Assembly: GCA_016874655.1 (NCBI GenBank)
Contig: VGTO01000002.1
Span: 1 to 55,329 of the forward strand
Length of the DNA: 55,329 bases
Direction: 5' to 3'
Source: Bacillota bacterium
GTDB lineage: Bacteria > Bacillota > Dethiobacteria > DTU022
Part shown: positions 1 to 55,329 of the stretch, in pieces
Layout of the letters: every line of letters begins with the position of its first letter
Position numbering within the stretch: the first letter of the stretch is position 1
The notes under the pieces: generated by a model
What the model saw: the letters and a program-made list of their open reading frames with translations, nothing else
What the model was told of the DNA's origin: nothing
Database searches by the model: none
Translations under genes and position numbers: made by a program

Positions 1-1937
1 TGCCCTACCAGGTGCAGAAAGCCTCCAAAGTGGTCTTCGTGGGGATGGGTGATAACAGCCAGATCTATTTCTCCGATGCCCCGGTACCGCAGGTAAGGTA
101 GGACCACCTTTTCGCCAATAACTCCTGGATCGGCGCTGTAAGCCGGTTCTCCGCCGGCATCAACCAGCACATTTACGCCGCATGGCGTCTCTAATAAAAC
201 TGATGCACCCTGGCCCACATCAATAAAAGTAATTTGTAAATCCTTTTGACCAGGTAATAAAACTCCCGCCCAAACGAAGATAATAACGACCACAAACACC
301 AGGGGTAAAGCAGCTTTTCTCAGCCAGGGATTATGGTGAACAAAGCTGCCGGCACCTGATCTTAGGTATGAAATGTAAGAGAAATCAGCGCCCGCAGCAA
401 AGCGCTTTTCCCAACTGTAGTAGTTCAAAAGAAAACCGGTGAAGATCAAATAGATCGTTATTATTGTTGTAACGCGGGGTGGGCTCAAGGCCAGATAAAA
501 ACCGGGAATGCTGCTGAAACCGGAGATCAAAAGCATCAGCTCCAGTAAAGGCCGGGAGGCCCAGAGCAGTATCTCACCCAGATAGGGAATCAGTAAACCG
601 AGCAACGCTCCGGATAAACCAAGGCTGACGACAAAGGCAATTAGCGGTAGAAAGAGCAGGTTGAAGAGCAGCGCACCGGCCGGGAGATGATGAAAATAAT
701 AAATACTCAAGGGCAATACGCCGATCTGTGCCGCCATGGTTATGACAAGGGGAGAGCGAATTAAAGGCGGGAAATGAAGTGTTCTGAAAAAATGATCCAG
801 TGGACGGTAAAGGTAAATCAGGGCCAGGGTTGCGGCATAAGACAACTGGAAACCAATTGCAAATAGCAACAGTGGATTGATAAACACTGTAACCAGAGCA
901 GCAACCGCAACTGCCGTCGGTAAATCATTATCCCGCTCTAAAAGCACTGCTCCCATAGCCATTGAGATCATGATTGCTGCCCGTAAAGCAGAAGGTTGCA
1001 TGCCGGTTAAATAGGCATAGGCAAATACGAGCAATATGGCCAGAATTAGTGGTAAGTATCCCTTATAGCGCAAGCGTTTAAAGAGACCGATGATCATGGC
1101 GGCGACAATACCGACATGCAGTCCCGAAACTGCCATCAGGTGTCCGGCGCCGGCTTTTCTAAAGTTTTCCTCCACTTCAGCCGGCAGCTGCGCACGCTGG
1201 CCGAAAAGGATCGCCGTTAAAAGATCGGCTGTGGGTGACGGCAGGGTTTTTCCAATAAAGGCTATCATCTGTTGCTTAAAGATGATGGCAGAACCAGCCA
1301 GAAGATAAACTTTTCCCGGACCCAACCGATCTACCTGTAATGCATTAGGATAAGCCAGGGCATCGATGCCCTGGCTGCGCAGAAAAAAACGGTAATCAAA
1401 ACCACCCGGATTACGCAAGCCCTTTGGCTCAATAATCGCTGAACGCAGACGCAACCTGTCACCATATTGGAAGATAGCGTTTTCCGGGCCGTAAATCATA
1501 ACGAGCAGTCTACCATCTGCCTGCTGCCGCCCTTCTTTGGTTTCTACCATCTCAACCTGCAGTTGATAGGTACAGTAATCCTGATCGATAACCGGTTCTT
1601 CAACAACAGTACCTTCAACATACAGATCTCTGCCGGTATGGTGGAGAATATTATTTTCCGAAGGCAGAAGAGAATAATAAGTTGAAAATGCTCCGGTAAA
1701 AACAACAAAAAATAAGAGGCCGACCTTAAATAAATTAGTCAGCCTGAAAAGGAATAGCGCTGCCTGAATAAGCAGGAAGAACATTGTAAGCCAATAGAAG
1801 TGAACTGATCCTGTCACCCAAAAACGCCCAAGTACAATCCCGGCGATATAGGCCTGGGTGATCAGCACCAGATGGCGATCACCTAGAATCTCATCAAAAC
1901 GGCTTCGTATAATTGCTGCATTGTCTGCTGTGGTCAT
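1..1937 (-). CDS. comEC: ComEC/Rec2 DNA-internalization competence protein (C-terminal end runs off the window start)
   Basis: Absent from the ORF track because it is open at the edge. My reverse-strand translation from the ATG at 1937 reads MTTADNAAIIRSRFDEILG... It has many TM segments, competence-domain motifs (FRKAGAGHLMAVSGLHVG, FQLSYAATLAL) and the start of a metallo-beta-lactamase domain (ITFIDVGQGASVLLE...AVITHPHEDHFGG), with no stop down to base 1. Confidence 0.85.
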   Translation of the reverse strand, partial: MTTADNAAIIRSRFDEILGDRHLVLITQAYIAGIVLGRFWVTGSVHFYWLTMFFLLIQAALFLFRLTNLFKVGLLFFVVFTGAFSTYYSLLPSENNILHHTGRDLYVEGTVVEEPVIDQDYCTYQLQVEMVETKEGRQQADGRLLVMIYGPENAIFQYGDRLRLRSAIIEPKGLRNPGGFDYRFFLRSQGIDALAYPNALQVDRLGPGKVYLLAGSAIIFKQQMIAFIGKTLPSPTADLLTAILFGQRAQLPAEVEENFRKAGAGHLMAVSGLHVGIVAAMIIGLFKRLRYKGYLPLILAILLVFAYAYLTGMQPSALRAAIMISMAMGAVLLERDNDLPTAVAVAALVTVFINPLLLFAIGFQLSYAATLALIYLYRPLDHFFRTLHFPPLIRSPLVITMAAQIGVLPLSIYYFHHLPAGALLFNLLFLPLIAFVVSLGLSGALLGLLIPYLGEILLWASRPLLELMLLISGFSSIPGFYLALSPPRVTTIITIYLIFTGFLLNYYSWEKRFAAGADFSYISYLRSGAGSFVHHNPWLRKAALPLVFVVVIIFVWAGVLLPGQKDLQITFIDVGQGASVLLETPCGVNVLVDAGGEPAYSADPGVIGEKVVLPYLRYRGIGEIDLAVITHPHEDHFGGFLHLVG

Positions 1938-1957
1938 CTTTTACCAAAATAAGCTAT

Positions 1958-3436
1958 TTACCTAAAAACTTCGTCAAAGACTCCGAAAGTTTCTGTGCGC
2001 TGTTCCATTGAGGGGGCCGGAGTAAGATATGATACCACCACCAGGATAACAATCGCCAGCACAAAGGCCGGGAAGACAGGCATGAAACCAAATGATGTCC
2101 ACCCTGGCAATACGTTTAGGTACCAGAGGTGAAGCATAATGGCCGGGATGATCAATGCTGCAGCAGCTCCGTATTTGTTGGTGCGGGGCCAATAGAGAGC
2201 AGCGATCATTACCGGCAGCATCACCGAAAAACCGGAAAAGGCAAAAGCAGCAATACTTAAAATTGCTGCCGGCCTGATCAGTGATATGTAAAAAGCAGCT
2301 GCGGCAAAAACCAGCAGAAAAATACGACCCCAGAAAACCGCCTGCTGATTTGATACCTTTCGGAAACGGGGTAGCAGGTCGTCTGTTACCAGATGGGCAA
2401 CAGATAATAGCTGAGAATCAATTGATGATTTAACGATGGCCAGGATCACCACCAGACCGAGAATCATCCAGGTTGGCGACAGATATTGTTGGATTAACAG
2501 CGGCACGATGTTATCCGATTCTTTCCCGATCAGTCCTGGAATAGAAACTGCCCCCCATACGCCAAGCAATGTTGATATAGCAAAAATACCAGCCATCGCC
2601 AGGGGATAATATAGGCTGGTTTTTTTCAGACTGGTGGTGCTACGGGCCGCTAAAATGCGCGTGAACATATGGGGAAATACAATAACAGCAATCGAGTTGG
2701 TAAAAGCAAAACTAAACCAGTTAATCGGCACAATAGCTGGAGATAAGCTGCGCTGCAGCAAAGCAGGGTTTTCGAGAATGATGCGATTGGTAAGCGCAGA
2801 AAATCCGCCGAGTGACTGTGCTACAGCAAATAAAAGTAGAACCGCAACTGTCATAAATACAGTACCCTGAAAAATATCGGTCCAGACTGTACCACGCATG
2901 CCGGCAGGCAGGGTATAAAAAAGGGAAACGCAGATTAATGCCAGCGCAGCCAGCCAGTAAGGCACAACCCCGTTTGAGATTGTGGAAAAGGCCAAACTAC
3001 CCCCGATAATACTGACCACCAAATAGGGCAGGGTATAATAGAGCAGAAGCATCAGGAAAAGCATCGCTACAAGAGGGCTTTTTAGAATCCCACCAAAAAC
3101 CTGGGGCTGTGTTGCATAACCGTAGCGCTTGCCAAGCAACCAGGAACGATACCCAACCAGGTAATAGGTAAAGGGAGTAATAAAAATACTCCATCCAATA
3201 ACATAACCATAAGCACCAAAGCCGACGTGGTAAGCAAAACCGGCATAGCCGATAATGGTGAAAGCAGTAATATTGCTGGCAAAAAGGGTCATAAAAATTG
3301 CCAGGCTGCCTAATCCGCGCCCGGCCATAAAGTATTCTTCCCGTGTTTTTTTGGTTGCTCTTGCTCCAAAAACTCCTATTGCTACCAGAATTAAAAAATA
3401 GATCGCCAGAATCAGAATGCCAGGAAGATTATTCAT
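1958..3436 (-). CDS. Sodium:solute symporter (SSF family, PanF/PutP-like)
   Basis: 492-aa polytopic membrane ORF with typical SSF layout and length. It overlaps the upstream small membrane ORF by one base. Confidence 0.8.
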   Translation of the reverse strand: MNNLPGILILAIYFLILVAIGVFGARATKKTREEYFMAGRGLGSLAIFMTLFASNITAFTIIGYAGFAYHVGFGAYGYVIGWSIFITPFTYYLVGYRSWLLGKRYGYATQPQVFGGILKSPLVAMLFLMLLLYYTLPYLVVSIIGGSLAFSTISNGVVPYWLAALALICVSLFYTLPAGMRGTVWTDIFQGTVFMTVAVLLLFAVAQSLGGFSALTNRIILENPALLQRSLSPAIVPINWFSFAFTNSIAVIVFPHMFTRILAARSTTSLKKTSLYYPLAMAGIFAISTLLGVWGAVSIPGLIGKESDNIVPLLIQQYLSPTWMILGLVVILAIVKSSIDSQLLSVAHLVTDDLLPRFRKVSNQQAVFWGRIFLLVFAAAAFYISLIRPAAILSIAAFAFSGFSVMLPVMIAALYWPRTNKYGAAAALIIPAIMLHLWYLNVLPGWTSFGFMPVFPAFVLAIVILVVVSYLTPAPSMEQRTETFGVFDEVFR

Positions 3437-3690
3437 TACTGTGCCTGCTCACTTTCTCCGACCTGGGCTGCAAATTCTGCGGGCGGATCGGGCCAGGCCA
3501 GCTTAACGATTAGCTTTAATGCTAAAACCGACAGGATTGCGTAAAAAATATAATATGAAAAGGCAAAAGGCATGAACCCGAACAAAAGTGGCATGCGTGC
3601 GTCAAGATCCCAAAGCCAGAAGCTGTTATGCAAGAGGAACATAATCAATACCATTAAAAAAACTAATGCAAGGCGATGCTTGAACTTCAT
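3436..3690 (-). CDS. Small two-TM membrane protein (DUF3311-like) paired with the symporter
   Basis: 84-aa ORF with two hydrophobic helices (MPLLFGFMPFAFSYYIFYAILSVLAL). Its stop/start overlaps the downstream SSF gene, as in YhdT/PanF-type pairs. Confidence 0.6.
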   Translation of the reverse strand: MKFKHRLALVFLMVLIMFLLHNSFWLWDLDARMPLLFGFMPFAFSYYIFYAILSVLALKLIVKLAWPDPPAEFAAQVGESEQAQ

Positions 3691-3798
3691 TATCGGTAGA
3701 CCTCCACTCTGACAGCGGTTTTTCAGGGCTGAATTCTCTCTGCTTATTCGACGAACTATCTATAATTCCTGCAAAAATCAAGAAAAAGTCAATCTTAA

Positions 3799-3821
3799 AG
3801 CCCGGACCTGTAATCCGGGCT
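3799..3821 (-). terminator. Hairpin downstream of the GLUG-protein gene (candidate terminator)
   Basis: AGCCCGGA-N7-TCCGGGCT, an 8-bp GC-rich stem 38 nt after the stop at 3859. The U-tract is not immediately adjacent. Confidence 0.4.
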
Positions 3822-3858
3822 GATTTGTTTAAATGTTTTTTCGTAATACTCATTTAGC

Positions 3859-5535
3859 TTAATCTGCTGCCAGAACAGCAGCTAGCGACTCCAGCTTATC
3901 AAGAATGATCTTCTCTTCTGTAGGACTAAGCCGGAAGCGGTTAGTCTCGAACAGCTCAATAATTTCTGCCAACAACAGATCTATTTCTGCGTGGATATTA
4001 GCCTGCCGAAAATCCACTGTTTCCAACATCAACGCTAGTAGCTTCTCAAGTTGCCGGATCATACTCAACAATTTAAAAAACAGATCCCCGCTATTAAATT
4101 TAGCTGACTGATCAGACATCATCCAGGAAGACTCATTGCCCAACAAGGTGGGTTCAGAATGATGATCATTGCTGTCATTGCCTGGCAGATTGTTATCATC
4201 ACCACCCGGGTGATTGTTATCATCACTGTCCGTCTCACCTGCTCCTCCGTCTTCATCGCCATCTCCGTCACTTTCGCCCGGATTGCCACCCGATTCATCG
4301 AGGTCATCGGGATTTGAAGGACCGCCTTCGAGCTGCCAGCGCAAGATCGGGTAACTTTCTCCTTCCTCAATAAACCAGGTGTTGGCAAAATCCCAATTCT
4401 CATAGGTTGCCTCGTTTTTCATCTCTTCTGTAGATTTTCCTATACCGATTATCGAAAGTTCTTGTCCCGATGCTTCCTTGTCCCAATAGCATCGATTAAT
4501 AATCGTATGAGGATGATTGCTACCACTAAATCCTCCCACATTCAACCCATTACTATCTACAATTGCTGCAGTAAAACAATTAGTTATAGTGTTTTTTAGG
4601 GATTCACTGTTTGTTACTCCTGAAACTCGACCAAATAAACCCCCGATATGATCTTTGCCACTTACTGAGCCCAATGAATAGCAATTATTAATTTTACTCT
4701 CTTGCCTGACTGTCCCTATCAAACCACCGTTATAAGTTGAATTTGATAAGCCAATAATATCGCAATCAGCAAAACAATTATTAATAATGCTTTCCTTAGC
4801 ATACCCGACTAACCCACCCATGCTATTCCCTTTTCCAGTGATAATCCCTTGCACTGAGCAATTCTCAAAAAAACAAACATCATCAGCCCAACCAGCAATA
4901 CCACCAACATAGCTTCCACTTCCGGCGTTGATATCTATATCTCTTAGATGCAAATCAATAATTTCAGCATTTTTTACATAACCGAAAAACCCAGCATATG
5001 GTAAGTCTTTATCAATCACTAAACCGCTGATCGCAAATCCTGAACCATCAAAGGTGCCAGAAAATGGATTGTTATGATATTGACCAATCGGATTCCAATT
5101 TGTATTTTCGGGAATCTCTATGTCATTTAACAGCCGGTATTTGTCACTTAAAGCTTCGCGGACTTCGTTAAGTTGGGCGAAGGTTTCGATAATCCAATAG
5201 TCATCGATCTTTTGCATCGTCGGTGATAACTCTGCCAGTGAAATGATTAATGGTTGCTGTTCACCGGTAAAAGGGACCGGATCATCTTTCTCAGGTTGAT
5301 GATCTGTTTTCACAGGATCAGCCTCTAACTCTTCGCTACGCGGCGATTCATACTCAACGTTTTCTGAGTAATTACCGTCTGTGTTGCCTATAGATTCGAT
5401 GGGTTCGGATCTCTCAGAAGAATGATTGTGCTCTTCTTCATGATCAGCCTCAACCGGGACTGCTACAGAAAAAATGAGGATTAAACAGAGGAGTAGGGAA
5501 AACTGAATCGAGTAAAAGCAACTGATCTTATTCAT
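3859..5535 (-). CDS. Secreted GLUG-motif repeat protein with acidic low-complexity linkers
   Basis: The likely start is MNKISCFYSIQFSLLLCLILIFSVAVPVEA (signal peptide), 12 codons inside the tracked ORF. It has at least 5 repeats of the GG(I/L)(A/V/F)G type (GGIAGWADD, GGLVGYAKES, GGLIGTVRQ, GGLFGRVSG, GGFSGSN) and ends the repeat domain with YPILRWQ. D/E/N/G-rich tracts flank the repeats, followed by a helical C-terminal tail. Confidence 0.7.
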   Translation of the reverse strand: MNKISCFYSIQFSLLLCLILIFSVAVPVEADHEEEHNHSSERSEPIESIGNTDGNYSENVEYESPRSEELEADPVKTDHQPEKDDPVPFTGEQQPLIISLAELSPTMQKIDDYWIIETFAQLNEVREALSDKYRLLNDIEIPENTNWNPIGQYHNNPFSGTFDGSGFAISGLVIDKDLPYAGFFGYVKNAEIIDLHLRDIDINAGSGSYVGGIAGWADDVCFFENCSVQGIITGKGNSMGGLVGYAKESIINNCFADCDIIGLSNSTYNGGLIGTVRQESKINNCYSLGSVSGKDHIGGLFGRVSGVTNSESLKNTITNCFTAAIVDSNGLNVGGFSGSNHPHTIINRCYWDKEASGQELSIIGIGKSTEEMKNEATYENWDFANTWFIEEGESYPILRWQLEGGPSNPDDLDESGGNPGESDGDGDEDGGAGETDSDDNNHPGGDDNNLPGNDSNDHHSEPTLLGNESSWMMSDQSAKFNSGDLFFKLLSMIRQLEKLLALMLETVDFRQANIHAEIDLLLAEIIELFETNRFRLSPTEEKIILDKLESLAAVLAAD

Positions 5536-5629
5536 GACTTCATCCTTTAGTATAATGATTGTTATATACAAGCTTTGTCTGGGAATGCAAATAGGACAGT
5601 TAATATGATATTACTGCATTTAGTTCTTT

Positions 5630-6055
5630 CTATTCTTCGATGATCACCTCGCGGGTGGCACGGATTTGATCGCCAACAATGGCTACAATACGGTAAAGTC
5701 CGGGGTTGCTGAAGAATACCAGGCTGTAAAGATCATGATCATCTGTTTCAACATCATATTGCTCCTGGGCCAGAATCTGATCATTTTTAGTATCTACCAA
5801 GTGAAAAGTAACCTTTTCATTTTCAAATGGCCCATTGTTTTCAAAGTGAATGTAGAAGTCCTGATTGATTTTAAAGGTATCGCTGAAAGCTACGATTAGA
5901 TTGGTTTCATCCAACTCAAGCCCGGTTTCGATGGTTGCACCATCGACAGAAGTACTTTCAGGAGTTCTTAACTCCGTTTCGTCATTAGATCCGGTAAATA
6001 CTACTGCAGCAATAACGACAATGACAAAAATGATTAAAGCAAATCGCATTAGCAT
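5630..6055 (-). CDS. Hypothetical N-terminally membrane-anchored small protein
   Basis: 141-aa ORF with an N-terminal TM/signal anchor (MRFALIIFVIVVIAAVVF) and an acidic beta-rich remainder. I recognise no family. Confidence 0.5.
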   Translation of the reverse strand: MLMRFALIIFVIVVIAAVVFTGSNDETELRTPESTSVDGATIETGLELDETNLIVAFSDTFKINQDFYIHFENNGPFENEKVTFHLVDTKNDQILAQEQYDVETDDHDLYSLVFFSNPGLYRIVAIVGDQIRATREVIIEE

Positions 6056-6218
6056 TGTTATTTGCCCCTCAGTTTAAAGTACTTTCTCCTATTCTACTTT
6101 ATTTTGAACATTCTTCAATAGCAATTTTGCTATTCTGAAGGATATAGTAACTGCTCTGTAGAATGTAACCCTGGTTTATAGCAATCATTTGAGCAGGACA
6201 ACAGGAGGTTATCGTTAG

Positions 6219-6758
6219 ATGAGTTTATCGGTTCGTAAGATAGTTATCTCCGGGATACTCGGAGCAATTTCCATATTACTGGGTGTTACCCGCTTAGGGT
6301 TTATTCCGGTTCCTACTCCAGCTGGCCATGCAACAATAATGCACATCCCCGCAATCCTGGGCGGAGTGCTTGAAGGTCCTGTAGTCGGCCTAATAACGGG
6401 CGCTATTTTCGGCCTCTTCAGCTTTTTACAACCGGGCGCACCTTTTTTTGCCGATCCTCTGGTTTCGATTTTTCCCCGTCTATTTATCGGGGTAGTGGCC
6501 TACCTGGTTTACTTTGCGACTAAAAGGATTAATACTGTTTTAGCTTGTGTCCTGGCCGGAGCTGTCGGCTCGGCAACCAATACCATACTGGTCCTCGGGA
6601 TGGCTACTATAAGAGGTTATCTACCCTCAGAAGTATCTGTGTCAATCGGGGTTCTGCATGGAGTACCGGAACTGATTGTAGCTGCTATTCTGACTGTAAT
6701 ATTGGTAAAAGGAATTCGGCGCATCAGGCCTGAAGAAGAAAATGAGCCCCAGCCTTAG
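6219..6758 (+). CDS. ECF transporter substrate-specific (S) component
   Basis: 179-aa six-TM protein (GFIPVPTPAGHATIMHIPAILGG) immediately upstream of ecfA1-ecfA2-ecfT. An AGGAGG RBS precedes the ATG. Confidence 0.75.
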   Translation: MSLSVRKIVISGILGAISILLGVTRLGFIPVPTPAGHATIMHIPAILGGVLEGPVVGLITGAIFGLFSFLQPGAPFFADPLVSIFPRLFIGVVAYLVYFATKRINTVLACVLAGAVGSATNTILVLGMATIRGYLPSEVSVSIGVLHGVPELIVAAILTVILVKGIRRIRPEEENEPQP

Positions 6759-6778
6759 ATCATTGGAGTTGTCTGCTT

Positions 6779-7618
6779 TTGCAACCAATAATTGAGGTCA
6801 CTGACCTCACCTATATGTACCGCTCCGGTAGCGGCAAAAACGTTCTTGCATTAAACGGAGTAACCATGCAGGTTTACCGGGGTGAAATACTGGCTATTAC
6901 CGGCCAAAACGGGTCGGGTAAATCTACCCTGGCCCGTCATTTTAATGCCCTGCTGACGCCTAAAAGTGGCACAGTAATCGTGGACGGGCTTTCAGTTGCC
7001 GACAAAAAGAACACCGCCATCATTCGTAGATCTGTCGGCATGGTTTTTCAAAATCCTGATAACCAGCTTGTCAGCAGTGTCGTTGAAGAAGATATCGCTT
7101 TCGGCCCGGAAAACTTAGGCTTACCCCAAGCCGAAATAGTAGACCGGGTTGACTGGGCGCTTGAAAGCCTTAACCTCGGAGCATACCGCCACCGTTCACC
7201 AAACAGCCTATCGGAAGGACAAAAACAGCTGGTAGCGATCGCCGGTGTATTAGCGATGAAACCACAGTGCATTATTCTAGATGAGCCCACCGCTCATCTC
7301 GACCCAAAAGGTAGATGTGAAGTCCTTGAAAATGTGCTGCGGTTAAATAGGGATGAGGGGATCACTACCATTTTGTTAACTCATTTTATGAACGAGGTAG
7401 TGCACTGTGATCGGATGATTGTTATGGATCAGGGTCAAATAAAAATGACTGGAACGCCAAGGGATCTTTTTAAGCTGGCCGATCAGATCAAAGCTTTGGG
7501 CCTTGATTTACCACCTGCCTCACAGCTCGCTCACGGTTTAAAGCTTAAGGGCTTGGCTTTACCCGGTAATATTTTAACCCTCGAGGAGCTAGTAAACAGC
7601 TTATGCCAATTACCGTAA
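6779..7618 (+). CDS. ecfA1: Energy-coupling factor transporter ATPase EcfA1
   Basis: Walker A GQNGSGKST, signature LSEGQKQ and Walker B IILDEPTAHLD. Typical EcfA length. Confidence 0.9.
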   Translation: MQPIIEVTDLTYMYRSGSGKNVLALNGVTMQVYRGEILAITGQNGSGKSTLARHFNALLTPKSGTVIVDGLSVADKKNTAIIRRSVGMVFQNPDNQLVSSVVEEDIAFGPENLGLPQAEIVDRVDWALESLNLGAYRHRSPNSLSEGQKQLVAIAGVLAMKPQCIILDEPTAHLDPKGRCEVLENVLRLNRDEGITTILLTHFMNEVVHCDRMIVMDQGQIKMTGTPRDLFKLADQIKALGLDLPPASQLAHGLKLKGLALPGNILTLEELVNSLCQLP

Positions 7619-8469
7619 AAGATCTCTGCTTTAGTTATCAAAAGGGAACTCCTTTTGAAAAAAAAGTCCTGCACAATATCTCGCTCACGATCGACGATGG
7701 TGAGTTTGTGGGGATAATCGGCCCTACACAGTCGGGAAAGACAACCCTGGCCCAGCATTTTAATGCACTGCTTATGCCGCACGGCGGTTCAGTCACCGTA
7801 AACGGTTATTTAACTTCCGACCCACAGGCTGATCTGGTGGACTTACGGCTTAAGGTCGGCTACGTTTTTCAAAACCCCGATTACCAGCTTTTTGCTCAGA
7901 CAGTCGGAGAAGATATTGCATTCGGACCACAAAACCAGAAGCTGAACAAAGAAGAAATCAAAGAACGTGTAGCCGCGGTAATGGCGCAGGTGGGATTGGA
8001 TTATGATACTTTCAACCAGCGGGACATCTATGCTTTGAGCGGCGGACAAAAAAGAAGAGCCGCAATTGCCGGCGTTTTAGCCTGCAAGCCCGAAATATTA
8101 ATATTGGATGACGTTACCGCCGGCCTCGATCCCCGCGGCCGGGAAGAAATTATGACCGTAATTCGCGATCTGCATCAAAAACAAAAGATTACCATTATCT
8201 TTATCTCTAATAGCATGGACGAAGCAGCTGAGCTGGCTGAACGAGTGATTGTCATTGACCAGGGTCGAATCTTTTTAGATGGAGCAGTCCGGGAAATATT
8301 TAAACAATCGGCTCAGCTTCGTTCCATTGGACTGGAGATTCCGGAAGTGATCAGCGTCATTGAAATGCTGCAGAAAAGAGGCTGCGTTTTACCAACTATC
8401 CCGCTGAACCTGGCAGAAGCAATTGATTGTATCGCAACCGCCTACAGGGAAAGGGAGGAGAACCGCTGA
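7603..8469 (+). CDS. ecfA2: Energy-coupling factor transporter ATPase EcfA2
   Basis: Walker A GPTQSGKTT, signature LSGGQKRR and Walker B LILDDVTAGLD. Overlaps ecfA1. Confidence 0.9.
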   Translation: MPITVKDLCFSYQKGTPFEKKVLHNISLTIDDGEFVGIIGPTQSGKTTLAQHFNALLMPHGGSVTVNGYLTSDPQADLVDLRLKVGYVFQNPDYQLFAQTVGEDIAFGPQNQKLNKEEIKERVAAVMAQVGLDYDTFNQRDIYALSGGQKRRAAIAGVLACKPEILILDDVTAGLDPRGREEIMTVIRDLHQKQKITIIFISNSMDEAAELAERVIVIDQGRIFLDGAVREIFKQSAQLRSIGLEIPEVISVIEMLQKRGCVLPTIPLNLAEAIDCIATAYREREENR

Positions 8470-9296
8470 TGGAATTAACGAAAAATATTACCCTTGGCGT
8501 TTACCTGCCCGGAAAATCGTTCATCCATCGCCTCGACCCACGGACCAAAATTATCGCATCCGGCATTATTATCAGTCTGTTGCTCATTATCAGATCTTAT
8601 CCTGCTTATGGAGTGGTCTTCCTTTTTGTAGCAGCTGCGGTACTAATAGCGGGCATCCCGGCCGGTTATGCTTTTAGCGGTTTTAAACCGATGCTGCCTG
8701 TCCTGATATTTATGTGGATCTTCCAGCTTTTTCTATATTCGAGCTCTGACGCCAAAACGCTCTTTTCCTGGTGGATTTTTTCCGCCACCGATGCCGGTTT
8801 TCACATGGGAGCTCTGGTTACATTAAGAGTAATCTTTTTGTTTGGCGTTACTACTTTATTAACCCTGACTACATCGATGGTCAGCCTCACCGATGGTCTG
8901 GAAAGCCTACTCAGCCCGCTTAAGGCTATCGGCCTGCCTACCCAAGAGCTGGTAATGACCATGGTCATTGCCCTGCGTTTTGTGTTAATCCTGGCTGAAG
9001 AACTGGACAAAATTATCAAAGCCCAGATGGCCCGTGGGGTTGCCTTTGATCGGGGCAACTTTATTCAGAAAACGAAAAAGATCTTCCCTGTTTTTCTGCC
9101 CTTATTCATCAGTGCCTTTAAGAGAGCAGAAGAACTGATCATCGCCATGGAAGCCCGCAGCTATACCGGGGGTAGACACCGGACAAAAATGAAAACCCTG
9201 CATTTAGGCAGGGTCGATCTTGAAGCAGGTTTAATCATGATTGCCTTTACAGCACTGATCATCTATTTGATCTTAATTACTGTGCCGCCGATTTAA
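8469..9296 (+). CDS. ecfT: Energy-coupling factor transporter transmembrane component EcfT
   Basis: MELTKNITLGVYLPGKSFIHRLDPRTK is the classic EcfT N-terminus. The ATG overlaps the ecfA2 TGA (TGATG). The tracked ORF start at 8427 is probably too early. Confidence 0.9.
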   Translation: MELTKNITLGVYLPGKSFIHRLDPRTKIIASGIIISLLLIIRSYPAYGVVFLFVAAAVLIAGIPAGYAFSGFKPMLPVLIFMWIFQLFLYSSSDAKTLFSWWIFSATDAGFHMGALVTLRVIFLFGVTTLLTLTTSMVSLTDGLESLLSPLKAIGLPTQELVMTMVIALRFVLILAEELDKIIKAQMARGVAFDRGNFIQKTKKIFPVFLPLFISAFKRAEELIIAMEARSYTGGRHRTKMKTLHLGRVDLEAGLIMIAFTALIIYLILITVPPI

Positions 9297-9318
9297 AGCC
9301 TGGGCTTCCTCCCGGTTG

Positions 9319-9339
9319 AGCAAACCTCCGTGGTTTGCT
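9319..9339. terminator. Hairpin between convergent ecfT and the rnh-pfk ORF
   Basis: AGCAAACC-TCCGT-GGTTTGCT, an 8-bp stem with no clear U-tract on either strand. Confidence 0.35.
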
Positions 9340-9362
9340 TACTCCAGCCATATATAAGTGCA

Positions 9363-10961
9363 CTAAAACCTGCAGCCAAATGATGTGCCGACAGCAACCG
9401 CGGAGCGCACCTGTTCACTGTCCGGATCAACCCGCTTGGTACCGGCTACAGCTTCCTCCAAAGTTACAGATTGGATATTGTTTCCTTTAAGACAAACCAT
9501 TCTGTTGAAATTCTTATCATCAACCAGCTCAACCGCTTTGACCCCAAAACGGGTGGCCAAAACCCGATCATATGAGGTGGGGCTGCCACCCCGCTGCAGG
9601 TGACCAAGCACGGTAGCACGGCTTTCCATGCCGGTCATTTTTTCGATCTCTCTGGAGACCAAAGGGCCGATGCCACCCAGCCTCTTAACACCACCACGGT
9701 CCTCATAAAGGGGCTCTCCCCCGGCCAGGTAAGCACCTTCAGCAACAACAATAATGCTGAATTTTTTACCGAGGCTGCGCCGCTCATTGATCTTTGCGGC
9801 AATACAGCTAAATTCAAAAGGCAGTTCCGGAATGAGAATAATATCGCCTCCGCCGGCCATCCCGGCCTGCAGGGCAATCCACCCCACATGCCTGCCCATC
9901 ACCTCAACCACCATGATCCGGTGATGTGACTCAGCTGTAGTGTGAATTTTATCAATAGCCTCGGTAGCCGTTGTCACAGCCGAGTCGAAACCGAAGGTTA
10001 TATCGGTGGCCGGCAGATCATTATCAATCGTTTTCGGAATGCCGATAATCGGCACCCCCAGTTCGCTGAAACGGTGGGCCAACAGTAAACTGCCGTCACC
10101 ACCGATTACCACCAGGCAGCTGATACCCCAACGTTCGAGATTAGCCAGGGCATCAGCCGAGCGATCCTCACCGGTCTTGGTATAGTCAGACCCTGATGGT
10201 TTATAGTCAAAGGGATTATCGCGGTTGGAAGTGCCCAATATTGTTCCCCCGCGGTTGAGGATACCCGATACTGCAAGGTCGTTAATAACCTGAGCATCAT
10301 TTTCAACCAGCCCTTTAAACCCGTTATTAAAGCCAACCACTTCCAAGCCATAATTATGGGCAGCCCCTTTAACTACCGCCCTGATAACCGCATTTAAGCC
10401 GGGGCAATCGCCACCGCCGGTCAGAACACCAATCCGTTTACCGGTCTTATTAAGCTTTAGAGTTGGCCATTGATCGTTTTGGCAGGAGCGAGCTGTCTCA
10501 TCCACACCAAGGTGATCCTGATTAATTGCTTCACGTGCCATCTGGTCCACCCTATTGTTAAGCTGGTCGTCTCCATGTCCTTTTACCTTATGCCACTTAA
10601 CGTTTAGTTTTCCTGTCAGCTCAAGCAGTTTCAGCCACAGGTCACGGTTTTCAACCGGATCTCCTTTGCTGTTACGCCAACCATTTTTTTGCCAGCGGTC
10701 CATCCAGCTCTGCTGGAAACAGTTGACCAGGTAGGCGCTGTCGCTGAAAACCATGACCGCGCTGCCTGACGGTATCTGGGACAAGGCCTCGACTGCTGCT
10801 GTCAGCTCCATCCTCTGGTTTGTTGTAGCCGCTGTGCTTCCGGATAGCTCCTCTTCTTCTTCGCCAAACCGAATTATCGCCGCCCAGCCACCGGGACCAG
10901 GGTTCCCGGAACAAGATCCATCAGTGTAGACAATGTATTCATTACTGCTCATGCCGGTCAT
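9363..10961 (-). CDS. Fusion ORF: RNase HI domain (N-terminal) plus PfkA-family 6-phosphofructokinase (C-terminal)
   Basis: Residues 1-146 form a complete type-1 RNase H (YTDGSCSGNPGPGGWAAI, NQRMELTA, FSDSAYLVN, NNRVDQMAREA). After a roughly 28-aa linker comes a full PFK (RIGVLTGGGDCPGLNAVIRA, VVIGGDGS, PKTIDNDL, EVMGRHVGW, GHLQRGG). The frame is continuous, with no stop in the linker; the only in-frame ATG/GTG/TTG there is a GTG (LGVDE) with no stop upstream, so it would not yield a separate rnhA product. Confidence 0.85.
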   Translation of the reverse strand: MTGMSSNEYIVYTDGSCSGNPGPGGWAAIIRFGEEEEELSGSTAATTNQRMELTAAVEALSQIPSGSAVMVFSDSAYLVNCFQQSWMDRWQKNGWRNSKGDPVENRDLWLKLLELTGKLNVKWHKVKGHGDDQLNNRVDQMAREAINQDHLGVDETARSCQNDQWPTLKLNKTGKRIGVLTGGGDCPGLNAVIRAVVKGAAHNYGLEVVGFNNGFKGLVENDAQVINDLAVSGILNRGGTILGTSNRDNPFDYKPSGSDYTKTGEDRSADALANLERWGISCLVVIGGDGSLLLAHRFSELGVPIIGIPKTIDNDLPATDITFGFDSAVTTATEAIDKIHTTAESHHRIMVVEVMGRHVGWIALQAGMAGGGDIILIPELPFEFSCIAAKINERRSLGKKFSIIVVAEGAYLAGGEPLYEDRGGVKRLGGIGPLVSREIEKMTGMESRATVLGHLQRGGSPTSYDRVLATRFGVKAVELVDDKNFNRMVCLKGNNIQSVTLEEAVAGTKRVDPDSEQVRSAVAVGTSFGCRF

Positions 10962-10973
10962 CCTTCTTCCGAA

Positions 10974-13721
10974 TTATTGCGTGAGGCTGGATAGATCATT
11001 TAAAATCTGTTCCAGTTCACCAATCTTTTCACCATATCCGGCCCAGTCGCCTTCCTGCTGACGCATTAAAGCTTCTTCGTAAACGCTTTGCGCCCTGCGA
11101 ATCAGTTCAATTAATAGTGTACCCTCAACGGCAGGAAGATCATCGGCTGGCGGTTGGTCTTCTTCAGGCAGCTCGAAGGGTAGTTCATCTGGATCCAAGT
11201 CAGAAGGAAGGGCATCAATTTCACCGAAAACACGGATTAAACCCTTCTCCAAAGTATCTTCCATAATAACGGTTTCCCCGAACACCACAATTACCCGAGC
11301 CAGTTCAGGCAAGCCGCCTCCTTCAGCTTCAAGAAAGATTGGTTCGACATAAAGCAGGGCATTATTGATTGGTAGCACCAGCAAGTTTCCACGAATAACC
11401 CTTGAACCAGCCTGACCCCAGAGGGTAAACTGCTCGGAGATCTCGGTACTCTGGTCTATCCGGTTCTCAATCTGATTTGGGCCGAGAATTACCCGTTCCT
11501 TGGGAAAGAGAAAGATCTCAACATCGCCGTAGTTTGGTTGATCACAACGGGCAACCATCCAGGCGATCATATTGTTGCGTTGATCCGGGGTGAAAGGCAA
11601 AATCAAGACGTATTCCGGCTCACTATAACCAGGCAGCTGCAGGATAGTATAGTAAGGCTCCATATTCTGTTCCTGTCCGAATGACTGCTCCAACGGTATC
11701 GCCCAAAGGTCCTCACGGGTATAGAAAACATTCGGATCAGTAATATGATAAAGAGTAAGAATTTGCGCCTGAATATTAAAAAGATCCTCAGGATAGCGCA
11801 GATGGGCCATTAAACCAATAGGCATCTCCTCCATAGGACTGAACAGTTCGGGGAAAATACCGGCATAGGTTTGAACCAGGGGATCTGAAGGGTCAACGAT
11901 ATAGTAGCGAACACTTCCGTTGTAAGCATCGATCACCACTTTCACCGAGTTCCTGATGTAGTTGATGTTACCGTAAGGTGCTGCATAGGGATAACTGCTG
12001 GTTGCGGTATAGGCATCCTGGATCCAGAAAAGACGACCATCATCAACAACAATGTAGGGGTCACCGTCGTAACTCAAGAAAGGCGCCAGTTTGCGAACCC
12101 GTTCATGAATGTTACGATCAAATAAGACTTTGCTTTCGTTACTGAGTTCATTGGATACGAGAATCCGGTACTCCCCGAATTTTAAAGCAAAGAGCGCCCG
12201 GCGTAAAAATGAGTGAATCTCGACACCGGCTTCACCATCGTAAAATGTAAATTCATTAACATCACCAGCAGTGGCATAATGGAATTCCGGTGTATCAGTA
12301 TTAACAATAACGTAATCATTGGTCAGTTCACCAAAATAGATAGCCGGGTTATCAAGGTTAACGTTGCCGATCGGTGGAATATCCCCCAGGAAATAGCGAG
12401 GTAAACCTTCATTGGTCACCTCGTTCACCGGGCTTATCGTCACACCATAACCATGAGTCCACTGCAGCTGCAGGTTAACCCAGGTTTGAGCCTGTGCGGC
12501 AAGGCGACTCTTATCAAGCTCACGCGCGGCTATCATTACCTGACGATAACTGTCATCGATCACGTAGCGATCAACATCAACATCGGTAAAACGGTAGTAA
12601 AGCCTGATGGCCTGCAGTTCATTAAAAGTGGTTAAAAGCGGACGGTAATCCCAAAGCCTGACGTTGTTTATAGTACCTGAGTTTTCACGTAAGTCATCCC
12701 AAGTCAATTGAGCGCTCGGATCATAGCGCCTGGTGGCAAATTCCTCAACTCCATAAGCCATCCGGGTAAAAGCAATGTTGTGTTCTAAATACTCACGTTC
12801 AAAATTAAATTCGCTCGGCTCAACGACAAAGCTCTGGATCGCTGCCGGGTAAGCACCACCGCCAAGCATGGAAACACCGGTTAAGACAAGGATCCCATAA
12901 ATAAAAAGCCTGTACCGACGCAGGAAAATATTAGCCACAAAAACAAGGGCAATAACTAGCGCCAGGTACATCAGGATCATTAATACCGGATAGTTGGCGT
13001 GAATATCGGTATAACCAGCCCCATAGACGACTCCACGCTCAGACAATACCAGTTCGAACTGTTTTAGACGGTAATCCCATGCTTTAAGGCCAAAGATTAG
13101 GGCCAGTAAAACCGCGAGGTGACTGACACTGCTGTTCGGCGGCAACATCCAATTTTTCTTACCCTGGGTAGACGGGTTAAGCATCAGATAGATAGCGCCA
13201 ACAATGATTAGCGAGACAACCAGGGTCATCATTAAAAAACTGTAAACAAAGCGGTAAAATGGAAGCTTGAAAACATAAAAGGAAACGTCAGTTCCAAAAA
13301 TTGGATCACTGATATTGAAGGGTACGTGATTCAGGTAGCGTAATAGTTCCATCCAATAACTGCCGGCATAGCCGGATAAAACATAGGCGAGGAAAGCTGC
13401 AGCAGCAAGAAAATAAAAAATGAGGCGCCGCGGAGTCAGATACCGCATCATCCCTGAAGCCATTAATCTTTCCCGTAAAGCAAGGTTAGGAAAACTTAAA
13501 ATATAGCGGCGGGTAAAGAGCAGGTTGATAAAAAGCACTGCAAGAATAAATATAAAAGCCCCGATCCTCATCCCCCACTGGGTCAGATACTGGATCCAGA
13601 AAACCTGACCTGCATCAAGATCGCGGAACCAGAGCAGGTCAAGATAAAAATTAGTACTTGTTAACAAAATCGAACCGATAATTGCCAAAATCACTATAAT
13701 CAATATAAAACGGCTGCGCAT
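10974..13721 (-). CDS. UPF0182 family large membrane protein
   Basis: The likely start is MRSRFILIIVILAIIG, preceded by a GGAGGGG RBS. It has an N-terminal multi-TM region (LDLLWFRDL...) and a long soluble domain with an acidic tail, matching the size and layout of UPF0182/COG1615. Confidence 0.8.
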   Translation of the reverse strand: MRSRFILIIVILAIIGSILLTSTNFYLDLLWFRDLDAGQVFWIQYLTQWGMRIGAFIFILAVLFINLLFTRRYILSFPNLALRERLMASGMMRYLTPRRLIFYFLAAAAFLAYVLSGYAGSYWMELLRYLNHVPFNISDPIFGTDVSFYVFKLPFYRFVYSFLMMTLVVSLIIVGAIYLMLNPSTQGKKNWMLPPNSSVSHLAVLLALIFGLKAWDYRLKQFELVLSERGVVYGAGYTDIHANYPVLMILMYLALVIALVFVANIFLRRYRLFIYGILVLTGVSMLGGGAYPAAIQSFVVEPSEFNFEREYLEHNIAFTRMAYGVEEFATRRYDPSAQLTWDDLRENSGTINNVRLWDYRPLLTTFNELQAIRLYYRFTDVDVDRYVIDDSYRQVMIAARELDKSRLAAQAQTWVNLQLQWTHGYGVTISPVNEVTNEGLPRYFLGDIPPIGNVNLDNPAIYFGELTNDYVIVNTDTPEFHYATAGDVNEFTFYDGEAGVEIHSFLRRALFALKFGEYRILVSNELSNESKVLFDRNIHERVRKLAPFLSYDGDPYIVVDDGRLFWIQDAYTATSSYPYAAPYGNINYIRNSVKVVIDAYNGSVRYYIVDPSDPLVQTYAGIFPELFSPMEEMPIGLMAHLRYPEDLFNIQAQILTLYHITDPNVFYTREDLWAIPLEQSFGQEQNMEPYYTILQLPGYSEPEYVLILPFTPDQRNNMIAWMVARCDQPNYGDVEIFLFPKERVILGPNQIENRIDQSTEISEQFTLWGQAGSRVIRGNLLVLPINNALLYVEPIFLEAEGGGLPELARVIVVFGETVIMEDTLEKGLIRVFGEIDALPSDLDPDELPFELPEEDQPPADDLPAVEGTLLIELIRRAQSVYEEALMRQQEGDWAGYGEKIGELEQILNDLSSLTQ

Positions 13722-13734
13722 TAGTGATCCCCTC

Positions 13735-13765
13735 CGTAAAAATAAATACCGGTGCACTCACCGGT
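13735..13765 (-). promoter_or_regulatory. Terminator-like hairpin plus U-tract inside the 5' leader of the UPF0182 gene
   Basis: Minus strand: ACCGGTG-AGTG-CACCGGT followed by ATTTATTTTTA. It lies between the predicted -10 box and the RBS. Confidence 0.4.
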
Positions 13766-13784
13766 TAGTACTCATCCACCATCA

Positions 13785-13814
13785 ATTGTAGCCTAACCGG
13801 TGTTTGCTTGTCAA
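13785..13814 (-). promoter_or_regulatory. SigmaA-type promoter for the UPF0182 gene
   Basis: Minus strand: TTGACA (13814-13809), 18 nt, TACAAT (13790-13785). Confidence 0.5.
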
Positions 13815-13869
13815 AAAGCGCCGGCTTCGAGACCGCGTCAAGGGGCAAATTAGCTTCTGTTTTACGACC

Positions 13870-14529
13870 TTACCGCTTGACGATCGATACCCCGGAACTG
13901 GTTCCAATCCTGGTTGCTCCGGCCTTAATCATCTGCAAAGCGGCATCAAGATCACGGACTCCACCTGATGCTTTTACTCCAATATTTGGCCCTACCGTTT
14001 CACGCATCAGCATAACATCGGCGACGGTTGCTCCACCCGGCCCAAATCCGGTCGAAGTTTTAACATAGCTGGCTCCTGCGTTTTTCGCCAGCACGCAGGC
14101 CGACACTTTTTCTTCTTCAGTGAGTAGCCCGGTTTCAATGATCACCTTCACCGGGCAACCTGCTGCCGCTTTCACTACGGCAGCGATGTCTGCTGCTATG
14201 TAATCTTCTCTTTTATCCTTCAGAGCGCCAACATGGATCACCATATCAATTTCTGCAGCACCGTTTTCAACAGCCTCAGCCGCTTCAAAAGATTTTACTG
14301 CTGTCGTCGTCGCCCCCAGGGGAAAACCGACCACACAGCAAACCCTGACTTTGCTGCCCTGCAGGGCCTGGACAGCAGTTTTTACATAAGAGGGATTGAT
14401 ACAGACTGAATAGAAATTGAATTTGACGGCCTCACGGCACAGTTCCCCAATCTGCGCTTCAGTTGCTTCCGGCTTTAGCAGGGTATGATCGATATAACCG
14501 GCCATATTCTCTGACATTTTTACAATCAC
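13870..14529 (-). CDS. deoC: Deoxyribose-phosphate aldolase
   Basis: [21 protein letters not shown] and the active-site region VKTSTGF. Confidence 0.9.
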
Positions 14530-14541
14530 TCCAGTTACTGT

Positions 14542-15855
14542 TTACTCAACAACACCTAAGATCAGCTCTTCTTTTTCAACCATTACATCCTGCAATTCAT
14601 AGGCTTCGATAACCATTTTCTGAACGCTATTAAGCAGTTCGGCCTGCGCGTCAACGCTGGCATGAATTGTTGCCAAACTCTCTCCGACTTGAACCGGATC
14701 GCCAATTTTTTTATTGAGCATAATTCCGACTGCCGGATCGATCACCGAATCTTTATTTTCCCTTCCGGCGCCCAGGCTCATAGCCGCGAGGCCAATCGCT
14801 TCCGCCTCCAAACGCTGGACGTAACCACCGGAAGGCGCTTTTACTGCCACCACTTTTCCGGCTTGCGGCAGCAGGGATAAATCCTCGGCCACGGCATCAT
14901 TGCCGTGCTGCTGACGCACCATCTCTTTAAACTTCTCCAGGGCTGAACCGCTGGCAATCGTTTTCATCAGTAAGTCCCTGCCCTGATCGGGATGAGCACA
15001 CTTGCCGGCCAGGGTCAGCATCCAACCCCCGAGTGTAAGGCACAGTTCTTCCAAATCCGGTGGTCCTTCGCCTTTAAGGGTTTCAATTGCTTCCTTCACC
15101 TCGAGAGCATTACCAACAGCAGCTCCGAGCGGCTGATCCATGTTAGTTACCACAGCCACTGTTTTACGACCGGCCCTGTTACCGATTGCTACCATCATTC
15201 GAGCTAGCTCAAAAGCAGCTTCCCGATCTTTTAAAAAAGCGCCATCGCCTGTTTTTACATCCAGGACCAGGGCATCAGCCCCGGAAGCCAGTTTTTTACT
15301 CATAATACTGCCGGCAATCAGCGGCATACTATCCACGGTAGCCGTAACATCTCTTAAGGCGTAGAGCAGCTTATCAGCGGGCACCAGGTTACCGGTTTGA
15401 CCGGCCACTGCCACACCAATTTGACTGACGGCGGCAACCAGATCGTCCAGGGACATTTCTGTTTTGAAGCCTGGTATGGATTCAAGTTTATCAAGAGTGC
15501 CTCCGGTGTGGCCAAGACCCCTTCCGGACAGTTTAGCCACTGGTGCCCCCGCCGCGGCTACGAGTGGGGCAAGCACTATGGTTGTAGTATCACCTACCCC
15601 GCCGGTGCTGTGCTTATCAACCTTCACGCCTGGAATGGCGCTCAGATCGATAGTATCACCCGAGTTGACCATTGCCCCGGTCAGGTTGAGGGTTTCTTCT
15701 TCATTCATGTCCTTAAAATAGATAGCCATCATTAAAGCCGACATCTGGTAATCGGGGATCTTTCCCTGAACGTAGCCGTTGATTAAAAAGTCTATTTCCG
15801 CTTTATTCAGAGCAGAACCGTTACGTTTCTTTAAGATCAGATCGTAGACTCGCAA
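14542..15855 (-). CDS. pdp: Pyrimidine-nucleoside (thymidine) phosphorylase
   Basis: [13 protein letters not shown]...[23 protein letters not shown] and [16 protein letters not shown] are family hallmarks. Confidence 0.9.
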
Positions 15856-15881
15856 GAATAAGCCTCCAAATTAATTATAGA

Positions 15882-16832
15882 TCAGCGTTTCCCCTTATCA
15901 TAAGGCTCCCCGATTGCTTTTGGCGCCTGAGAAGATTTTGAGGACAAAATCAGGGCCAGCAGGGTAATAACGTAGGGAAAAGTCTTGAGATAAATACCCG
16001 GTATCTGGGCCAAAACCGGAATAACCTGCGACACGTTGGCCACCGTGCTGGCAAAGCCGAAGAAAAAGGTCGCGCCGAGTATGCCCCATGGTTTCCACTG
16101 ACCGAAGATCAAGGCGGCCAGGGCCAAAAAACCAAGACCGGCTGCTGTGCCGTTAAATTCCCCGGAAAGAGTGACAATAAAAGTTGCTCCCCCCAGCCCG
16201 GCACAGGCACCGGAAATCATTACAGCCATGTAGCGCATCAAATATACGTTGACCCCGGCCGAATCGGCAGCATGGGGATGTTCGCCACAGGCCCGCAAGC
16301 GTAAACCAAAACGGGTTTTATATAATAAAAAAGTAGCCAGGACCAGGACCAGCAAGATCAGCCAGGTTGTGGCATAAGTCTGGGTAAAAAACAGCCGTCC
16401 AAGGACCGGAATATCCGAGAGAAATGGAATCGTAATCCGTGGCATACCCCTGATAATCTGCAGATTGCCGCTGCCGGTAAAAAAGCGGGCCAGGTATACA
16501 GTTATCGCGCTGGCAATCATATTGATGGCTATACCGCTGATCACCTGGTTGGCATTTAAAGTAACACAGGCAAAAGCATGAAGCAGGGCAAAAAGGGCTC
16601 CGAAAAAAGCTGCAGCCAACAGGCCAATCCAGACTGCTGTTCCGGGGTAAGTTGATTCGATGCTTGAAATAACATAGGCGCCGACAAACATGCCCATCAA
16701 CATCAACCCTTCAAGACCGATGTTGATCACGCCACTTCTTTCGCTGAAGAGCCCGCCAAGTGAAGTGATCAGCAGTGGGATAGTGAAAGCAATGGCATAA
16801 GGAAATAGTTGGTAGATAAGATCAACCATCAC
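15882..16832 (-). CDS. Nucleoside/BMP-type ABC transporter permease
   Basis: 316-aa polytopic ORF overlapping the upstream permease, within the BMP-lipoprotein ABC operon. Confidence 0.85.
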   Translation of the reverse strand: MMVDLIYQLFPYAIAFTIPLLITSLGGLFSERSGVINIGLEGLMLMGMFVGAYVISSIESTYPGTAVWIGLLAAAFFGALFALLHAFACVTLNANQVISGIAINMIASAITVYLARFFTGSGNLQIIRGMPRITIPFLSDIPVLGRLFFTQTYATTWLILLVLVLATFLLYKTRFGLRLRACGEHPHAADSAGVNVYLMRYMAVMISGACAGLGGATFIVTLSGEFNGTAAGLGFLALAALIFGQWKPWGILGATFFFGFASTVANVSQVIPVLAQIPGIYLKTFPYVITLLALILSSKSSQAPKAIGEPYDKGKR

Positions 16833-17944
16833 TGATCACCTCCTGCTTCAACTTCCAGGCTTTCTTTCTTTTTGCGCCTCAGGAGGTTATCCCGGTTAAA
16901 TTTTAACAATTTGTCCCAATTTCGCTCGATTAAAACACTGGTGGCGGCAAAATAAATGATCGTAGCGATGATCGTATCGGCTATTTCAGGAGGAATGGCG
17001 GTCATTGCATTCATGAAACCTTTACCCGTGTGAAGAATGCCAAAAAAGATCGCGGCGGCAAATACGCCCCAGGGAGAATTGGCGCCGAGAAGCGCCACGG
17101 CAATCCCATCAAAGCCCTGGGCAGGCAAAACACCGATCTGCATATTCGAGGCAAAACCAACATAAAAAGTGGCCCCGCCAAGACCGGCCAGGGCACCGGC
17201 GATAGCCATTGAGAGGATTACGTTGCGGTTGACATTAATCCCGGCTGCGCCGGCAGCATCGCGGTTATAACCAACCGCTTTCAGTTCGTAACCCAGGGTA
17301 GTACGCTCCAGGATAAAAGCGCTGATCACAACAACGATTATAGCCAGAAAAAAGCCTAAGTTAATAAAAGAGCCGCTGAAGAGGCTGGTCAGCCAGGGTA
17401 CTTTCAGTGACGCAGCCGCCGGTATTCGCTGCGACTCCGTTTCGAGAAAAGGGCCTTTAAAATACTGCGGCACGATATAAAAAATTATCCAGTAGGCGAT
17501 CCAGTTCATCATAATAGTGGAGACAACCTCGTGAACATTGAACTTAGCTTTCAGCAATCCGGGCAGTGAAGCCCAAAGGGCGCCGCCAATCAGTGCGGCT
17601 ATGATGATTACCGCGAGCAGGATCGGCTTTGGCCAGTCAAAAGTCAGGCCAATTGCCGTCGCACAAAGACCGCCGATTAACATCTGGCCAGCGCCACCGA
17701 TGTTGAAAAGACCAGTTTTAAAGGCAAAAGCAACTGAAAGACCGGCAAAGATTAACGGTGTAGCGGTTGCCAGGGTGTTACCTACCCGCTCGATATTCAT
17801 TAACCCGCCTCTGAATAAAAAGTAGAAACCGTCCAACGGGTTATTACCGGTGGCAATCATCAGGATCGCTCCGGCAATCAAACCTAAGATAACGGCAAAC
17901 ACCGACATCAGGAAGTCCTTTTTCATTCTACCCTTGGTCTTCAA
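16829..17944 (-). CDS. Nucleoside/BMP-type ABC transporter permease
   Basis: 371-aa polytopic ORF that overlaps both neighbouring genes by 4 nt. Confidence 0.85.
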   Translation of the reverse strand: MKTKGRMKKDFLMSVFAVILGLIAGAILMIATGNNPLDGFYFLFRGGLMNIERVGNTLATATPLIFAGLSVAFAFKTGLFNIGGAGQMLIGGLCATAIGLTFDWPKPILLAVIIIAALIGGALWASLPGLLKAKFNVHEVVSTIMMNWIAYWIIFYIVPQYFKGPFLETESQRIPAAASLKVPWLTSLFSGSFINLGFFLAIIVVVISAFILERTTLGYELKAVGYNRDAAGAAGINVNRNVILSMAIAGALAGLGGATFYVGFASNMQIGVLPAQGFDGIAVALLGANSPWGVFAAAIFFGILHTGKGFMNAMTAIPPEIADTIIATIIYFAATSVLIERNWDKLLKFNRDNLLRRKKKESLEVEAGGDQ

Positions 17945-19470
17945 GCGACAGCACCCCGCTTTCCTCCGGCCATCATCAGACCAATTTCGTTTTCATTTGT
18001 CTCCGATGCATTGACCACACCGACAAGCTCACCGTTGTAGATTACAGCGATGCGGTCCGATAAGTCGAGGATCTCATCTAGTTCAAGGGAAATCATGAAT
18101 ACCGCTTTACCCTGATCACGCTGTTCAAGAAGGCGCTGATGGATATATTCAATCGCACCGACATCGAGTCCGCGGGTAGGCTGCACGGCAACAAGCAAGT
18201 TGGGGTTGCCATCAATCTCCCGGCCAACAATGGCTTTCTGCTGGTTTCCACCTGACAGTGAGCGAGCGGAAGCTTCAACGCCCTGACCGCTGCGCACATC
18301 AAAATCGTTGATTACTTTCTCTGCGTGGGCGTAAACGTAATCCCAGTCAATTAGGCCATTGCGGGAAAAGGGCTCAAAATAATAATTCTTTAGAATCAGG
18401 TTTTCCTGCACCGTGTAGTCAAGGATCAGGCCGTGTTTGTGACGATCTTCCGGAATATGAGCCATGCCGGTTTCGATCCGCTTCCTGGTTGAAAGACTGC
18501 TGATATCCTGACCTTTAAGAAAAATACGTCCGTTTTCCGGTTTGCGTAAGCCAATGATCGTTTCGACCAGTTCGGTCTGCCCGTTGCCATCGACCCCGGC
18601 CAGACCGACAATTTCTCCGCATCTGACTCCGAGGCTAAAATTCTTCAGGCCGAGCATCCCATTGCTGTTTCTAACTGAAAGATTTTCTATCTTTAAAATT
18701 TCTTCTGCAGGATGGGCTTCTATTTTATTTAGATCGAAAAGAACTTTACGCCCAACCATCATTTCCGCTAATTTTTCTTCACTGGTATCCGAAACATTAA
18801 CCGTTCCAACTACTTTACCCCAGCGGATGACTGTACAGCGATCGGCAACGGCCATGATTTCCCGTAACTTATGAGTAATGAGGATGATCGTTTTACCTTC
18901 TTCAATCAGGTTATGCATGATCTTGATCAGATCCTGGACTTCCTGGGGTGTTAAGACTGCGGTTGGTTCATCAAAGATCAGGATTTCAGCATCACGGTAG
19001 AGCATTTTTAAGATCTCCACCCGCTGCTGCATCCCTACTGAAACATCCTCAATTTTTGCTTCTGGGTCAACATTCAGTCCGTATCTTTCCGAAAGATCTT
19101 CGATACGGGCTGAAGCAGAGCGGGTATCGACCATCAGGGCCCTGATTGGCTCAATGCCCAAAATTATATTTTCAGTAACCGTGAAATTATGGACAAGTTT
19201 GAAGTGCTGGTGGACCATACCAATGCCTAAGTTATTGGCAACATTTGGGTTGGCAATATTTACCTTTTTGCCGCGCAAGAGGATATCTCCCTGATCCTGC
19301 TGGTAAAGTCCGAAAAGAATATTCATCAGGGTGGACTTACCAGCCCCGTTTTCACCGAGTAGAGCGTGAATTTCACCTTTGCGCACCTTGAATGTTATAT
19401 CATCACAGGCAACCACACCGGGAAAACTTTTACGAATATTGTTCATCTCGACAATAAGTTCCAAAAGCAT
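17941..19470 (-). CDS. ABC transporter ATP-binding protein with two fused ABC domains
   Basis: Walker A GENGAGKST and a second half with LSGGNQQK. At 509 aa it is typical of sugar/nucleoside (CUT2-like) importers. Confidence 0.9.
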   Translation of the reverse strand: MLLELIVEMNNIRKSFPGVVACDDITFKVRKGEIHALLGENGAGKSTLMNILFGLYQQDQGDILLRGKKVNIANPNVANNLGIGMVHQHFKLVHNFTVTENIILGIEPIRALMVDTRSASARIEDLSERYGLNVDPEAKIEDVSVGMQQRVEILKMLYRDAEILIFDEPTAVLTPQEVQDLIKIMHNLIEEGKTIILITHKLREIMAVADRCTVIRWGKVVGTVNVSDTSEEKLAEMMVGRKVLFDLNKIEAHPAEEILKIENLSVRNSNGMLGLKNFSLGVRCGEIVGLAGVDGNGQTELVETIIGLRKPENGRIFLKGQDISSLSTRKRIETGMAHIPEDRHKHGLILDYTVQENLILKNYYFEPFSRNGLIDWDYVYAHAEKVINDFDVRSGQGVEASARSLSGGNQQKAIVGREIDGNPNLLVAVQPTRGLDVGAIEYIHQRLLEQRDQGKAVFMISLELDEILDLSDRIAVIYNGELVGVVNASETNENEIGLMMAGGKRGAVA

Positions 19471-19515
19471 CAGCTCCCAAGGGTTTTTCGAGGAATGTAG
19501 CAGAAAATGATTAGT

Positions 19516-19545
19516 AAAAAAGGGCGGGTTAACCGCCCTTTTTGA
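19516..19545 (-). terminator. Intra-operon intrinsic terminator/attenuator after the binding-protein gene
   Basis: Minus strand: AAAAAGGGCGG-TTAAC-CCGCCCTTTTTT, between the SBP gene stop (19564) and the ATPase gene start (19470). Confidence 0.6.
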
Positions 19546-19563
19546 AATAACATCCTGGAAACA

Positions 19564-20667
19564 TTACTTGATCAGGTCACCCTGAACATCAGATACGGCT
19601 AAAGTGCCGGCTTGCATTTCAGCAAATGCAGCGGCAACTTTTTCTACTACTTCTGGATCGAGATTCGGGTTTTCTTTCGGAATACCGATTCCGTAATTCG
19701 AAGCATCAAAAGTAAGGATCTGACCGCCGGGGAATGCCCCGTTCAATTCAGCTTCGATCATATCATAAGCGGCAACATCAATGTACTTCATCGCTGAGGT
19801 CAAGATGATTGAACTCGCTCCATCATAAATACCTTCAGCATACTGATCGACATCAACGCCTATAATCCAGACATTCTCACCGGCAGAAGCTCTGGTTTTT
19901 GCCTCATTGATCGCTCCGACACCGACACCGCCGGCAGCGGCAAAGATAGCATCCACACCTTTGTCATACATTGCAGCGGCTAGAACCTGACCGGCTGCGA
20001 CGTCGTCAAAAGTGCCCTGATAAATAAAGTTTTCGGCGTTCATTACAATGTTGGTGTCATAGTTTTCATTGGCATAAAGCACACCCTGCTGGAAGCCCCA
20101 GTTGAATTTTTGAACCGGTGGTATTTCCATCCCGCCGATGAAACCAACTTCACCTTCACCAAGTTGCAGGGCAGTTGCCAGGCCGGCTAAGAAACCTGAT
20201 TCATGCTCGGTAAAGAAGATTGAGACTACATTATCGTTAACCACCGGTGTCCAGTCTCCGGCATGGGGAAAGCCGTCAATTAAGACGAACTTGGCATCGG
20301 GATAACGAGTCTGAACGTCAAATATGGCAGTTTCGAATTTAAATCCCGGGCAGACAACAAACATGAATTCTGCATCAACCAGGTTGCCGATTTCGGTAAT
20401 ATAATCTGCTTCAGTAGTCCCACCGGGCTGCAGGTAACGGGTTTCCAGACCAAAATCGGTGGCCGCAAGTAGGATTCCTTCCCAGGTGCCCTGGTTAAAG
20501 GATTTGTCGTCAATGGTCCCGGCGTCAGTTACCATCCCAACCTTCAGTGCTGCTGGTGCATCACCAGCGTCATCACCGGTGTCATCAGCAGGTGGTGTGG
20601 GAGTGCCACAACCGCTTACAGCAAAGACAAACACCACTACCAGAAGTAAAGCTAACCACTTTTTCAC
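19564..20667 (-). CDS. BMP-family (PnrA/Med-like) ABC substrate-binding lipoprotein, probably nucleoside-binding
   Basis: Lipobox VFAVSGC, an acidic linker, and BMP-family motifs (VTDAGTIDDKSFNQ, GGVGVGA). Confidence 0.9.
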   Translation of the reverse strand: MKKWLALLLVVVFVFAVSGCGTPTPPADDTGDDAGDAPAALKVGMVTDAGTIDDKSFNQGTWEGILLAATDFGLETRYLQPGGTTEADYITEIGNLVDAEFMFVVCPGFKFETAIFDVQTRYPDAKFVLIDGFPHAGDWTPVVNDNVVSIFFTEHESGFLAGLATALQLGEGEVGFIGGMEIPPVQKFNWGFQQGVLYANENYDTNIVMNAENFIYQGTFDDVAAGQVLAAAMYDKGVDAIFAAAGGVGVGAINEAKTRASAGENVWIIGVDVDQYAEGIYDGASSIILTSAMKYIDVAAYDMIEAELNGAFPGGQILTFDASNYGIGIPKENPNLDPEVVEKVAAAFAEMQAGTLAVSDVQGDLIK

Positions 20668-20932
20668 GTTAAAACCTCCTCTTTATTTATAACCCTTCTG
20701 TACACTAAACAAAGTTTTCAGGCTTGTCAAGCAAGAAAACTGCTCCTGCACAGCAGGGTTACTGAAGTTATATATTCTTCAAAACAAGCAAATATCCTTC
20801 TGAAAAGAATACTTTTTTTGAGGAAGGAATTCAATGCCCGACTACGAAATAAAAGCAGTTGTTAAGTTAACCTGTTTTAATCTAAAGAAACAACTACCAG
20901 ATCCATTATCTACAGCCAAAGGAGAGGTTAAA

Positions 20933-22180
20933 ATGAGTCAAATCAGAGATATCAAACTGGCGCCGGAAGGGCATCGCCGCATAAACTGGGTCAGCCGCCA
21001 CATGCCGGTTTTGAACCACCTGATCGGGGAACACCGGGCCGAACAGCCTTTTAAGGGGCTTAAGATGACAGTCTGTATCCATCTTGAGGCAAAGTCAGCC
21101 TACATGGCAAAAGCTTTTCAGGCCTGTGGTGCTGCTGTAACAATCACCGGCAGCAACCCCCTTTCGACCCAGGATGCGATCGCCGCAGCCCTGGTTGAAG
21201 ACGGAATCGAGGTCTTCGGCTGGCACGGAGCAACTGCTGAAGAATACAGCGCCCATATTCGCGGGTCCTTAGAACATGGGCCACAGCTGGTCATCGATGA
21301 CGGCGGTGATCTGGTTACCATGCTGCACACGGAGCGCCGCGACCTCCTTGATCAGGTGATTGGCGGCGCTGAAGAAACTACTACCGGCCTGATTCGGCTG
21401 CGGGCTATGGCAGAGGACGGAGCCTTAACCTTTCCGGTAATCGCCGTTAACGATGCCATGTGTAAATATATGTTTGATAACCGTTACGGCACCGGCCAGT
21501 CAGTCTGGGATGGCATCATGAGAACAACCAACCTATTGATTGCCGGAAAAACTGTGGTTGTATCCGGTTTTGGCTGGTGTGGCCGTGGAGTGGCGATGCG
21601 GGCGGCAGGCCTGGGCGCTAATGTGGTAATCACCGAGGTTGAACCAATCCATGCTTTGGAAGCGGTAGTGGAAGGTTTCCGCGTTATGCCAATGAGCGAA
21701 GCCGCCAAGATTGGGGACATTTTTGTCACGACCACCGGCTGCCGCAATATCATTGCCGAAGAACATATTCCTCTGCTTAAAGATGGCGCTATTTTAAGCA
21801 ATGCCGGCCATTTTGATGTAGAAATCAACAAGCAGGCCTTAGCTGCTTTAGGCAAGTTAAGCGGCCAACCGCGACTAAATATTGATGAGTATGAAATGAA
21901 AGACGGCAGACGCATCTATCTTCTGGGGGAAGGAAGACTGGTCAACCTGGCTGCAGGCGATGGCCACCCGGCTGAAATCATGGATCTCTCCTTTGCTTTG
22001 CAGTTTGGGGCGATGCTCTACCTGCTGCGGGAAGACAAGAAACTGCCAAAAGCTGTGATAAAATTACCGCATGAATATGATCAGCAAACAGCCTCCATTA
22101 AACTCGCATCGATGGGGATTAGGATTGACAGTTTAAGTTGTGAACAGGAAGCATACCTTAATTGCTGGCAGGTTGACTAG
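20933..22180 (+). CDS. ahcY: Adenosylhomocysteinase
   Basis: MSQIRDIKLAPEGHRRINW follows an AAAGGAGAGG RBS. Also DDGGD, EETTTG and GFGWCGRG (NAD site). The tracked start at 20834 adds a non-conserved extension. Confidence 0.9.
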   Translation: MSQIRDIKLAPEGHRRINWVSRHMPVLNHLIGEHRAEQPFKGLKMTVCIHLEAKSAYMAKAFQACGAAVTITGSNPLSTQDAIAAALVEDGIEVFGWHGATAEEYSAHIRGSLEHGPQLVIDDGGDLVTMLHTERRDLLDQVIGGAEETTTGLIRLRAMAEDGALTFPVIAVNDAMCKYMFDNRYGTGQSVWDGIMRTTNLLIAGKTVVVSGFGWCGRGVAMRAAGLGANVVITEVEPIHALEAVVEGFRVMPMSEAAKIGDIFVTTTGCRNIIAEEHIPLLKDGAILSNAGHFDVEINKQALAALGKLSGQPRLNIDEYEMKDGRRIYLLGEGRLVNLAAGDGHPAEIMDLSFALQFGAMLYLLREDKKLPKAVIKLPHEYDQQTASIKLASMGIRIDSLSCEQEAYLNCWQVD

Positions 22181-22183
22181 CGC

Positions 22184-22795
22184 TCAGTAGATTGTAATTA
22201 ACTCGGCTATACTGCTATAGGTTTTTTCACCGATTCCGCTTACATCCATCAACTCACGGGGATCAGTGAAAAAACCGTTTTTATCCCGGTATTCAATAAT
22301 CTGCTTAGCCCTGACTTCGCCAATACCTGGTAAGGCCATCAATTCGGCTGTGGTAGCCAGGTTTATATTGATTTTACCCTCCTGCGACAAACCAGACCTT
22401 GGCGATTCTCCGGCTTCAGCCCTGGTCCCGACAAAAACCTGCTCTCCGTCCAGAAGCGGCCGGGCCTGATTTAGGCCTTCAGAATCGGCTTCCTCCATCA
22501 GCCCCCCTCCCATTTCAAGGAGCTCATAGACCCGTGATCCTACCGGCAGATGGTAAACTCCGGGGCTGGCTACAGCACCAACCAGGTGGACTGTGATCTG
22601 ATCCGGCCCCTGATCACCCAGTACGCCTGTGTCGCCAGTCTGCCTGATAAAACCGGCCTGCATGGCGCCAAACTCAGTCGCTTTATGCTGAACAGCCCGC
22701 CAGAGCCCTCCGCCAATCAGCAGTAAAACCAGCAGCCCGAGGATTATTTTTTCCTGCAACCCTTTATTCAATAACAACAGCCTTTCCCTTGCCAA
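22184..22795 (-). CDS. comEA: ComEA competence protein (TM anchor, SLBB domain, helix-hairpin-helix)
   Basis: The C-terminus INLATTAELMALPGIGEVRAKQIIEYRDKNGFF...VSGIGEKTY is the ComEA HhH signature. The exact start is uncertain. Confidence 0.85.
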   Translation of the reverse strand: MARERLLLLNKGLQEKIILGLLVLLLIGGGLWRAVQHKATEFGAMQAGFIRQTGDTGVLGDQGPDQITVHLVGAVASPGVYHLPVGSRVYELLEMGGGLMEEADSEGLNQARPLLDGEQVFVGTRAEAGESPRSGLSQEGKININLATTAELMALPGIGEVRAKQIIEYRDKNGFFTDPRELMDVSGIGEKTYSSIAELITIY

Positions 22796-22860
22796 GTTGT
22801 CTAAGTGATCATAAAACAGCCAATTAATTCGCTTAAGCGGGCAATTTTCCCTGCAAGAAT

Positions 22861-22896
22861 AAAAAAAGCCGCCGTCTTTTTTTGACGTCGGCTTTT
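22861..22896 (-). terminator. Intrinsic terminator after asp23
   Basis: Minus strand: AAAGCCGACGTC-AAAAAAA-GACGGCGGCTTTTTTT. Confidence 0.6.
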
Positions 22897-22924
22897 CCTC
22901 GTTAGTTAAAAGGAAGTAACTCTT

Positions 22925-23371
22925 TTACTCTTCCTTTACCTTATCGAATTCTTCTGCCGCTTCTTCCCCGATCTTTGGCACATTAATACCCTGGACATTA
23001 ATGTTGATCGCTTCTACTGTTAGGCCGGTCGTTTTTTCAACATTGGTGCGGATCTCTTTTTTCAGTTTAGTAGTTGCTTCAACAATCGATATACCATACT
23101 CGGCAATTACGTTCAGATCGATAACGACCTTGTCTTCGTTAACCTGAACTTTAATGCCCCTGGTTAGATCACGACGTCCAAGTTTCTCGGCAATTCCGCC
23201 GACCAGTCCACCGCTCATGCCGGCGATACCGGGCACTTCACTGGACACGAGGCTAACTATTACCGCGATCACTTCAGAAGAAATACGAATGCTGTCGCCC
23301 TCTTTTGCCGGATCGGGTTTTAAAACAGCTTCTACTGGCCCCACTACGTTTTCCTTATCTTTTTTACTCAT
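22925..23371 (-). CDS. Asp23/Gls24-family envelope stress (alkaline shock) protein
   Basis: ISSEVIAVIVSLVSSEVPGIAGM...GIKVQVNEDKVVIDLNVIAEYG is typical of Asp23. Confidence 0.85.
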   Translation of the reverse strand: MSKKDKENVVGPVEAVLKPDPAKEGDSIRISSEVIAVIVSLVSSEVPGIAGMSGGLVGGIAEKLGRRDLTRGIKVQVNEDKVVIDLNVIAEYGISIVEATTKLKKEIRTNVEKTTGLTVEAININVQGINVPKIGEEAAEEFDKVKEE

Positions 23372-23532
23372 GAACTTACCTCCTTGTTTAGACGATAAAA
23401 ACCGGGTTCACATCCGGCTGTCACACAAATGACGATTAGTGCGATTTAATTATAATATTGCTTATATTATATATATATAATATAAAAGTGTCAAGGAAAC
23501 CCCCGGGTTTTTAAAAGCTAGAATATTCTATT

Positions 23533-23561
23533 TTGCCTCCGGTTCAGAATAATGCTATACT
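23533..23561 (+). promoter_or_regulatory. SigmaA-type promoter for the sigma-54 activator gene
   Basis: TTGCCT (23533-23538), 17 nt, TATACT (23556-23561). It coincides with the first codons of the tracked ORF, which I therefore treat as non-coding. Confidence 0.45.
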
Positions 23562-23569
23562 GAGTCAGG

Positions 23570-23591
23570 CTATTGTCAAAACTGACAATAG
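23570..23591. promoter_or_regulatory. Perfect inverted repeat CTATTGTCA-AAAC-TGACAATAG (candidate operator)
   Basis: 9-bp perfect arms with a 4-nt spacer, just downstream of the predicted -10 box and 32 nt before the TTG start. The core TTGTCA-N4-TGACAA recurs at 26962-26977. Confidence 0.5.
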
Positions 23592-23622
23592 AAGATTTAT
23601 TATCGTCGAAAGGAATGATCTT

Positions 23623-25404
23623 TTGACCAGACTAAGCATAATCAAAGATACAGTACAGCAGGTTGCCGAAGCGGTAACCGCTGCCCTGGAGCTTGAAACT
23701 GAAATAATCGACAGCAGTCTGACTATTATCGCCGGTACTGGCCGCTACAAGAAAAAAGTCGGATTACTGGAAGAAGATGGGGATCTTGAATCTGGTTACA
23801 TCTATGGGCAATTATTAAAAAGCGGGGAAACTTATATCAATGAAAATCCCAGCCCCGATCCTCCTTACGGAGCAAGGGAGAATGAGCAGGCGGAAATCTG
23901 CTGTCCTATCTCACTTGAAGATGAAATTATCGGCCTCATTGCTCTTGTAGCATTCAGCCAGAAACAGAAAAGAAAATTACTCGCAAATTGTGAAAACAAT
24001 CTTAAATTCTTATCGCGTATGGCCTTCCTGATTGGCGCGAAAGTAGCGCAGGTTGAAATAGCCAACGAACTGAGTATAATTGTCGAAAACATTCGCGAAG
24101 GGATTTTGGTTACCAGCACCCGCGGCCTGATTACCAATTGCAATTCTGCGGCAACGAAAATCCTTCAGACTGAAAAAAACAACCTGATCGGCACTGCTAT
24201 TAAAGATTTATGGGGTGATATCCCGATAAAAGAAGTTATCTTAAGAAAGATTCGCTACGAAGACCTCGAAAAAATCTACAAAGACAATAATCAGATCCAA
24301 AAGCATCTTTTAATCAGCATCGATCCGATCCTGATCGACGATCCCAAACTAGAAAGCGGTGGCAAAATCTGCACTGGGACTCTCGTGACTTTCCGCGAAT
24401 TTCAGGAGATGAAGAAAAAAATCTACAATATGACTGATAAACTACAGGCGGTAAGATTTGCCGATATACTGGGCAATAGCCACCAAATTCGTGATAGTAT
24501 CGAGCGCTCGATGATGATCGCTGAAACAAATTCAACAGTTTTGATTACCGGTGAAAGCGGTACCGGTAAAGAACTTTTTGCCAGAGCCATTCATTTTAAC
24601 AGCCAGCGCAAAACAGAGCCTTTCATCACCGTCAATTGCGGCGCTATTCCGGAAACCCTTTTGGAAACTGAATTATTCGGCTACGACAGTGGCGCTTTTA
24701 CCGGCGCTCATAAGGGGGGCAAGGCCGGCAAGTTTGAGATCGCCCATAAAGGCACGATCTTCCTCGATGAAATCGGAGATCTGCCACTCCATCTCCAGGT
24801 TAAGCTGTTGCACGTTTTGCAGCGACGTGAAGTTGTAAGGGTCGGCAGTAACCACATCATTTCAGTTAATGTCCGGGTCCTTGCCGCCACTAATCACAAT
24901 TTAGCTCAAATGGTGGAGGACGGCGAATTTCGCGAAGATTTATACTATAGATTATGTGTCATTCCTCTGCACATCCCCTCGCTAAGAGAGCGAAAAGAAG
25001 ATCTCGAAACCCTGCTATTTTACTTTCTTGATAAATTTAACCTCATCCTGAATAAGAATATTAAAGGTTTCGAAACAGATGCCCTCGCATTATTAAAAGT
25101 TTATGATTGGCCGGGAAATGTCCGTGAGCTTGAAAATGCAATGGAGTATGCAACCAGCTTTGAAAAAGGGGTAAGGATCAGTTTAGTCAGCATTCAACCG
25201 CGGATCAGGCAAAGCTGCAGCCCGGATTCAGCCGCAAGCAACTCCCTCTTTACCGAGCTGGATCAGCTGGAAAGAAAGATCATCATCAAACAGCTGAAAC
25301 AATCCGGTTACAACACCAAGGGGAAACGAGCTGCCGCCAAAAACCTGGGCATCAGCGAATCAACACTTTACCGGCGTATCAGAAACCTTGGCATAAAACC
25401 TTAA
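23623..25404 (+). CDS. Sigma-54-dependent transcriptional activator (sensor N-domain, PAS, AAA+, Fis-type HTH)
   Basis: GESGTGKE (Walker A), GAFTGA loop (YDSGAFTGA), TIFLDEIGDL, and a C-terminal HTH (AAKNLGISESTLYRRI). The N-terminus resembles a CdaR/diacid-recognition type domain followed by a PAS domain. The start is proposed at a TTG after a GAAAGGAA RBS. Confidence 0.85.
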   Translation: MTRLSIIKDTVQQVAEAVTAALELETEIIDSSLTIIAGTGRYKKKVGLLEEDGDLESGYIYGQLLKSGETYINENPSPDPPYGARENEQAEICCPISLEDEIIGLIALVAFSQKQKRKLLANCENNLKFLSRMAFLIGAKVAQVEIANELSIIVENIREGILVTSTRGLITNCNSAATKILQTEKNNLIGTAIKDLWGDIPIKEVILRKIRYEDLEKIYKDNNQIQKHLLISIDPILIDDPKLESGGKICTGTLVTFREFQEMKKKIYNMTDKLQAVRFADILGNSHQIRDSIERSMMIAETNSTVLITGESGTGKELFARAIHFNSQRKTEPFITVNCGAIPETLLETELFGYDSGAFTGAHKGGKAGKFEIAHKGTIFLDEIGDLPLHLQVKLLHVLQRREVVRVGSNHIISVNVRVLAATNHNLAQMVEDGEFREDLYYRLCVIPLHIPSLRERKEDLETLLFYFLDKFNLILNKNIKGFETDALALLKVYDWPGNVRELENAMEYATSFEKGVRISLVSIQPRIRQSCSPDSAASNSLFTELDQLERKIIIKQLKQSGYNTKGKRAAAKNLGISESTLYRRIRNLGIKP

Positions 25405-25436
25405 GCGAAAAACCAGATTTCCATATTCTACTAATA

Positions 25437-25476
25437 ATGCGGCCGTTCTGCTCAACAAATACAGTAACGGCCGCAT
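25437..25476. terminator. Long hairpin between convergent genes (candidate bidirectional terminator)
   Basis: ATGCGGCCGTT-N18-AACGGCCGCAT, an 11-bp stem. The plus strand continues ATAATCGTTTTT. Confidence 0.5.
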
Positions 25477-25486
25477 ATAATCGTTT

Positions 25487-26848
25487 TTATGCTACCAGAT
25501 TTCGAACTATCTCCCTGAAAACTTCAGTATGCCTGTCAATATCTTCAGTACTGGTTTGTGGAGATATCAGGGCCATATTATGGAATGGAGTCATCAGGAT
25601 TCCCCTGTTTAAAGCCGCAAGATGCATATAGCGATCTAATTCAGTATCGATCGCCTCTGCTGCCTCCTGGCCATTGCGAGCCGGCTCGCGCCGGAACCAG
25701 TATTCGGTTCGGCATCCCAAGCTGGTCACATTCCAGGGCAAATCAAATTCATGAATTACCTCATTTACACCATCAACAAATCGAGCAGCAAGCGGAATGG
25801 TTACTTTATAGGCAGCTTCGGTTAGCACTTTGTCAAGAGTAACCCGCATCGCGGCAGCGGAAAGAGCATTGCCGGCAAGAGTTCCACCTATGCCACCGGT
25901 ATCACAATCCTCTATGTCAATCGATTTCTGGACTAAATCAGCCACTATTTCTGAAAAACCGTAAACTGCCGCCGGAATCCCTGAAGCAATCGGTTTTCCA
26001 ATGGTCAGGATATCCGGCTCCAAACCGTGGAGCGCAGTGTAACCGCCAGGGCCGGCACAAATGGTGTGGGTTTCATCAATAATCAACAGGGTTCCTGTTT
26101 TCTTAGTCAACTCGCGTAAAGCCAGGTGATATCCAGGATCGGGGTGAATAATGCCGATATTGGTCATCACCGGCTCTGCCAGGACACAGGCAACATCCTT
26201 GTCAGCAAGGGCCTTCTCCAAAGCTGTCAGATCATTAAACTCAACTACTTTAGTGGTGATTGACGGATCCACAGGCGGGCCAAGGTTGCCCTGCCTGGCT
26301 TTCGCCTGCCCGTTCGGATAAAGGGTTATAAAGCTTTCATCAACCGAGCCGTGGTAACAATAATTGTAAACTAATATTTTGCTGCGACCGGTTATATGCC
26401 TGGCCAGCCTGATCGAAAAGCGGTTGGCATCGGTAGCGGTTAAAGCAAACTGCCAATAGGGGAGCCCAAAGCGACGCTGCAATTCGGCACCAACGTAGAT
26501 CGAGTCTTCTGTTGGCAACATAAGCGTTGTTCCGTTTTTAATTCGCCCGACGATCGCCTCAATTACGGCATCCGGCGCATGACCGGTCATTGCTCCTGTG
26601 TCACCGAGGCACAGGTCAAGATAGCGATGGCCATCAACATCCATAAAGTGCGCGCCCTTTGCCCAATCAACAAACAGCGGGAAATCCCCGGCCCATTTTT
26701 CCATCCAGTTCATCGGCACTCCACCAAGCAAGTTAACTTTAGCTTTTTCGAATAGCTCCCCTGAACGGGGATGATTATCAATAAACATTTGTCTTTCACG
26801 GTTTAATAACTCCGGAAGATTCTTTGCATACATAATTTCAGAAGTCAC
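25487..26848 (-). CDS. Class-III PLP-dependent aminotransferase (glutamate-1-semialdehyde aminomutase-like fold)
   Basis: 453 aa with DVDGHRYLDLCLGD, IIDETHT and TIGKPIASGIP (PLP lysine region). The start may be the ATG at 26833 rather than the GTG at 26848. Confidence 0.85.
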   Translation of the reverse strand: MTSEIMYAKNLPELLNRERQMFIDNHPRSGELFEKAKVNLLGGVPMNWMEKWAGDFPLFVDWAKGAHFMDVDGHRYLDLCLGDTGAMTGHAPDAVIEAIVGRIKNGTTLMLPTEDSIYVGAELQRRFGLPYWQFALTATDANRFSIRLARHITGRSKILVYNYCYHGSVDESFITLYPNGQAKARQGNLGPPVDPSITTKVVEFNDLTALEKALADKDVACVLAEPVMTNIGIIHPDPGYHLALRELTKKTGTLLIIDETHTICAGPGGYTALHGLEPDILTIGKPIASGIPAAVYGFSEIVADLVQKSIDIEDCDTGGIGGTLAGNALSAAAMRVTLDKVLTEAAYKVTIPLAARFVDGVNEVIHEFDLPWNVTSLGCRTEYWFRREPARNGQEAAEAIDTELDRYMHLAALNRGILMTPFHNMALISPQTSTEDIDRHTEVFREIVRNLVA

Positions 26849-26885
26849 ATCCCTTCAGCTCTAGTTTGATCCTATCCCTCATTAA

Positions 26886-26902
26886 CGCAATATTTATGCC
26901 AA
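26886..26902 (-). promoter_or_regulatory. Sigma-54 (-24/-12) promoter for the aminotransferase gene
   Basis: Minus strand: TTGGCATAAATATTGCG. The GG and GC elements have canonical spacing (TGGCAY-N5-TTGC), about 40 nt upstream of the start codon. Confidence 0.7.
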
Positions 26903-26961
26903 TATTAAACAGTCCGTTACCTCTTAAAAAGCAATGATTAGAGCTAAATACCTCGTCCATG

Positions 26962-26977
26962 TTGTCAATTTTGACAA
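26962..26977. promoter_or_regulatory. Palindrome TTGTCA-ATTT-TGACAA (candidate enhancer/UAS for the sigma-54 activator)
   Basis: Perfect 6-bp arms with a 4-nt spacer. It lies about 70 nt upstream of the minus-strand sigma-54 promoter and about 180 nt upstream of the plus-strand one, and shares its core with 23570-23591. Confidence 0.5.
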
Positions 26978-27148
26978 AATATCTTTCAAAAATGAAATAT
27001 TTAGTGTCTTAACTAGTCCCTTTAGGCTAAGCGCTGGTTGCTGCTTTTGTGGGGAATAGTCCCAAATAGCTTTTTATTGCTACATTTTTTACGATGAATC
27101 ATCTACTACTAGTTTCCCGATGACCTTCTGCAGCATATTTTATAAAAA

Positions 27149-27164
27149 CGGCACGATAATTGCG
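27149..27164 (+). promoter_or_regulatory. Sigma-54 (-24/-12) promoter for the NhaC-family transporter gene
   Basis: CGGCACGATAATTGCG. GG (27150-27151) and GC (27162-27163) have canonical spacing, 37 nt upstream of the ATG at 27201. Confidence 0.7.
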
Positions 27165-27200
27165 TAAGTAGATAACATTAAAATAAAAGGAGGTTTTCAA

Positions 27201-28688
27201 ATGCAAGAAACGAAACTTCAAGCCGAATCTCCAGGCCGGGAAAACTACAGCACTTACTTCAAAACTTACGCCATTTTAATTTTATTATTCCTGGTCGCTA
27301 TCTTCCTGATCCCGAAAGAGAGTGATTCTTACCAGTTACTGAGCCTGATACCTGCGGCTTTTCTCCTGATTTTTATCTTTTATACCAAACGCATCCTTGA
27401 GGCTCTGACTCTCGGCGCTTTACTTGGTTATGTCATGAAATATGGCACTGGCTTTTTTGAGCCTTTTAGCGGTGAACTGCTTAATATTATGATGAACGAG
27501 AGTATCGCCTGGCTGATTATTGTTTGCGGTCTGATGGGCAGCATTATCGCCCTGATTGAAAAAAGCGGTGGTGCGTACGCTTTTGGTGAATGGGTCTCAA
27601 AAAGGGCAAAAACCAGAAAAAGTACACTGCTTTGGACCTGGGTTCTCGGCATGGTTATTTTCATCGATGATTACCTGAACTGCCTGACTATCGGTTCATC
27701 GATGACCCGGGTTACAGATAAACATAAAGTTTCGCGTGAATATCTGGCCTATATCGTGGACTCGACAGCCGCCCCCACCTGTGTCATAGTGCCGGTTTCA
27801 ACCTGGGCCGTATTTATCGCCATCCTGATGGTCGAGAATGGTCTGGGCACAAGTGAGACAATGATCGCCGAATTTATCAAAACTATTCCCTTTAACTTCT
27901 ATGCCTGGTTTGCTGTGATCATCGTTCCCCTGGTGATCCTCGGGATTATCCCAATCTTCGGGCCAATGAAAGCTGCAGAGAAAAGAGCTCAGGAAACCGG
28001 TGTTTTAGCGCCTCCGGGCTCAGAAAAGATCGACATGAAAGCCGGGGAATTAATCGAAGCTCCGGCGAATCCGAATGTCTGGTTCTTCTTTCTGCCGATT
28101 ATCATCCTGATTGGCGCGACCATCTACTTTGATCTCAGTTTACAAATGGGCGTCCTGGCCACCCTGGCGTTTATCTTTGTCTACTATTTAATCCGCAAGG
28201 TTATCACCCCTCTGGATTATGCAGATATGGTAGTGCTGGGCGTAAAAAATATGTTATTTCCTATTTCCCTGGTTATCCTCGCCTACTGGTTTGCTGCGGG
28301 CAGCGAGGAGATCGGCTTTGTCAGTTACATGATCGAAATTGGTGAACGTTTTATGACACCACAGTTTTTACCGCTTGTTATATTTATCATTTTTGGAATC
28401 ACTGAATTTATCATGGGCATCAGCTGGGGTATGTATATTGTCGCCCTGCCGATCGTCATCCCGGTAGCCATCAGCCTTGGCGTCAATCCCTACCTGGCAG
28501 TTGGCGCCGTCTGTTCAGCCGGAGTCTGGGGCAGCCATATCTGCTTCTACTCCGATGCCACAATTCTAACCTCTGCGGCAACAGGATGTGAAAACTTCCG
28601 GCACGCTATCACGCAGATTCCGTATGGTTTTATCAGCTTCATTTTGGCGGCAATTGCCTTTGTGATCGCCGGTCATGTATTAGCTTAA
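27201..28688 (+). CDS. NhaC-family Na+/H+ antiporter-type transporter
   Basis: 495-aa polytopic ORF after an AAAGGAGG RBS, with the NhaC-like repeat architecture. Confidence 0.8.
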   Translation: MQETKLQAESPGRENYSTYFKTYAILILLFLVAIFLIPKESDSYQLLSLIPAAFLLIFIFYTKRILEALTLGALLGYVMKYGTGFFEPFSGELLNIMMNESIAWLIIVCGLMGSIIALIEKSGGAYAFGEWVSKRAKTRKSTLLWTWVLGMVIFIDDYLNCLTIGSSMTRVTDKHKVSREYLAYIVDSTAAPTCVIVPVSTWAVFIAILMVENGLGTSETMIAEFIKTIPFNFYAWFAVIIVPLVILGIIPIFGPMKAAEKRAQETGVLAPPGSEKIDMKAGELIEAPANPNVWFFFLPIIILIGATIYFDLSLQMGVLATLAFIFVYYLIRKVITPLDYADMVVLGVKNMLFPISLVILAYWFAAGSEEIGFVSYMIEIGERFMTPQFLPLVIFIIFGITEFIMGISWGMYIVALPIVIPVAISLGVNPYLAVGAVCSAGVWGSHICFYSDATILTSAATGCENFRHAITQIPYGFISFILAAIAFVIAGHVLA

Positions 28689-28719
28689 ATACTTGAATTG
28701 TCGACTTCCATCTTAAAAG

Positions 28720-28753
28720 AGCCGGGCTGAGAGTAAATATTCCAGCCCGGCTC
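28720..28753. terminator. Hairpin after the NhaC-family gene
   Basis: GAGCCGGGCTG-N12-CAGCCCGGCTC, an 11-bp stem 32 nt past the stop with no clean U-tract. Confidence 0.45.
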
Positions 28754-28858
28754 CCTTCCATACAAGTGCCTGGCACCCTTAAATCATAAACCAACAGGTA
28801 TCGTTAAAGTGAGGCAATGTTTCTGATTACGTTTACCGGCAAAGAAAGACCTCAGTAG

Positions 28859-28888
28859 AAAAAAACGCGAGGCTGCAGAGTGCAGTCT
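28859..28888 (-). terminator. Intrinsic terminator after the radical-SAM/PDZ gene
   Basis: Minus strand: AGACTGCA-CTC-TGCAGCCT then CGCGTTTTTTT, immediately after the TAA stop. Confidence 0.6.
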
Positions 28889-30235
28889 TTACTGAATTAG
28901 TTTTAACGGCAGCCCACCTTCGGCCAAAGCGAGATAATGTTGCCCGGTGAGGTCGAAGCCACCCCGGTCAAACGAGATCCCCGGCACCAGGATACAATTA
29001 TAGCCCTGAATATTGGCCACCCCGGCCAGGGCCGCCCGGTAATCATTAACGGTCAACAAACCTGCACAGTTGATCGTTCCACCGAACCAGGTAGAGGGCA
29101 CCGTTAGTAGATCAAGTTTATTAATGGCCCCCACCCGCAAAGAAACCTGCCAGCGAACTAGGGCGGGGGCCGATAACAGCATCAGGTTTTTGCCAGCGGG
29201 ATTAATGCTCGTTTTAACCCGGTCAACCTGATCCGGGTCTAAGTCGTACGAAACTGCAATTCCCGGGCTGGTTTGGGCTGCTTTAGTCATTTTAAAATCG
29301 GAATATTGTCCTGCGCGCCAAATTATTAAAGCAGGATCACTGCTTTCGGTTAGCAACCTAAATGCTTCAACCCTGCTGAAAGGCTGCGTGCCATTAATCT
29401 TAAAAATCAAGTCTCCATTGCGCAGACCGGCCTTATCCGCCGGGCTGTCTTTGAACACTCCGGCTAGCACAGGATTTAAATCGTTGATCAGAGGCGGCTC
29501 AAGCAGCAGCGGAGCAGAAAGCTGATGCTGCAGCTCATAAACCAAATGGTAAAGCCGGCTGATCTGGTCTTCACCGGGAATTAGCTCGGGATCGGTCAGC
29601 CTCGTAAAGCCGGGCAGCAGCAGACGAACCGATTTAGCACCGCTCTGATCCAGGAATATTTGGGTCTGCTTTAGATCCTCAAATCCCACTAAGTGGGGCA
29701 TGGCTACTACACTGCCCTGAAAATTGATTTTTCTCACTGCGAGCAACTCGATCAGTTGCCGGATCTGACCGGGGTTGGGATCGCCCATCAATATCCTTCT
29801 GCCTTTGGAGGATATACTGTTAAGGGAAATGATCAGTTCAAGCGGCTGTAGCATTGAAAACTCTTCGATGATCTGAGGGGTAAGCAGGGATCCGTTCGTA
29901 GTAACCTGAATCATAGTCTCAGGGAAAAGGGCCCGCAGAGCTTTTAACAAATCCATGAACCGGGGATGAGTCAGTGGCTCACCCTCGCGCAGGCGGGTAG
30001 CCGACTCGCCAATAATTATTTTCTGCTGCGAATCGAGGTAGGCAGAAAGCTCACCTAAGAGTATTAGAGAGAGCGGACCAAAGCTATAAGCGTTTGTGCC
30101 TGGAGGGTTAAAGCGGTGGCTGCAAAAGCAGCAGGATAAATTACAGCGGCCGGTGAGCGGTAAAACGTTGTGATCGCGCACCGCTTCAACCAACAGCCGC
30201 TGTAGTAGTTCAGAGCCTTCTTTTAACTCTGTCAA
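28889..30235 (-). CDS. Radical-SAM-like Fe-S protein with PDZ and DUF512-type C-terminal domains
   Basis: CNLSCCFC (CX3CX2C) near the N-terminus, a PDZ-like segment (VFKDSPADKAGLRNGDLIFKINGT), and a C-terminal region resembling DUF512 (GGTINCAGLLT). Confidence 0.7.
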   Translation of the reverse strand: MTELKEGSELLQRLLVEAVRDHNVLPLTGRCNLSCCFCSHRFNPPGTNAYSFGPLSLILLGELSAYLDSQQKIIIGESATRLREGEPLTHPRFMDLLKALRALFPETMIQVTTNGSLLTPQIIEEFSMLQPLELIISLNSISSKGRRILMGDPNPGQIRQLIELLAVRKINFQGSVVAMPHLVGFEDLKQTQIFLDQSGAKSVRLLLPGFTRLTDPELIPGEDQISRLYHLVYELQHQLSAPLLLEPPLINDLNPVLAGVFKDSPADKAGLRNGDLIFKINGTQPFSRVEAFRLLTESSDPALIIWRAGQYSDFKMTKAAQTSPGIAVSYDLDPDQVDRVKTSINPAGKNLMLLSAPALVRWQVSLRVGAINKLDLLTVPSTWFGGTINCAGLLTVNDYRAALAGVANIQGYNCILVPGISFDRGGFDLTGQHYLALAEGGLPLKLIQ

Positions 30236-30249
30236 ACTGTTCCCTCCGT

Positions 30250-32727
30250 TTAGCGGACCACAATATTAACCAATCGGCCGGGAACAGCAATAACCTTGAT
30301 TATCATTTTGCCTGCTAACAGCTCGCCAACCCTTTCACTGCTCTTGGCAAATTGAGCGAGTTCTTCTTCAGTACATTCAGCGGGAACAGTCACCCGACCA
30401 CGCACCTTGCCATTAATCTGGACTACTATTTCCACTTCATCCAATATTAGTTTTTGCGGATCAAACTCCGGCCAGGTCTGCCTGTGGACTGATCCCTTTT
30501 GCTCCAGCAGATGCCAGGATTCCTCGGCCAGATGCGGCGCGAAAGGAGCTATCAGCAGGATGATTTTTTGCAGGGCATCCTTTAAGTGAGATTGGTTTTG
30601 CTCTTCCTTGGCCGCTACCTGGCGGTACGCGTAAGCAGCGTTAACCAGCTCCATGATCGCGCTGATCGCCGTATTGAAATTATAACGTTCCTGGATATCT
30701 AAGGTAACCTTTTTTATTGCCGCATGAACACTGCGCTCCAGGGTTTCTTCATTTGTGCTGTAGATAGAACCGCCCTGGCCGGTTGCAAACTGCTCGCGGC
30801 AATCAATGACCAGACGCCAGATTCGCCTTAAGAAACGATGGCAGCCTTCCACTCCCTGATCGCTCCAGTCCAAATCTTTTTCAGGCGGGGCAGCGAAGAG
30901 GATAAAAAGCCTGCCGGTATCGGCACCGTATTTTTCAACAATTTCATCGGGAGTGACTACGTTACCCTTGGATTTAGACATCTTGGCTCCATCCTTGTAA
31001 ACCATTCCCTGCGCCAGCAGACGGCTGAAAGGCTCATCAGCTTTGCTCAAACCGGCATCATAAAGAACCTTGGTGAAAAAGCGGGCATAAAGCAAGTGTA
31101 ATACCGCATGCTCAATGCCCCCGATATACTGATCAACGGGCATCCAGTAATCAACCGCTTCTTTTTCAAAAGGAGCATCCTGACACTGAGGGCTGGTATA
31201 GCGCATAAAGTACCAGGAAGAACAGATGAAAGTATCCATGGTATCGGTTTCCCGGTGAGCTTCCCTGCCACAGGTGGGACATTTAACCCGGGTAAAGCTC
31301 TCATAGTGGGCCAGGCCGGAAACCCGGTTGCCGGAAAGCTCGACTTCAAGAGGCAGTTCAACCGGTAAATCCTCTTCAGGCACGGGGACAATACCGCAGC
31401 CGTCACAGTAAATGATCGGGATCGGCGCACCCCAGTAACGCTGGCGCGAAATAAGCCAGTCACGCAGCCGGTAGGTGACCTGAAAGCGGCCCTGACCCTG
31501 CTGCTCTAAGTAGGCGGTCACTTTTTCCATCCCCGCATGATTGGGCAGGTCATTAAACTCACCGGAATTAACCATTTCCCCGGCACCGGTGTAGGCTTCA
31601 TTCATCGTATCACCGTTTAACACTTCACCTGCAGGCTGAATAACCACTTTAACCGGCAGGTTATACTTGCGCGCAAAATCAAAATCTCTCTGGTCGTGGG
31701 CCGGCACACCCATAACTGCTCCTGTTCCATAGGCCATCAAGACATAATTACCAATTAGGATTGGCACCTCTTCACCGTTTACCGGATTAATCACGTGGCG
31801 TCCGGTAAAAAGGCCGATTTTCGGAGCCTCGTCGGCGGTACGCTCAATTTCGCTGACGCGGCGCATCTGAGAGACAAAATCCAGCACCTCTTTTTCCTGT
31901 TCTGTGCCTTCAACCAGTTTTTTGACCAGGGGATGCTCGGGAGCCAGCACCATTGATGTAACCCCGAAAAGAGTATCCGGGCGGGTAGTGAAGGTGCGAA
32001 TCTCCTCACCGGGGAATTCTTTAAGCTGGAAAACTATTTCTGCCCCTTCGCTGCGCCCGATCCAATTATGCTGCATTACCTTTACCCGTTCCGGCCAGTC
32101 TTCCAGCTTGTTCAAATCGTTTAAGAGGCGCTCGGCATATTCAGTGATCCGCAAAAACCACTGCTCTAAGTCTCTCGTTTCAACGACCGATGAACAGCGC
32201 CAGCAGAGGCCCTTTTCAACTTGTTCATTGGCCAGAACTGTATTACAACTTTCACACCAGTTAACGCTGGCTTTCTTTTTATAGGCCAGCCCTCTCTTGT
32301 ACATCATCAAAAACAGCCATTGCGACCAGCGATAGTAATCCGGGGCCGAGGTATTAACCTCTCTGCGCCAGTCATAACTGACGCCAAGTCGGTTCTGTTG
32401 CTTTTTCATGTGTTTAATATTTTCAACTGTCCAGATAGCCGGGTTAACCCGGTGCTCAATGGCGGCATTTTCAGCCGGCAGGCCAAAAGCATCCCAACCC
32501 ATCGGATGGATTACATTGTAGCCGCGCATTCTTAAAAAACGGGCCAAAACGTCTCCGATTGAGTAGACCCGCATGTGACCCATATGCAATTTGCCGGAGG
32601 GATAGGGAAACATCTCCAGCACATAATATTTTGTTTGCTGATGATCAATTTCCGAGCGGTAAAAATCTTCTTTTTCCCACTGTAGTTGCCAGCGTTCTTC
32701 AATTTCTGCCGGGTTGTAGTTAACCAA
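30250..32727 (-). CDS. leuS: Leucyl-tRNA synthetase
   Basis: HMGH (HIGH motif), KMSKS, and a CP1 editing domain. I prefer the TTG start at 32727 (M-VNYNPAEIEERWQ, GGAGG 10 nt upstream). The tracked start at 32784 and the ATG at 32754 both overlap the T-box terminator and its U-tract. Confidence 0.9.
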   Translation of the reverse strand: MVNYNPAEIEERWQLQWEKEDFYRSEIDHQQTKYYVLEMFPYPSGKLHMGHMRVYSIGDVLARFLRMRGYNVIHPMGWDAFGLPAENAAIEHRVNPAIWTVENIKHMKKQQNRLGVSYDWRREVNTSAPDYYRWSQWLFLMMYKRGLAYKKKASVNWCESCNTVLANEQVEKGLCWRCSSVVETRDLEQWFLRITEYAERLLNDLNKLEDWPERVKVMQHNWIGRSEGAEIVFQLKEFPGEEIRTFTTRPDTLFGVTSMVLAPEHPLVKKLVEGTEQEKEVLDFVSQMRRVSEIERTADEAPKIGLFTGRHVINPVNGEEVPILIGNYVLMAYGTGAVMGVPAHDQRDFDFARKYNLPVKVVIQPAGEVLNGDTMNEAYTGAGEMVNSGEFNDLPNHAGMEKVTAYLEQQGQGRFQVTYRLRDWLISRQRYWGAPIPIIYCDGCGIVPVPEEDLPVELPLEVELSGNRVSGLAHYESFTRVKCPTCGREAHRETDTMDTFICSSWYFMRYTSPQCQDAPFEKEAVDYWMPVDQYIGGIEHAVLHLLYARFFTKVLYDAGLSKADEPFSRLLAQGMVYKDGAKMSKSKGNVVTPDEIVEKYGADTGRLFILFAAPPEKDLDWSDQGVEGCHRFLRRIWRLVIDCREQFATGQGGSIYSTNEETLERSVHAAIKKVTLDIQERYNFNTAISAIMELVNAAYAYRQVAAKEEQNQSHLKDALQKIILLIAPFAPHLAEESWHLLEQKGSVHRQTWPEFDPQKLILDEVEIVVQINGKVRGRVTVPAECTEEELAQFAKSSERVGELLAGKMIIKVIAVPGRLVNIVVR

Positions 32728-32756
32728 ATTATTTAGGCCTCCATCCTGAAGCATAA

Positions 32757-33088
32757 AAAGAAAATAAAAAATCCGCCCGGTCAAGGGACGGATTTATACC
32801 CGCGGTACCACCCTTATTGGTCACACTTATGGTGGAGCTGGCGGGAGTCGAACCCGCGACCTCTTCCATGCCAAGGAAGCGCGCTCCCACTGCGCCACAG
32901 CCCCCCGATCAGTTGCCCTCTTTCAACCGTTAACGCCGGTTCTACGACAGCGGCTATTCTTTTCACCGCCGTTTCTCCGGGATGAGTTCAGCAGTTCTGC
33001 CTGCCGGTTTTCACCACTCCCCGGCTCTCTGAAAAACATACCTGCCTACTGCTTCCCATCATTAAAAACCTTTTGGCACCCCGAGTAC
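32757..33088 (-). promoter_or_regulatory. T-box riboswitch leader of leuS (specifier CUC = Leu), interrupted by a tRNA gene
   Basis: Minus strand Stem I: GAUGGGAAGCAGUAGG, AGAGAG, distal loop AGUGGUGAAAA, and specifier GAA-CUC-A (CUC at 32986-32984). T-box sequence AAGGGUGGUACCGCGG lies at 32818-32801. The antiterminator has helices AGGG/CCCU and GCGG/CCGU around the bulge UGGUACC. The terminator is AAAUCCGUCC-N7-GGGCGGAUUU plus a U-tract (32795-32757). Confidence 0.8.
32830..32904 (-). tRNA. tRNA-Ala (anticodon GGC), CCA encoded
   Basis: Minus strand: GGGGCTG TG GCGC AGTGGGA GCGC G CTTCC TTGGCAT GGAAG AGGTC GCGGG TTCGACT CCCGC CAGCTCC A CCA. All four stems pair, with the G3:U70 alanine identity pair, A73 and a canonical T-loop. 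Confidence 0.9.
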
Positions 33089-33095
33089 ACCTAAC

Positions 33096-33124
33096 ATTAT
33101 ATGCAGGGTCAAATACCTTGTCAA
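33096..33124 (-). promoter_or_regulatory. Consensus sigmaA promoter of the T-box/tRNA/leuS transcription unit
   Basis: Minus strand: TTGACA (33124-33119), 17 nt, TATAAT (33101-33096). Confidence 0.65.
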
Positions 33125-33147
33125 TAGCATTAATGACTTTCGCCGAT

Positions 33148-34044
33148 TCAGGAGGTCACTTCAACCTGATATGATTCGGCACTTTGCATGTCGATGATTA
33201 ACAGTTTATTGCCGGCAAGAACGCCTTCAAGACCAGCCAGGATCTTTACCGCCTCACATGCCTGCCAGGATGCCAGCATGGCCGGAGTTGCAGCTGGATT
33301 GCCCAGCTGAACCTCAACCCCTTTGGTTATTCCGCTCTCAGATAGAGGCCCATAGATGGCTTCCAATAAAGGCTGGTCAGGGCGGATTACCGCAACCTGG
33401 CCTAAAAAACCGGCGATCGCACCATGAATTAAAATTAACCCCAGCTGACCACACACTTTTTCCAGGGCAAAACGGGAAGGCAGGTTATCAAGGCAGTCAA
33501 TAACCAGGTCACAGCCCTGCAGCAGCGCGGGTAGATTAGCGGCATCGCCAATCAGATGGTGAGCCTCAACTTCTGTTGCTGAATTGACAGCAGCAATCCG
33601 ACCGGCAGCAGTCTCGGCCTTTGAACAACCCAGTGTTGCTTCGCTGGAGAATAGTTGCCGGTTTAAATTGCTGTCTGTAAAGCTGTCGCCATCTACGACT
33701 ACCAGCTTACCAATGCCCATGCGGGCCAGCAGTTCGAGGACAAAGCCGCCAAGTCCCCCGGCTCCGACCACGCCGACAGCGCTCTTTAGTAACTTGCCTT
33801 GGCCTTCAAGGCCAAGAGTGCCAATACTGCGTTGGTAACGATCGGGAATGATCCCCTGATTAAGAGCAGCAAGCTCAATCTCGCGATGGGTCATGTTGTG
33901 TTCTTCAGCAAGCTGACTGGTCCAGGTCAGGGTCAGGTAGCGGTAATCATTGCCGGCAGGGTCTTTCCCGGTAACTGCCGCCTCTTCTAATTCGCTGGTT
34001 AATAATCTCAGTTCGCTCATCGTCTTACCTCTTTTATCAAACAT
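33148..34044 (-). CDS. ThiF/MoeB/HesA-family E1-like adenylyltransferase with N-terminal extension
   Basis: RYQRSIGTLGLEGQGKL plus VGAGGLGG (nucleotide-binding loop) and DGDSFTDSNLNRQ. The ATG overlaps the rsfS TAA (TAATG). The start may instead be the internal MSELRLL. Confidence 0.75.
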   Translation of the reverse strand: MFDKRGKTMSELRLLTSELEEAAVTGKDPAGNDYRYLTLTWTSQLAEEHNMTHREIELAALNQGIIPDRYQRSIGTLGLEGQGKLLKSAVGVVGAGGLGGFVLELLARMGIGKLVVVDGDSFTDSNLNRQLFSSEATLGCSKAETAAGRIAAVNSATEVEAHHLIGDAANLPALLQGCDLVIDCLDNLPSRFALEKVCGQLGLILIHGAIAGFLGQVAVIRPDQPLLEAIYGPLSESGITKGVEVQLGNPAATPAMLASWQACEAVKILAGLEGVLAGNKLLIIDMQSAESYQVEVTS

Positions 34045-34436
34045 TACTTGGTTGAAAGCGGCAGGCCTTCGCCACCCCCGTCAAGAAAAAGCTGCGGCGC
34101 TTCATACCACAGCCGTTCAAGATCATAGAAAGCCCTTGCCTCAGGCTGAAATACGTGAATCACCAGAAAACCGTAATCCAATACAACCCACCAGGCCTCT
34201 TTTAGCCCCTCAACTCTCTGGGGGTAAAAATCTTGTTGCTTTAAGCTTTCAAGCAGGTGATCACAAATCGCTTTAACCTGGATTGCTGTATTGCCGGTAC
34301 AGATCAGAAAGTAATCGGCAATAATCGATACCCTGCCCACTTCCATCAATTTCAACTCATGCCCCTTTTTTTCTGAAGCCAGTTGCGCGGCATTAAGAGC
34401 CAGCTCTCTTGAGCCGGTGGCCGGTTCCTGTGCCAA
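34044..34436 (-). CDS. rsfS: Ribosome silencing factor RsfS (iojap)
   Basis: DYFLICTGNTAIQVKAICDHL...WVVLDYGFLVIHVFQPEARAFYDLERLW. Confidence 0.85.
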   Translation of the reverse strand: MAQEPATGSRELALNAAQLASEKKGHELKLMEVGRVSIIADYFLICTGNTAIQVKAICDHLLESLKQQDFYPQRVEGLKEAWWVVLDYGFLVIHVFQPEARAFYDLERLWYEAPQLFLDGGGEGLPLSTK

Positions 34437-34473
34437 ATAAAACCACCTCCGTTATCTTAATCTGGTAGGTTAA

Positions 34474-35043
34474 TCACTTTTTCATTTGATCAAGAAGACT
34501 GTTGCGAAAAGCAACTGACCGTGGGTGAAGCTTGAGTCCCCTGGCCACTACAGAACAGATCGTCTTATCCACTGCGGCCAGCAAAGCCTGCTCCAGATCG
34601 ATCGCAGCGAGTTCACGGATTTTATCAACACCATCAAACGTGCGACCGGGCTCAATGCAATCCGCCAGATAAAGCACCCTAGCCAACAAAGTCATCCCAC
34701 TAGAACCGGTTGTATGGAAGGAAACCGCATTGAGCAACTCACGGTTATTAATCTTTAGCTCTTCGGTTAGTAAGGCCGCTCCCACCGGGGCATGCAACAG
34801 TTTTGCTTCACCCATGGTTATTCTGTCCAGCTTTAGATTATAACTTTCAGCGACCTCCAGCAGCTGCCGCCTCTTTAAACGTTTACCGTAATCGTGCACT
34901 AACCCAGCTAGGTAAGCCTTTTCACGCTTTGATCCATAACGTACTGCCAACTCTGCTGCCGTTTCTGCCGTTGCGAGACTGTGCTCGTAAAGTTCTGCAT
35001 CTAATCGTTTTCGCATTAACTCCCGGTACTGTTCTGCTGTCAT
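34474..35043 (-). CDS. yqeK: HD-domain bis(5'-nucleosyl)-tetraphosphatase YqeK
   Basis: HSLATAETAAELA and GLVHDYGK (HD motif), in the conserved position next to nadD/rsfS. Confidence 0.85.
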   Translation of the reverse strand: MTAEQYRELMRKRLDAELYEHSLATAETAAELAVRYGSKREKAYLAGLVHDYGKRLKRRQLLEVAESYNLKLDRITMGEAKLLHAPVGAALLTEELKINNRELLNAVSFHTTGSSGMTLLARVLYLADCIEPGRTFDGVDKIRELAAIDLEQALLAAVDKTICSVVARGLKLHPRSVAFRNSLLDQMKK

Positions 35044-35130
35044 CTGCCAACCTCGTTAACCAAAACTAACTTTCTTTTAAAGCAGATCATCAATACATTC
35101 ACAGGCTTCACAAACCGAAAGTGCCAGGCG

Positions 35131-35382
35131 CTATTGCTCGCGGGGTTTAGCTTCGTTAACAACAATTTTTCGCCCTTCCAGTTCCTCACCGTTAGCCTTT
35201 TCGACGATTTCTGCAGCCTGTTCATCGTTTACTTCGACGAAACCATAACCGCGCGAACGCCCGGTTGAACGCTCGGTAATAATCCGGCATTCTTCAATTT
35301 CGCCAAACTGGCTGAAAAATTGTAGCAGATCTTCCTCCTTAGTGCTCCAGGGAATATTCCCCACATATAAAGTTTTTGCCAT
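35131..35382 (-). CDS. RRM-type (RNP-1/RNP-2) RNA-binding protein
   Basis: RNP-2 LYVGNI and RNP-1 RGYGFVEV. 83 aa, single RRM. Confidence 0.85.
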   Translation of the reverse strand: MAKTLYVGNIPWSTKEEDLLQFFSQFGEIEECRIITERSTGRSRGYGFVEVNDEQAAEIVEKANGEELEGRKIVVNEAKPREQ

Positions 35383-35437
35383 TTAGTTTCCACCTCCGGA
35401 TAGTATAAACCCTGCTGCCAGGGTGACAAGCCCTCTT

Positions 35438-36085
35438 TTAATTCTGAATCCTGTAAAGCTCCATTTTTTTGATATATTGTTCAACCGGCTCGGGAGTTAA
35501 GTACTTGATGGTTTTGCCAAGCGCAACCCGATCACGGATATGGGTAGAAGAAACAGCAAGCGCCGGAATTTCAAGCAGGTGCACTTTCTGTTTCATTTGA
35601 GGACAATTCCGTTCAAGGGTTTCATGGAAATGATCCAGAGAATAACCCGGTCTGGTTACAGCAATAAAAGTGCTCAGGCGCAACAGCTCCTCATAATCTT
35701 TCCAGGTAAATATCTCTAATATGGCATCGGCTCCGGTTATAAAAAAGATATTAGGTTCCGGGCTCTGATCTTTCGCAAAATGCCTGACTGTATCAATTGT
35801 GTAAGTGGGTTCATGCTGATCTATCTCAAACCGCGACACAATAAAGGCGGGGTTGGACATAACGGCCAGGGTGGTCATCAGATAGCGGTGCTCAGGATGT
35901 GAAATTGTTTCGTGATCTTTATGCGGGGGAATTCCGGCGGGTACAAAAATTACACTGTTAAGATCAAATTGCTGCCTCGCTTCTTCAGCGGTCACCAAGT
36001 GGCCCACATGTATCGGGTCAAAAGTACCGCCCATCAAGCCGATATTGGGGCTGCCATTTCTGTGGCCGGGCAAATGAGAAACCAA
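35438..36085 (-). CDS. nadD: Nicotinate-nucleotide adenylyltransferase
   Basis: GLMGGTFDPIHVGHL, plus the ISST-type motif variant AVSSTHIR. Confidence 0.9.
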   Translation of the reverse strand: MVSHLPGHRNGSPNIGLMGGTFDPIHVGHLVTAEEARQQFDLNSVIFVPAGIPPHKDHETISHPEHRYLMTTLAVMSNPAFIVSRFEIDQHEPTYTIDTVRHFAKDQSPEPNIFFITGADAILEIFTWKDYEELLRLSTFIAVTRPGYSLDHFHETLERNCPQMKQKVHLLEIPALAVSSTHIRDRVALGKTIKYLTPEPVEQYIKKMELYRIQN

Positions 36086-36109
36086 GGGATCCCTTACTCC
36101 TTCAGATAA

Positions 36110-37390
36110 TTATTCGTAATAGGTAAACTCTTCTTTACCAATTCTCACTGTATCGCCATCCTTGATGCCGGCTTTTTTTAGCGCCCGTTCGAGACCGCTG
36201 CGCCGGCAGTAGTTTTGAAACCGGAGCAATGCATCCTCATTGTCAAAATCGGTCCTGGCCGCAGCTCTTTCAACAGCGCTACCGCTGACCTGAAAAACTT
36301 CATCAATCTCATTTATGGCCAGAGGTTCCTCTTCCACCTCCGGAGGTCTGATTACTTCTTCCTCATCAGATGCTGTTTTTCCTTTATTTAATTCTGTTAT
36401 CCTCTGATACAGGAAGTGGATTAACTCCCGGGTGCCCTCCCCTGTTGCTGCTGATATGCCGAAGACCGGAGTATTATTGCCATCAATCTGCAAAACATTG
36501 TCCTGTAAAGCACTTAAACGTTTTTCCGCATCGCTTAAGTCCAGTTTATTACCAACTACCACTCGCGGGTATTCTGATAACTTCGGGTTATAAGCTGCAA
36601 GTTCTTCCAGCAGCTGACTGTAAGCAATATCAGGAACCGGATGTGCTTCCGGAGAAAGATCAATCAGGAACAGCAAAAGCAAATTACGCTCAACATGCCT
36701 TAAAAACTGATGTCCCAAACCTGCGCCGTGGTGGGCTCCTTCGATCAAACCCGGCATGTCAGCCATAATAAAACTGCCCTGATCGCCAACCTTTATAACA
36801 CCTAAATTCGGGGTAAGAGTAGTAAATGGATAGGACGCTGTTTTTGGCTTCGCTTCACTGATCCGCCCCAAAAGTGTCGATTTGCCGGCATTGGGGAATC
36901 CAACCAAACCAACCTGCGCCATTAATTTAAGCTCTAAATTAATGACCTGTTCTACTCCTGACAAACCTTTTTCGGCCAGGCGGGGAACTCGTCTTCGCGA
37001 GGATGCAAAACGGGCATTGCCCTTGCCACCTTTTCCGCCCTGCGCAACAAGTGCTTCCTGACCGGGCCTGATTAAATCGGCCACAAGACGTTTTCGCTCG
37101 TCATAAACGATGGTGCCCAGGGGTACGGGTACAAATAAATCGGCGCCGGTTGCTCCATGTCGGTTTTTTGTCTTACCGCCACCGCCATTTTGAGCTCGTA
37201 ACCGACGCTTGTAGCGAAGATCAAGAAAGCTGTGTTTTGAAGGATCGGCCAGCAGGTAAACATTTCCGCCGTCACCGCCGTCACCGCCGTCCGGACCTCC
37301 CTTGGGTACGTACTTTTCGCGGCGGAAGGATACCATTCCATCACCGCCACGCCCACCAATCACCTCAAGCTCCAACTCATCAACAAACAT
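36110..37390 (-). CDS. obg: GTPase Obg/CgtA
   Basis: MFVDELELEV.GGRGGDG, a glycine-rich Obg fold, G1 GFPNAGKST, and a C-terminal OCT-like domain. Confidence 0.95.
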   Translation of the reverse strand: MFVDELELEVIGGRGGDGMVSFRREKYVPKGGPDGGDGGDGGNVYLLADPSKHSFLDLRYKRRLRAQNGGGGKTKNRHGATGADLFVPVPLGTIVYDERKRLVADLIRPGQEALVAQGGKGGKGNARFASSRRRVPRLAEKGLSGVEQVINLELKLMAQVGLVGFPNAGKSTLLGRISEAKPKTASYPFTTLTPNLGVIKVGDQGSFIMADMPGLIEGAHHGAGLGHQFLRHVERNLLLLFLIDLSPEAHPVPDIAYSQLLEELAAYNPKLSEYPRVVVGNKLDLSDAEKRLSALQDNVLQIDGNNTPVFGISAATGEGTRELIHFLYQRITELNKGKTASDEEEVIRPPEVEEEPLAINEIDEVFQVSGSAVERAAARTDFDNEDALLRFQNYCRRSGLERALKKAGIKDGDTVRIGKEEFTYYE

Positions 37391-37425
37391 AACTTACGAA
37401 TCACCTGCAAAAAACTGAAGTAGGA

Positions 37426-37457
37426 TAAAAAAATAAAAGTCCGGGCATTGCCCGGAC
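37426..37457 (-). terminator. Strong intrinsic terminator between rpmA and obg
   Basis: Minus strand: GTCCGGGC-AAT-GCCCGGAC followed by TTTTATTTTTTT. Confidence 0.7.
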
Positions 37458-37471
37458 CCTTTAAACACTAT

Positions 37472-37744
37472 TTAGTTTACTGCCACAATTTCTTCGGGAT
37501 AGACACTAACCTGTTTTTTTGCGCGGCCATTAAACTCAAACACTACCCGACCATCAACAGTGGCAAAAAGTGTGTCATCCCCACCTCTGCCAACATTTAA
37601 CCCCGGATGAAAACGAGTTCCACGTTGTTTCACCAGAATGCTGCCGGCCTTGACCAGCTGTCCTCCGAAACGCTTAACCCCAAGACGCTTAGCCTTGCTG
37701 TCCCGGCCGTTCCTTGAACTTCCCACACCTTTTTTATGAGCCAT
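37472..37744 (-). CDS. rpmA: 50S ribosomal protein L27
   Basis: [16 protein letters not shown]. It begins directly at the mature N-terminus with no Prp-cleaved propeptide. Confidence 0.95.
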
Positions 37745-37803
37745 TCACAAACACCTCTCTTTCCTACCGGATCCAGATCAGCTGGCTGATCATGAATTTT
37801 TCC

Positions 37804-38115
37804 TTAAATACTGATGCTGTTAATTAAAACTTCGGTATAAGGCTGACGATGACCCTGCTTGCGACTGTAATTCTTCTTCCGCTTAAACTTGAAAACTATG
37901 ATTTTCTTTTCCTTTCCCTGGCTGACCACTTTACCTTCCACATTGCATCCTTCCAGGTAAGGGTTGCCGATTTTGACTACGGCATTATCGTTAAGCATTA
38001 ATATCTTATCAAACGTTACCGATTCACCCTTTTCCGCCGGAAGCTTTTCCACGCGGATTATCTTGCCTTGCTCTGCGCGGTACTGTTTACCGCCTGTCTC
38101 AATGATAGCGTACAT
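37804..38115 (-). CDS. rplU: 50S ribosomal protein L21
   Basis: [13 protein letters not shown]...GHRQPYT. Confidence 0.95.
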
Positions 38116-38237
38116 AAATATACCCCCGATAAGGACTCGCCGAAGCTGGTAGCCCTTTGTTTGCGGGGCATTTTGACCTTCTCCGTGCGGTTGTCAGTCT
38201 ACACGAGATTTTATCACGCACGGAAGACCTTTGTCAA
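38116..38237 (-). promoter_or_regulatory. rplU promoter and structured 5' leader of about 85 nt (possible L21-type autoregulatory leader)
   Basis: Minus strand: TTGACA (38237-38232), 18 nt, TAAAAT (38213-38208). The leader contains GC-rich pairing segments (CCGCACGGAG..., GGGCUACCAGCUUCGGCGAGUCC). Assignment to the L21 leader family is not verified. Confidence 0.4.
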
Positions 38238-38380
38238 ACAGAAAATCCCGACAAATAAGTAAATATTTTAGAGATACTGGGCACCTTGTCACAGAAAGTG
38301 CTCATTCCCTGAGTAAATGATCCAGGGCATGATCACCTATCCATGTTCCTTTGTCTTAATGAGTAATCTGTGCTCATTGC

Positions 38381-39367
38381 TTATGAGGCCAAACGTTTTC
38401 TTTGATAAGATCTTTCCAGCATAATAGCGACGACCAGAGGGACAACCGTTAATAATAACCCTCCGGAGATTATCTCGAGCGTTTCCTGTGTAGTACCTGC
38501 CTCGTCGGCCAGGCCGATGAAGAGCAGAACCCAGAGAACCGCTGTAGCAATAAAAATAATACGAGCGACCACAGCTCTTAAGAAAAGCCAGGAGCGGTCT
38601 TCAGTTAGATTAAGATCAGCTTCCTGAGCAACTTGAGTGACAGGCGGTGGATTAAGCCCAGCTTCGGGCACCGGCTGATAAACTCCTTCCGCCCAGCGAC
38701 GAGCCGATGCCGCACTGCCTTCTTTTAAGATTCTGGTTCCGATTACAAAATAAAAGATTACCAGAGGCACCATTAAAAGTGCTGCTGCGGTATCGGATAA
38801 AACCAGGGTATTGTAAAGAGCATGAAGACTGTAAGCGATCAGAAACCCTTTGATCAGGTTTCCGTTTCTGGCCGAGGTTGTATCTGAATATTTAGCTTTA
38901 CCAACATAATAACCCATCAAGACCCCGGTAAAAGTATGACCGGGAATAGCAGTTACCGCTCTTAGAATCCCCACGGTCAGGCCAAGGTCAAGCACATAAA
39001 AGATATTCTCGGCCAGGGCAAAGCCGATTGCTGCTGCACCGGTATAAACGATACCATCAAATTTTTCATTAAAGTTGCGGTTGCTCCAGGCAAAAATCAA
39101 AACCACTGCCAGCTTAACCAGTTCTTCACTGGCCGCTACGACCAGGAAGGATTCAAGAGCGGCCCCGAGAATTCCTCCGCCCTGAAAAAAAGGCTGGTCA
39201 AGTACGGCCAGCTGAATGATCGCCGCTGGGATAATCGAAAGGGCACCAAGCAGCATAATTTTCAAAACCATCCGGATCGGCTCCGGTTCGGTCTGGTCAT
39301 GACGGAGGATAAAGATCAAAAATGCAATTGGCGGGGCGATGGCCACCAGCACCAAGATTATTAACAT
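38381..39367 (-). CDS. PrsW-family intramembrane glutamic/metallo-protease
   Basis: ASEELVKLAVV, GFALAENIFY, PGHTFTG and SLHALYN motifs in a polytopic protein. Confidence 0.75.
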   Translation of the reverse strand: MLIILVLVAIAPPIAFLIFILRHDQTEPEPIRMVLKIMLLGALSIIPAAIIQLAVLDQPFFQGGGILGAALESFLVVAASEELVKLAVVLIFAWSNRNFNEKFDGIVYTGAAAIGFALAENIFYVLDLGLTVGILRAVTAIPGHTFTGVLMGYYVGKAKYSDTTSARNGNLIKGFLIAYSLHALYNTLVLSDTAAALLMVPLVIFYFVIGTRILKEGSAASARRWAEGVYQPVPEAGLNPPPVTQVAQEADLNLTEDRSWLFLRAVVARIIFIATAVLWVLLFIGLADEAGTTQETLEIISGGLLLTVVPLVVAIMLERSYQRKRLAS

Positions 39368-39383
39368 CTTGCGTTACCTGCCT

Positions 39384-41069
39384 TTACTTATTCTTGCTCA
39401 AAACTGCCCGGGCATAGGTCCGGTTGACTTCGCTAATCTCTATTTTTACTGTTTGCCCTGCTTTATCCCCTGCACCTTCAACATTGATCACAAAACCCTG
39501 TAGACGGGCGATGCCATGCACGGGGTTAGTAGAGTGGGGTTCTTCAATGGTTAGCTCTAATTTATCTCCCGTTTTTACCGGCAGGGCAATGGCCTTAATC
39601 TCTTTTTGACTGCCCCGGGCAATAATCCGATACTGCTCAAGATGGATATCTTCAGTTCCCCTGATAAATATGTGCCGATCAAGTTCGTCTTCAAGCTTTT
39701 TAAGGTTACCACCACCGCTGCCGATGATGATCGCCGCCACTTCATGATGCATCTCAACCAAAACCGCCCTGCTGCGTTCTTCCTGCAACTCTCTCTTTAA
39801 GTTGCTTTCAATGCGGGTACTGATTACCAGTGGGGTTAGAACCCGCCCGGAACCGCTGCAGTAGGGACATGGCTGTTGCAAATACTCTGAAAGATCCTGC
39901 CTTACTTTTTTACGGGTCATTTCGACCAACCCAAGATTGGTTAGACCAAGCACATAGGTTTTGGTTCGATCATTTCTAATAGCGCTGTTCAGTTTTTCAA
40001 CAACTTTACGACGGTGATCTTCAATGCTCATATCGATAAAATCAATGATGATGATCCCGCCAATATCTCGTAATCTTACCTGGCGGGCTATTTCTTCGGC
40101 TGCTTCAAGGTTGGTTTTTAAGATCGTTTCAGCCAGGTTGCGACGGCCAATATAACGCCCCGTATTGACATCAATAACCGTCAAGGCCTCTGTTTCATCA
40201 AAAACCAGATAACCGCCACTTTTTAGCCATACCTGGCGAGCCAGTGCTTTTTCAATTTCTATTTCGATACCATAGCGCTCAAAAATCGGTTCATCTTCCT
40301 GGTAATATTTAACTTTATTTTGCAGGTGAGGTGAAATATATTCCACAATTTCACGCACTTTGTCATACTCGTGTTGATCATCAATCAGAAAGCTGCTGAA
40401 TTCTTCAACGAAAAGATCCCGGGCGATGCGACAGGTAAGTGACAGGTCCTGGTAGAGAATAGCGGGGGCCGGCTTCTGCTTAAAGCGAGTTGTAATCCGG
40501 TTCCAGAGTTGAACTAAGAATTGCAGATCCTGGGTCATTACGTCAGATTCAACGCCTTCGGCTACGGTGCGGATTATCAATCCAATCTGATCCGGCTTGA
40601 GCTTTTCTACTTCGCGACGCAGCCGTTCGCGCTCCGCCTGACTTTCAATCCTCTTTGATACACCAATGTACTCGGCGCCGGGCACCAACACCAGGTAACG
40701 ACCAGGTATCGTTATCTGGCCGGTAACGCGGGCGCCCTTGCTGCCATAGGGCTCTTTGATTACCTGAACCATAATCTCTTCCCCGACACGCAGCAGTTTT
40801 TCGATCGAATTTCGGCTAGGCGGTGGCGATTCTTCATCAACTGCAGGTATTACATCATCGACATAGAGGAAAGCGTTCTTGTCCAGGCCGATATCAATGA
40901 AGGCCGCCTGCATCCCCGGTAGGACATTGGCCACCGTTCCCTTGTATAGATTGCCGACCACCCTATACTGCAGCGGTCTCTCAATATCAAGTTCAACCAG
41001 TTTACCCTTTTCCAGCAGGGCAACACGTGTTGCCCGGTTATCGCAATTTACTACGATTTTTTTATCCAA
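39384..41069 (-). CDS. rng: Rne/Rng-family ribonuclease (RNase G-like) with a C-terminal TRAM-like domain
   Basis: S1 domain (GNLYKGTVANVLPGMQAAFIDIG), catalytic core (VIDVNTGRY, IIIIDFIDM), and a Zn-link-like CPYCSGSG. The last roughly 70 aa (GDKLELTIEE...GFVINVEGAGDKAGQTVKIEISEV) look like TRAM. Confidence 0.9.
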   Translation of the reverse strand: MDKKIVVNCDNRATRVALLEKGKLVELDIERPLQYRVVGNLYKGTVANVLPGMQAAFIDIGLDKNAFLYVDDVIPAVDEESPPPSRNSIEKLLRVGEEIMVQVIKEPYGSKGARVTGQITIPGRYLVLVPGAEYIGVSKRIESQAERERLRREVEKLKPDQIGLIIRTVAEGVESDVMTQDLQFLVQLWNRITTRFKQKPAPAILYQDLSLTCRIARDLFVEEFSSFLIDDQHEYDKVREIVEYISPHLQNKVKYYQEDEPIFERYGIEIEIEKALARQVWLKSGGYLVFDETEALTVIDVNTGRYIGRRNLAETILKTNLEAAEEIARQVRLRDIGGIIIIDFIDMSIEDHRRKVVEKLNSAIRNDRTKTYVLGLTNLGLVEMTRKKVRQDLSEYLQQPCPYCSGSGRVLTPLVISTRIESNLKRELQEERSRAVLVEMHHEVAAIIIGSGGGNLKKLEDELDRHIFIRGTEDIHLEQYRIIARGSQKEIKAIALPVKTGDKLELTIEEPHSTNPVHGIARLQGFVINVEGAGDKAGQTVKIEISEVNRTYARAVLSKNK

Positions 41070-41076
41070 TAGTTTG

Positions 41077-41790
41077 TCACGCTCCTTCAGTCAGCGGTAT
41101 TAAAGCACCGTTACTGATCAGATAAAGTGATTCTCTTTCAACTGACCATTGCCTTGCCTCACTTCCACAGTCAGGCTCACAAGCGTCAAGCAGCTGGAGT
41201 AAATAAAAAGGGGACACTCCGCCGTCACTTCCAGCCTTGAGCAGCATAACCACTTCAGGCACAGCCCGTAGACCGGAATCAAGCCGTAGTTCAAAGATAT
41301 AAGGTCTGATATTTATGTCACTGATCTGCTTCTTTTTCTTACCGCTTCGCGGCATTAATAATTCCTCTGCAGCCATCAATTTACTGACTGCTCTTTCGAT
41401 TTGAACAACCGCTAAACTCTTTTCTTTAGCATCTACCAGCTTAGCCCTGTAACAGGCAGCCGCAACAAGGGCTGCAAGTGAAGATGATTCTGCAGAAACT
41501 TCAAATACTCCCAGAAGCTCGAGACCTGCCGGTAGTTGAGCTGACAGGCTGCTGATCAGCTGAGCGGGGTCAATTTTTTCTGATAAGTAAAGTTCTCCAT
41601 ATTCCCGATTAGCAGTAACCCCAAGCGGTAAAGGCAGCGCCAGGTTGAGTCGCAGACGAGGATTATAACCCTGGCTGTATGCTAAAGGCAACGTGCTGCG
41701 GCGAAGCGCGCGCTGCAGAAGACGCATCAGATCAAGATGCGAAAGGTAAGCCAGTGCTTTACCGCGGGCAAAGCTGAAACGGATCTTAAT
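41077..41790 (-). CDS. DUF2344 / TIGR03936-like radical-SAM-linked protein (start upstream of first ATG)
   Basis: The tracked ORF starts at MRLLQRAL. The same frame is open back to a TGA and encodes (I)KIRFSFARGKALAYLSHLDL, which matches the conserved family N-terminus as I recall it. The only candidate initiators are ATT (41790) and ATA (41793), overlapping the upstream TAA. Confidence 0.7.
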   Translation of the reverse strand: MKIRFSFARGKALAYLSHLDLMRLLQRALRRSTLPLAYSQGYNPRLRLNLALPLPLGVTANREYGELYLSEKIDPAQLISSLSAQLPAGLELLGVFEVSAESSSLAALVAAACYRAKLVDAKEKSLAVVQIERAVSKLMAAEELLMPRSGKKKKQISDINIRPYIFELRLDSGLRAVPEVVMLLKAGSDGGVSPFYLLQLLDACEPDCGSEARQWSVERESLYLISNGALIPLTEGA

Positions 41791-43568
41791 TATCCTTCAC
41801 TCCCTTGTTCGGCAGGTACGCTGAAAGCGAGACGGTGTTCTTTAACCAGAGCCTCTTTTTCCACCCCGCAGTGCAAATGATCCCAGGGCAGGGGATCAGC
41901 ATAACTGTAGCTGCGGTTGGCGTAATCTTCCGGATTGATGCCCAGAGCCTCAAAAGCTTTTTGCCAGCGGCTATAAGAGAAATGCTCCGACCAACCATCA
42001 AAACGGCAGCCCAATTGCCAGGCTTTTTCAAGCAGCGGGGCAAGGCGGCGGTCTCCGCGGGCAAATACTGCTTCCAGGAAGCTGGTCTCGGCATCGTGCC
42101 AGCTAAATTCAACCCAGGGCATCTTCCTGAATTTTTCAATCAGGAGCTGCTGTCTCCGGATCACTGAGGGCATTGATAATTGTGGTTCCCATTGAAAAGG
42201 GCTGTGGGCTTTAGGCACAAAGGTAGCTATACTGATCACAAACCTGATATTATGCCTGCCCTGGCGCCGAAAAGTCTGGCGCAGTTCACGGCACAGTTCA
42301 ACAATAGCCTCAACATCGGCATCTTCCTCTGTCGGCAAACCAATCATGAAATAAAGCTTGAAACCCTGCCAACCCGCTGTCACGGCAGCGGTTAAGGCCT
42401 GATAGATTTCAGCCTCGCTGATCCGCTTACCGATTACTTTTCTAAGCCTCTCTGTCGCCGCTTCGGGAGCAAAGGTAAGAGTACTGCGTCGCCCCTGGTG
42501 CAGCTTTTCAGCCAGAGTCACTGCATATGAGTCAAGGCGCAGTGAAGGTAGACTACAGCGCACTCCTTTGCCGGCCAGCGCTTCATCCAACCGGTTAATC
42601 AACTCATCCACACCCGGATAGTCACTGCTGCTGAGCGAAGAAAGTGATATTTCATCATAACCGGTTAAGGCGATCAGATCCCGGGCCGTTTCGATAATTT
42701 TTTCCGAGCTACGGCGGCGCACCGGTTTAAAAATATAACCGGCCTGGCAGAAACGACAGCCCCTGGAGCAACCACGAAAGATTTCAACTACAGCCCGGTC
42801 GTGAGCCGTCTGAATGTAGGGAACAACCGGGGCAGTCGGATAGGGTGCGCTATCGAGATCTGCCACATAATTTTTCTCAATCGCATCCGGCGCCTGCTCA
42901 ATTAGTTTCTCAAAACCGCTGAACCGGCCAGAACTGTAGAGAGGGTTATAGAAAGATGGTACATAAACCCCCTGCCGGCTGGATAGCTGAACTAAGAGTT
43001 CCTCTCTGGTAAGACCATTTTGCTTATTTATTATAATTTCTTTTAGCAAAAGGGGCAGTGCTTCTTCAGCTTCACCGAGCAGAAAGAGGTCAAAAAATGG
43101 AGCCAGCGGTTCCGGATTAAAAGAGCAGGGGCCCCCGCCGATGATCAGCGGATGGTTATCGCCACGCTGCTTGCTGTAGATAGGAATCCCGGCTAAATCA
43201 AGCATATTGAGAACGTTGGTATAGCTTAGCTCATATTGCAGCGAAAAACCGACGATATCGAAAGCGTTGAGCGGCTTTCCACTCTCCAGGGCAAAAAGGG
43301 GATAGCCTTCCTGGCGCAACTGTTCTTCCATGTCGGCAGCCGGAGCAAATACTCTTTCTATAAGCAGGTCAACATCTTTGTTGACGCTGTCGTAAAGTAT
43401 TTTTATCCCCTGGTTGGACATACCCACTTCGTAGAGGTCGGGAAAAGCCAACACCATACGCAGTTGAACCTGATCGTGTTCTTTAAGGCAGCTGTTCCAC
43501 TCGTTACCAACGTAACGTCCGGGTTTCTGGACTTTATTTAAGATGGTCTCCAACGTTGAATCAACCAT
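41790..43568 (-). CDS. B12-binding-domain/radical-SAM protein (TIGR03960-like)
   Basis: CSRGCRFCQAGY (CX3CX2C) at about residue 270, with an N-terminal Rossmann-like region. It is adjacent to the DUF2344 gene and upstream of rng, a synteny I recall as common in Clostridia. Confidence 0.8.
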   Translation of the reverse strand: MVDSTLETILNKVQKPGRYVGNEWNSCLKEHDQVQLRMVLAFPDLYEVGMSNQGIKILYDSVNKDVDLLIERVFAPAADMEEQLRQEGYPLFALESGKPLNAFDIVGFSLQYELSYTNVLNMLDLAGIPIYSKQRGDNHPLIIGGGPCSFNPEPLAPFFDLFLLGEAEEALPLLLKEIIINKQNGLTREELLVQLSSRQGVYVPSFYNPLYSSGRFSGFEKLIEQAPDAIEKNYVADLDSAPYPTAPVVPYIQTAHDRAVVEIFRGCSRGCRFCQAGYIFKPVRRRSSEKIIETARDLIALTGYDEISLSSLSSSDYPGVDELINRLDEALAGKGVRCSLPSLRLDSYAVTLAEKLHQGRRSTLTFAPEAATERLRKVIGKRISEAEIYQALTAAVTAGWQGFKLYFMIGLPTEEDADVEAIVELCRELRQTFRRQGRHNIRFVISIATFVPKAHSPFQWEPQLSMPSVIRRQQLLIEKFRKMPWVEFSWHDAETSFLEAVFARGDRRLAPLLEKAWQLGCRFDGWSEHFSYSRWQKAFEALGINPEDYANRSYSYADPLPWDHLHCGVEKEALVKEHRLAFSVPAEQGSEG

Positions 43569-43598
43569 CGCGTTATAGCTCCCTGAAATATTTTTAAT

Positions 43599-43627
43599 AT
43601 AATACCATCTATTTCCTGCTTTGACAA
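43599..43627 (-). promoter_or_regulatory. SigmaA-type promoter for the radical-SAM/rng unit
   Basis: Minus strand: TTGTCA (43627-43622), 17 nt, TATTAT (43604-43599). Confidence 0.45.
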
Positions 43628-43634
43628 GGCCTGC

Positions 43635-44324
43635 CTAAATAAGACCCCTTTCCCGAAAGCTGAAGAAACAGCCATCACCGATAATGATGTGATCGCGCAC
43701 GTTGATCCCGAGAATAGTACCGGCATCAACGAGGCGTCTTGTTACCTCAAGGTCTTCCTGGCTTGGCGATGGGTCGCCACTGGGATGATTATGACAAAGG
43801 ATCACCGAAGCGGCACTCTTGCGTAGCGGCAAGTTGAAAATCTCGCGGGGATGAACAATAGAAGCGCTGAGGCTGCCTACCGATATTTCTTCCTTAGAAA
43901 TGATCTGATTTTTAGTATTGAGTAACAGTATTTTAAAATACTCTTTCTTCTTATAGCGAAGTTCTTCCATGAAGAGATCCGCTGCCTGAGAAGGGTTGGT
44001 GATACTGCCCGACACCTCTCTGGGTGCAGTAGCCAAACGGCAGCCAAGCTCCAGAGCAGCTTTGATCGTGACCGCCTTGTCAGGGCCAATACCTTTGTTT
44101 TCCTGTAGATCCTCGAGCGAAAGATTGGGCAGGCTTTTTAATCCTCCGCCGCAAGCTAAAATCCTGGTGGCTATCTGCACGGCCGATTCGCTGCGGTTGC
44201 CGGTGCGAATTAAAATCGCCAGCAGCTCGGCATTTGAAAGCGATCCCACACCAAATAATCTTAATTTTTCACGCGGTCTCTCTTCGAATGGTAAATCTTT
44301 AATCAGTACCGGTTCATTTTGCAT
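43635..44324 (-). CDS. radC: RadC-family (JAB/MPN domain) protein
   Basis: An N-terminal HhH-like region (RPREKL...LSNAELLAILI.TG) and the JAB motif HNHPSGDPSPSQED. Confidence 0.9.
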   Translation of the reverse strand: MQNEPVLIKDLPFEERPREKLRLFGVGSLSNAELLAILIRTGNRSESAVQIATRILACGGGLKSLPNLSLEDLQENKGIGPDKAVTIKAALELGCRLATAPREVSGSITNPSQAADLFMEELRYKKKEYFKILLLNTKNQIISKEEISVGSLSASIVHPREIFNLPLRKSAASVILCHNHPSGDPSPSQEDLEVTRRLVDAGTILGINVRDHIIIGDGCFFSFRERGLI

Positions 44325-44919
44325 CGCCTAAGTCATCTCCATTGAGCCATGTTGTAAAGTTCATATTGTTCAGCAATTCCTGCAGTAAACTAAGAGGCAG
44401 GCCAACGACATTAAAATAGCAGCCTTCAATCCGACTAATAAAGAGAGCTGCGCGGCCCTGGATTCCGTAAGCTCCCGCTTTATCATATGGCTCACCGGTC
44501 GCCAGATAAGCCGCTATTTCCAGCGCAGTGAGTTCTTTCATCCATACCTTTGTTGATGATATACCACTTTCGATCCGTCCGCTTTCCGCATCAACCAAAT
44601 GAAGCGCTGTAATTACTTCATGGCGAGCTCCGCTAATCAGTTGCAGCATGCGTCCGGCTTCCTCCGCATCACCCGGTTTCCCGAGGATCAGGCCCCGGTA
44701 ATAAACCAGTGTATCCGCTGCCAGAACCAGCCCCCGGTCAACGGTTGCAACGACTGATTCAGCTTTTTTGCGAGCCAGTGTACTTACCAACTCCTCGGGG
44801 GTCAGCTGCTCACTGACCTGCTCGCAAATTTCAGGAATGACTAGGTTAAAAGGGATACCGACCTGCCTGAGCAATTCAGCTCTTCGCGGAGAAGCAGAAG
44901 CAAGGATCAGTTTCTTCAT
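44314..44919 (-). CDS. maf: Maf-family nucleoside-triphosphate pyrophosphatase
   Basis: LILASASPRR.ELL, AADTLV and DKAGAYGIQG. Confidence 0.9.
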   Translation of the reverse strand: MKKLILASASPRRAELLRQVGIPFNLVIPEICEQVSEQLTPEELVSTLARKKAESVVATVDRGLVLAADTLVYYRGLILGKPGDAEEAGRMLQLISGARHEVITALHLVDAESGRIESGISSTKVWMKELTALEIAAYLATGEPYDKAGAYGIQGRAALFISRIEGCYFNVVGLPLSLLQELLNNMNFTTWLNGDDLGDAK

Positions 44920-45476
44920 AGCGGTGCTGACCCGGCCTGCTTCAGCATCCGACCGGTCACTCCCTCCAGGTAATGCGCCGCCAGGCCGGTAAAAATTCCT
45001 GTCGGAACAGAAAGTAACAGTAATAGCGGATAATATCCCTTAAAAAGTGAAAAATTCGCAATGATTAATGCGGCAACTGCCAACTGGGTCAGATTATGAA
45101 CTGCGGCGCCAATGACGCTTACCGAAATCAGGCTGAACACCTCTCTTTTTTTAAGGATTATCAGCAGTGCCATAACCAGACAACTGGTGATCCCGGCTGA
45201 AAAACTGAGCCAGAAACCAAAGCCAAATAGTCCTCCTACAAACAGGCTTCCGAGGACAGTTCTTAAGACAGCAACCAGCAGCCCGCTGCGTAGGCCAAAC
45301 AATATCAGGGTCAGAAGGGTGATGATGTTAGCCAGACCCAGCCTGACTCCGGGCACCGGCATCGGCACGGGCAGGGCAGCTTCAACTGTATGAATGACAA
45401 TTGCAAAAGTAATCAGGACCGCCAGGTAGGTTAAATGATTGAGGCGACTTTTAAGCCTTAAAGTGTTTTGTGGCAT
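44916..45476 (-). CDS. Gx transporter family membrane protein (formerly 'heptaprenyl diphosphate synthase component I'-like)
   Basis: 186-aa five/six-TM protein (HTVEAALPVPMPVPGVRLGLANIITL) next to apbE, the usual context for this family. Confidence 0.7.
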   Translation of the reverse strand: MPQNTLRLKSRLNHLTYLAVLITFAIVIHTVEAALPVPMPVPGVRLGLANIITLLTLILFGLRSGLLVAVLRTVLGSLFVGGLFGFGFWLSFSAGITSCLVMALLIILKKREVFSLISVSVIGAAVHNLTQLAVAALIIANFSLFKGYYPLLLLLSVPTGIFTGLAAHYLEGVTGRMLKQAGSAPL

Positions 45477-45490
45477 CCTCCGGCTCCCTT

Positions 45491-46558
45491 CTAGTGTATT
45501 TCAATAATACCATCCAGGCCACTTGAAACGATTAACTCCAGTTCCGGGGTTATTAGCACCCCTTCCACCCCCGGGATCTCTTCAATTAGGGTCAGTCCGT
45601 CAAGCGGACCGAGCACAAAAACCGCTGTTGAAAGAGCATCCGCCTCGGCAGCCGTCGCAGCAATAATCGTCACGCTGACCAGCCCCCGGGCAGGGTTTCC
45701 GGTTTCAGGATCAAGAATATGATGGTAAGCAACACCGGCCAGGTCAAAATAGCGTTCATAATCCCCAGATGTTACTACGGCACCATCAGAAAGTTTTAAA
45801 ACAGCCATAATCCTTTTTTGATCGCGGGGATGACGAATGCCCAGTTTCCAGGGCTCGCCATCCGGCCTACTGCCCAGGAGGGCAATATCACCACCGGCAT
45901 TGATAAAAGCAGAGCTAACCCCGTAACTTTTTAAAAGTGTAACAGCCTGATCAAGAATAAACCCCTTGGCCAGACCACCGAGCTCCAAAACCATTCCCTG
46001 CACCGGTAAAAAAAGAGTTGTTTCCATTTGATTAAAGCTGATGTTTTGATAATCGACCAAGAGCAGGCGTTGCTTGATTTCTGTCTCTTCCGGAACTCGG
46101 AACTGCTGACCCAGAAAACCCCAGCTGTCGATCAACGGCCCGATCGTGGGATCAAACGCGCCTCCGCTGATGGTCGCGTATTGATAGGCCAGTTCAACCA
46201 ACCGATAAGTATCAGGACTGACCACCACTGGTTCGAAACCGGCCAGGCTGTTAAGCCGATTTAGATCGCTTGCCGCCTCTGTGCGGCTGATTATCCGCTC
46301 CAATCGTTCTATCTCGTCAAACACAGCGTTTTTAACAGCTTCAGCCTCGACCCCTTCCGGGACGGCAAAATTTAATTCGACCATCGTATCCATGGCGGTC
46401 AGGTAAAAGGCTTTCTGATCAACTACAGGGCTTGAGCTGGCCAAGAGAAGCAACACGCAAGCAGCCAGCACGGTAATAATCAGGAGACGGTATTTTTTCA
46501 GGAAATTGATGACCGCTTTTCTGCCTGCAACCCGGGAATTTTGGTGGTTATCGATCAA
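45491..46558 (-). CDS. apbE: FAD:protein FMN transferase ApbE
   Basis: An N-terminal membrane anchor, then TAMDTMVE, GAFDPTIGPL, LGGLAKG, SGDYERYF and HHILDP motifs. Confidence 0.85.
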   Translation of the reverse strand: MIDNHQNSRVAGRKAVINFLKKYRLLIITVLAACVLLLLASSSPVVDQKAFYLTAMDTMVELNFAVPEGVEAEAVKNAVFDEIERLERIISRTEAASDLNRLNSLAGFEPVVVSPDTYRLVELAYQYATISGGAFDPTIGPLIDSWGFLGQQFRVPEETEIKQRLLLVDYQNISFNQMETTLFLPVQGMVLELGGLAKGFILDQAVTLLKSYGVSSAFINAGGDIALLGSRPDGEPWKLGIRHPRDQKRIMAVLKLSDGAVVTSGDYERYFDLAGVAYHHILDPETGNPARGLVSVTIIAATAAEADALSTAVFVLGPLDGLTLIEEIPGVEGVLITPELELIVSSGLDGIIEIH

Positions 46559-46570
46559 AGAGCAAGCTCC

Positions 46571-48922
46571 TTAAGAACGACCAAAATAGAAGATTATCAG
46601 CAAAACCACTCCTAGAACCAGCATCAGAAGAAGGTTGTCAAAACTAAGGTTTTTAGTTGTCCAGCGCGATTGTTCTTTACTACGATCCTTCACTTGCCTG
46701 TTCTCCAGTCTCTTTTCCATCTCTTCCCTTGCTTTTTGACCGGCCTGGTCGTAGACAACGTTTAAGGCCCGGTCGAGATCGTTGGATTGCTTGGCCAGTT
46801 TTTGCGCCGCCTGACCAGTTTTAAGATAGGCTTTGTCAAGAGCACTGTCCATATCGGCAGATTTGTCGGCTAGCTTACGTGCCGCCTGACCGGTTTTAAG
46901 ATAGGCTTTGTCAAGAGCACTGTCCATATCGGCAGATTTGTCGGCTAGCTTACGCGCCGTTGCTCCTGATTTTTCATAAAACTGATCAATCTTGGTATCC
47001 ATGTCGCGGGAACGATCCGCCAGTTTGCGACCGATGACCCCCCACTTCAGGTAAAATTGATCCAAGCCCTGGTCAAAATCACCGATAAAGCTGCACCAGC
47101 TGCGGGCTATACTACCAGAACGATCATAGGCCTTATCCACGGATGAATCAACAATCACCCCGGTGCGACAGGTAAAAGCCATCAGGTAATGCGTGACCGG
47201 CTGGTAGATTAGGGCATAAATACTTAGCCAGGAAGGCGGTTTCCAGTCAAACCAACGACGGTAGGCTCCGGGTATGTAGATAATCAAAGCCAGTGCAGCA
47301 ACAATAATCATCGCCTCAAGAGGATGCCATTCGAAGAAGTTAAAATGGTAGAGATGATCCATGGCATATCCTTCATATTTAAGCATTTCAGCCGCCGGGA
47401 CAATAATGCGCTCCAGGATCAGGTTTGGAAAGAGACCGATCGCGACGATGATCAACGCAAAACTACTTAAAACCGCAATCGTTGAAGGCGTAAGCTGATA
47501 GTCACGATCGAGCTTTTCCGGTACCGGGCCTAGAAAGACCCCTCTGAAAAGTTTAATGAAATAACAGATCGTGAGGGCGCTGGTAAGGGTAAATATTTTT
47601 TCTGCTATTTCAAGGCTGATCAAATCATTATATTTTATAGCAACCAACAGCGCATCGTGAACCAGAGTTTTACTGGGATAACCGTTGAATCCAGGCACAC
47701 CGGCGATGCCAAAGGCTGCCACCAGAAAAGTTACAGCAACCAGGGGCATTTTTTTTAGCATGCCGCCGAGTCGTGAGAGTTCCAGTTCATGCGTGTAAAT
47801 GTAAATAGTACCAACCATCATAAAAAGACCGGCTTTGAAAAAAGCATGATTAATAATATGGTACACCGCTCCGGCAAAACCCATTGCCCCACCAACACCC
47901 ATAAACATAGCAGCACCAATGCCGGTTGCTATATAGCCGATCTGGCTAACACTGCTGTAGGCCAGGATCCGCTTCATGTTCCCCTGCAGCAGAGCCATAA
48001 CCGCTCCGGCAAGCATGGTAACGATACCGATCCACATCAGGGCGTTCCCCATCGCAAAAAGATAATTAAGATCTTTCGTACCGCTTTCAGTGGGAGAAGA
48101 GAATAATATTAATGACACTCTTAAGATACCGTAAGCTCCGGTTTTGATCATAATACCGGAAAGCAGGGCACTGGCCGGTGAAGGAGCAACAGGGTGAGCC
48201 AGGGGTAACCAGATATGCAGAGGAACCAGACCGGCTTTAATCCCGAAACCGACCAGGAAAAGGATATAGATCAACGTTCGATTAGCCGTTAGCTGATCAA
48301 GCACCGGAACGATAGCAACCGATCCGGTGGCAGAATAGAGCAGCATAATAGCAAAGAGCAGCGCCAAACCACCGGCAATTCCCAGGTAGAGATAAAGAAT
48401 TCCGGCTTTCATTGACTCCAGATTTTGCTCATGTATTACCAGAATAAATGAACTTAGAGTCATCAACTCGAAAAATAAAAAGAGGGTAAAAAAATCGCCG
48501 GCCAGGACAACCCCGAGGGTGGCACCAAGGGTAAAAATCAACACGCTATAAAAGCGGCGGCGGTTGTGTTCTAAATCCATGTAGGTAAAAGAAAAGATGG
48601 TTGCCAGAGACCAGACCAGGGTGATCAGAAAGGCAAAGATCCACCCGATTAAATCAACTTTAAAATAAAGCCCAAGCTGCATAAAATCAAGCAGGTCAAA
48701 GCTGACTGTGCCGTTTAAAACCATAGGCAAAAGAGCAGTAACCCCGGTCAGTGAGAACAGTGAAATGATCAGGGCAAGTGCTTTTCGTGCGTTTTCCCAG
48801 CTGTCCTTTAAGAAATAAAGACCTACTCCGGTCAGCAAAGGTACCAGCGTCACCCAAAGGACTGTGGAGGAATAGTAAACCTGGTAAACCTTAGGCAGAT
48901 GTTCCGGAGCAGCGGCAAACAA
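46571..48922 (-). CDS. NuoL/MrpA/MrpD-like proton-conducting antiporter subunit with repeat-containing C-terminal extension
   Basis: The core carries LHIWLPLAHPVAPSPASALLSG and AYSSVSQIGY (NuoL/M/N hallmarks). About 190 extra C-terminal residues are made of 25-aa repeats and end in a TM helix (LLLMLVLGVVLLIIFYF). Confidence 0.8.
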   Translation of the reverse strand: MFAAAPEHLPKVYQVYYSSTVLWVTLVPLLTGVGLYFLKDSWENARKALALIISLFSLTGVTALLPMVLNGTVSFDLLDFMQLGLYFKVDLIGWIFAFLITLVWSLATIFSFTYMDLEHNRRRFYSVLIFTLGATLGVVLAGDFFTLFLFFELMTLSSFILVIHEQNLESMKAGILYLYLGIAGGLALLFAIMLLYSATGSVAIVPVLDQLTANRTLIYILFLVGFGIKAGLVPLHIWLPLAHPVAPSPASALLSGIMIKTGAYGILRVSLILFSSPTESGTKDLNYLFAMGNALMWIGIVTMLAGAVMALLQGNMKRILAYSSVSQIGYIATGIGAAMFMGVGGAMGFAGAVYHIINHAFFKAGLFMMVGTIYIYTHELELSRLGGMLKKMPLVAVTFLVAAFGIAGVPGFNGYPSKTLVHDALLVAIKYNDLISLEIAEKIFTLTSALTICYFIKLFRGVFLGPVPEKLDRDYQLTPSTIAVLSSFALIIVAIGLFPNLILERIIVPAAEMLKYEGYAMDHLYHFNFFEWHPLEAMIIVAALALIIYIPGAYRRWFDWKPPSWLSIYALIYQPVTHYLMAFTCRTGVIVDSSVDKAYDRSGSIARSWCSFIGDFDQGLDQFYLKWGVIGRKLADRSRDMDTKIDQFYEKSGATARKLADKSADMDSALDKAYLKTGQAARKLADKSADMDSALDKAYLKTGQAAQKLAKQSNDLDRALNVVYDQAGQKAREEMEKRLENRQVKDRSKEQSRWTTKNLSFDNLLLMLVLGVVLLIIFYFGRS
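46806..46955. repeat. Tandem 75-bp direct repeat (2 near-identical copies) inside the antiporter-subunit gene
   Basis: 46806-46880 and 46881-46955 differ at 2 of 75 positions by my alignment. Each copy encodes ARKLADKSADMDSALDKAYLKTGQA. More diverged copies flank them on both sides. Confidence 0.85.
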
Positions 48923-50449
48923 TTAGAATCCCCCTCCTCCCAGCAGATAAACTGCAGTGAGGCGTGAGAGGCTAAAAGCAATATTATTAGGGGTGAGTCC
49001 GAAAAAGATCGTACACAATGCCAGAATAACGATTGCCGATAACATCAACGGGGTTGCTTCCTCGATCTTTACCGGAGGTAGATCGTGTTCATCCCCGTGA
49101 TGATCCGCTTGAAGAGAGTCGGGCAATTCAAAGAAAGCCGGGATAATAATCGGCAGGTAATAAAGAGCATTAAGCAGGCTGCTGATTAAAAGGACCAACA
49201 CAAAACCGGGCGCCTCGGCATCAAGAGCTCCAAGGGCCAGAGTCCACTTGCTAAGAAAACCGTTTAAGGGTGGAATACCGATCATCGCCAGGGCAGCCAG
49301 TGCGAAACAGCCCATTGTTACAGGCATCTGGCGCCCGAGCCCTTTAAAATCAGCGATGTTGCGTTTGCCTGTTTTCCAGATAATGGCACCAGCAGCAAGG
49401 AAGAGGGCGCTTTTCATGAATGCGTGGCTGAAAATATGAAATATCGCCCCGGTGATCGCATTGTTATTTAATATGCTTAAACCCAGAAGGACATAACCCA
49501 ATTGGCTGATACTGGAGTAAGCTAAACGCCTCTTGATGTCTGTCTGGGTCAGAGCTACGGCTGAACCGAGCAGGATAGTGATCACAGCCAAAGCGGCAAG
49601 AATATCGTTCCAATTACTGGTTTGAAGCAGCTGATAAGAATAAACAAAGAATACAACCCTGACCAAACCATATGCGCCAGTTTTCAGCATGATCCCCGAA
49701 AGCAGGGCACTGGCCGGAGAAGGAGCAACGGGATGGGCATCAGGCAACCAGACATGCAGGGGAAACATACCGGCTTTCATACCAAAGCCGATCAGAAAAC
49801 AGATAAAGGCGATTAGGCCAAGGGTGGACCTTTCCTGAATAATCGGCCCTACTCCGAGAGATACGGTCCCACCGAGTTCAAAAATGATAATGATGCCAAA
49901 AAAGAGAGCCAGACCGCCGATAATGGTCATCACCAGGTATTTATAGCCGGCCTTGAGCGCTTCCTCGGTTTGTTCATGGATGACCAGGATATAGGCAATG
50001 ATCGACATCAGCTCAAAGAAGACAAAGAGGCTGAAAAGATCGCCGGCAAAAAAGATCCCCTGGCAGCTGCCTAAAGTAAAGATCAATACCGGGTAATAAC
50101 GACCGCCGGCATGTTCCCTGGCCATATAGTGAAGCGAATAAAGTGTAGCCAAAAGCCAGACAAAGGAAGAGAGAGCAGCCAGTGAAAAGCTTAACAGATC
50201 AAGACGGATCGAAATTTCTAAATTGGGTAAGATTTCAAAGAGAGAGAGCTGCACTATCCCCCCGTCTTTAATGAAAGGATAGAGCGTAAGTGACAAAATA
50301 AAAGTGACTGCCGCAGTTGCTACCGATAAACCGTTACGCAACTGATCAGATATGCGGCAGCTGTACATGATAACCGGAGTCATGATGATTGGAGCCAGGA
50401 CAATAATGATCTGGATCGCTACCACGGTTTTTTCAGCCAATAAAACCAC
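48923..50449 (-). CDS. MrpD/NuoN-like antiporter subunit (second paralog)
   Basis: LHVWLPDAHPVAPSPASALLSG and AYSSISQLGY. The start may be the TTG at 50440. Confidence 0.85.
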   Translation of the reverse strand: MVLLAEKTVVAIQIIIVLAPIIMTPVIMYSCRISDQLRNGLSVATAAVTFILSLTLYPFIKDGGIVQLSLFEILPNLEISIRLDLLSFSLAALSSFVWLLATLYSLHYMAREHAGGRYYPVLIFTLGSCQGIFFAGDLFSLFVFFELMSIIAYILVIHEQTEEALKAGYKYLVMTIIGGLALFFGIIIIFELGGTVSLGVGPIIQERSTLGLIAFICFLIGFGMKAGMFPLHVWLPDAHPVAPSPASALLSGIMLKTGAYGLVRVVFFVYSYQLLQTSNWNDILAALAVITILLGSAVALTQTDIKRRLAYSSISQLGYVLLGLSILNNNAITGAIFHIFSHAFMKSALFLAAGAIIWKTGKRNIADFKGLGRQMPVTMGCFALAALAMIGIPPLNGFLSKWTLALGALDAEAPGFVLVLLISSLLNALYYLPIIIPAFFELPDSLQADHHGDEHDLPPVKIEEATPLMLSAIVILALCTIFFGLTPNNIAFSLSRLTAVYLLGGGGF

Positions 50450-50473
50450 CCCCGCCTGTTTACGTTATTTTTT

Positions 50474-50502
50474 ATTATAGGTTTGTTAATTTAATAATTC
50501 AA
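50474..50502 (-). promoter_or_regulatory. Candidate internal sigmaA promoter within the antiporter cluster
   Basis: Minus strand: TTGAAT (50502-50497), 17 nt, TATAAT (50479-50474), in the only sizeable (75-nt, AT-rich) gap of the cluster. Confidence 0.4.
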
Positions 50503-50524
50503 CCATTGCCAGATCAGCTTAGAA

Positions 50525-52003
50525 TCAGAAGAAAACGGTCACAGCCTCTTCGAGCAGTAGAGTCAGCGGACGGGAAAAGATTCCCGTAATCACAACAAAA
50601 ATCATGCCAATCACCAGCGCTGACTGTAAAACCTTGGGTACCTCTTTAACCTGGCAGGCGAAATCATCCTGGCTCATAAAAGCATTAATCACGATTGGCA
50701 TATAATAGATAGCATTTAATAGGCTACTCAGCAAAATAACCAACACAAAAAGCGATCGCCCGATCTCGAGGGCTCCCAAAGCCAGGTACCATTTACTGAT
50801 CAAGCCACCTGTTCCCGGAATGCCGATCATCGAGGCGCTGCCAACCGTAAAGGCAACCAAAACCAGGGGCATAACCCGGCCGATGCCGTTCATGTCACTG
50901 ATCCTGCGCACACCGGTAGCGTAAATAATAGCACCAGCAGCCATAAAGAGCATCGCTTTAGTAATGGCATGTACAGCTATGTGATAAAGCCCGCCAACCA
51001 GGGCCAGACGCTGATCGAGACCAATGCCCATGAAAATGAAGGCTATTTGTCCGATGCTGGAATAAGCGAGCATTTTTTTCAGATCTGTTTGTAACATGGC
51101 ATAGACAGAACCAAACATCACCCCAAAAGCGGCAAGCCAGAGCACAATTTCGCTTAAGGGAAGACTGTCAAGCAGAGAACGGGGAAATACCCTGTAAAAA
51201 ATGACAAAGAGACTGAACGCATAGATTTTGATCACCAAACCCGATAGCATGGCACTTGAAGGGGATGGAGCCGAGGCATGAGCATCTGGCAACCATACAT
51301 GTAAAGGAAAAAGCGCCGCCTTGGTGCCAAAAGCAACAATGAAGAGGGCCGCGGCGGTAAAAACATTAAGCGGGTAATTGATGACCGCAGCTGTGAGTTC
51401 CTGCTGGAGGAATCCGAAGTTTAGCTGGCCGGTTACCATATAAAGCAGGGCCACCCCAAGCAAAAAACAGCCGGTTCCCATCGCGCTCAAGATTAGATAT
51501 TTAAAACCGGCCTCCAGACACTCACGGTCTTCCTTCACTGTAATGATCGCGCAGGAGGTAATGGCGCAGATCTCCATGAAGACAAAAAGGTTAAAAAGAT
51601 CATTGGTCATCGTTATCGCCGCCATCGAAGCAACCAGAAGTAAATAAAGGGCATAATACCAGCCGATCACTGTCCGGCGCAGTTCATGTTGTAGATCTTC
51701 GATGGCAAAAAGAAAGATCCACAAACTAATCGCAACTACGACCAGAAGCATAAAAACCCGCAGCGGATCTGCCACATATTCAATGCCCCACGGAGGAGGC
51801 CAGTTGCCCATCTGGTAAAAATAAGGTCCATCACGACGCACTTTAATTAACAGAAATACAGCCATGACCACAGAAAGCAACAGGGAGAGCAGAACCAGGT
51901 AACCGCTCGCTTTTTCATGACGGCGGTAAATAAGTGGCGCCAGAAAAGCGCCAATTAGTGGAGTTATAACAATTAAAACCGGTAATTGATCTGCTAAAAC
52001 CAC
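50525..52003 (-). CDS. mrpD: Mrp/Mnh subunit D (MbhH-like) antiporter subunit
   Basis: LHVWLPDAHASAPSPSSAMLSG and AYSSIGQIAF. Overlaps mrpC. Confidence 0.85.
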   Translation of the reverse strand: MVLADQLPVLIVITPLIGAFLAPLIYRRHEKASGYLVLLSLLLSVVMAVFLLIKVRRDGPYFYQMGNWPPPWGIEYVADPLRVFMLLVVVAISLWIFLFAIEDLQHELRRTVIGWYYALYLLLVASMAAITMTNDLFNLFVFMEICAITSCAIITVKEDRECLEAGFKYLILSAMGTGCFLLGVALLYMVTGQLNFGFLQQELTAAVINYPLNVFTAAALFIVAFGTKAALFPLHVWLPDAHASAPSPSSAMLSGLVIKIYAFSLFVIFYRVFPRSLLDSLPLSEIVLWLAAFGVMFGSVYAMLQTDLKKMLAYSSIGQIAFIFMGIGLDQRLALVGGLYHIAVHAITKAMLFMAAGAIIYATGVRRISDMNGIGRVMPLVLVAFTVGSASMIGIPGTGGLISKWYLALGALEIGRSLFVLVILLSSLLNAIYYMPIVINAFMSQDDFACQVKEVPKVLQSALVIGMIFVVITGIFSRPLTLLLEEAVTVFF

Positions 52004-52374
52004 TACTCATCGCCCCTGAGTTCACAAATTTCATCGTAATCAACAGTACCGTAAGCCCGGTGAATCTTTACGATCAGGCTAAGCGCATAAGCTGTAACAC
52101 TAACTGCTACGACAATACCGGTCAGGATCAAAGCCCCGGGTAAGGGATTAATATAAAGGGCTTCCGGATCGCTCCCGATGATCGGTGGCCTGCCGCCCTG
52201 CACATAACCGATCGCCACAAAAAGCAGGAAAACAGAGGTATCCATGATATTCATGGCGATAACCTTCTTGATCATATTGGCATGGGTCAACATCGTATGT
52301 GTACCAATGACAAAGAGGATAATGGCCACAAAATAATAATAATTATGTATCAGTCCGCCTAATATCTCCAACAA
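52003..52374 (-). CDS. mrpC: Mrp/Mnh subunit C (NuoK-like, MbhG-like)
   Basis: 123-aa three-TM protein (NIMDTSVFLLFVAIGY). AAGGAG lies 7 nt before the TTG start. Confidence 0.8.
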   Translation of the reverse strand: MLEILGGLIHNYYYFVAIILFVIGTHTMLTHANMIKKVIAMNIMDTSVFLLFVAIGYVQGGRPPIIGSDPEALYINPLPGALILTGIVVAVSVTAYALSLIVKIHRAYGTVDYDEICELRGDE

Positions 52375-52798
52375 CCTGCTCCTTCTCGATGATGTTATAA
52401 AAAAGGGTGGTTATCGTGCTGGCAACTTTGATGCCTATAAACACGGTAATGATCCAGATCGCCCCGGCGCTGAAAAACTCGCCCGCCTCTCCTAAGGGAA
52501 AACCAGCTGCCCGGTTGGCAAAATAGTTTCCACCTAAGAAGATAGCCGCCAGGCCGGTTAAGGCAAAGCCGAGAGCACCACCGCTTTCCAGGAGTGAAGC
52601 TGTCTGGTGTGATATTTGTTTGGCTCCGGCTTCCAGGTTAAAAGAGATTGCTACCAAAACCAGGCTGGAACCGAATATCGCCCCTCCCGAAAAACCGCCA
52701 CCCGGTGAAAGGTGCCCATTAACGATCACATAAATGCCATAAAGTTGAATAAAAGGAGCAACCAGCCTGGCTGTTATCCGAACAATCTGATCATCGAT
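52343..52798 (-). CDS. mrpB: MnhB-domain subunit (MbhF-like); start codon uncertain
   Basis: GHLSPGGGFSGG is the MnhB signature. The frame is open upstream of the tracked GTG (52729) and encodes a needed TM segment (DQIVRITARLVAPFIQLYGIYVIV) with no ATG/GTG/TTG. ATC at 52798 follows a GAAGGGAG RBS. Confidence 0.65.
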   Translation of the reverse strand: MDDQIVRITARLVAPFIQLYGIYVIVNGHLSPGGGFSGGAIFGSSLVLVAISFNLEAGAKQISHQTASLLESGGALGFALTGLAAIFLGGNYFANRAAGFPLGEAGEFFSAGAIWIITVFIGIKVASTITTLFYNIIEKEQVVGDIRRTDT

Positions 52799-52820
52799 AT
52801 TAACCCTGCTCCCTTCTTGT

Positions 52821-53159
52821 TCAGTGCGATTTCAGGGTGGCAATTACCGCTGCAATAGCAGCAAACAGAACCGTTGCCTCGCCAAGTGTATCAAAAGCGC
52901 GATAATCGGTGATGATACTGCTGACAATATTCAGCGCTCCTGTCTCAGCCACTCCTGATTCAAGATAACGTTTTGGCACTTCGTTAAAAGCCGGACTGTC
53001 TGGTGAGCCAAAAAGTGGCATTTCAGCAACGGTAAAGCTAAAAAGATAAATAATCAGACCTAACAGATAGAACGTAAGGATGCTTCGTAGTTCAACACCG
53101 AGAATGAAGCGCAGAAAAAGGGCCAGAAAAACCAGAAAGACAAAAGGAATATATGACAT
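52821..53159 (-). CDS. Small Mrp/Mbh membrane subunit (MbhE-like, N-terminal part of MnhB)
   Basis: NIVSSIITDYRAFDTLGEATVLF matches the DYRxxDTLGE motif of MnhB-type proteins. A GAGGGGGGAG RBS precedes it. Confidence 0.7.
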   Translation of the reverse strand: MSYIPFVFLVFLALFLRFILGVELRSILTFYLLGLIIYLFSFTVAEMPLFGSPDSPAFNEVPKRYLESGVAETGALNIVSSIITDYRAFDTLGEATVLFAAIAAVIATLKSH

Positions 53160-53184
53160 CAGCAGGCTCCCCCCTCAAAGAGCT

Positions 53185-53424
53185 TCATTCAACCCTCTTA
53201 GTTTTACTAATTGCGGCAATCATTAAAAGCGCAGCGACACCGGTGCCCAAAGCTGCTTCAACCATGGCAACATCAGGGGCGCTTAGCTGCTGCCAGATTA
53301 TCGCCATGATCAGGCCAAAAGCCGAAAAAAGAATCACGGCGCTTAACAAATCACGGATATAGGCTACACCGATCGCACAGATGATCAGAAATACAAGCAG
53401 CAGGATGTTCAGCAACTCAGTCAT
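53185..53424 (-). CDS. DUF4040-type small membrane subunit (MbhD-like)
   Basis: 79 aa, three TM, with SAPDVAMVEAALGTGV typical of the DUF4040/MnhB N-terminal domain. Overlaps mrpG. Confidence 0.7.
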   Translation of the reverse strand: MTELLNILLLVFLIICAIGVAYIRDLLSAVILFSAFGLIMAIIWQQLSAPDVAMVEAALGTGVAALLMIAAISKTKRVE

Positions 53425-53746
53425 CGCCTGGCCTCCTGCTTAAAACCGGGGTTATCCCCGTTTTATAGGCCGCCCGGGCAATAACATGAGCAGCTGTGGG
53501 GTTGGTAATCAAAATAAAGAGGGCAAGCAGGATTAACCTGATCCCGATCGTGGCTGTACTTTGCAAAGCCAGGGAAAGTAAAATTAATCCCGCCCCTAAG
53601 GTATCACATTTGGTGGTGGCATGCAGCCGGTTAAAGACATCTGGCAGGCGAAGTAGCCCCACGGTACCGACGAAGAGAAAAAAGAGACCGCCGCATAGTG
53701 AAAGAAGCGCCAAAAAACCAAGCACCTGTTCGATAAGCGCATTCAT
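53417..53746 (-). CDS. mrpG: Mrp/Mnh subunit G
   Basis: GTVGLLRLPDVFNRLHATTKCDTLG and NPTAAHVIARAAY. Confidence 0.85.
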   Translation of the reverse strand: MNALIEQVLGFLALLSLCGGLFFLFVGTVGLLRLPDVFNRLHATTKCDTLGAGLILLSLALQSTATIGIRLILLALFILITNPTAAHVIARAAYKTGITPVLSRRPGDD

Positions 53747-54027
53747 CAGTCGAGAGCCCCTTTCTCCAGATATTTAGCCACGCCGATCGTCGTAATAAAG
53801 CTCATCAGGGCGTAGACCATTGCGATGTCTAAAAAGTATTGATGCCCATATACCTTAGCAATCAGGGTAATAATCACGAGGGTTTTAGTGCCGATGATAT
53901 TAATTGCAGTAACCCTGTCCTGTGCTGTTGGGCCAAGCAAAGCTCTTACCAGTGATAGAAAGATCATCAGCATGACCAGGATTGCTCCAATCTCGTAAGA
54001 AAAACTAAGTATCTGAGCTAAATCCAC
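53746..54027 (-). CDS. mrpF: Mrp/Mnh subunit F
   Basis: RALLGPTAQDRVTAINIIGT, 93 aa, three TM. Confidence 0.85.
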   Translation of the reverse strand: MDLAQILSFSYEIGAILVMLMIFLSLVRALLGPTAQDRVTAINIIGTKTLVIITLIAKVYGHQYFLDIAMVYALMSFITTIGVAKYLEKGALD

Positions 54028-54029
54028 CG

Positions 54030-54521
54030 CTAGGCCTCCTCCATTTCTCTGATTTTCTTAATCAGAGGCCAGTTTCGCAAACCCTCACCGCTTTTAAAAG
54101 TTAAAGCATGCACCAGGAACTTATTGTCTTCTGCCATGATGGTCAAAGTTCCGGGGGTCAGGGTAATTGAATTGGCAAGCAGCACCCGATCGGTAATTTT
54201 TTCAATATCGACTTCAAGTTCAACCAGGTTAGGTTCAATTGGCATTTTGGGATTTAAAACTATTGCCGCCACCTGAAAGTTAGCCACCACAATATCACTA
54301 ATCAGTTTTAATGCGTAACCGGCAAACCAGAAAAGAGTTTTAAAACGGATCGGCACCCTTTCTTCAGACTTAATTAAAAGGTTCCGGTTAAACCAGACCA
54401 CAAAAGCAGCTGCTGCAAGACCAAACAGCAGCTGAGGCCACTTCAGGCTGCCGCTGACAGCAACCCAAAAGATAAACATCACCATCGTCATACCGATATA
54501 GTCTGGAAGCCGGCCTCGCAT
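54030..54521 (-). CDS. mrpE: Mrp/Mnh subunit E
   Basis: MnhE-like (FWVAVSG...LANSITLTPGTLT). I prefer the ATG at 54521 (MRGRLPDY) after GGTGGTGA. Confidence 0.8.
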   Translation of the reverse strand: MRGRLPDYIGMTMVMFIFWVAVSGSLKWPQLLFGLAAAAFVVWFNRNLLIKSEERVPIRFKTLFWFAGYALKLISDIVVANFQVAAIVLNPKMPIEPNLVELEVDIEKITDRVLLANSITLTPGTLTIMAEDNKFLVHALTFKSGEGLRNWPLIKKIREMEEA

Positions 54522-54603
54522 AGATTCACCACCGGTAAGAAAAATCAATTTCTGTCGTGACTTACAGATACTCCAGCAAATAGATAGGTTAACATATCAA
54601 TAA

Positions 54604-54632
54604 TTAGAACAGGGCTTAGTTGCCCTGTTCTA
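54604..54632 (-). terminator. Hairpin after rnfB (candidate terminator separating rnf from mrp)
   Basis: TAGAACAGGGC-N6-GCCCTGTTCTA, a perfect 11-bp stem 9 nt after the rnfB stop. The following tract is only moderately U-rich. Confidence 0.5.
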
Positions 54633-54640
54633 GTTATTGA

Positions 54641-55329
54641 TCACGCAGATTCAGCCACTTTGGCAGCAGCAGTTGCCATGGCATCTGCTGCAGAAGGGAT
54701 TGCGTCTCGCCGGTGAATTGTGCCCGGCTTGCATTTCGGCACACATTCACCACAGTCGTTACATTTTTCTAAATCAATTACTGCTAAATTATCAACCATC
54801 TCAATTGCTTCCTGAGGGCAGGCTTTAATACATGCTTTACAGGCTATGCAGCCAACCTCGCATGATGCGGCAACCGATTTGCCTCGCTCATGAGAGTTAC
54901 ATAAAACCAGGTGCCCTTCCTTGCTCTTGGACAACATCTGGATAATGGCACGGGGACAGGCTGAGGCACAGAGTCCACAACCGGTACACTGATCATAATC
55001 CACAACCGGCAACCCGTGCTCACCCATTTTAATCGCATCAAAAAGGCAGGCACGGACACAGTTGCCAAGACCCAGGCAACCGTAGGAGCAAGACTTGAAG
55101 CCCCCGACAAAGTCTGATGCCACCTGACAATCCTGAACACCATCGTAGATATAACGATCATAAGCCCTGTAGCAATCTCCAATACAAAAAACGGTAGCCA
55201 CTGGTTGGCGTGCATCCCCGGCTTCCTGGCCAAGCAGCTGCGCTATCGCCTGGGCAGTTTCAGTACCGCCCGGTATACAGCCGTTTGTTTTTGTTTCTCC
55301 GGCAGCTACGGCTTCGGCAAAATTTGAAC
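54641..55329 (-). CDS. rnfB: Rnf electron-transport complex subunit B (N-terminus beyond window end)
   Basis: The frame stays open upstream of the tracked GTG to the window edge and encodes SNFAEAVAAGETKTNGCIPGGTETAQAIAQLLG (the RnfB Fe-S/CPPGG-type region). Several 4Fe-4S motifs follow (CTGCGLCASACP, CIACKACIKACP, CNDCGECVPKC). Confidence 0.85.
   Translation of the reverse strand, partial: SNFAEAVAAGETKTNGCIPGGTETAQAIAQLLGQEAGDARQPVATVFCIGDCYRAYDRYIYDGVQDCQVASDFVGGFKSCSYGCLGLGNCVRACLFDAIKMGEHGLPVVDYDQCTGCGLCASACPRAIIQMLSKSKEGHLVLCNSHERGKSVAASCEVGCIACKACIKACPQEAIEMVDNLAVIDLEKCNDCGECVPKCKPGTIHRRDAIPSAADAMATAAAKVAESA

Follow-up and report, generated by a model that had tools for sequence, protein, structure and literature searches.

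A tRNA-Ala(GGC) gene in the Stem III apex of a predicted leucine T-box leader of leuS, an arrangement that recurs in several bacterial phyla

T-box riboswitches are a model system for tRNA-sensing RNA, and that Stem III belongs to the aminoacylation-sensing domain has been appreciated only lately. The leuS T-box of B. subtilis has no nested tRNA. Transfer RNAs are found within longer transcripts in the rRNA spacers, where tRNA-Ile and tRNA-Ala are bracketed by processing stems, and in the thrU-tyrU-glyT-thrT-tufB operon of E. coli. Stem III itself is defined as 5'-RRRxG-Stem III-AA-3', and for its function the termini alone matter while length and sequence are free (PMC11404447, PMC7583486). 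Lineage-specific insertions such as stem Sa and the L I-III elements of the met leader leave T-box function in place and are conserved within their lineage (PMC9177973; PMC7913692; PMC7583486). When the B. subtilis thrS leader is cleaved, or the S. aureus met leader is cut by RNase III, the mRNA gains a new 5' end that determines its stability (PMC7913692). Nesting of a tRNA is described in certain sequences only of the GOLLD RNA, the Mycolicibacterium example being a tRNA-Phe (PMC12990946).

The locus considered here lies in a 55,329-nucleotide stretch of a Bacillota bacterium contig (VGTO01000002.1), the whole of which is called the window. It resembles the canonical transcriptional T-box (RF00230; B. 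subtilis leuS leader) in its CUC-bearing Stem I, its Stem II, its Stem IIA/B, its Stem III with RRRxG and AA flanks, its UGGN-bulge antiterminator opposed to a terminator, and the aminoacyl-tRNA synthetase gene downstream; it departs from that pattern in that the apex of Stem III is a 75-nt tRNA gene for another amino acid and no short loop. Since the apex holds a complete tRNA gene, the leader would be a tRNA precursor as well. Like stem Sa and the met leader elements, the insert is extra folded RNA in or near the discriminator domain, but those are plain hairpins of one genus, whereas this is a functional-type gene found in several phyla. As in GOLLD, a tRNA gene is nested in a non-coding RNA that is large and structured; the host RNA here, however, is of the T-box class, and GOLLD is no riboswitch. 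As with the rRNA-spacer tRNAs and the tufB operon, leader and trailer base-pair around the tRNA, and RNase P and 3' processing would free it from a longer transcript, but in this case the surrounding RNA is a ligand-sensing domain that needs the tRNA's flanks. The proposed processing would, as in the thrS and met leaders, cut the RNA after the regulatory decision; unlike there, the cut sites would come from tRNA maturation enzymes (RNase P plus a 3' activity) and a tRNA would be freed. The initial annotation knew of no T-box with an embedded tRNA gene, and the full-text literature searched likewise gave no description of one; Vitreschak 2008 and Gutierrez-Preciado 2009 lay outside its scope, so that a prior mention is possible.

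Table 1. Features of the leuS leader region, in order along the transcript (window coordinates)
Feature	Position	Strand	Evidence
Sigma-70-type promoter TTGACA-17-TATAAT, upstream of Stem I	33096..33124	-	12/12 consensus matches
Complete T-box leader, tRNA as insertion	32781..33071	-	Rfam RF00230, model 1-219
Stem I: GA/K-turn motif, AGAGAG bulge, distal loop GUGGUGAAAA, specifier loop	32974..33065	-	covariance-model alignment
Specifier codon CUC (Leu), context GAA-CUC-A	32984..32986	-	model alignment
Stem II	32948-32971	-	model alignment
Stem IIA/B element with F-box CGUUA	32931-32946	-	model alignment
5' purine string AAGAG (RRRNG)	32918-32922	-	model register
Stem III base helix, 5' strand GGCAAC	32912-32917	-	model register
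tRNA-Ala(GGC) gene in Stem III apex: G3:U70, A73, encoded CCA	32830..32904	-	ARAGORN, Rfam tRNA
Stem III base helix, 3' strand GUGACC	32819-32824	-	anchored covariation test in relatives
Conserved AA 3' of Stem III	32817-32818	-	
Antiterminator: helix A1 AGGG/CCCU, T-box bulge, helix A2	32784..32814	-	model alignment
7-nt T-box bulge UGGUACC	32804-32810	-	model alignment
Competing intrinsic terminator: 10-bp hairpin, then U-tract	32759..32795	-	terminator scan, minimum-free-energy fold
leuS (leucyl-tRNA synthetase)	30250..32727	-	ORF list

The Rfam covariance model RF00230 makes a single full-length match to the leader (109.3 bits against a cut-off of 93, E=2.6e-23), with the loop of Stem III as the site of an 85-nt insertion that has the tRNA inside it. 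The two halves of the leader, which the initial annotation had read as one T-box interrupted by a tRNA, are thus a single element to the model, and the Stem I, specifier and antiterminator hallmarks that it had listed are all found on the minus strand where it had placed them (Table 1). In the model alignment the GA/K-turn motif of Stem I is UGAUGGGAAGCAGUA, the codon of the specifier loop is followed by a purine, as the T-box class requires, and the antiterminator reads AGGG-UGGUACC-GCGGG...CCGU-CCCU; read directly, the spacing from the CCA of the tRNA to AAGGGUGG is 14 nt. The Stem I elements are likewise present in relatives, the CUC specifier occurs in all six relative alignments shown and is recovered by a strict regular expression in 69 of 105 loci, and most relatives keep a CGTTA/CGATA motif at a distance of 24-47 nt upstream of the tRNA. 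Rfam matches the T-box as one element across the tRNA in the window and in 19 relatives; the curated cut-off is reached by half of the 18 relatives compared (9/18), with one match across the tRNA each, and nine tRNA-carrying relatives have one such match at E<=1.7e-10. Downstream, leuS starts with TTG at 32727, 10 nt after a GGAGG ribosome-binding site; it encodes 825 aa, and metagenomic LeuS proteins that have tRNA-synt_1 domains match this product at 91% identity. The amino acid of the specifier therefore fits the regulated gene, and model alignment and gene context together bear out the earlier reading of a Leu codon ahead of leuS. Some related loci also carry an IlvE-like aminotransferase.

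Ahead of Stem I stands the promoter that had been claimed for the leader, TTGACA-17-TATAAT, which agrees with the consensus at every position (12/12); of 100 related loci, 38 have the same near-consensus promoter at a conserved distance ahead of Stem I, 204-240 nt upstream of the start of the tRNA, and in many Chloroflexota loci a strong consensus promoter is absent altogether. The terminator scan found one terminator-like site in 32500-33400, at 32795..32769(-) plus a U-run just before leuS, and its 10-bp hairpin overlaps the 3' half of the antiterminator. It had also been claimed that no promoter or terminator separates Stem I from the tRNA. This held in the window, where the sequence scan found neither kind of site in that interval, and the 100 loci scanned have no strong promoter-like site there either; the four strong matches that these loci have between 160 nt upstream of the tRNA and its start belong to short T-box variants, in which they stand upstream of Stem I. 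From promoter through leuS the region looks like one transcription unit. A U-run after the T-box is not obvious in about 43% of the loci, and some relatives may regulate leuS translation rather than termination.

That the insert is a complete tRNA-Ala gene with G3:U70, A73 and CCA, as first proposed, is agreed by ARAGORN, for which tRNA-Ala(GGC) is the sole tRNA call in the 55-kb window, by the Rfam tRNA model (68.9 bits against a cut-off of 29 for 32830-32904(-)) and by direct reading of the letters. Matches to tmRNA on the tRNA were set aside as artefacts of related models within one Rfam clan. Each of the four cloverleaf stems has compensatory changes among 26 relatives, and G3:U70 is invariant (26/26). 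The anticodon is GGC in each of the 112 loci with a detected tRNA, and likewise in loci L201-L204, L124, L126 and L135; A73 is present in 112 of 113 loci, the T-loop is canonical, and the Rfam tRNA scores of 62-72 bits lie in a range typical of real genes. An insert of this kind does not lack independent gene function by its appearance, since in sequence it has every hallmark of a tRNA gene that functions; because anticodon and G3:U70 pair are invariant, it is most likely a working gene whose function as a tRNA is under selection. The encoded CCA is missing in 22 of the 113 loci, and where there is an encoded CCA with a structured 3' trailer, 3' maturation is non-trivial. The initial annotation had also pointed to the complementarity between the UGGU bulge and the ACCA end of the embedded tRNA. 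This is unlikely to be relevant, because a Leu T-box needs UGGU regardless, and as a conserved feature such pairing in cis is ruled out by the loci that encode no CCA.

The tRNA had been placed where Stem III normally sits, with the suggestion that it may replace that hairpin; the position stands, and the replacement does not, since in relatives a covarying helix closes around the tRNA. In the anchored test, which used motif-anchored, gap-free segments from 71 distinct relatives and 500 shuffles, 76.8% of the cells of the Stem III base were paired against 56.7% in shuffles, and the covariation score was 0.597 against 0.241, a value that none of the 500 shuffles reached; all slid registers of the helix scored 0.231 or less. 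With anchors picked blind to pairing, at least five of six positions pair in 68 of 95 loci, compared with 23% in controls. The purine motif on the 5' side reads GAGYG, AAGYG or RAGAG in relatives. By this covariation a helix with RRRNG and AA flanks encloses the tRNA, which is accordingly placed in the apex of a retained Stem III. The window's own helix pairs at four of six positions, the base in its clade being weak (GG/CC, a C.A/A.G mismatch, AC/GU), and there the acceptor stem may assume part of the role of Stem III. The linkers between helix and tRNA range from 0 to 46 nt on the 5' side and from 0 to 19 nt on the 3' side, with extra hairpins in some loci, and several loci have a Stem III whose 5' strand is paired as far as position -1 of the tRNA. 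The wide variation of these linkers, together with the loci that have no encoded CCA, argues against a fixed structural role of the cloverleaf or a cis pairing of its 3' end; the linkers likewise speak against a precise architectural part for the cloverleaf.

RNAalifold on a MAFFT alignment of the segments from RRRNG to T-box recovered the cloverleaf; misalignment of the variable flanks made it miss the outer helix, for which reason the anchored, gap-free test was used instead. An unanchored search of the 5' flank for a 6-nt complement was discarded, its control giving at least five of six pairs in 84%. Minimum-free-energy folds of the whole leader and of the tRNA alone gave a rod-like tRNA and unremarkable z-scores (-2.85, -1.08 and -0.59); single-sequence thermodynamics being uninformative here, covariance models and covariation were relied on.

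The arrangement is by no means confined to this contig. A pattern search of species genomes for a tRNA T-arm followed after 15-45 nt by a T-box sequence returned at least 120 loci; among the matches listed, 112 of 120 have tRNA-Ala(GGC) at the same place and at least 107 of 120 have leuS downstream, and the phyla represented are Bacillota, Chloroflexota, Armatimonadota, Coprothermobacterota and Caldisericota. The nested arrangement thus occurs in more than 100 species of several bacterial phyla. Relatives picked by the LeuS protein alone have it in four of four cases, and with these the count exceeds 115 independent assemblies. Cultured isolates are among them (Desulfofundulus thermosubterraneus DSM 16057, Desulfitispora alkaliphila DSM 22410 and Thermosyntropha lipolytica DSM 11003); in the third, where a block edge cuts the sequence, the tRNA 3' end, T-box and leuS alone are visible. 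In a metagenome LeuS scan, 68 of 72 evaluable loci were from lineages that lack a T-box altogether, three had tRNA and T-box and one a T-box only, a tiny sample from which to judge prevalence. One locus (L122) has a leuS T-box with a plain long Stem III and no tRNA, at 113.7 bits. The initial annotation had named an assembly chimera and a recent, possibly neutral insertion as outcomes that would undo or weaken it. The recurrence in 112 of the 120 listed independent loci and in all four LeuS-picked relatives speaks against the former, and the comparison across relatives shows the nesting to be ancient and conserved, not recent. Judged by the models, the core T-box elements are intact and the insertion is conserved in its lineage (>115 loci).

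From established T-box and tRNA-processing biology, we infer co-transcription, processing and T-box function of the leader as follows. One strong promoter upstream of Stem I would give a single RNA that runs from Stem I through leuS in the order Stem I, then Stem II, then Stem III 5' strand, tRNA, Stem III 3' strand, antiterminator/terminator and leuS. During transcription the tRNA would fold on its own as a separate domain, with the base of Stem III closing around it and so setting the RRRNG and AA purines where the discriminator needs them; uncharged tRNA-Leu(GAG) would then bind at specifier and UGGU bulge, like the ligand of any T-box, with termination or read-through as the outcome. After that decision, RNase P and 3' processing would free mature tRNA-Ala from terminated and read-through transcripts alike, so that an abundantly made leader doubles as a tRNA gene, and the read-through leuS mRNA would keep a processed 5' end near the antiterminator/terminator hairpin. 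The leader is probably a working, transcription-terminating, leucine-specific T-box for leuS with a real tRNA-Ala(GGC) gene in the apex of Stem III, and its transcript seems to be regulator and tRNA precursor at once. The tRNA itself would be a passenger in a structurally permissive site, retained for its part in decoding, and also since any disturbance of tRNA or T-box would carry a cost; variable linkers between helix and tRNA are what a passenger would be expected to show. A pure passenger might be lost more often, and retention across phyla could mean a regulatory contribution.

Several other explanations have to be set against this one. An assembly chimera or a chance resemblance has virtually no probability, given the same nesting in so many independent assemblies, cultured isolates included, and T-box and tRNA covariance scores that are both far above their cut-offs in the window. 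The cloverleaf might instead be a pseudo-tRNA, an elaborate Stem III that is never released or used in translation, and the pairing of Stem III up to position -1 in several loci could indeed hinder RNase P; this is extremely improbable in view of the anticodon's invariance (112/112), the retained G3:U70 and A73, the canonical T-loop and the Rfam scores, a purely structural module being unlikely because decoding and identity elements would not be preserved in it. It is also very improbable that there are two independent units, the tRNA having its own internal promoter or the leader ending before it, with the T-box halves a relic. Weak or non-sigma-70 promoters are beyond the reach of sequence scans, and the many Chloroflexota loci with no strong promoter at all leave some room for such a division, but the window has no promoter- or terminator-like site between Stem I and the tRNA, the four strong matches near the tRNA are explained by short T-box variants, the interval from Stem I to the tRNA is wholly filled with conserved T-box elements, and a relic would not retain full-length matches along with a specifier for Leu, covariation in Stem III and paired antiterminator and terminator across phyla.

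A regulatory part for the nested tRNA, as opposed to that of a mere passenger, deserves more attention and is nevertheless unlikely. It might take several forms: some 75-110 extra nucleotides and their fast folding could lengthen the time for tRNA-Leu to dock before the terminator is made; cleavage by RNase P and at the 3' side could be needed for a stable or translatable leuS mRNA, or for its destruction; or the cloverleaf could touch the bound tRNA-Leu. The initial annotation had likewise proposed that cutting by RNase P may impose a kinetic window or reshape the 5' end of the leuS mRNA. Such a role would be in keeping with nesting across at least five phyla, always of the same tRNA species in the same T-box class, with its presence in three of the four T-box-regulated leuS loci of the unbiased metagenome sample and in all four Dethiobacteria-like relatives, with the precedents of the B. 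subtilis thrS and S. aureus met leaders, whose processing sets mRNA stability (PMC7913692), and with the proposal that lineage-specific insertions add contacts to the ligand tRNA (PMC7583486). Against it, the geometry between tRNA and Stem III base is not conserved, as the linkers and extra hairpins show, CCA is absent in about a fifth of the loci (22/113), leuS T-boxes elsewhere manage with no tRNA, as at L122, and decoding, not regulation, explains the invariant anticodon and identity pair. We regard it as doubtful that leuS control has the tRNA's excision built into it as a step, or that the cloverleaf contacts tRNA-Leu. If either were true, the expression of leuS would be tied to the capacity for tRNA processing or to the supply of tRNA-Ala, and the output of a riboswitch would depend on the maturation of a second tRNA encoded within it; excision in particular would have its cuts part Stem I and Stem II from the expression platform and set the 5' end of the leuS mRNA, its stability or its translatability.

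On the preferred reading, with the tRNA as a passenger, the nested gene shows the extent of what the apex of Stem III can tolerate. The large insertion drops about half of these T-boxes below the Rfam cut-off; because it lowers the T-box score, annotation pipelines would report the tRNA and in many cases overlook the T-box, so that the regulation of leuS is under-annotated in these phyla. The locus also offers a naturally occurring case of one RNA on which processing by RNase P would compete with a co-transcriptional riboswitch decision, so that their timing and the fate of the leader are testable. For the bacteria that carry it, the arrangement suggests that a constitutively transcribed attenuator leader may be reused as a tRNA gene, in which case its prematurely terminated transcripts would not be waste.

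By every defining feature that can be tested in sequence, the leader upstream of leuS belongs to the T-box family, and a tRNA-Ala family member is nested in it. The initial annotation had described a promoter, a Leu T-box and a complete tRNA-Ala(GGC) as a single leader, and its factual statements all hold under ARAGORN, Rfam, a promoter and terminator scan and direct sequence reading (see the table). The nested tRNA, the only one ARAGORN finds in the 55-kb window, visibly has G3:U70, A73, an encoded CCA and a 14-nt spacing to the T-box sequence, and apart from the T-box terminator no terminator-like site appeared in a scan of 32500-33400. The gene order of the window (rsfS, PF02410; a thiF-family gene, PF00899; the leader; leuS; a radical-SAM/PDZ protein gene) is common to the Dethiobacteria-like metagenome contigs L201-L204.

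Coordinates of the leader elements in the window and of features at two related loci
Feature	Position	Strand	Evidence
tRNA-Ala(GGC)	32830-32904	minus	ARAGORN; Rfam tRNA 68.9 bits, cut-off 29
T-box leader RF00230, full length, model positions 1-219	32781-33071	minus	Rfam 109.3 bits, cut-off 93, E=2.6e-23; one hit, 85-nt insertion at Stem III
Specifier CUC in GAA-CUC-A	CUC 32986-32984	minus	
Promoter TTGACA-17-TATAAT	33124..33096	minus	12/12 matches
T-box terminator, then U-run	32795..32769	minus	terminator scan
leuS, TTG start	32727	minus	825-aa product 91% identical to metagenomic LeuS proteins
Flanking genes of window	33148-34436 and 28889-30235	minus	gene-order comparison with L201-L204
L122, leuS T-box with CUC specifier, no tRNA	2079-2337	plus	plain Stem III of ~46 nt; Rfam 113.7 bits
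L028, upstream tRNA-Ala(CGC) and T-box region	5288-5666	minus	CGC tRNA ends 19 nt before T-box, promoter-like site upstream

A single genome from each of 185,579 species was scanned for a motif that is neither alanine- nor leucine-specific, namely GGTTCRANTCC of the tRNA T-arm followed after 15-45 nt by the T-box sequence GGTGGTACCGCG. At least 120 loci among the matches listed carry it, and the prevalence is a lower bound because an exact T-arm and a UGGU bulge were demanded, other tRNA/T-box combinations being possible. At 112 of the 120 listed loci ARAGORN calls a tRNA where the motif matched, and all 112 are tRNA-Ala(GGC), the anticodon being invariant; LeuS lies downstream in 107 of the 120 (tblastn), and at most of the others a contig edge or the edge of the stored 8-kb block intervenes. 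Two apparent exceptions (L030 and L077, from Desulfofundulus and one Bacillota genome) have leuS ~1.8 kb downstream, behind the gene of an AMP-binding, acyl-CoA-synthetase-like enzyme. Other genes also stand between T-box and leuS: a GNAT acetyltransferase in L008, L013, L025 and L074 (Chloroflexia, Limnocylindria), and a class IV (IlvE-like) aminotransferase in L016, L038 and L063. The only false positive that could be evaluated, L026 (Oribacterium), is a normal Phe T-box with the T-arm motif by chance in its Stem III.

Going by the labels of the deposited records, the matches include Bacillota (Syntrophomonadaceae, Peptococcaceae, Thermacetogeniaceae, Desulfofundulus, Desulfitispora, Thermosyntropha), Chloroflexota (Chloroflexia, Anaerolineae, Caldilineae, Thermomicrobiales, Ktedonobacter, Limnocylindria), Armatimonadota, Coprothermobacterota and Caldisericota; the metagenome-assembled labels Methylocystaceae, Bacteroidales and Solirubrobacterales are probably binning errors. 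All four relatives picked through the LeuS protein alone (67-76% identity to that of the window) have the tRNA at the same place, and the same order of rsfS, thiF-like gene, leader and leuS.

The nested tRNA is a real gene. G3:U70 is kept in all 26 aligned relatives, among which compensatory changes occur in all four stems of the cloverleaf, and 112 of 113 loci have A73. Of the 113, 90 encode CCA; 22 loci, mainly Anaerolineae-type and Limnocylindria-type, have A73 but no CCA, so pairing in cis of ACCA with the UGGU bulge, whose complementarity the initial annotation had pointed out, is excluded as a general role.

Around the tRNAs the flanks show a recurring frame: 5'-RRRNG (GAGYG, AAGYG or RAGAG) with a helix strand, a linker and the tRNA, then a linker, the second helix strand with AA, 4-5 nt and GGUGGUACC. 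The same arrangement, 5'-RRRxG-Stem III-AA-3', marks the T-box discriminator domain, where Stem III can vary freely in length and sequence and just its ends are important (PMC11404447, PMC7583486). With anchors blind to pairing (5', the first RAGNG after the F-box, the CGUUA-type motif of Stem IIA/B; 3', the AA 4-5 nt before GGUGG), all six positions pair in 47 of 95 loci and at least five in 68, as against 4% and 23% when 3' strands are swapped between loci. A formal covariation count (71 distinct sequences, 500 shuffles) gave standard pairs in 76.8% of cells (56.7% shuffled), 115 cells changed on both sides (34.5 shuffled) and a covariation score of 0.597 (0.241 shuffled); no shuffle of the 500 reached the observed value in any of the three measures, and slid registers all scored 0.231 or less. 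Compensatory changes occur in all six pairs (the second, for example, is GC in 26 and AU in 25). The helix is weaker in the clade of the window, where four of six positions pair (GG/CC, C.A/A.G mismatch, AC/GU), and a weak form of it is also present in the minimum-free-energy fold of the window. Unpaired linkers of 0-46 nt (5') and 0-19 nt (3') separate the helix top from the tRNA, with extra hairpins at some loci. The position originally assigned to the tRNA thus stands, but not the replacement of Stem III, as a covarying helix closes round it: Stem III is retained and houses the tRNA.

A full-length Rfam T-box match runs across the tRNA at the curated cut-off in 9 of 18 diverse loci, and nine further tRNA-carrying loci have such a match at E<=1.7e-10, four of them above cut-off. 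The other nine diverse loci, with L008, L028, L054, L067 and L076, fall below it (59.9-75.7 bits vs. 93), yet their matches are full-length with E<=1.7e-10; many T-boxes fall short because the large tRNA insertion costs score, and standard annotation of such loci would pick up the tRNA but overlook the riboswitch. The specifier is CUC in all six T-box alignments shown. The Rfam tmRNA model gives sub-threshold matches (41-45 bits, cut-off 47) on the tRNA-Ala of L201-L204, L008 and L054; a tmRNA gene there was rejected, the signal being the alanine-tRNA-like domain of tmRNA. Short T-box variants with a nested tRNA-Ala(GGC), in L054, L100 (Coprothermobacterota), L106 (Caldisericota) and L067, span ~237 nt including the tRNA, apparently lack Stem II, have a Stem III base of only 4-5 bp, and carry a 12/12 promoter just upstream of Stem I.

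Full-text searches and targeted reading in the literature available turned up no T-box described as containing a tRNA gene, and the nested tRNA-Ala(GGC) is new to that extent. The closest known variants are lineage-specific T-box insertions (stem Sa, met leader L I-III), which are plain hairpins confined to one genus, and GOLLD RNA, which can hold an embedded tRNA but is unlike this leader no riboswitch (PMC12990946). A 2020 review counts "curious insertions in every domain" among the open questions (PMC7583486).

Anatomy, conservation and covariation are established; as to their meaning, we think it likely that the tRNA is a passenger in a permissive T-box site. From T-box and tRNA-processing biology, the leader would be made constitutively, the tRNA would fold independently while the Stem III base closes round it and places the purine strings, and uncharged tRNA-Leu(GAG) would stabilize the antiterminator as usual. 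Once termination or read-through is settled, cleavage by RNase P and a 3' activity would free tRNA-Ala from terminated and read-through RNA alike, and the leuS mRNA would begin at a processed 5' end close to the terminator hairpin; this would resemble the processed thrS leader of B. subtilis (cited in PMC7913692). The main rival, in which the tRNA or its removal has a part in regulation, draws on the breadth of conservation, but we hold it doubtful in view of the variable geometry round the tRNA, the loci without CCA, and leuS T-boxes without any tRNA, such as L122, the one found in an unbiased metagenome sample.

Two independent units, a pseudo-tRNA or an artefact are unlikely, and leader, tRNA and leuS look like one transcription unit. 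In 38 of 100 loci a promoter with 11-12 of the 12 consensus positions stands 204-240 nt before the tRNA start, ahead of Stem I (shuffled sequence gives ~7-8). A second scan, covering the 160 nt before the tRNA and its first 5 nt, gave only four strong matches, all in the short variants without Stem II and ~150 nt upstream of the tRNA; since these lie ahead of Stem I (the T-box of L054 starts ~116 nt upstream of the tRNA), no strong promoter falls between Stem I and the tRNA in the 100 loci or in the window, as initially annotated. Among 113 related loci, 49, most of them from high-GC Chloroflexota, show no obvious U-run within 110 nt after the T-box; their terminators may be U-poor, or they may control translation rather than termination. 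At eleven loci of Anaerolineae and Caldilineae (L028, L027, L043, L052, L055, L064, L066, L072, L080, L096 and L117) Stem I is immediately preceded by a second tRNA, tRNA-Ala(CGC). The order there would be promoter, tRNA-Ala(CGC), T-box containing tRNA-Ala(GGC), leuS, with leuS as the attenuated, distal end of an operon of alanine tRNAs.
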